From Paraphysomonas bandaiensis (taxonomy: Eukaryota > Protista > Chrysophyceae): a stretch of 40,141 nucleotides of DNA. Position numbers and translations under genes: made by a program. How positions within the stretch are numbered: the first letter of the stretch is position 1; the number at the start of each line of letters is the position of its first letter. A model generated the notes under the pieces. That model did not search any database. It saw nothing but the letters and a program-made list of their open reading frames with translations, and was not told the origin of the DNA. Positions 1 through 40,141 of this stretch are shown one piece after another. Location: NCBI GenBank assembly GCA_965644295.1, contig CBFFRP010000282.1:1-40141 (forward strand). The letters are read 5' to 3'.

Positions 1-224
1 ACTATATCGTGAAGTCTCTTACAAGTCATCATTACAGGAAGAAGAGCTGAGTGTGGGATCATAGAAATGATGAGATGAAGAACATCATCATTAAGATCAG
101 ATATATTCGACATGTCAACACTGATAATACGCTGAGGGTGTATGAGGCTGATGGAGTGTATATACATACACACTAATGAGATGAGGATCTATCCATAATC
201 TATACATATATACATATACATATA

Positions 225-365
225 CGTATCGGCAGCCTTTGTATATTTTTGTTCCAAGATGCCTCTAATATTGAGACAATAATTATGTGTATTTTAGCCG
301 TAGTTGTATTGCAGTAACATAGAGTATATTTGCTTCAATTTATTTCCGAAAATAAGATGCATACG
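225..365 (-). repeat. Dispersed ~140-bp repeat family R1 (MITE-like), copy 1
   Basis: Reverse complement aligns nearly throughout with 639-788, 8337-8478 and 35188-35328 (core TTTCGGAAATAAATTGAAGCAA...CTGCAATACAACTACGGCT...GAACAAAAATATACAAAGG). Confidence 0.9.
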
Positions 366-638
366 TACATGTATATACAGCAGTAGAGTTGTATATATAG
401 AGATACAGTATACAGTATATATATACTCGTACAATCAGCTCGCGATATGGTCAAATAGGGGGTTTTGGCATAAAAAAAGCCTATTTCATTTCCCATAGCG
501 GACATTTTTACCTTACCTCATTTATATAAACCCCGAGTTTTTAATAAAAAAAAACTATTTTGGGTGGCTTTTGTGAAAGTGATAATAGAAGTTAGCAATA
601 TATTGCTTGGATACTCTGTATGTGCAGAGAGTACAAGG

Positions 639-788
639 CGTATGGGCAGTCAGCATGTTATTTTTCGGAAATAAATTGAAGCAAATATACTCTATATTAC
701 TGCAATACAACTACGGCTAGAATACAGATAATTATTATCTCAATAATAGAAGCATCTTGGAACAAAAATATACAAACGATGCCAATGC
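639..788 (+). repeat. Repeat family R1, copy 2 (inverted relative to copy 1)
   Basis: CGTATGGGCAGTCAGCATGTTATTTTTCGGAAATAAATTGAAGC... matches 8337-8478 almost exactly over the first ~100 bp. Confidence 0.9.
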
Positions 789-1029
789 AAACTATACAAC
801 ACATTCATATATATATACATACTTTACCTCCATATTTTCGTCTGCTGTACATAACGATATCAGTTGAATGCAACATATCGGTACTAAACGTAAGAAATCT
901 TTAAGTACTTTCTTTTGGATGTACAGAAATGGAATTTTATGAAAGAATATAAAGACGGTTATTTTCACAAAATTGCATTTCTTCACATCCGAGAAATTGT
1001 AGAAAAGTTTGCAAAGGAATCATGTATAG

Positions 1030-1430
1030 TTTGAAACCACTTATCCTTGACTATATGAATATACTGGATGATGTATGGAAAGGTTGATGGTATTGGCATA
1101 AAGCAAATTGTTTGCTACTACCAATTCTGCAGCAACTAATTAATGAATTCGGCTCAGCGGATAGAAATAGAAATAAGATATCTGACGACGATCTCGCTTC
1201 AATGTGCAACCTACGGTTAACTCTGTGTATCAAAGTTAAGGAGCTTTCGGATGTGTCTGATATAGTTTCAGGAATTACTGAGATGAGTTCTTATACTCCC
1301 GAACAGCGAGCCAGCGCAGTGGAGTTATGGTGAAATGTGGAAAATGATCCATTGGTTGTCGAAACTGAAAATGAGGAATCTATTTCTATAACGCAGATAC
1401 CAATGGTGGATGATCTTCGTCTAAGGTAAC
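1030..1430 (+). pseudogene. 3' fragment of a pogo/Tigger-like (CENP-B/DDE_1) transposase
   Basis: Frame reads KPLILDYMNILDDVWKG*WYWHKANCLL...AVELW*NVENDP, resembling the 'LLDA..IL...W....I..CW.KA.' segment that follows the DDE_1 domain. In-frame stops, no catalytic core seen. Recognised from memory of the family only. Confidence 0.45.
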
Positions 1431-1954
1431 TTTGAATCAATTCAATGATGCCATGCGTGTTGTATATGACTTTACCATGGAAAGTAGAGGTGAGAATGCT
1501 AATACGTTGCACTACACGTTTGTTAAGAACGCTTCCGAAGTGACTAAACGTTACTTGGAGTAGCGCAAAAAATATTCGTCACAACGAACAATACAGCAAT
1601 TTTTCTCGGTGCAGAGATCTAATTCTACACTATAACTGCGTTATGTAGTGACTATGTTATACAGCTATTCTGTGTAGTTAAGAGCTGACAACGCATTCTT
1701 GTCATGTAATAACAAGGATTTCCACATAATTATACATAGGCTTAGGGGTTGTGTTAAAAATGACAGCACGCCCAATATACTGGATACTATATCTAGGGGT
1801 GGTTGTGCATATCGTTTTTTTCATTCTTGCAAAGTCCTTATTTTTGGTTTTAACCACACTCAAAAACCACACTCACCATCACAGCACAAAAAACACAAAA
1901 AACACTGTTGTTATGTACGGAAAAAACGTAACAGTCAATTCGGACTCAACTCAA

Positions 1955-3107
1955 ATGAAGTATGTGAATTCATATGACAGCAGCGGACAGCACTCCCAGT
2001 GACCCAACCACAGGGCAAAATGATGTGCAGGTAACTTCATTATATTCGACTCATTCTTATACTTAAAGATGTCTCCAAAGCAGAGCAGATCCAATACAAA
2101 GAGCGCACAGAGAAGGCTGCACGGCAAGCCAAAATAGGGGCTGAGTCGAAGAAGGCTAAAAAACAGTGGAAGCGGATTGGTTTGAGACATAAATCGTTTC
2201 ATTTGCCAGATTCAGACCTTCTCAGTCAATATCCAACGTTAGAGCTGCGAAGGCTAACGCTCCTGAGCATATTTCTTTAGTTTGTTACACCTGCACTTGT
2301 CACAACAATTGCCCGAGATATAGATCCTGAGCACCTCTTTTTCGACAGAGGAAGCTCTGAGGTGTTCACTGTGAGTAAGATATAACAAGATGCGTGCTAT
2401 TTGGATTCGTATTTATGGCGAACAATTCGTGTTTACTGGTGTCCAGAGGAAGGTCCGTCCACTGTGTTCAGGACTGGAATAATACCGAAAAGAGTTCAGA
2501 AGAAATTATCCTACGATTTCGTCGTTTGGCATACTATTTGCCGAAACATTCACTGCCAACTTTACGTGTGACAAGCTCTACTCTGAAGATGTCTCCTTGA
2601 AGTTTAAGAGTATTCTTAGAGGGATTATTAATCCGAAGCAATTTCCTGCGTTGACACGACTGGTGCAGCACGGAGTAGATATATGTGGGGAAAATAGAAT
2701 GGGTATAGAACAAAAGAAAGAAGCAAATAGTTGTGCACGCTCAGCAGAAAGATGGGAAGCAACACACAGTATTAAGTAATGCGTACACGAGGCGGACAAC
2801 CAAGGCCTCGATATCATATATGTATTCCTGTGCGTGATGACTATTACAAGCTGTTTTATGCCTATGACAAATACAACAAGCAAATCAAACAGAGGGTATG
2901 ACCACACAGGGATGGTGGCAATGGGCGTTTGGGTGAGGCGGGAGAGCACAATTCGTTTATGTTGGTTGTATAATAGAAAACACTGTCAACGCATATCGTC
3001 ATATAATGAATGTCGATTCCGAAGATTTTGAGTACTTTGGTTATTGTCAAACTCTAGCAAACGATTTGTATGAGTATGCAAGCACACTCTCTGATAGTAC
3101 TATTTAG
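1955..3107 (+). pseudogene. Frameshifted transposase remnant, tentatively piggyBac-like (DDE_Tnp_1_7-related)
   Basis: Fragments across frames: HLFFD..KL..FT (~2333-2370); GIINPKQFPALTRLVQHGVD; QIVVHAQQKDGKQHTVLSNAY; IPVRDDYYKLFYAYDKYNKQIKQRV*PHRDGG (Y..Y.....D..-type motif); IIENTVNAY...FEYFGYCQTLANDLYEY. Many stops and frameshifts; start uncertain. Confidence 0.5.
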
Positions 3108-3215
3108 CAGAGTAATACAATAAATTTAATTGATTTGGACGTAAATATATTACTTCTTATAAGTGTGGTTACTGACTGTGGTTAATGAGTGTGGTTAAGA
3201 CCATTTTTATTTGAA

Positions 3216-5776
3216 GATAAGGTTTTTTTGCGGCCCGCCAGGGCCCTCGGCCCTCGCGGGCCCGCGGCCCCCCGCGGGCCCTCTAAAATTAATTTTTTTC
3301 AGTTTTTGCCTCCTGAAGATTTTGATTTGTTATATTATTTCAGTTATTGTCTTTTAAAGATTTCGAGTTTTGAAAAAACTAATGTGATTAGTTTTTAATT
3401 TCGACTTTTTGAAAACTTAATACAAATTCATTAATAATTTTGTCATCAAGCAGGCGATTAATAATGCATGATTCTAATTCAGAAGAATCAGGGAGAAAAG
3501 ATAGTTGTAATAGCGATGATCTCCCTACAACTTTTCAGTGGGAAGGTTTCAGATACACTATCAAGCAGAGGAAGAGGCTTCAAGATGGTTCGGTATAATA
3601 TATTCTCTATCAGTAAGCCACTGATCCATATATTTAGGAAATTTGAAGGGTTATTATCGGTGCTCAAAACACCGGAAAGGAAGAACATGTGGCTGTCCAG
3701 CTAAATTGACAATTCTTGTTCACGAGCAAGCAGAAGAATCTGATGAAAAACTGATAATTTCAAAGGGGAAAGAGGAGCACAAATGTGGTGCCGCCATCTT
3801 TATATTGCCTTCAGATTCACCAACATCTGATGATAATTCCAAGGAGAGGTCGTCGTTTTGTAAAGGTGTATATGACGCAAGTGGTGAAATGAAACAACTT
3901 TGTGAAGCAATGGCGTTGAAAGATGTTTCGAAGTCCTCCATTGCGATTGCAAATGAAGTTGCGGAAACAACGCGAGCGAAATATAAGCAGCTCGGTGAGA
4001 AAATTGATATTTTTTTCTTTTTGCTGTTTTCACTTCATTTTCTTTTGCTTATTTCGGTAGGAATGCCATATAGATATCTCGAAACGTCGAAACTCAAAGC
4101 TTTGGTGTATCAGTGTAGACGTTTAGAGTTCAATGATTGGGAAGGAATTATATCGTCGTATCCGCTTGTGAACTGTGCTGATGACGACGAGAGACTATTT
4201 TTACAGTTCAATACTTCAATCAATGTTAGCAATCAGATGCAGAAGATAATTGGCTTTGCACATCCTGATTTAATCAATATTGTAAAGGGTGGTCCGGTCC
4301 ATCTGTTTATAGACTGTACTTTTAAATGTGTGCCAAAGGGATTTTCTCAGTGTCTAGTAATTATGATATATGACTACGCCTCGTCCCTATACATTCCTGT
4401 ATTTTATATATTGCTGCAATCGAAGTTTGAAGAAGTGTATTCCATGGCTCTTTATTTGAGTAAGGCCTCAACAGATTTCATGATGGAGATCATCAATGGC
4501 TCAGTGGATTTCGAGAAGGGTCTGATGAATGCTATCAAACGGAACTTTGAGGGCAAGCCTGTAACTGGATGCGCGTTTCACTGGAAGCAAGCAATCCGTA
4601 GGAAATTGTTCAGCCTGGGTATTCCCGATGAGGTGATTACGCCATTGATGAATAAAACTGGTCTCATCAACATTCTATTAACAATTCCTATTGAAGATAT
4701 TGAGCCTAAAGGGATACCATATGTGCGCCAACATTTTGACGAAGGTGTTCACCGAGCCAAGTTTGACATATTCTGGAAATACTTCGTGAAGACCTGGATG
4801 CTCTCGTACGATCCTAATGATTGGAATGTGCATGGCATTGTAACAGACGAGTCATCAACATCCCGCTTGATTAATAGAACCAACAATCCACTGGAAAGGT
4901 TTAACAGAAAGCTGAACGAGGCTTTTCCCACTGCGCATCCTTCCGTGGTGTTATATGTGAGTACTATTCGGAAGCTAAGTCAAGAATACGTCGAACTTCG
5001 AAACAAAATTCTCAGGGGTCATGCATCCCGGCCGAAACATCTGCCATTCCAGCAATTCACATTGCCAGAGGACTACGCTGCATTTGAAATGGACAGGTCA
5101 GTCCAAAGGACTAAGTTTGCGCAGCTCAACCAATACAAGTTTTTGATTGGGAAGAGCCACTATGATCCTGAGGATGGGTGCATGTACGAGGTGGTGAGAG
5201 TTGGATTTTACGAGGGGTCCATCGTTGGCTATCGCGAGCAGTGCCGACTGCAGAATGGATATGTTGTCGATGTACCCACTGATGATTGTATTTCAATTGA
5301 GGAGATAGTGAAATACACTGGATGTGGCAAGGAGTCTACAGTGACAGCCGAAGACTGTGCTTTCACCGAGGAGATTGAGACATGCTGTGTTGCCGCCGGC
5401 AGGGCTCAGACCGGCGCCAAACGCCGGAATAGGGCCGGTGGGGCCGGCCCCGGCGTTGTTTAGGGGCGGGGGCCTGGGGGCAGTGGACGCCGGCTCGTAG
5501 AGTCGAAGCGTGGGGAGCCCCCAGCTCCGAAAAATGTTTTGGTATAAAGTTGCTCTTGCTTAAGATATTAATAACTCTTGCTAAATTTGACCCTTTGCTT
5601 TGTGCGTAATACTGCCCTTTGCTTTGTGCGTTATTGTTGCTTGTGGTTGTAGTGTGTGTTGTGTGTGTTTTTAATTAAGAATTATTGTTATTATTGTTAG
5701 TTGTAGTAGAGGGCCAAATGCGGGCCGAGGGCCCTAGCGGGCCGAGGGCCAAAAAGGGCCAAAATTAAATTTTTCC
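3216..5776 (+). mobile_element. Mutator-like (MULE) DNA transposon with 8-bp TSD TATTTGAA
   Basis: TATTTGAA at 3208-3215 and 5777-5784; G...C termini; GC-rich subterminal inverted repeats CGGCCCGC[C/T]AGGGCCCTCGGCCC (3231-3253 vs 5722-5744) with multiple GGCCC/GGGCC motifs; encloses a MULE transposase. Confidence 0.85.
3464..5463 (+). CDS. MULE DDE transposase with N-terminal FLYWCH/WRKY-like Zn finger; exons 3464-3587, 3638-3994, 4061-5463
   Basis: Spliced N-terminus FQWEGFRYTIKQRKRLQDG|NLKGYYRCSKHRKGRTCGCPAKL...EEH; MULE motifs LFIDCTFK (D), VDFEKGL (D), GCAFHWKQ (CxxH), RTNNPLERFNRKL (E). GT-AG introns 3588-3637 and 3995-4060; the second is 66 bp, in frame and pyrimidine-rich. Confidence 0.9.
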
Positions 5777-7012
5777 TATTTGAAAAGTGACTTTTCAAAG
5801 AAGAAAACGACCAATTTGATTAACAAGTCTATACACAACCACCCCTGTATATATATACAGGAGATAGATACACAGATATAGAGGATATGAGTTGCACTGT
5901 AACTACTTGAAGAAGATCTTAAGGTAAATGTGTGTTCCTATCATGTAAACATAAACATACTGCTGCTACAGTATGTATCATGTGGAAAATGTCTTGTGGG
6001 GATGTGCAATTAGGGGCTTGATGTGTTTTTCATGGATTTCTGAAAAATCCATAAACACATGCCCTCTTGTGTGGCCATAGCGTGGTCCAACTGGTACATT
6101 TAGTAAGTCAACACTTAAGACATATAAAGCTAAGATTTTGCACCAACTCTTCACATTCACCCATCTAACCCACATATTCTTATGGGCGGTTCATATCTTA
6201 TGTGTAAGATACACGGGAGCATCAAGTGGTCACTCTAACCTCTAACCCATACATATAATATTGGAGTAGCCCATATCTCTCCTTGCTTGACACTATGCAC
6301 AAGAAATATTAGCCGGAATTATAATAACTACAGTATGTGTATATTACTACAGTACGTTCTCAGAATATGTATAGTATAAGGAACACTTCTTGCACTAGCT
6401 AGATGTACACTATATACTTGCATAGCAAACATGGGATTACGAGAAACCCCGCACATTCTAGGGGAGGAAGGGGGCCGGCCAATGCCCATGCTAGATCTAT
6501 ACTGAGTCATGCACTGTCACGAGAGAATCCGCGTAATCTTTGTTAGGTAATGGGAAGGTAAACATGGCCCACTAGAATCTGCTCGAATTACATATATAAG
6601 TCATGCATAGCTATGGGAAATCCCGCGTAATCGTAGCGGAGGTAAACAGAGCTGGGGCGGCAACAGAATCTGCGCGTGATCTATGCGGCCACCGACGTTG
6701 GTTTACGGGTAGACGGGTAGTACAATCTCGGTGTTATATGTGGTGTACCACCGAGTCTACTACATGGTCACGCCCTCGGAATGGGGCAATATTGCAGCAT
6801 TAATAAGGGTGCCACTTCTAATGTTTGATAAATAAACATCAAAACTCGCTCTAAAGTGAAATGATTATAATTAAAACATAGTAAAAAACGTCTAGTTACA
6901 TGAGATGGTAAAAAGAAACAAACTGTTCTAATACAGTACTAATATATAAGTTTAACATATACACGGTAGATGGCTATAAGCAGAGTCTAGTACGGAAAAT
7001 ATTACAGTAAAG

Positions 7013-8215
7013 TCATTCTGATTCTGGTTCCACGGTTCCAACATCCATAAAATGATGAATATGAGTGGCGGTCATTAGTGATTCGGTTTCTACTTCACTT
7101 ACTTTCACAGAGGTTGAAGTATGAAAGTTCGACTTCTTACGCTTGATTTCTCGTGCCTGTCGCATCTCAACCTTCAGACTTTCTTCGGGTAGATACACAA
7201 TCTTTTCCATACTCATAAAGCGAAGCGGACTACCGTAATCATACAACCCGGTATGAGGATCCTTCTCGAAGAACTCCGAGGGAGAGCAAAAATGAAGTCG
7301 ATGTAGCTCAGCAAGATTGGTGAAGTGCAAGTCATCTTCCCCAATATTGTCCAGGGTAGACTCAAGATCATCAGTAACATTAAAGATACAAAATATAACT
7401 ACTACATATATGACGCTGTTGACATAGGCTCCAAAACATGTGTCCTCGTTTTCTTCGCATGAAGTGAGGAAATGAGGTGCTAGGCATACGGGCACTATAT
7501 ACATCATAACAGATGTCATATAACGCAGAGTCCTCGGAGTACGATAGTCTCGCAATACACGAAGCTTTTCAATTGATTCTGTCAGTTTTTGACGTGGAGC
7601 CTCGTATCGGAACAGAGATGCTTCCGTGATATCATTTTCGAGCATGGCTTCATTACCAAGACGTGATAAATGACTTAAGCATCTGTATATTCGATCGTAG
7701 TAGTAATCTATTTTTTCACGGTCAGTAAAATTTGTCGTTTGTAAAAAACCACGAAAATTAAGTATTAGTTCCACAAGACAGTTGTACACGTTTACAATAT
7801 GAATTTGCTGTTCCTCGACTGTCCAAATGCCTTTATGAAGAGCCCAGTCCCTGTGAATCCAGTACGTGGAAGCAATGGACGATTTAAATGTACACAGTGC
7901 ATCAACTGCTTTTTCCCTTCGAGTGAATCCCTGTGAGAGAGCAAAGATCATAGGAAATATGATTGCAAACTGTACAGGTGATATTTCCCCTTCGAATCGG
8001 TATTTGAATACAGAACCACATAAATATACTGAAACAACAGCTAATATTGCCACTAGAATAGTATTAGATCGGCATATTTTGTATAGAAATACATGAATCC
8101 ATGAAGAGAAAGTGATTCTATTAGATGTTGCATATCTTTCCCATTCTATAACTCCGTCTTCAGCAATACTATGTATTTCAGCTGATCTACGTATGTTTGG
8201 TAGACAGTAATGCAT
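7013..8215 (-). CDS. Bestrophin-like (UPF0187-type) multi-pass membrane protein, intronless
   Basis: 400-aa ORF with two N-terminal and two C-terminal hydrophobic segments; motifs IIFPMIFALSQGFTRREKA, RDYRTPRTLR, DDLESTLDNIGEDDL (position of the E[ND]PF...DD motif). Confidence 0.7.
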   Translation of the reverse strand: MHYCLPNIRRSAEIHSIAEDGVIEWERYATSNRITFSSWIHVFLYKICRSNTILVAILAVVSVYLCGSVFKYRFEGEISPVQFAIIFPMIFALSQGFTRREKAVDALCTFKSSIASTYWIHRDWALHKGIWTVEEQQIHIVNVYNCLVELILNFRGFLQTTNFTDREKIDYYYDRIYRCLSHLSRLGNEAMLENDITEASLFRYEAPRQKLTESIEKLRVLRDYRTPRTLRYMTSVMMYIVPVCLAPHFLTSCEENEDTCFGAYVNSVIYVVVIFCIFNVTDDLESTLDNIGEDDLHFTNLAELHRLHFCSPSEFFEKDPHTGLYDYGSPLRFMSMEKIVYLPEESLKVEMRQAREIKRKKSNFHTSTSVKVSEVETESLMTATHIHHFMDVGTVEPESE

Positions 8216-8336
8216 GTAAAATAATAAATTAATTATATTAATCCATATTAATGAACATATGAGTATATATATATATGTATACTACATTGTTAGATGTTGA
8301 GATCTACCTGCCTGTAAGTTTGTATGTGATTATTAT

Positions 8337-8478
8337 CGTATGGGCAGTCAGCATCTTATTTTTCGGAAATAAATTGAAGCAAGTATACTCTATATTACTG
8401 CAATACAACTACGGCTAGAATACAGATAATTTTTGTCTCAATATTTGAGAACAAAAATATACAAAGGATGCCTATACG
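8337..8478 (+). repeat. Repeat family R1, copy 3 (most complete, short TIRs)
   Basis: Starts CGTATGGGCAGTC, ends GATGCCTATACG (reverse complement CGTATAGGCATC). Flanks GTGATTATTAT / GTGATTACCAT (9/11) may be a decayed TSD. Confidence 0.85.
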
Positions 8479-8991
8479 GTGATTACCATACATATATATA
8501 TACATGGACAGGTTGTTGTTATATTTATACGTACGTCTTTTTTGCCTCAGATGGTCATCATCAGTACCTGTTGTGGACTTGATTTGTACAGTCATACCAT
8601 GTACTCATATACTTGAATATAAGTCTAGAAGTATATACTGCAGACAGCAGTACTGACAAGAATACTACAATTTTTAACCTCGCAAAACCCCTATTTTTAT
8701 AATTCTACATTTTCAGCTGCTGTACAATATAAATATTCGTATAATATTTACACCAATCACCCCTCCTTAACCATTATTATCATTATATAATTGGTTAATT
8801 TCCTTCTGAGAATTTCACTTGACATATACACCATACATTAAATGTTCTAAACAGTTCTAATTGGCTAAAATCATACATAGATTCATTGTGATTATCTTCT
8901 GTGTGATATCTGGAGCATGTTACTATAATCCATGCTCTCATATATTCAATCAACTATACAATCATTTCATATATTTAAAATTAAAAGAAAT

Positions 8992-10623
8992 ATGATGCGT
9001 CTTAATTGTCCTGCACAAAGTTATGCATGGGGAAAATATGGAGAAAATTCACTTGTAGCTTCACTTAAAAGGTTAGATTTTTATTTGATTTGGTTTGTAT
9101 GTTTGTTTGAATTAATCTTCTATTATAGAAAATCAGATAGTTCATTTGAAGTAAGTGAATCCAAGCCATATGCTGAACTTTGGTAAGATATCTATGATAT
9201 ATTTTTGTAGTTATGTAATTATGGTTATAAGGATGGGAACCCATCCAAATGGACCTGCGACGATATCTTCAACAAACACACCACTAAAAGAATGGCTTCG
9301 TGAAAATTCACAAGCTGTTGGAAGAGTACCAGAACGTTATAGCAGTGATGATCTTCCTTTTTTGTTTAAAGTTCTCTCTGTAAGGACTGCGTTATCAATT
9401 CAGGTGCGTTGCACTCAAGTATTACTATGTCGTGGAGTGCTGATATTATTGGTATGCAGTCGCACCCCGATATTCCCCTTGCGAAGCAGCTTCATGCGAC
9501 GCAACCGCAACACTACAAAGATGCCAACCATAAGCCTGAGATGTCTGTGGCACTGACTCCTTTCGAAGCAATGTGTGGTTTCCGCCCATTACGTGAAGTT
9601 CGTCACCACTTATCTGTTTACCCCGAGCTCGCAGAGATTGTTGGAGAGGACGGTAGGTCTCTTTGTTTTTAGTAGTGCCGTGGCTAAACTTTATTTTCAG
9701 TGTCCGCTCGCTTCCTTGCGTCAAATCTAGATGACAAAGACGACGACAGTGATGCCAACCGTGCTCTTCTCAAAGATATTTTCAGTGCCTTCATGCGTGC
9801 TCCAGATGACCTAGTCACACCACTCCTTGAGAAACTTACCTCTCGTTTAGGCACTACGAACACAACCAGTGATGCCACTGAAGTGTATTCATCTCGGAGT
9901 ACACAGGAGGAGCTTCAAAAAGTTGACGCCCTGATCCTTCGGCTTCACACAGACTTCCCATCTGATAGAGGAGCGTTATGTCCACTGCTGCTAAACTACA
10001 TCGAACTCCAGCCAGGGGAGGCATTTTTTATGGGAGCCAATGAGCCACATGCTTATATATATGGTGACTGTGTGGAGTGTATGGCACTGTCGGACAATAC
10101 TGTTCGGGCTGGTCTCACCCCAAAGCACAAAGATATAGAGACACTTGTAGAGATGCTACATTACCGCAGTGGTGGGGCTCCGGCCTGTCACATGCTCCAA
10201 CCGCGGCATGTGGATGACTGTACTGTGTTGTATCGGTACGACATCTATGGCTCTCAATATATTCAATCTGATAATTTATTTACCTTAGGCCCCCGGCAGA
10301 AGTGTGTTCTGAGTTTGAAGTAGAGCGATCGACTGTCCCTGCTGGAAGTACGTACGCTCTACCGGTGTATAACTGTGGGTCAATAGCCATCGTTGTATCA
10401 GGTCATTATTTTACATGTTATTTTATATAGTCTTCTGACAAATACTATAGGCAACGGAAAATTATCAACAACCTCAGGGGACACTTTAACATCTTCTGAT
10501 GCCCCAACAGGCTCCATATTCTTTATTCCTGCATCATCAGAAGTACGGGTGGAATCAGCCCCTTGTGCAAATAGTGAATGTGTAGTTGTTTATAGAGCCC
10601 ATGTTAACCTGCAATTTCTATGA
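8992..10623 (+). CDS. MPI: Mannose-6-phosphate isomerase (type I PMI); exons 8992-9071, 9129-9182, 9232-9403, 9460-9652, 9701-10235, 10289-10401, 10451-10623
   Basis: QSYAWGK, PYAELWMGTHP, LPFLFKVLSVRTALSIQSHP, YKDANHKPEM, NEPHAYIYGDCVECMALSDNTVRAGLTPK; all introns GT-AG with consistent phases. Confidence 0.97.
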
Positions 10624-10896
10624 ATAGTTAGTGCAAGTATAGCGTTGTGGGTGGTTGATGTTTATTAAATCTTGAATCAAAGGTTTTGAACTAAGCTATT
10701 ATGTATTCAGTACATATTATTATGACTTTTCTAATAGTGATATCGAGTGCTGAAAATTTTATTCGTTTGACTGCGATGCAAGAATTTCATTTGCAATACG
10801 CAATAATGTCAGTAGTGTATATTGAATGTCTTATTATTAGCAATAGACGTGAAAAAGTCCGGACTAATGTAGCATTGCAATTTAATTAACTAGTGC

Positions 10897-11242
10897 TTAA
10901 CGCTACGTAAGCTGCTTGTGCATCACCACAAGCACCAAGATGCAACCACTTTCAAAAGCAAACGCAAAGTGATTAACATAGTTATGTAGAAAAGTGAATA
11001 ACAATAATGCAAAACATAACTATCACACACAACGGAATAGTTAGAAGTATAACTGACAATGACGATCGTTATCATGACGATCAAATATCTTCAACAGATA
11101 CAATCATTAATTCAGTTCATAATATATTTCATTGAACATTACATATACTATCCTAAGTAAAGATGAATCCTAATACTTTCGCTCTATCACTCAAAGTAAA
11201 CGCAGTGAGCAAGCAAAATGTTGCTGACATCTCCCGACTTCA
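10897..11242 (+). repeat. Repeat family R2 (TGCTTGTG-N6-CACAAGCA hairpin), split copy: 10897-10972 and 11176-11242
   Basis: The two halves match the contiguous copy at 22855-22965; the first half also matches 22418-22473. Confidence 0.75.
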
Positions 11243-11548
11243 GGAATACTATTATATATCAATTACTGTGCCACAAATTGCACGAGAGGTTCTTTGATTG
11301 AACTGTTGTCAACAATCTCCAATCAATTTCATATGAGCTTATCTTCAGAGCACAAAAGAGTTGTTCATTTATCTGTACTATGGTCAGGTTCTGATTGCAC
11401 ATTGTTGATTCATTATCGCTTCTATCTATAAATGGATTCCATTAATGACACAAATTCGAGTGTTTTATGTCCCATATTTCTTATACCTAAAGGCTGTACC
11501 GATATACCCTCGTACAATATATACGTACACATACTACGAATATATAGG

Positions 11549-11640
11549 TACTCACATACAATTTATAAGTACAGTACTCACATATAATTTATAAGTACTC
11601 ACATACAAATTAATATAAGTCCTCACGTACAATATATAGG
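11549..11640 (+). repeat. Degenerate ~22-26-bp minisatellite (TACTCACATACAATTTATAAG) x4 upstream of the ROCO gene
   Basis: Direct tandem copies visible. Confidence 0.75.
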
Positions 11641-11929
11641 TACACATACACATATACCAAATACGTACGTAAGTAGAGGGTCTAGGTGTACCCCCACCCC
11701 ATATTTTATTGTATCATTCTATGAGAAAATTTCCAAATAATGTCCAGAAAACACATGCATCCAACACCCGCATATACCACCATACACCATACTGCTGCAT
11801 CATACTGCAGTAGCCCTTTAAACTCCACTTCCACACTTCCACTCATCTCACTATATATACATACATACATCCCCATCCTTTCATACATTATCCATATCAA
11901 TCTATTACACATATATACACACTCTTATC

Positions 11930-14900
11930 ATGTCAGATTCATTAATATATCATGGTTTATCATTAGGTGAATCAGAGAAATATTTTAAACTACAAGATGT
12001 TAATAATCATCAAGAAGCAGTTCAACAAATTACAACTAAACAAAATAAACGAAAGAAATCAAATAAAACTAAAATCATATCATCAGATTCAATAAATTCA
12101 TTAGATGATAAAATTAAAACAAAAAAAGGACCTAAAACAATGGCACATGAAAGAAAAATTGATCGTTCAAGTTCATTACGTTTAGAGAGAACACCACGTG
12201 GGCAATCACATTATCAACATACAAGATATGATACACCATTATCATATAAATTTCTTGAACCAGATATACAAGAATTATGTCGACAATTATCATTAAAGGA
12301 TACAACAGAATTGAATCTATCAAATAGAAATTTAAAGACTTTAAATTATGATTATGACGATATTAAAGAAAGGAAAATATATGATATAGATGTTTCTTTG
12401 AATCGTCTGGAAAAAGTTCCGGAGTGTCTGCAGATTGCAAGTGTGTTATCAATGAGCTTGGCATCGAATTGTCTCAGAACTGTTGATATCGAGCATCAAA
12501 TGTCTTCTCTGTCCGTTTTAGTGCTTTCATCGAATCGAATACGAAAATTTCCATCTCATGATGTGTTAGATAGAATGCCCAATCTACAGAAATTAGTTCT
12601 GTACAACAATGCAATTACGGCTTTACCTAATAAAAGTCTTATGAAGCTGGCTGAAATTGGTCTCACAGAGTTAGATCTGTCATTTAACCACCTTCAGATT
12701 ATTCCAGAGACAATCGGAAATATAAAGACTCTTAAGTCATTGAAGCTAGCCAACAACAAGCTTCACACTTTGCCTAGGTCAATTGTTTTAATAACTCAAC
12801 TGGAGGGGGTCGGAAGATTTGACGTATCCGAGAACAAGCTCACAACCCCTCCACAAGCGGTGGCATCAAAAGGATTTAGCGCTGTCCAACGATACTTCAA
12901 ACTTCTTCCGCAAGAGGATTCTAAGACAGTAATGTCCAATCAATACAAAGTGATTGTCGTGGGCCATGAGGGTGCAGGGAAGACGTCGTGCATTCGTTGC
13001 CTCACTAGGAGCATCGTGAAAATTAAACGCAATGGTTTTGAGTCTTGCTTTGGCAGGTTAATAGGAATGCACGACAAGGGACGGTATGAGGTGGAACCAT
13101 TTGGAGATATGGTGCGATTAACCGGAACAGAGAATGATGATGATTTATCCGATAGTCTTATGTTAGATGATGAAGATGAGAGTGAAATCACCGTCGGGAG
13201 GACGGGAAAAACTCTAATTTTAGATAGAAATGAGCTTGAGATCTGCACCTCCGTTCGTACAGGGGATTGTGGTGCTAATGAGTGGACGAATCCCCCTCAA
13301 TCAACTGTGGGAATTGATATTTCTACCTGGAGGCCTGCGGTTACTTACTCGCTGTTGACTTCTCCTATCTCAAGCAGTAGCTTTGCTGATGACAACATTG
13401 ACAGGCCCGTGTCGGGTATGTAGTTAAGACGTAAAGCTGCGGCATTTATATATTCGTGGTGTATATGTTGAATAAACCGATCGAGTGACTTTCTCTTTTA
13501 TATGCCAGTGTTACGACGACAGATATTTTTAATTACCCGTACTATATGTGCTCATAGGATCATGTAGGTGGACACCCCAAGTCTTACGCCCAGGCTTTGG
13601 TAGCCCCTGTGGGCCCTTCTTTGGCGGAATTAGAAGGATTTGGAGCTTATGAGCCGGATCCATCCGTTGACCTGATACGTGGCTTTGGTTCGTATTCGCT
13701 CAACTCTCCTGGAGAGCACCGCTCAAGACATAAGGATAAACCTGGTAATCACAATAACCGTAGCCATGGGCACTATCGTACTGCACATGACTCCAAGAAC
13801 GGTGGCAGAGAATTTGACGGCAAACCACCCGACAACTTAACCCTCAGTATATGGTAAAGATTACAATGATGTTGGTGTCTATATATGATGTGAATTATTT
13901 ATAAAATGTAAAGCTCCACCTTATAACCGCACATTAGTTGTTTTAATTCGTACGACAGGGATTTTGCTGGCCAGGACATTTATCATGCCGCACATGAGGT
14001 ACGCGTGTACCGATTTTTTAATGCTTGTGACGCACCTTGTAGGCCTTCTTCTCTACGAATGCACTTTATCTTGTTGTTTGGGATATGAATAAAAATGATC
14101 CAGCACAGATGGATATATATGTGCAGTTCTGGATAGACCTGATACAGGCACGTGCTCCCGGTAGCACTATTATAGTTGTTGGTACCCGGTCTGATGAGGT
14201 GCGTGATGGTGGGCGATTCAGAGACCATCATCATGGCAATAGAGACAATTCACCTGACCGGGTAGATTCTATATGCCGTAGACTTCACCGCAGGTTAGAA
14301 AAGAACGATGAGGAGCGAAAAAATAGTATCAAACGAGATTGTGAAAAAGAAGGCAGCAATCAGCCTCTTTTAAAGAGACTGGTGAAATTGCGACCTAACA
14401 TCGTAGGGGTAGTACCAGTGTCATGTACTGAGGGAATGGAGGGATTCAATATACTTACAGCGCTCATATTGCGCCTTTCGACTCCATCGCATAAGGACTT
14501 CACTCCGTTTCAGTTAGTCAACCTCAAAATACCGAAATACTATAGAGAGGTCAAGGACGTTGTGGAATCCCTTATGCGGGATAATAAAGTAACAACTATG
14601 GTACATCTTCATGAGCTGGTAAATCAGCATTCCCAAAGATCTGGGGAAGCGGAAGTCAGTATCAAGTATACTCGAGACGCCGTAACAGTCCTGTCGAGTG
14701 TAGGAGAGGTATGATCACTTGTTGAAGTTTACGTTTTGTAGAGTAAGCATGTGTAGGTTGTATGGTTTGGATGCCCAGAAAATTCCCATCGCATCGGTGT
14801 TGATGACCTACAACACTCCGCTGTGACTACAAGCGCAGATACTATATCTGTGAAGCATGTACATTCTGAGACTGACCAAGTGCTGACCTCCTGTGCCTTT

Positions 14901-17751
14901 GATTGTGCAGCTGGCGTGTACTCTGACCTATCTGATGACGAACGAAATTGTGATCGTAATAGTGAGGGTAGTCTACAACGAGTAAATGATTGTCTCTGGC
15001 ACGTTGTGGGTGAATCTGAAGCGAACAACAGGCTGCTGAGTGATGTTGTATTCCTGAGCCCACATTGGCTGCTGCAGGGTCTAAAGCGAATACTTACTCA
15101 CCATATAGCAGATGATATAAGTAATCTAAGGTTGGGTATCACTGTATAGTTTATTTAGATCTGTAAATTTAAATATTTAGAGGGAGAATGACTCAGTCTG
15201 AGCTACAGCTGTATTTTGGAGATAATTACGAGGAGCATATGTCGAATGGTGTATTGAAATGGCAGTTCATTGAAGAGAAGCTTCTAAATGATATTGATCT
15301 ACCTACTAATAAAGAAATTCGTGATTTAGTTTTATCCGCGTTGAGGTCAGTTTTATGTATTGTATTCGCCGACGTCAATGTGATCTAAAATATATATACG
15401 CAGATCTGTGATGCAGAAGTATGATGTAATAATACCACTTACACTTGACCATCCGGTATATCAAAATGGGGAACGCCCTGAAGAATATTGCGGAGCAAAC
15501 AATACACACCTCCCGTCAATGATAAATTCTTCTTCTTGTGTCGTGACATGGCAGTCCATTTTGGAAGCCCTTTTACGTGATATCGATTTGTCTACAAACA
15601 AAGAAGCTCAACACATAGCTTTATCTGCGTTGAGGTGAATGGCTTACATTTTATATTTGCCGCTCATAACGCATTAAATACATTACCTGCACAGGTCTGT
15701 GATGCAGAAGCATGGCATTACTTTACCGAGCTCTGCCGATAGGCCGAAAGATATCCATGGAGAAGGCAGCGATGAATATATTGCAGCGAACACTACACAT
15801 GTTCAATCAACAAAGATGAGTTTATCTTGTGATGATTTGCTTTGTCCTGCAAGCGGGGATGAATTTTTCCTTGTTCCTGCGCTTCTAAACCCATCTGACC
15901 AACCTGTAATTCCACAATATGCGTCTTCAGGATTTGTGAAGTTGGAGCGTAAGTTCATTCTTGGCGAGTTCCTTCCTCCTGGCTTATTGCAGCGGACAAT
16001 GGCAAAAACTTACTTTGAATTTGGTAATATAAAACATTCGAGGCACAACTACTCGTCCTCTACCAAAAACTGCTGGAAACGTGCATTCTACCAGCACTTT
16101 CCGTCAACAAAATTTGGCGTAATAGATATTTGGGTGTGGTTGGAACCCGGAAGTGACAATTTACGCATTGCTGGCTTCGGGAACTTGTTTGCATCACAAG
16201 AGATAATTCGGCGAATGGATAGCTATTGTCAAGCGGTTTACGAGATTCTGAATACATTCCCGGGACTATGCCATATACGGGAGGTGACTGTGTGTCCTGT
16301 ATGTTTGATGCACCAGATTCCCGACAGAGAGTGCGGTGAGTTCGCCGAGCGCGAAACGAAGCGCCTTCGAGACACGCTTAGAAGTTTAGAAAAGGTGAAT
16401 GATAACCATCGGAAATCTCACCACTCTTCATCGGGTGACTCGGGATTCTTAGGGGACTCATCTACTCCGACAAACGCATCGCTTGCTACGTGGAAAGAAC
16501 ATCGCCTGGTGTGTAGGAAAAACTTTTGCCACGTAGGGGCAGATTTACTAGTGTGTATACCGAATAAACTGACGGCTCACCAGTCCGTTCAAGATCGCAC
16601 TGTTGAGTTTCTAACGGAGGAGTTTGTACGTATATCAGGTGTTCCTTCAGCTAAAATTGAAAATTGTATCTGCAAAATAGGAATGTATTATACTCTAGAA
16701 GAAAATGTCAATACACTATATGCCGAGATATGGAAGGAAAGAACGAACTCGCAGAAATCTCCAACGGAGTGTAAGCAATGTTTGTACGGAGTATTTGGTG
16801 ATGCCGCATCGGGGGTACTTACGAATGTGCCTCTGTTGGGTGGCGGGGAAGTCGCTGTGGTGGTCTCGTGTGAGCACTTCATGACTAATCCTTCTACAAT
16901 GGAGATGGCCGACCAATGCCCTTCAGGCTGTGTACCAATATTCGTAGTTGGTGGTGAGTTTCATTAATTTTTTTCAATGCAGTCTTGTGAACTCATTTGT
17001 GCTTTGTAACTGGGCATTTGTAGATGAAACTCGTTGGCTTTACTTGGCAGACGTCGTTGCACGAGGTTCTCAGTATGAAACTGGTAGTAGAGAAAAGCTT
17101 CAGCAGCAACAATGCCGTACAGATGACTCCAATGAAGCTTACGTTTGCGAAGACTTTCCCACTATTCCAGTGGAGAGAATGCGCACAACAAGTAGTAATT
17201 GCTCTTCCCGATATGGTATATTGTCATACTATGATAGTGGTATATATAACTTGTCTTTAGGAGAGAAAACTGATTTTTGGGATGTGAGCACACTGTCGCT
17301 TCTCTGCCCCCTTGATCCAGTGAGTAACGTTGATTACAGGGGCCAACTAAAAATCCACGTCGTAGTTAATGGAAATGTGGCTTCCTATCATAATAGAGAT
17401 GAACACTCATCATTGTCGCCAATGAGTGTATCGATGGCGAAACCTCAAGTAGAACAGTCCCTGCGCCTAATGAGTTATCAGAGAATGGCAAGCTTAAGTG
17501 TGGATTGGGGACGTGTGATGCAGAAGAGTGTTGATGGGCTTATCCTTGTTAATGTCCATGGAAACGATGGCAGTTCTGGTGGGGCAGTAGTTGACAGAGA
17601 AGGAAGGCTTGTAGGAATATTAGTGAAATCTAACCTTGGAAAGCGGGCTGCATATGTCGAGCCGATTGCTCCTGTTATACGTATCACTCAACAACATGAA
17701 TTTCTTGACAGATATACTCATTTGAAGAAAGGATGTCAGCGTTGTCGTTAA
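11930..17751 (+). CDS. ROCO protein: LRR - Roc GTPase - COR - Cys-rich linker - trypsin-like serine protease (~1744 aa); exons 11930-13415, ~13568-13853, 13959-13998, 14043-14708, 14757-15130, 15181-15345, 15404-15634, 15695-16953, 17024-17751
   Basis: LRRs (LxxLxLxxNxI/L); P-loop GHEGAGKTS; STVGIDI; spliced IW|DFAGQDIYHAAHE|AFFSTNALYLVVWDM; VVGTRSD; VPVSC; COR motifs IPKYY, GEVVWF, VFLSPHWL, FLVPALL, FLPPGLLQR; protease motifs VVVSCEHF, FWDVS, GNDGSSGGAVVDREGRLVGIL. Intron phases join into one frame; the exon 2 acceptor is the least certain boundary. Confidence 0.9.
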
Positions 17752-18446
17752 AAGAATCCACAATCAGGGATAAACTCGTAGTGTCTGAAATAGAAAAAGT
17801 TTTAAATTTTAGTGTTCTGTGCTTATGTACTATAGATCATGCGCACATGTGTATTTGCACATGCAGTTACTTGTTTATATTTTAAGTAGTATATACCAAA
17901 GGTTCTACGTCAGCGTGTAGGTGTAGTAGTGGACTTTTTCATAAAATATAATTGCCATAATAGTACTTATACGCAACAAATTTCCCGACGGATTGACTAA
18001 ACTCATACGCCACTTAAAAAAGGTTAATAGGTGGGTGTCAAGTTATGACACAATTGGATGATTTACTAAGTTAACTGGACGTGTATTCACTCATTAAGCT
18101 TATTATAAAATGTATAATCAATATTGTTGTCATCCCCGTATAGGACATTGACTGTCGTTGGATTGTGAGCTTGGCTTGGTAGTATACAGCTGTATACTGC
18201 ACTATACAGTGGGTGCATAGTATACAGGATATATACATTGTAGTGAAGACAGCCAGCTACAGTATACAGTAGGGTAACGGTATACCGTTATACGGTGTAT
18301 GATGACAATATACTATGTAGGATATGTACAGTCCAATATGTACAGTGGATTGTGGATTGGTATAGAGTAAGGGCATATATATATATGCCCAAGGTGTGAG
18401 CTGTAGGTGTAGTCTGTGATAGAACTTGTTATTGCCTTACAACAAA

Positions 18447-19246
18447 TATCTCTTCTCATTCATCAATTTCATGTTATCTCTACGACCAATTGTTTCTCGT
18501 AGGATCTTACATCGTCACTATATTGTATCTTGTATGATCAATATATTATATTCAGTTTCATTACTACAGTAGCCATTATGTTGTTAGTTCTCCTAATACT
18601 GTTAACCATTACTGTATTCTTCGACTAACGGTCATAATTCCAATACCTTAGAATTACAGCTTTCAATTGCTCCAACAGCTACACTTCACACTCCCTCTCC
18701 ATTCAAAGCTGTACATTGAATCTTCACACCACGAAACATAACTGATGAGTAGAATTACAGCTTTTAATTGCTCCAACAGCAAAACTCAACATTGGGAGGT
18801 AGACATACGTATTACTAACAACTAACACACACTGATGTTTTTGGTGAAGTGGTATTACTGTCAATTAATTATAAATGTTGAGTATTTCTTACGGTTGGTC
18901 AATTAAATGTTCAAGGTTTTTAGTTTTATCAACTTTTGACATTATGGATAGCTTAAGCGTTTAAACCTAATTAAGTTTTATACACCCAAAACTCAATTAT
19001 TAAAATTATATGTTGAGATTTGCTGTTTGAGCAATTGAAAGCTGTAATTCTAAGGTATTGGAATAATGACCGTTAGTCGAAGAATACAGTAATGGTTAAC
19101 TGTATTAGGAGAACTAACAACACGATAGCTACTGTAGTAAGAAACTGAATATAATATATTGATCATACAAGATAGTGACGATGTAGGATCGCACGAGAAA
19201 TGTTTGGTCGTAGAGGTAACGTGAAATTGACGAACGATAAGAGATA
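18447..19246. mobile_element. Non-autonomous foldback element/MITE, ~230-bp TIRs, probable TA TSD
   Basis: 18447-18680 is the reverse complement of ~19022-19246 (e.g. GTTAACCATTACTGTATTCTTCGACTAACGGTCAT / ATGACCGTTAGTCGAAGAATACAGTAATGGTTAAC); terminal TA on both sides; internal direct repeat AGAATTACAGCTTT[C/T]AATTGCTCCAACAGC at ~18650 and 18751. Confidence 0.85.
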
Positions 19247-19819
19247 CTGATTATAATTTATAATTCTCAGCATTGAGTATAAGTTTACCTTCAGTCGATA
19301 AGTTAATACTTCTCATATACTGTCAAACTTTCATACATTAGTCCACATGTCTCGTCATTCATTGACTTTACTACAACTATATTATTCCATCTTGTCTGCA
19401 AAAGTGTTTTCTGTCCCGAATTGGGTTCAAGAAAACGGGTTCAACATTCCGTTCGAATAGAAACTCTCTTCAATTATTCTAAGTGTGATGTGTATCTTTC
19501 TTAACTAGTGCTCTTTATTTTCCATGTTAGAACCGTTTTAAGTGAAGCTAAATCGTCATAGGTGATGTATTATCGACATCATTGTACGCAATATACAATA
19601 TAGTGAGTATTGTGTATGAATATTGACTGTTGACAATTACGATGTCTATATTTCCAGCTATACATTCCCCCATATATTATTAAAGTATAAAACAGCATAA
19701 ATGACATCACTACAGAATAAAAAGCGCAATACTGACAGCATCTCTCCTTAAGGCAAACAGAAAATAGTCTCTAATAACTACTACTCCATACACTACTAAT
19801 GCACTTTATTATTATTGAG

Positions 19820-20257
19820 CTAGTTGCGGTTAGCATCATCTACTTTACGTTTCAGAGTAGATAACATGAATGGAATAGCATTAATCATAAGAACACATAT
19901 GAAATTAAGGCATGGTAATGGTGTATAATTAATCTCCCATTCAATTCTTGTAGTTTGATTTCCTAATGAATGAAATCGTATAATTCCCTTATGTGACGTT
20001 AGTGGTATAATACGGTTATTTTTTAATGTATATTCAATAAATTGACCGTATTGTGCGGATGTGATGATTTCATTGACCCCTACGACACCTCTAATAGCCC
20101 CATCTAGTGATAAGGGATCACCTGGTTTGATTCTAGATGCTGAACCTAATCCACCACCACCCCACCATATGATCTCTTTAAATGAATCATATGATGATTG
20201 TGGTGGTATAGGTAGATGGATTTGATATGTTAATTGATGTGTATATTGTTTATCCAT
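19820..20257 (-). CDS. SRPBCC/START-fold (polyketide cyclase/dehydrase-like) protein, 145 aa
   Basis: GAIRGVVGVNEIIT...IEYTL...HKGIIRF...TTRIEWEINYTP plus a C-terminal helix, typical of the Polyketide_cyc2/Bet v1 fold; length fits. Confidence 0.75.
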   Translation of the reverse strand: MDKQYTHQLTYQIHLPIPPQSSYDSFKEIIWWGGGGLGSASRIKPGDPLSLDGAIRGVVGVNEIITSAQYGQFIEYTLKNNRIIPLTSHKGIIRFHSLGNQTTRIEWEINYTPLPCLNFICVLMINAIPFMLSTLKRKVDDANRN

Positions 20258-20284
20258 GAGTGGGAGTTGGATTAATGGAGATGG

Positions 20285-20460
20285 ATGTATGTATGTATGT
20301 ATGTGTATGTATGTGTGTGCGTGTAGAGAGATGTCTATATGTATATATATGTATGTGTATGTATGTATGTGTATGTGTGCATGTACAGAGAGATGTGTGT
20401 ATATACTGCTGTATATGGCAGTGTATGTATGTATGTGTATGTGTGCGTGTAGAGAGATGC
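20285..20460. repeat. (GTAT/GT)n simple-repeat patch
   Basis: Low-complexity TGTA/TGTG units; source of the spurious MYVC/THTH ORFs. Confidence 0.85.
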
Positions 20461-20686
20461 ACAGGGATGTGTGTAGAGATGGAGACGGGATGGAGATGTG
20501 TGAGTGCTGCCTGTTGGATTATAAAGATGGGATATTTAGAAGGATATATATAAAAATCGCTATAATTTAGGGTGGCTTTATATAAAATACTGTGAAACAT
20601 ATAAGTGGAGTACTGATGTACCTATACATTTTCTTGGTGTACCTGTATCTATACAATATATAGCAGCGTACCTATATCTATACGCA

Positions 20687-21230
20687 CTGCTGTATATGGC
20701 AGCGTATGGTGTACCTATATCTATACATACTGCTGTAAATGACAGTGTATGGCGTACTTGTGTAAATGGCAGCAGTGTATGGTGTACCATACTGCTGTAT
20801 ATGGCAGCGTATGGTGTACCTATATCTATACATACTGCTGTAAATGACAGTGTATGGCGTACTTGTGTAAATGGCAGCAGTGTATGGTGTACCATACTGC
20901 TGTATATGGCAGCGTATGGTGTACCTATATCTATACATACTGCTGTAAATGACAGTGTATGGCGTACCTGTGTAAATGGCAGCAGTGTATGGTGTACCAT
21001 ACTGCTGTATATGGCAGCGTATGGTGTACCTATATCTATACATACTGCTGTAAATGACAGTGTATGGCGTACCTGTGTAAATGGCAGCAGTGTATGGTGT
21101 ACCATACTGCTGTATACCTATATCTATACATACTGCTGTATATGGCAGTGTATGGCGTACCTATATCTATACATACTGCTGTATATGGCAGTGTATGGCG
21201 TACCTATATCTATACATGTACCTGTGTAAA
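20687..21230. repeat. 105-bp minisatellite x4 plus partial 43-bp units
   Basis: Near-identical units start at 20687, 20792, 20897 and 21002 (CTGCTGTATATGGCAGCGTATGGTGTACC...); 35-aa periodicity in the overlapping ORFs. Confidence 0.95.
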
Positions 21231-21347
21231 TGGTATAGGTGCAATGGACTATAGGCAGGTACTGCATACACATATATATACACCATACACATATATATGC
21301 ATGCATATATACATACATATATAACCCTCCACATAACCATCCAACTC

Positions 21348-21821
21348 ATGAAACTCTATCATATCACTATACTCTTATTACTCACTCTACCAATCACTTA
21401 TTCATCACGTCTACCAACACCTCAACACATCATCCATACAATTCATAGCAAACTTACCTCACATGACCTCAACAAACACACCCCATCAAACTTATGGTTA
21501 TCTAAACAATCTATACATAAACACAAACTACAATCATATCAATCAAATAATAAAATTGTTAGTTCATTAATATTATGTTGGTTAATAGGATCGTTTATAA
21601 CTAATCATACACCCCTATCTTACGAGACCATACGCCATACCAAACATAAGAAGAAACCATTAAATATAGTTGATAAAATTAATAAGATACGTAATGGTTT
21701 GGTTATTGTGAGTAGTCTAATGAAGGCATATGATGTGTATATGGAGTTAATGGAAGCTGAAGGAATTAGTAAAGGCACTCACAGAAGTATGAAACGATGG
21801 TGGCAGAGTGGGTTCAAATGA
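21348..21821 (+). CDS. Hypothetical protein with predicted signal peptide and hydrophobic segments (157 aa)
   Basis: MKLYHITILLLLTLPITYSS looks like a signal peptide; IVSSLILCWLIGSFI is a possible TM segment; open frame in very AT-rich DNA; no family recognised. Confidence 0.55.
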   Translation: MKLYHITILLLLTLPITYSSRLPTPQHIIHTIHSKLTSHDLNKHTPSNLWLSKQSIHKHKLQSYQSNNKIVSSLILCWLIGSFITNHTPLSYETIRHTKHKKKPLNIVDKINKIRNGLVIVSSLMKAYDVYMELMEAEGISKGTHRSMKRWWQSGFK

Positions 21822-21972
21822 TTTCGCTATAATGCTGTTATAAGCTAACAATACCTTTAGTACATGTGTTGCAATCGCCAGTATATGTTGTAATTCTGAA
21901 TAAATACGTTTTTGCTAATCCTGCATCTTCTGTGAATTTTTATGGGTGATGCTGGCTAAGTTGTAGCTCTAT

Positions 21973-22075
21973 TTAACCACAGATTATAAGAAAGCGCTGT
22001 CGTCCCGCACTCAAAATTTTGAAACCCGAGTTTTAAAATTTGGACAAGGGACGATACTCCTTAACCCTGGGTTAA
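21973..22075. mobile_element. Palindromic mini-MITE, TTAA|CC...GG|TTAA
   Basis: Internal hairpin TCGTCCC...CAAAATTTTGAAAC-CCGA-GTTTTAAAATTTGG...GGGACGA; right half is related to 23170-23220. Confidence 0.55.
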
Positions 22076-22417
22076 TTTATGTAGTGATATCGTTAATTCC
22101 CATGTTGTCTCAAAAAAAAGTGTGTTTGTACCTGGATTGGGTTCAACAGAACGCTCATACTGTCACCAGATGAATATAGATACTTAATTTTAATTAATAT
22201 TCAATTCAAACAAACACTATATATATACTTTAGCTGTTAACTATGATGTTGACAGTCATTTGAAAGTGATTTCATCATTATTATTATTGAAAGTCTTTTT
22301 ACTTAACAATAGGAGTTAAGAACCTGCACCAACTTAGTGGCTAGAAGAATGCTAGACAGACAAATTATTTAGACCTCTACCCGTAACTAATCAATACGAA
22401 CTCTTTTATCCTACAAT

Positions 22418-22473
22418 TTAACGCTACAGAAGCTGCTTGTGCGTCGCCGCAAGCACCAAGGTGCGACCACTTC
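22418..22473 (+). repeat. Repeat family R2, partial copy
   Basis: TTAACGCTAC..AAGCTGCTTGTGCGTCGCCGCAAGCACCAAGGTGCGACCACTT matches 10897-10952. Confidence 0.75.
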
Positions 22474-22854
22474 CGTTCTTAGTGTGTGTTATGAGGCATT
22501 ATATATATTACACAATTTTAGAAAAACCACAATGATGTCAACTTTCACAAGCAGATCTGCAAACACCCCAAGTTGTATTCCACCCTTCGCCTAACGTAGA
22601 AGTTCATAATGACGACAGTGCAAATGATAGAACTTCATAGCCGGGACTTCGAAACATTACTTTAAGAATTTTATTACAAAGAGTTCAAATACCACAACTG
22701 ATGCTGAAGGTGATTTGGAGTTAGGAGTAGTGGTATTCAGTCATTTCAGGGTTTGGGTCACGTCGTGCTTGTCAGGATTATTTGCCTTATATTATTACAA
22801 ATAATATTCGAATCTAAGCGTGAAGCACATAAATATGATGATGCAACAAGAAAA

Positions 22855-22965
22855 CTGCTTGTGCGTCCCCACAAGCAACAAGGTGCAACCGCTTTCGCTC
22901 TTCCACTCAAAGCAAACGCAGTGAGCAAGCAGAATGTTGATATACCTGACATCTGCTAACTTCAG
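22855..22965 (+). repeat. Repeat family R2, contiguous copy
   Basis: CTGCTTGTGCGTCCCCACAAGCAACAAGGTGCAACCGCTTTCGCTC...AAACGCAGTGAGCAAGCA...CTGACATCT...ACTTCAG joins both halves seen at 10897-11242. Confidence 0.75.
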
Positions 22966-23122
22966 TATTAATTTGAAACGATACTTTCATATTAAACTGA
23001 ATCAATACTTTCATTTTTCTTTGTTTTATTTTAATTTGTTTATTGATTCAGGGAACATTAATTTCTCTAACCTCAAGAAAGCTGCAAATATCTGTACAAT
23101 TTAGATGACAATAGGTTTACCA

Positions 23123-23238
23123 CATCATGAGGATAAGCTAAAATTTAACCTACAAGGAGACCGCCTTCGTTTCAAAATTTGGACGAGAGATTAGACTCCT
23201 TATCCCTAAAGGTTAAATTGTAGCTTATCCTCATGATG
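23123..23238. mobile_element. Mini-MITE with ~29-bp inverted repeats, related to 21973-22075
   Basis: CATCATGAGGATAAGCTAAAATTTAACCT vs AGGTTAAATTGTAGCTTATCCTCATGATG (1 mismatch); interior TTTCAAAATTTGGAC...ACTCCTTA shared with 22031-22063. Confidence 0.7.
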
Positions 23239-24168
23239 CTGAAAAGTATCTTGTACGAATATAATTAAAGAGAATATACTTGAGCTATACATTTTCTAGC
23301 TAAGCTCAGGAAACATATTCTCCGTGTTGGGGCATAAATGCCGCGAAGCAATTGATGCAGACGAATTCTGTACACTATAGATATGCAGACGAATTCTGTA
23401 CATATTCCCCTACCTCCTACTTTACCTTTACAAAGAATACACTGGCTTTCTGTGGCCACGAATGATCCATGATATCTATTGTTTTGCTGCATTAGTTCTG
23501 ACTCTTACACGCCGATTGCCAATAATAAGACATTCAGTACTCGATGATGTCTGTATAGTGTGAGTTTAGCTAGTAATTAGCATAGCCTCCCTTCTCCATG
23601 CCCTCGGAAGCAATGCGGCAGAATCACGACTTCAATTTTCGAGAACTTACATAGTTTCACACTTTTTACTGAGCTTGATTACGTAGTTATGGATTTGACA
23701 CGCAATTCATACATTCATATGTCGTTTTCGCTTCTTAAAAACAAAAAATATATCATTAAGAAATTTAAACAAATTGCAAAAAGAAAACAAATCAATCAAA
23801 ACACAATTCGGCAAATATTGTTAGATGTACTTCAATGTGAAGCGATGATCGTTCAAATCAATGTAAAAAATCGCCATATATCATCTTCTTGATGCTGAGA
23901 CTACATTCTGTTCGATCATTTCACGGTGGACATGCTCGATACTACCGAATTCGGATAGAAGATATATATTTGGCATTTCCTCGGGTCACATGAGGACACA
24001 GGAGTTTGTAAATCTGATCACATAATACAGAAGTTAAATGTGTATTAATCAAAGCAAGTTGAAAAATCTAAATACACAGAAGTATGTAACAGTTATCACG
24101 CCACTGTCGACATTACAGCTTGGCGTGCTAACGTGTTAAGAGAATGGGTACTTCAGCACATAAGGCAC

Positions 24169-27100
24169 CTACTTGCCCGACTCTGGCTTCTTCACGTAGC
24201 CCAACGAGCTTACTCCTGAAGCATCCTGCGCATGTTGATTGGATGAAAATGCTGAGTGTCCATTAGATTGAGGGCAAGCAATATTGTGCATATGATCCCT
24301 CTGTTGTGGTAATGATGTCTGCTGCGTGAAATTGGGAAGCGACGTGCGGTGTGCATTGCAGTAAGCAGTATTTTGGTGTGAGTTGTCTAGAAGTGGGAAA
24401 ATAGGCATAAACGGTGGATCCGATGAACACAGTGGAGGGTAACCTGAAGAGTGTCGCGAAGGGACGCAAGAACTTCTACTCATACACTGATTGGCTTTGT
24501 CAATTTCACTTCTATCATGGTCACACATTGTGGAGTCATCCATTTCAGTCAGCACTTGGGAAAGAACAGACATATTGCTGCTGTTGATGTCATCGAAAGA
24601 AGCCTGATTCCCTACTCTTATCTCATGTTCCTTTGCCTCAGATATTCCCTCAGTTGATATCTGCACAGAGAATTACGATTTTCGGAAACATGCAACCCCA
24701 TTCTCCAGTACGACTGCATATAAATACAGGTCACACTGTATCGTACTGTGTAGAAAAAAGAGTTCATATATATTACATAGTACATTGGTTGCTACCCGAT
24801 TCTAATATCATATTGCCATGCACTATTCCACAGCCACTCACCATGTTGCATTTAGTATCTTGTGCAACCTCTCCAAACGCAGCATTCTCTTGACTCTCTG
24901 ATTTTACATCGCCTTGCTCCTTATAGCCCACACCGAGTGTATGACGCTTATCTCGCCACGTATAAGGATTGTGCTTGCGAATGTGATGATGATGGGGTCG
25001 CACGCCCAACGAAGCATTATTGGAAACGCGGTGCGGGTGGCCCGGTTCCGGGTTTTGTGTGAAGCTGAGGTTCGAATCACTGTAGCTTAGGCGATGGGAA
25101 ACTACGGGTGAATCTTAAAGACGTAAAGTAATTTTTCGTGCCACAGATACTTTTCATCCAGAAAAAGCAAGAACAGAAGCACACGATGTATATATTTACA
25201 TACCAATGCAATTTCCATTGATCTCTCGTGCCCTTTTCTCCGCAAAGTTTGCAATGACACTGGGATTATTTCTATGTACGATGTAAACGACCATACATAG
25301 TAATAGGTCAACGTTACCGTTGAACCAACAGTGGATCGGGAACGCTTCGTGGTTCATCTAAAAGAATGAATTCATTAGCACAGGCCTATGAACATCAACA
25401 CGTTAAAAGAAAAATACCATGATTAGTTCCAGTGCGATGCCAACTTATAGGTGATGTGTCTGACGTGGAATTCAAGGACGATATATTTATTTCCGGGTTG
25501 TAATACGCCACTATAAACGATTAAAGAAATCACACGGTGCGAAGTACGGTAAGTTAAAGACATCTACGAACACACCTTCGACGAGTATTTCTCTTCGGAG
25601 TTCATCCATATCAAGTCGATACTTCTCGAAATCAAATTCAACGTTCATACTTTCGATCGGCGTCACGTCGACTACAGTCTGGCTTCTATATACCACGAAG
25701 TCAGATGGTAGATTATCAACGGCATGTGTAAGTATGTCGACGTGACACCGACCGCGTATATACTTACTTGGTCAGTATCTGGATATAAGGGTGTTTCAAA
25801 GCTTGCATCGCCGATATGCGGTGAGTGGGATGCACTTGTAACAGCCTATAAGACAATGTTGGGTACGATTATGCAGGTAAATACATATATATACCTTCCC
25901 AACAGGTCCAAAAAATTCCTGGAAGCTCGAGGAAACACGCACCTAGATAACTGAATTTTAAATTCCCAATACTACCGCCACGGTGCACGTATTACACAAC
26001 CACTACTCGCCAGTGGTACCATATTGTAAATGTTGAAGCAGATACATACACACAAGCAGGTACTGAACGTAACTTTAGCGCAAAACATTTCGTACCTGTA
26101 GTTAACAGGAGCAACATCAGGACGGTTCTGCAGGAAGAACCTGACCATGATAATCAGCAGGAGCAAAATATTTCATATTGTATTACTTTGCATGTGGCTT
26201 CCGAATCAGACTCATAAAGTCTCTCCCAGGCTGACCACAAAAAAAATAATAACACTGACTCATTCAACACATGTTACCACATACATTTCCCGTGAAGTTC
26301 ACAATTAGTTCCAATTGATGAAATGAATCAGCCCCAGGGAATAACGGCTTGCGTGCCACTAACTCTGCATTTGCAATATAAATTTGATGGATAAACTACA
26401 TACCATTGGTACACTACCGGCCATAATGGTACCCACGGCCCACAAGTCAACAGCGTATCCGTAGTCATGCCAGCCAACTAGAATTTCCGGTGCGCGGTAC
26501 CACCTGTATGTGGTTGGTATTGTTTATTCACTTCCCCAACACAGGGCAACCAAGCATTACCTCGTTGTGACATACTCTGTCATTGGAGGTATGCGCTTGC
26601 CGGTATGCTCAGTGTAATGCTTCGAGAGACCAAAATCAGATATCTATAAAGTACATGACTAAGGATTTTATACAAATGCTCGACAGAGCGCATACTTTTA
26701 TAGTGCAGTCGCTATTAATGAGAATATTTCTTGGCTTCAAGTCTCTGAGAAATATGCATCAGATAGAAAAAGGTATATCTTGCCACACCTGTGGAGTACT
26801 CCATTCTCGTGAAGGTAATGAATACCACTTAGTATCTGATACGTGAAGTACTGCATTGTAACAACGCTTACATTAGCACTGTGCATTTTGTAGGAATTGT
26901 ATTCATGCGATGAGATATTCAACGTTACCTGTACATGTTCATTCGACAGTTTCTGAGATGATTTGATTATGCATGCTAAGTCCGTTTCCATCAACTCAAA
27001 CTGGATGTAGATATCATCAAAAGCATATATTGATGCAGGGGTTTCAATAGATAAAGTAGAAATAATCTGCATAACAATTGTTCACTCTTTCATGAAATTA

Positions 27101-27413
27101 CTAATATGAAAAAAATAGTTTATACATTCTGATGCTTGAGTAAACGGAGTAAACGTAACTCACGTAGAGTTCTTTTGGCCATTGTACGAGAATTGAATAT
27201 ACTCTTACATTTCTTAATAGCTACATCTCTATTAGTGGAAACATCTCTTGCTGAACAGACTACTCCATATGCCCCTGATCCCAAGTATCCCCTTACTTCA
27301 TATTTGGCATTGAGTAGAAAGCATTCACCCCCTACACGCCATTGTCTTAATCCTGTCATAGATGTTTTACGTAATCGATGTTGATGATTGTTTAAGTGAT
27401 ATGAAGATATCAT
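24169..27413 (-). CDS. Mitogen-activated protein kinase, TEY activation loop, long low-complexity C-terminal extension; many short introns; 3' end uncertain (may splice on to ~23990)
   Basis: [60 protein letters not shown]|[19 protein letters not shown]...MTEYVTTR|[22 protein letters not shown]. Confidence 0.93.
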
Positions 27414-27946
27414 TCTTTAAGTCTTTAATGAATTCAGAATGATCTCATTTCGAAGCCTTTTCTCATTGTGTCAGATTAAAATGAACATGTGGAATAATGA
27501 CACACGTAACTAGCATATCACTGAATTAATGAATGATTCATCTTAAAATTTCTTATCTATCATATGAATATATACGTATGATTATCATAAGAGATTTCAC
27601 GTACATATGACTGTTAAAGATATAAAATATATTGAAGTACGATAATTTTATTAAACTTCATCTTCTTTTTAAGAAAGAAGTGAAAGTTAATGTATAGAGA
27701 TTTATGTAGAGTGTATATGATTAAGATCCTATATTCGTCATTGATCATGTCAAGTGACTCCACAAGATGTTGGAATGATTGAACTTCATCTTATCCTTTA
27801 CCTACAAAGTATCATCTGATGAAGTTAATATGAGAGAAAAACATCGATTTTATTAGAAAAAAAGTCTAAAAATGTGATATTTCTTTAACCACAAACTTGT
27901 TTTTCCATGAAAACACCCCAAAGATACACACATTCCAAGGCTCTCT

Positions 27947-28990
27947 ATGCTACTTACTAGCATTCCATTCTACTCCTTATATACCCACAATTCCATTCCA
28001 CTGTACAATAATGTAAACAATATGGAAGCAATTCATGTATTCAATTATTCAAATGACTTTGTTTATGATCATTCAATGTTTCGTATTGATCACAGACTTG
28101 TTGAGTATGAGCCTGTAGAGATGGAAGCAGAGGAAGGGAGATCACAGCATGGTCATGACTTGTCTAGGCATCAATATACAGTATTGTTTTGGTACAAATG
28201 TTGTTTTGAGGATACCACTCTACTTGAATGTGCAGAATTTTTGAGAATTGTTTGTAATGTAACTGTGAGTCGATCCACAGTGTTCAGAGCACTCCTCCAA
28301 CTTGGTTTCAAGAAAAAGCATATGAAATATATCACCAAGGATCTTGATGAGAATGATAGAGTGGCATTTTGGGTCAATCCGCCTGATCATTCACTGCGAC
28401 CGGGTGTGCTTGGGGTTTATTATCAGGACATTGTGGACCTAGACGAAAGTGGCTTTTACGTCTCCAATTCACGGCGTGTCTGTGGCCACTCTCTTGGGAG
28501 CACCTCAAGCAGTTCTACTGAAAACAAAGCCCGCACGCTGCCCCACTACTCATTGCTAGTTGCTATCGACGCTCGCAAAGGTGTGGTCAACAACATGTTT
28601 TGTCCACATAGCACAACGTCGGAGGGACTCTACCACTTTGTTGTGTACCTGTTAATTCCCAGTCTTAAGGGTACCGGGAGACGTGTCATTACGATGGATC
28701 GCTTGAGTGCTCATATTGGAGTTGTGGTCAAAGCTCTAACTGATGCTGGCCATTATGTTGTGTTTCGTCCTGCTTCGTCCCCTACCTTTGCACCAGTGGA
28801 ATGGGTATTCAGTTATGTGGACAAGTTTCTCCAAGAGCATAGTCCACAGGTCACGCCCAATTCATTGAAGTTTTGGTTAAGGACGGCTTTGGATACAATT
28901 AGTAGGTTTGATGTCAAACAGTATATGGCTGCTGCACACTTTTATGTCCCGACGTATCCGTACACACCTTACCGCGGTGAACAATCATAG
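27947..28990 (+). CDS. IS630/Tc1-like DDE transposase (DDE_3, DD33E), intact and intronless; start may be ATG 28022
   Basis: HTH-type segment DTTLLECAEFL...VSRSTVFRALLQLGFKKK; catalytic VDLDESGF, ITMDRLSAH, FRPASSPTFAPVEWVFS (cf. LPxYSPDLNPIExxWS); 33 residues between the second D and E. Confidence 0.85.
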   Translation: MLLTSIPFYSLYTHNSIPLYNNVNNMEAIHVFNYSNDFVYDHSMFRIDHRLVEYEPVEMEAEEGRSQHGHDLSRHQYTVLFWYKCCFEDTTLLECAEFLRIVCNVTVSRSTVFRALLQLGFKKKHMKYITKDLDENDRVAFWVNPPDHSLRPGVLGVYYQDIVDLDESGFYVSNSRRVCGHSLGSTSSSSTENKARTLPHYSLLVAIDARKGVVNNMFCPHSTTSEGLYHFVVYLLIPSLKGTGRRVITMDRLSAHIGVVVKALTDAGHYVVFRPASSPTFAPVEWVFSYVDKFLQEHSPQVTPNSLKFWLRTALDTISRFDVKQYMAAAHFYVPTYPYTPYRGEQS

Positions 28991-29338
28991 GGGTCCTATG
29001 TGGTTGTAGTGCACGATGTGACTGCACTGCACTTAGTATTTATTATTTTGGCTAATTAATTATTCTTAAGTATTCTAAATTATTATTTTCTTAAGTAATT
29101 TGGAACAGTATATTGCAATACTTTGTAAATGATACTACTATTATTTATCTCTTTAAACATTATAAACTATATGTCGGTTTTCTATGTCGGTGGCACGTTT
29201 TTCACATTGTAATTATATGATATGTTATTAGTTTTATACAAAATTGAAAGCACAGTGCCCTCGGCAATTGTGATGAGAGTAGGCTTGTGTAAGTTGGGCT
29301 CAAAATGAGTCCATTAAAAATTCGACTGTATCTGTTCA

Positions 29339-29507
29339 TGTGAATCAGCCGCTTGAGGAGTCTACTGTCATGGATGCTCTTGATGTTTCGTGTCATGTAT
29401 CAGGTATATTAGTGTAAGCATTATCAAAAATAGGCAAACATACTCCTGGCATATAACACGAAACATCATCAATGACAGTAGACTCTTCAACTGAAGCCTG
29501 ATTCACA
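29339..29507. repeat. Degenerate inverted repeat (foldback); weaker pairing extends to ~29265-29600
   Basis: TGTGAATCAG...TTGA[G/A]GAGTCTACTGTCAT...TGATGTTTCGTGT...CAGG (29339-29404) is inverted at 29445-29507. Confidence 0.8.
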
Positions 29508-30711
29508 ATTCACAGGCAGATGTAACCTGTACAGTGACTTGATCATTGGACTACACAACAGGTTAGTCTTTCTACTGCTCTTAAACAATTATCGAAACAG
29601 TTGTTGCTATCTCCTGAAGAATAGACAGTGATTAACTGACCCTTGACATGATGACATGTAGTTGATAGAGGGTGATAAAATCACAACATATACATACACA
29701 GAAATATTAGACGACAAAATGATTTCATTTCATATGAACTGCTTTGATATTTGAAACATAAGTTTGAATTACATTATAAATAACTACTCCACAATGTTTC
29801 ATTTTCTTTCTTCTTAACCAAATAGACAAACCTTATGCTTAACTGAGTGTTCATTGATAATGATTTGCTATAGTTGAGAATGTTGAATCATGTATGAGAG
29901 GCCCGAGCACATTCAAGGGTATTTGACTTGTAGGATTCATCTTGCGAGGAAATATTCTTTCTGAGAGAGTAACTATAAAGTATGAATATAGCTTCTAGCT
30001 ATAACCCAGTTTTAAGTCTGATATGTTGTTTATGTAACTAAGTAACTAAATATAGCATATACAATCGATTAGAACAGCTTGGACAGCTAATAGTGTTATA
30101 TATGCTAATTCAAACAATAAGCCCAGCAGCTTCAGGAGAATTTTTATGAGATTAACATTTTATATTTTATATAATGTTTTTCTTAAAAGTCAAGTTTCCG
30201 GTAAAACTATACGACATCCTACCAATCATACTAATTATTCAAGCAGAGAGCGTTTTTCAATCTGCTGTCTCATAACATACTTGCTCGCATTCTTAGTACG
30301 ACGTATGTGACTCATCTCTGTTACATAAAAAATCATAATCAGAGTTGAGAGAAAACATGTAACACCTAAAGCACTGAAGTATCTATTACTATGTGTGCAT
30401 AACTGAATTCGGTCTGACTCGAGGGGGTATATGATTAACTATTAAATAACCTATGCATCTCTGATCTATTACCCATTAAGGATCTGATAAACACGTTTCT
30501 TTGCAACACTAATAGGAACAGTATTGTAATGCAGAGCCAACAACAACCTCTCTATATATAATTCACGAATCCTGTTGCAACTTATAAGCAAGTTAGAGAA
30601 CAAGGCCCCACAACAAAAACTTATTTGAACAGCAAAACACAAGTATTATTTCACAGATATTATACACGCACTAGTTACTATCATTCCACGATATAATCAT
30701 TGCGATGGGCA

Positions 30712-33700
30712 TCACAATTCTGCCATAGAAGCGTACTTAGTGCGTGTTCTGTTGTATAGGTCTTCAGCTTTACCCGACAAATTCCTTGATTGGGCAGATG
30801 GTGCTGCGCGCTGTGGAGGCTGCTGTGTACTGCCCCCTCTAGCCCTAGCCGTGTCTGCAGAAGCCCTGACAGCATTGTCGCTACTTGGAGAAGATGCCCA
30901 TAGCCCGGCTTTAACTCGATCTAATGACGAACGAACACTGTCAACTCTATCAGTTCCAGTGCGAGAAGGTGCGGGGGCTGCACGAATACTTTGGACAGGA
31001 TACTGCTCGTACTTTCCTCCCGATTCGTCGGGGTGCATGCGCTGACTTGAACCAGGCGGACGATACAATCCACCAGAAGCTGTGGTTGAAGTCGATAATC
31101 GGCCAGCACTGGCGCTACGCTGTGGAACACCTGACTGTTGTGCAGATGATCCACTTGCGCTGCTACTAGATGTAGTCGGTTTTTGTTGGGACGAGGCCCC
31201 TGAAGATGCCGCATTGCGCAGAGCAGCGATGGAAGCGTTCACTAGTCTCTGCAGAGCCGCCACATCCTGCACATGACACACGTATAAATACAATGTAGGG
31301 TACGCGAAAAGAACTGTACCTTGGCTAGGGCATGTCCTGTGGTCCCTCCACCCTGTGCTCCATGCAACACCACACCAACCGCCTGGGCGACACTCTGGAC
31401 CAGCACTTTGATTTTCTGTTCCATTATGGTGTGCACAGCCTGGCGCTCCTTAATAAGTACCTCGCACTGTCTCTGTCGACACTTACGTCACAAGCCCACT
31501 CAAAGTATTGTGTAGGCTCAACATACCTTTACCATTGCATGTTCCTCATGAGGGGGATTTTCCGATGTGCCGTTGCTTACATACTCGCGCAGTTTTGCGG
31601 ATAAGCGTTTATTCTGTAAACAAATTAAAACTAGTCATCAGAATACACGTCATCTCTATCAATATAGTTTTTGTAATGTAAAATAATAATATCGCCCATA
31701 GCAGCATGTGCACTTTACTTACTTCTGCAACCAGCTCTTCATAATTCCCTCTGCCAGAGTCGCTGTGGGTGGGTCCGTTGGCACTGTCTGCTTCTTGTCG
31801 GCGAATGTTTCTCAACACCGAAGACATCATATCGGACATGTGATTCACCGCTGCACTGGAAGAAGTACCAGATCGTCCGCCTTCGTCTTTCCGTATACGC
31901 CGTAAGCATGCCGACCATTCCCTTCTCAACATGTCCTCGATGCGCGTATTAGTCGATCCACCGCTGATATCGCTATAGGTATTCGATAGTCCACTGGGGG
32001 GAGTCGAACGACCGTTTTCGACACTAGCATCCTCATCATCCACAACCGAAAGCTCTGTTGCTGAGGCGTTCGACATCCCTCTGTTTTGGTTTTCGTTCTT
32101 CCATGACTCCAGTGCCTTAGTGAGCTCTTCGTTCTTGTATGGTGACTTGGCATTGACTTCCATCGCAATGCGCTGAAATTTTATAAGCAATGCAGTCTTC
32201 TCGTCCAGTTTCTCCTCCAACTCTTTGTGGTGCTTGTCGTACGCATCAAGCTCATCTTGGAGCGATACGATTTGTTCGTCCCGCTCTACCAGGCGCTGTG
32301 TTAGAGCTATCATGATGTCTCTCTGCTTCAGAAGAAGCTGCTTATACCGATCCACTTGGGCCTTCTCCTCAACAATAGTTTCACGCTCTCTCTCCAGATC
32401 AGCAAGCTTCCCCTCGTATTCTTGTCGAAGTCTGTCATGCTGTTCCTTCATCAGCACTTGCATCTCCGGATGTGCATCATCTCCACCAGGCGTTCCAGGA
32501 CCTTCTCCTCGTTCTCCGCGTATCATCTGGCCCATAAGCATCGCGATCCGCTGCTCGAGGCGTTTCTTTTCTTCTTTCTCTTGCATAAATTCTTTTGATC
32601 TCATCTCCAACGCTCTCATTGCGGCCATCTTATCAGCCTCCGCTCTTCGCCGCTGTGTACACATAATTTGACATTTACCCATCAACCACACGCATTCATA
32701 TTTTATCTCATACATAGAGATCCACATCAAGTTCTACCTGTTCATCCAGCTCTAAGAGTCGCCTTTTATCTACGACATTCTTAGACCTAGCTTCAAGCTC
32801 GGCCCTCAGCTTCTTAAGTTCCCGTTCATACTTTCGCAGGAGCGACTTCTGGTCGAGATCTTCGTTAACCTTTGCTTCATTTTTAATATTTTTAGCTCTA
32901 TTGGCAAATTTAAGAGTTGATAAGGTTTCCGCCATGGCCTCAAGCGCAGGAGATATCATTGCCATCACTGCAATGCGTTCATGTTACAATGCGTGATACC
33001 AATCGTACTTCAGAAAGTGAAAGCATGTAAAATTCACACAGCTTTGATTACTTACTTGTGGTTTTACAGTTTCCTCCTAATGAGTCTTCCAGCACGCGTG
33101 TGAGCTTACTATCCCGATATGGAATGTGAGCCCGCTCCCTAATACAAGAATAGCGTTAAGACGGACTACGATAGGTACAATAACACAACGACAGCAGTGG
33201 AAATATTCCTACTTCGTCTCTGTAAGAGCCGATATCACGTTTCCTAGAGCAGAAAGTGATCGGTTAATTTGCTTGCTCTCCTCCAGCCTCTGACCAGTTG
33301 CTCCTGACAATCTCACCCTTTCCGATCCCGCGAGATCCACCAAATTGAGTTTACCCACCTGAATGCAATGAAATACAGTTCAAAACGAGGTTGATATTTC
33401 GCGTATGCAGTATCTATTTAGTGAAGACCGAAATATTTACAGGGCTATGAAACACAAACGCGCCTCTAAGACGACATATCAGACCTTGAAAGATTGCTTA
33501 ACTTGGTCTTCAAGTCTGCCCATGTCGCCTTCTCTCCGAACACCCCGAGAGTACATCATTCTGTTGAACTCATCGGCCGAGAGCTACCAAACAGCATAAA
33601 TATTAGTGTGCACGTTGTAACACTAAAACCAACACTAAAAACGTTGTACGACCCAACACAAAGCACTTCTGACAGCTCAATCAATTACCTCATTTCCATG

Positions 33701-34988
33701 TTCGTCCACGTAGACCGTCTCTGACTGCTCAACAATGACGATAAACACTGCATGAGATCTGGAGGAGATCTCATTCATCTTTGTCTCTCCAGTAGCGCGA
33801 ACATTCCCACCTCTTTCCATGAGACCGTATATCTCTGCTGGAGATCGTACCACCCATTCAGATAACCCCTCGACATATACCCCACGCTTCTTGTCCTCTC
33901 GAATAAGGAGATTATTCCTATCTGACTTCAGAAGATCTGATATCTGTACAGTAAATAAATAAATGCGTAAGAAATTGATTTTACACACACGCAGAACCAC
34001 CAGCAGAGTTCACAGTTATGGCAAACATCTATTATACAAGACCGCAATTAAGTAGCGAGCTTAATCGCATAGGCCTTTGCTTGACAATGTATGTACACTT
34101 TTGCAAAATAACAACAGGCAGGTCCACAGTGTCGACAGCGCATAACTACAGCCTCTCCATATTCTCCAACCTGCTCGTTGTAAATCTGAAGATAAGAAGC
34201 TCTGACAAGAAACCGCATCCGCGGACTTATATTTCTCTGTATGTGTCCGAAGATTTGCTCTATTGCTCTTGGAATTATACCGCGTGCTTCAACACTGCTG
34301 GATTCAGTATTGAAACCTTCCATCGTATACGTCTATGACAATATGATCAGCGATTATAATATTTATCAGGTTGTGTTATATATAGTTAATAGGTGAAGGA
34401 TAACTTGAAGTATCGGAATTCAGTCATCATTTCGTGTACCTTTCCGGTGCCTGTCTGTCCATCTGAAGGGAAGTCAGTTCACGAAAGCAAAAAATCTCAG
34501 ACAGAATACTCACAAGCAAAAATAGTAGCATTATATCCCTGTAGTGCTGACTCTACTCCAGTCCGAGCGGAAGTCTCGTAAACCTTCTTCTGGGAGCTGT
34601 TCTGGTCGTATACGTAGTCGAAGACGAATGTATGGCTTGTAAATGGGCCCGTATTAGCGAGCACCTCACCACGATCATCAAGTACAGCATCTAAGTTATC
34701 AGAAATGGTAATAACTTGTTCACGTGCATCCACTGCTACGATGTTCTTGAAGGGAACTTCACCTGTGATTTCACGAGGCAGTGGAGGACGTACACGTACG
34801 ACAACCTATACATATATAACATACAGATACATATATATACATTATAATAACCTTAAAATTTGTTTGTCTTTCATTTCTAGTTATATTTACACTAGAATTG
34901 GAGGATATATTGCCTCCTCTACTGAGCCTATAGATGTTTATAAGGACACAAGGAGTATATGAGGAGGATCACTGTATAAGTACCTCAT
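30712..34988 (-). CDS. Kinesin, N-terminal motor plus coiled-coil stalk and Ser-rich tail; multi-exon, with a 5-nt first coding exon and a 23-nt P-loop micro-exon
   Basis: NFK|[24 protein letters not shown]|GQTGTGK|[77 protein letters not shown]; heptad-rich region 31700-32900. Confidence 0.95.
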
Positions 34989-35187
34989 GAAGCTGTCCTC
35001 CTGACTCTTTAAATATCAAATGAATATATGAATGATGTTGATAATAAGACTGTAATGATTACAGCCTGTGGAGGTCTGTGGAGGGGGGTAGGAGGGTTGT
35101 TGTATGATGGTATGGTTATGTTGGATTGTGACTGAGATTTGAAATTATTCCACCACTCCAACTATACATACATACACATATATACAT

Positions 35188-35328
35188 CGTATTATCTTAT
35201 ATTTCGGAAATATATTGAGGCAAAAATACTCCACATTACTGAGATACAACTACGGCTGTAATACAGATAATTGTTGTCTCAATATATGAGGCATCTTTGA
35301 ACAAAAATATACGAAGGATGCCTATACG
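35188..35328 (+). repeat. Repeat family R1, copy 4 (more diverged), next to the TACA tract
   Basis: ATCTTATATTTCGGAAATATATTGAGGC...ATACAACTACGGCT...GAACAAAAATATACGAAGGATGCCTATACG. Confidence 0.88.
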
Positions 35329-35348
35329 ATATACACACATACAGTATA

Positions 35349-36160
35349 TACATACATACATACATACATACATACATACATACATACATACATACATACA
35401 TACATACATACATACATACATACATACATACATACATACATACATACATACATACATACATACATACATACATACATACATACATACATACATACATACA
35501 TACATACATACATACATACATACATACATACATACATACATACATACATACATACATACATACATACATACATACATACATACATACATACATACATACA
35601 TACATACATACATACATACATACATACATACATACATACATACATACATACATACATACATACATACATACATACATACATACATACATACATACATACA
35701 TACATACATACATACATACATACATACATACATACATACATACATACATACATACATACATACATACATACATACATACATACATACATACATACATACA
35801 TACATACATACATACATACATACATACATACATACATACATACATACATACATACATACATACATACATACATACATACATACATACATACATACATACA
35901 TACATACATACATACATACATACATACATACATACATACATACATACATACATACATACATACATACATACATACATACATACATACATACATACATACA
36001 TACATACATACATACATACATACATACATACATACATACATACATACATACATACATACATACATACATACATACATACATACATACATACATACATACA
36101 TACATACATACATACATACATACATACATACATACATACATACATACATACATACATACA
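35349..36160. repeat. Perfect (TACA)203 microsatellite, 812 bp
   Basis: No interruption seen; produces the MYVC/HTYI ORFs. Confidence 0.98.
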
Positions 36161-36570
36161 CACATACACACATATACATATACTCTGTACAGTACACAGG
36201 TACGTGTATAGGGATACATACTCTATATAGACATAGTGGTACCAGAGTACGTACGTTCGTAGTATGCTATGCTACACCAACATACAGCAGTATGTGTGTA
36301 CTGCTGTATATCCTCAGATTTGTATTCCTCTAATTGTCCATAGGTACGTACGTATGTCTACGTATGTAGGTATGTATGATTCCTCTAACTCACTGTTACG
36401 TTTACACCGTGTTGAAGTTATTGCAAGTAGTATGCATGCATGACTGTATGCTCCAATCTAAGTTATCATATCTCAATATATATGAATAGGGAGTGAACAG
36501 TATAAACAGATCTCGTAGTAGAGAATATTGAAGTCTCAGTGCTGAGTTATTGATACAGATCGTGAAGATT

Positions 36571-38409
36571 ATGAGCAGCGATAGAACGAGAATTGCTCTG
36601 CACTGGTTTAGAAAGGGTCTGAGGTTAGATGACAACCCATCTCTACTTGAAGCATGTAGTCGTGCAGCAACTACGTATCCAATATTCATCTTGGACCCTC
36701 ACTTTGCTAATCCTGATGTGGTTGGAGTGAATCGTTATTGCTTTTTACTGCAAGCATTGGAAGATCTTGATAGGAGACTCAAATCTATGGGATCCAGGCT
36801 GTATGTGTTCAAGGGCAATCCTAATGTTATTATGCCTATGCTCTTTGATAAATGGAATGTAAACTTGCTCACTTTTGAGAAAGATACAGAGCCTTATGCT
36901 GTGCAACGAGACAGTGAAGTAGAATCCATGGCTAAGGCTGCGCACGTCGAGATTTCTTTTCATTCGTCACATACCCTGCATGACCTTGAACTCTATAAAT
37001 CCATGTCAAGAGGAAAAGTTAAGACCTCTTATGGTGCATTTACGAGTTTGTTTTATTCTTTGGGTCCTCCACGAAAAGCAGTAGATACTCCAACACAGGT
37101 TTTTGTTATGGTCTTTTCAATTGCGCGTTAATGTGGACTTAATATATCTACTTAGATTAATCAAGTTCCTCCTCAAGATGTCAGCGATTTGGAAGATGAT
37201 GGAGTACTGCTGCGGCAAGTGCCATCACTAGTTGATATGGGGTATCCTGATGTTTCAAAGGAACTGCTCTTCCCAGGTTAATGATTACTTCTTAGTATAT
37301 TGACGTACTTAATGATAACTGTGCAATGTATATCGCTGAGTAATTGATTTTGTATGGTCAGGGGGGGAGTCAGAAGGACTCAGGAGACTGAATCAAACGA
37401 TACGGGAAAGGCCCTTATGGGTCAGAAACTTTAAAAAGCCGGACACAACTCCGAATTCAGCTGGAACTCCATCCACAACGGTTCTTTCACCTTATATTAA
37501 ATTCGGGTGCGTTTCAGTATGCCGAATGTATGAGGCATTGAAAGATATATATTCTATGGGCAATCATACGCAGCCTCCTGTATCGCTAGAGGGGCAACTG
37601 TTGTGGCGAGAGTTTTTCTATTACTCGGCATACTGTACCCCGCATTTCGATCGAATGGAAGAAAATCCAAGGTGCAAACAGATTCCATGGGATCGAGACC
37701 AAGAACGGATCGATGCTTGGAAAAACGGACGAACAGGTTACCCTTATATAGATGCTATCATGACGCAGCTACGAGTGGAAGGATGGATTCATCATCTTGC
37801 CCGCCACTCGGTGGCTTGTTTTCTTACTCGTGGAGACCTTTGGCAACATTGGGAAGAGGGTGTAAGGGTATTTGACCTATATTTACTTGATTCTGACTGG
37901 GCTCTTAACAATGCTAACTGGCAGTGGCTGAGCTGTTCAAACTTCTTTTATCAATACTTTCGAGTGTATTCGCCGGTTACATTTGGAAAGAAAACAGACA
38001 AGAATGGTGATTATATTCGGAAGTGGATTCCACAGCTGAAGGATATGCCTGCGAAGTATATATATGAACCATGGAATGCTCCTATGAGTGTACAGAAAGC
38101 TTGTAACTGTATAGTGGGTCGAGACTATCCACAACGAATAGTGGAGCACGACAAGGCTAGAGTAGAGAACATGGAAATAATGAAAGCGGCATACGAGGAA
38201 AACAAGCAAATGGAGACCATCGATCAGAGACCTGAAGTGACGAGTAATCTAGGTGTGCCATATACACTGATGTTACTGTGCCTTGTTGAAATTGTATACA
38301 ATGTATTTATGTTTTTACAATAGGAGACACGAGTCTTTCAAAGCAGAAAAAGCGAACTTCCAACAATTCTGAATCCGGCGACAGTGTTAGGAAGAAGAAG
38401 AGAAACTAA
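36571..38409 (+). CDS. (6-4) photolyase / animal-like cryptochrome (CPF1-type); exons 36571-37098, 37156-37276, 37362-38252, 38324-38409
   Basis: HWFRKGLRLDDNP, FPGGESEG, TTVLSPYIKFGCVS, GQLLWREFFY, GRTGYPYIDAIMTQL, GWIHHLARHSVACFLTRGDLW (both catalytic His), DSDWALNNANWQWLS, YIYEPW; basic C-terminus KQKKR...RKKKRN (NLS-like). Confidence 0.95.
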
Positions 38410-38619
38410 ATTGCTGCTATCTATCTTTTATCTATAATCGTTGATATAGATTTTTGTAAATGTAGTATGCAATGAGTTAGAGTGTAATGTACAGTGGATT
38501 CAATGTAGATAATTAATTTTGCCTAGCTTCATTTGTTACATTGTCACGAAAATGATGTTGCAAGTACAACACAGAATTTAAATGTTGATTTTGAAACATG
38601 AAAATCGTATCACTTTTAG

Positions 38620-38782
38620 TATTAAAAGCTAAGCACTTATTGACTATATAATTTATATAATGCATATATAAATGCATTATTTACTATTAATATTGATATT
38701 ATCTTATTAATGGCCCATATTGGGGCTTTATTATCATTAATAGATTAGCTTTCAGTTTGCTTTATTGAAAATATGTATCATT
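38620..38782 (+). repeat. Upstream duplicate of the 163-bp promoter/5'UTR/start segment at 39513-39675
   Basis: Near-identical direct repeat 893 bp apart, ending ATGTATCATT in both copies. Confidence 0.9.
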
Positions 38783-39512
38783 CAGATACAAACCGCGAAG
38801 GAATTTATATAAATCGTTATTTAAAACGTTTGTAGATCAGTTTTTCTGCTTGAGCATACGTTGTTCTTAAGGAAAACTTCAGTAATATTACTGTGTTGGT
38901 AAGAACAGTATATTGTATATTTATTGTGTATTTTCACCACAGTCGTTCCACTGTGCACTACTATTCATCTAATGTATGAGATGATATAATGCTCTCAAAA
39001 GCACTAATGAGTGTTCTCATGACCATTTCATTCCCTTTGACCTTAAGAACTTGCATAGTGTTCCTTCATTTCACTTTATATCCATTCTATGATACGAGGA
39101 TATCTTCTCATAGGATTGACCTCATAGTGCTGTTGCAAGATATCATCACCATCAACATAAAAATTGGACATATTCTACACAATATCTTACTATTTTGACA
39201 CAAAAACTGCCGGTTTTATAGATATGTCAATATTGTCCCAATTGCACAATACCGTCTCGTATTCTACTGTATATTTCGGTATATCCAAAATTTCCTCAAT
39301 ATTTTGCAATATTTCTAGATTTCTACTAAATCAGGACATAAAATATCATACCCATATGGAAATGTATATGAGATACTACAGTCGAGGGTGGTAATTGGGC
39401 TGAGCTCCGGCTGAATGGTATATAAAAGCAGCAACTCATATACATCGCCTTATCTTTTTGTGTATGGTAGGGTCAACTCTTTAGCATATGCTCCTCATAT
39501 ACCACACTATGG

Positions 39513-39665
39513 TATTAAAAGCTCAGTACTTCATGACCATATAATTTATATAATGCATATATAAATGCATGATTTACTATTCATATTGATATTATCTTAT
39601 TAATGGCCCATATTGGGGCTTTATTATTATTAATAGATTAGATTTCAGTTTGCTTCATTGAAAAT
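39513..39665 (+). promoter_or_regulatory. Putative promoter/5'UTR of the secreted-protein gene
   Basis: Directly precedes ATG 39666 and contains TATATAAA. Function inferred from position only. Confidence 0.45.
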
Positions 39666-40141
39666 ATGTATCATTTCATCGGTATATTCATTCTAGTTAT
39701 CATCCAGCTCTATAATGCTCATGGAATACTACGTAAGTTATCTAACAATACACAACATATATCAGTATATGGTAATTATGTTTCATAGATAATCAAGAAA
39801 TGGATATCAATCATCAGCTTATGGACAGTTCAAGTAATATAGAAATACCTCCTACTCATCTAAATCTTGAGTGTACATCATCATGTATTACGCCTTTGAG
39901 CAATAAATCTAGTGCTCAAGAATTTTGTGATACTATTGTTGGTTTAGCGAATTGTACTTATGACGAAATTGTGTCGTATACTTGTGTCATTGATGAGTGT
40001 CTTGGTTTGTGTCCACGAGACGTCAAATGTTTCATTCAATCTGCAGCAGAAGTTATATGTCCCTACTTCGAGAAAAACTATTTTCCAACGACTCAACCCT
40101 CCAATCTACCAACGAATACACCCAGTGGTATTCCTAGTGGC
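39666..40141 (+). CDS. Secreted/surface Cys-rich protein entering P(S/T)xxP repeats; exons 39666-39732 and 39789->end; runs off the window
   Basis: MYHFIGIFILVIIQLYNAHG signal peptide; intron GTAAGT...CATAG; exon 2 open to the end with 9 Cys, then PTTQPSNLPTNTPSGIPSG. Not in the ORF track. Confidence 0.8.

Follow-up and report, generated by a model that had tools for sequence, protein, structure and literature searches.

A Roc-COR GTPase Joined to a Predicted Trypsin-Like Serine Protease in the Flagellate Paraphysomonas bandaiensis

The marine flagellate Paraphysomonas bandaiensis expresses a single polypeptide in which leucine-rich repeats (LRRs), a Roc GTPase domain, and a COR domain are followed by a four-cysteine cluster and a predicted serine protease. 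Its gene lies on the + strand of the window, which is the whole 40,141-nucleotide stretch of DNA that was analyzed. With a probability of roughly 60%, we read the product as a cytosolic LRR-Roc-COR serine protease from a low-copy, peptidase-bearing Roco lineage of SAR organisms (the brown algal "group 3" type) that most likely works as a switchable signaling protease. The architecture is not new: PMC11378527 records it from brown algae and other SAR, and PMC8195603 records the general type from bacteria. This settles a question of novelty that an earlier, sequence-only reading had left open. The value of the locus therefore rests on a verified gene model, a triad that is intact across the family, and a testable mechanism.

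Gene model and transcript evidence

The gene extends from a start codon at 11930 to a stop codon at 17749-17751, exactly as the sequence-only reading had proposed, and its 10 exons encode 1729 amino acids. One frame stays open across eight GT-AG introns, and all eight joints are present in RNA contigs, including the 16953/17024 joint at which RNA evidence had been sought. A ninth intron (17216-17260; 45 nt, GT..AG, in frame) had been missed, so the protein has 1729 residues and not the 1744 first given. The parts of the gene are as follows, with coordinates in the window.

11930 to 13415, + strand: exon 1; basic low-complexity N terminus, all LRRs, Roc G1 and G2
13568 to 13853, + strand: exon 2; low-complexity insertion in Roc, last residue the Trp of G3
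13959 to 13998, + strand: exon 3; G3 (W)DFAG, Asp592
14043 to 14708, + strand: exon 4; Roc G4 GTRSD, G5-like VSC, start of COR-A
14757 to 15130, + strand: exon 5; COR-A with an insertion (Pfam COR-A E 0.036, below cutoff)
15181 to 15345, + strand: exon 6; COR-A
15404 to 15634, + strand: exon 7; additional copy produced by an internal tandem duplication, kept in the mRNA
15695 to 16953, + strand: exon 8; COR-B, four-Cys cluster, linker helix, first protease barrel
17024 to 17215, + strand: exon 9; protease strand WLYLA and a variable insert
17216 to 17260, + strand: intron 9; 45 nt, skipped in RNA contigs from all four runs
17261 to 17751, + strand: exon 10; second protease half and stop codon (Pfam Trypsin_2 E 2.4e-7)

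RNA contigs from four runs, of ordinary culture and environmental material, confirm the gene. Two single spliced contigs, of 5525 and 5268 nt, each include the LRRs at one end and the stop codon at the other, so that transcripts do not end before the last exon, and single contigs bridge the COR-protease junction in each of the four runs. The 1729 codons contain no stop. The single post-splicing frame with LRRs, Roc, COR, Cys cluster, and protease that had been put forward agrees with both the RNA contigs and the motifs; this is a real, expressed single chain made from one mRNA. In the P. bandaiensis genome, the gene is single-copy. Strain differences amount to 8 replacement and 9 silent changes (pN/pS of about 0.26), none of which falls in a motif. 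Because no hydrophobic stretch exceeds 1.56 on the KD19 scale, no clear signal peptide or membrane helix is predicted.

Homologous loci occur in other eukaryote-like assemblies, with the same domain order in four of them (L016, L018, L019, and L022) and with part of it in three more (L017, L020, and L021). L016, whose product is P0023, is a single intronless ORF of 1257 aa with LRR, Roc, and Trypsin_2. We rejected the idea of two separate genes, since COR and protease are connected within single RNA contigs and P0023 carries all domains in one ORF, and we likewise rejected a pseudogene.

Repeats, Roc-COR, and the predicted protease

Domain searches of the spliced model were run exon by exon, and the fold models come from homologues, not from the Paraphysomonas protein. 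The sequence features within the chain are these.

12377 to 12841, + strand: seven LxxLxLxxNxL repeats, residues 150-304, all within exon 1
12962 to 12985, + strand: Roc G1 P-loop GHEGAGKT, residues 345-352, with Lys351; 76-82% identical in L018-L020
13304 to 13306, + strand: Roc G2 Thr459 (STVG), about 100 residues past G1
14181 to 14195, + strand: Roc G4 GTRSD, residues 651-655, aligned with GTHLD of LRRK1
16293 to 16529, + strand: putative zinc site, Cys1283-x2-Cys1286 and Cys1356-x4-Cys1361; four Cys invariant in 10/10 rows
16875 to 16877, + strand: predicted catalytic His1477 (SCEHF), invariant in 10/10 rows
17281 to 17283, + strand: predicted catalytic Asp1574 (FWDVS), Asp in the homologue rows spanning that strand
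17575 to 17577, + strand: predicted catalytic Ser1672 (G-S-S-G-G), invariant in 28/28 rows

The repeats match Pfam LRR_8 (E 1e-10); this match and that to Trypsin_2 had both been anticipated. Identity to the homologues is 37-49% for the LRRs, 34-47% for Roc, and 28-52% for the protease. On these figures, the LRRs vary no more than Roc and the protease do, so they do not look like a fast-evolving sensor.

All the Roc G-motifs claimed from the sequence could be located: G1, G2, G3, and G4, with a VSC that is only G5-like. G1 is the best-conserved part of the protein, G2 stands far from it because of an insertion, and G3 (WDFAG) is interrupted by intron 2. Exon 4 aligns to the Roc domains of LRRK1 and LRRK2 (LRRK1 E 5e-5) and is 31-45% identical in homologous loci, and homologues pass the Pfam Roc cutoff. 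For the COR domain that was proposed directly after Roc, the indications are weak but concordant. Pfam COR-A matches stay below cutoff both here and in L018 (E 1e-5 in the latter); language-model neighbors are COR-A/COR-B clusters (0.91-0.92, a measure of low recognition value); and the COR-B model of a homologue finds its best PDB matches in the COR of LRRK1, LRRK2, and C. tepidum (best E 5e-3). Within COR-A, positions 15237-15552 and 15526-15846 form a tandem duplication, intron included, with 62% nucleotide identity and a score of 251 against 115 for the best shuffle. Homologous loci match exon 6 and then exon 8, and exon 7 has no counterpart in them.

A short, conserved Cys4-helix linker joins COR-B to the protease. 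The Cys clusters noted earlier are present, with the correction that the second pair reads C-x4-C-H and not C-x3-CH, and the four cysteines may bind zinc. Beyond them, exon 10 scores 32 bits against Pfam Trypsin_2, above the cutoff, and the plausible triad that had been pointed out is borne out by conservation, as the His-Asp-Ser order persists across homologues that are only 25-50% identical. The trypsin fold that was expected appears in the model of P0023:880-1257 (pLDDT 75), which resembles DegS/HtrA (Foldseek E 1e-10, VIA Z 20); these are the closest solved folds to that homologue's model, at Z 19-20 over about 190 aligned residues with 20% identity. In a profile comparison with a bacterial trypsin, the alignment was limited to the Ser motif. 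Together, sequence and homologue model support a chymotrypsin-fold, predicted PA-clan serine protease with a conserved triad. Long variable inserts lie within both Roc and the protease.

Its likeness to DegS/HtrA (clan PA, S1C) extends to the fold of the homologue's domain and the order of His, Asp, and Ser, whereas the Paraphysomonas chain has GSSGG in place of GNSGG, large inserts, a GTPase fusion, and no clear signal or membrane anchor. Membership in the HtrA family was rejected, since Pfam detects no PDZ domain in the chain, which ends about 57 residues after Ser.

Known Roco architectures

The closest architectural parallel is with brown algal group 3 ROCOs, which, together with other SAR ROCOs, carry a C-terminal PA-clan peptidase (IPR009003). 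Group 3 comprises three genes in four brown algae, nested among peptidase-bearing SAR ROCOs (PMC11378527). Immune roles have been proposed for algal ROCOs, of which the peptidase-bearing group 3 is one of two groups without LRR exon shuffling (PMC11378527). Like group 3, the Paraphysomonas gene is low in copy number and places its peptidase after LRR-ROC-COR, with all LRRs in exon 1 and none of the one-LRR-per-exon shuffling; it differs in its COR-A duplication, its long Roc insertions, and its colorless flagellate host. The account of group 3 contains neither triad analysis nor function (PMC11378527), and the likeness in architecture suggests orthology. A Roc tree of 12 rows, none of them brown algal and two of them poorly trimmed rows from the same genome, gave no resolved grouping. 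Assignment to the exon-shuffling LRR-ROCOs of brown algal groups 1-2 was rejected, as there is no 72-bp phase-2 exon for each LRR, no expanded family, and no diversifying LRRs.

In bacteria, at least 24 effectors, TIR, caspase, and trypsin among them, occupy the C-terminal slot of the LRR-AP-GTPase-COR family, whose members are interpreted as counter-invader systems (PMC8195603). In contrast to the present gene, those systems have LRRs that evolve fast, numerous paralogues, and effectors that are exchanged. A close bacterial relative of COR-B and protease was not found in pattern scans or in a profile search of 301 genomes from one bacterial phylum, run without a positive control, which gave 0 matches. 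The protease-motif scan of metagenome, prokaryotic, and viral contigs returned 110 generic trypsin-like loci (E about 1e-6), 0 of which match the LRR, Roc, or COR exons, and COR-B had no viral match.

The LRR-Roc-COR core is shared with LRRK1, LRRK2, and C. tepidum Roco. In contrast to LRRK1/LRRK2, a protease follows COR instead of kinase and WD40, and there are no ankyrin or armadillo repeats. The proposal that a protease sits in the kinase slot fits what was found, namely, one transcript and one chain in which a chymotrypsin-fold protease follows a Roco GTPase. RocCOR proteins are monomers when GTP is bound and dimers when nucleotide-free or bound to GDP, and they cycle between the two states (PMC6337361). 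Our literature search found no functional study of the LRR-Roc-COR-protease design, and the papers searched contain no demonstration of a nucleotide-gated protease for any Roco protein.

A switchable protease and its alternatives

Proteases of the HtrA type are off until allosteric reordering of their active-site loops. We infer that this gene is best read as encoding a nucleotide-gated protease. The protease, in the position of the LRRK1/2 kinase, would be held off at rest, with the LRR arc and COR-B as the probable restraint, by analogy with the LRRK kinases. An upstream cue would shift the Roc-COR cycle and turn the protease on, after which the protease may cleave either a particular substrate inside the cell or its own chain. 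As for the cue, an invariant cellular one (reporting on membrane, stress, phagosome, or damage state) would be likelier than changing pathogen ligands. A bolder form of the proposal is that of a conserved protist lineage of Roco proteins whose Roc-COR nucleotide cycle directly turns an HtrA-like protease on and off within one chain; such proteins would parallel LRRK2, with a protease as output, and act in signaling of stress, phagosome state, or infection. This we hold tentatively, at a little short of even odds.

The sequence-only reading had gone further and likened the gene to an NLR-caspase pathway in one chain. On the immune-receptor version of that model, the LRRs would bind a viral or bacterial molecule, Roc-COR would switch, and the protease would trigger defense or cell death. 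The one-chain GTPase-protease stands, but its role as an intracellular immune receptor is weakened because the gene is single-copy, with LRRs that share one exon and are neither shuffled nor more variable than the rest. Precedent speaks for such a receptor, both in the bacterial effector slot with its counter-invader interpretation (PMC8195603) and in four other Roc proteins of the same genome, which have TIR-like domains in that slot (Pfam TIR E 6e-10 to 2e-3), and a guard-type version with a fixed target is still compatible. Considering that group 3 is named among those without LRR exon shuffling (PMC11378527) and that the mRNA is already present in ordinary culture and environmental runs, we regard an immune receptor as unlikely, though a serious candidate.

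HtrA/DegS proteases are activated by peptide binding, and the protease here could be always active or respond to substrate or peptide binding as DegS does, with Roc-COR only a scaffold for dimerization or localization. The HtrA/DegS-like folds nearest to the homologue model and the variable inserts in Roc and protease are consistent with this possibility; however, the strong conservation of G1, the retention of G3 and G4, and the short conserved linker between COR-B and protease make it improbable. That the C-terminal domain is an inactive binding domain, or the model an artifact of two joined genes, is scarcely credible in view of the bridging contigs, the intronless homologue, and a triad kept at such low identity.

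Even in LRRK2, how Roc-COR governs the C-terminal enzyme has yet to be settled. A naturally occurring Roco that carries a protease where LRRK2 has its kinase offers a simple, irreversible readout for Roc-COR-enzyme coupling, as well as a handle on signaling or defense in bacterivorous flagellates. The large Roc insertions and the duplication within COR-A might change how the dimer cycle runs, and we counted them against the main reading.

Gene structure and transcripts

The Roco-protease gene is real, expressed, and well conserved.

11930-17751, + strand: Roco-protease gene, a single gene with an open frame after splicing
Exon 1: basic low-complexity N-terminus, leucine-rich repeats (LRRs), P-loop, and G2 Thr459

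Removal of eight GT-AG introns of 44 to 152 nt from the window sequence leaves a frame open for 1,744 codons, as a sequence-only reading had proposed. RNA contigs from four runs (X1, X2, X4, and the polyA metatranscriptome X5), which indicate presence and say nothing on level or strand, were aligned to window positions 11870 to 17850. All eight joints occur in X1, X2, and X4 and five of them in X5, with 16953/17024, the joint singled out earlier for checking, present in every run. The eight introns therefore stand, while the predicted length does not: a 45-nt in-frame intron (17216-17260) is spliced out in RNA of all four runs, so the spliced protein has 1,729 residues, with its sole stop at codon 1730. 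One spliced contig from X1 (5,525 nt) and one from X2 (5,268 nt) each run from the LRR region past the stop, and single contigs in X4 and X5 bridge the COR-protease border. Because single RNA contigs cross the domains, the LRR-Roc-COR-protease fusion cannot be put down to faulty gene prediction. X4 and X5 differ from the gene at 17 positions (8 replacement, 9 silent), none in a motif, giving a pN/pS of about 0.26 from small numbers and with the LRRs partly covered.

Domains of the Roco-protease

Exon 10 exceeds the Pfam Trypsin_2 cut-off (32 bits versus 27.6), bearing out the family predicted from sequence. The last open frame, used as a query against 1.84 billion representatives, retrieved 39 relatives, 16 of them with an E value of <1e-10. 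The proposed catalytic triad is conserved among homologues: His1477 is invariant (10/10 rows), as is Ser1672 with its G-x-S-G (28/28 rows), and Asp1574 is kept in those rows that span its strand. The protease domain of the window gene is spread over three exons. A model of the homologous domain in P0023 (residues 880 to 1257; pLDDT 75, pTM 0.75) resembles the protease domains of DegS/HtrA (Foldseek E 9e-11; VIA Z 20.2 over 186 residues, rmsd 2.9). A PDZ domain is absent from the Roco-protease. Several homologous proteases, namely, P0042, P0005, P0007, and P0014 (L017), carry a RanBP2-like finger, C-x2-C-x10-C-x2-C, between the catalytic His and Asp; at that position, exon 9 of the window gene encodes an insert that is unrelated or degenerate. 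An H-x(3-4)-C-x2-C tail closes some of these homologues and is loosely present in the window protein.

Upstream, exon 1 encodes seven consensus LRRs (residues 150 to 304; Pfam LRR_8, E 1e-10) and the Roc P-loop, GHEGAGKT (G1). The G3 motif, WDFAG, is interrupted by intron 2, and G4, GTRSD, aligns with GTHLD of LRRK1 (E 5e-5). Roc is split by a pair of insertions, about 100 and 130 residues long, which account for its weak detection by Pfam in this protein; Roc domains of homologues score above the cut-off, at 51.8 and 64.8 bits. The identity of COR is backed by weak but concordant signals: a Pfam COR-A match below cut-off (E 0.036), language-model neighbors in COR-A/COR-B clusters (of low recognition value), and a model of homologue P0056 (pLDDT 59), with LRRK1 (E 5e-3, probability 1.0), LRRK2, and Chlorobium tepidum COR among its best matches.

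Exon 7 is the product of an approximately 290-nt tandem duplication, intron included (window 15237-15846; 62% identity; score 251 versus 115 for the best shuffle). It adds a 77-codon exon within COR-A that is retained in mRNA, and an exon-by-exon comparison found no extra copy in homologous loci. Past COR-B come four cysteines (C1283, C1286, C1356, and C1361) that are invariant in ten alignment rows and probably form a zinc site; a helix and, after it, the protease follow. No exon encodes a 19-residue stretch with hydropathy of >1.56, and so the protein is probably cytosolic. One chain thus carries intact G motifs, a conserved triad, and a protease fold, the last as modeled for P0023.

Relatives and proposed mechanism

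The sequence-only reading could not say whether this architecture had been catalogued in other stramenopiles; the order LRR-Roc-(COR)-protease is found in four homologues from eukaryote-like assemblies. P0023 holds LRR, Roc, and Trypsin_2 in a single 1,257-aa ORF, and loci L018, L019, and L022, each with several exons, encode LRR, Roc, COR, Cys cluster, and protease in unchanged order, with an intron in L019 at the position of 16953/17024. L017, L020, and L021 have whichever of these domains their contigs cover. Identity to the window protein is similar from domain to domain (LRR, 37 to 49%; Roc G4-G5, 34 to 47%; COR-B, 24 to 60%; second half of the protease, 28 to 52%). No close prokaryotic or viral relative was found by pattern scans of metagenome, prokaryotic, and viral contigs or by a profile search, run without a positive control, of 301 genomes of one bacterial phylum. 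P0027 (RYG60899.1), a metagenome-assembled genome entry named "serine protease [archaeon]," is 38 to 40% identical to the P0023 protease and is probably a misbinned eukaryotic contig.

The window protein belongs to a Roco kind already catalogued, and its architecture makes it a likely member of brown algal group 3, whose peptidase entry, IPR009003, is of the PA clan. This group comprises three of the 111 ROCO genes of brown algae, each with C-terminal IPR009003; they nest among other SAR ROCOs, some also peptidase bearing, and LRR exon shuffling was not seen in groups 3 and 4 (PMC11378527). In bacteria, LRR-AP-GTPase-COR proteins place at least 24 effector domains behind COR, including TIR, caspase, and trypsin; listed architectures include LRR+AP-GTPase+COR+CASPASE, Verrucomicrobium AP-GTPase+COR+EAD1+Trypsin, and sponge AP-GTPase+COR+DED+TRADD-N+CASPASE (PMC8195603). 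A Roco review, which does not mention a protease, describes the C. tepidum protein as a monomer with GTP and a dimer when nucleotide free (PMC6337361). The literature searched, which covered few subscription journals, yielded no functional study of a Roco protein with a protease.

We favor, at roughly 60%, a gated signaling protease answering a fixed cellular cue. Like LRRK, it would have a switchable enzyme output behind Roc-COR; unlike LRRK, that output would be a protease, occupying the position of the kinase. The protease would be restrained at rest and switched by the nucleotide and dimer cycle of Roc-COR, for which HtrA-type folds are suited because their active sites require allosteric ordering. 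In LRRK1/2, the LRR arc covers and restrains the kinase, and by analogy the repeats of the window protein may act less as a ligand sensor than as a lid.

A receptor that senses pathogens is a less probable alternative, given that the gene lacks the signatures of an arms race; it keeps some credit because a guard-type receptor has no need to diversify and because TIR-like domains occupy the same C-terminal slot in other Roc proteins of this genome. We consider it improbable that the protease works ungated. Least credible of all is an inactive or artefactual protease domain, since spliced RNA joins the LRR or COR region to the protease in single contigs and the triad is conserved among homologues.

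The rest of the genome and window

The Roco-protease gene is single copy in its own genome, where further Roc proteins have TIR-like, TIR-SAM, or WD40 tails.

Contigs C431, C1, C239, and C299 (loci L007, L008, L009, and L011): Roc proteins with TIR-like or TIR-SAM C termini

On C431, a BBS5-like region lies upstream of the Roc gene. C71 (L010:3371-7012, - strand) has a 1,214-aa open frame in which a weak Roc-like P-loop precedes WD40 repeats. Three intronless Trypsin_2 open frames of 284 to 286 aa (C114, C66, and C429) have no close-range kinship to the Roco-protease. BBS5 is present in the genome and light-harvesting proteins were not found there, which fits a colorless flagellate. Elsewhere in the window are the following.

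3643-5463, + strand: 606-aa ORF, weakly similar to MULE transposase (E 0.002)
27947-28990, + strand: DDE_3 (Tc1/mariner-like) transposase ORF (E 2e-8)
37526-38323, + strand: photolyase/cryptochrome FAD-binding domain (E 1e-77)

Finally, a stretch at about 35236-36219, with low GC, strong skew, and long open frames on both strands, is probably a simple repeat.
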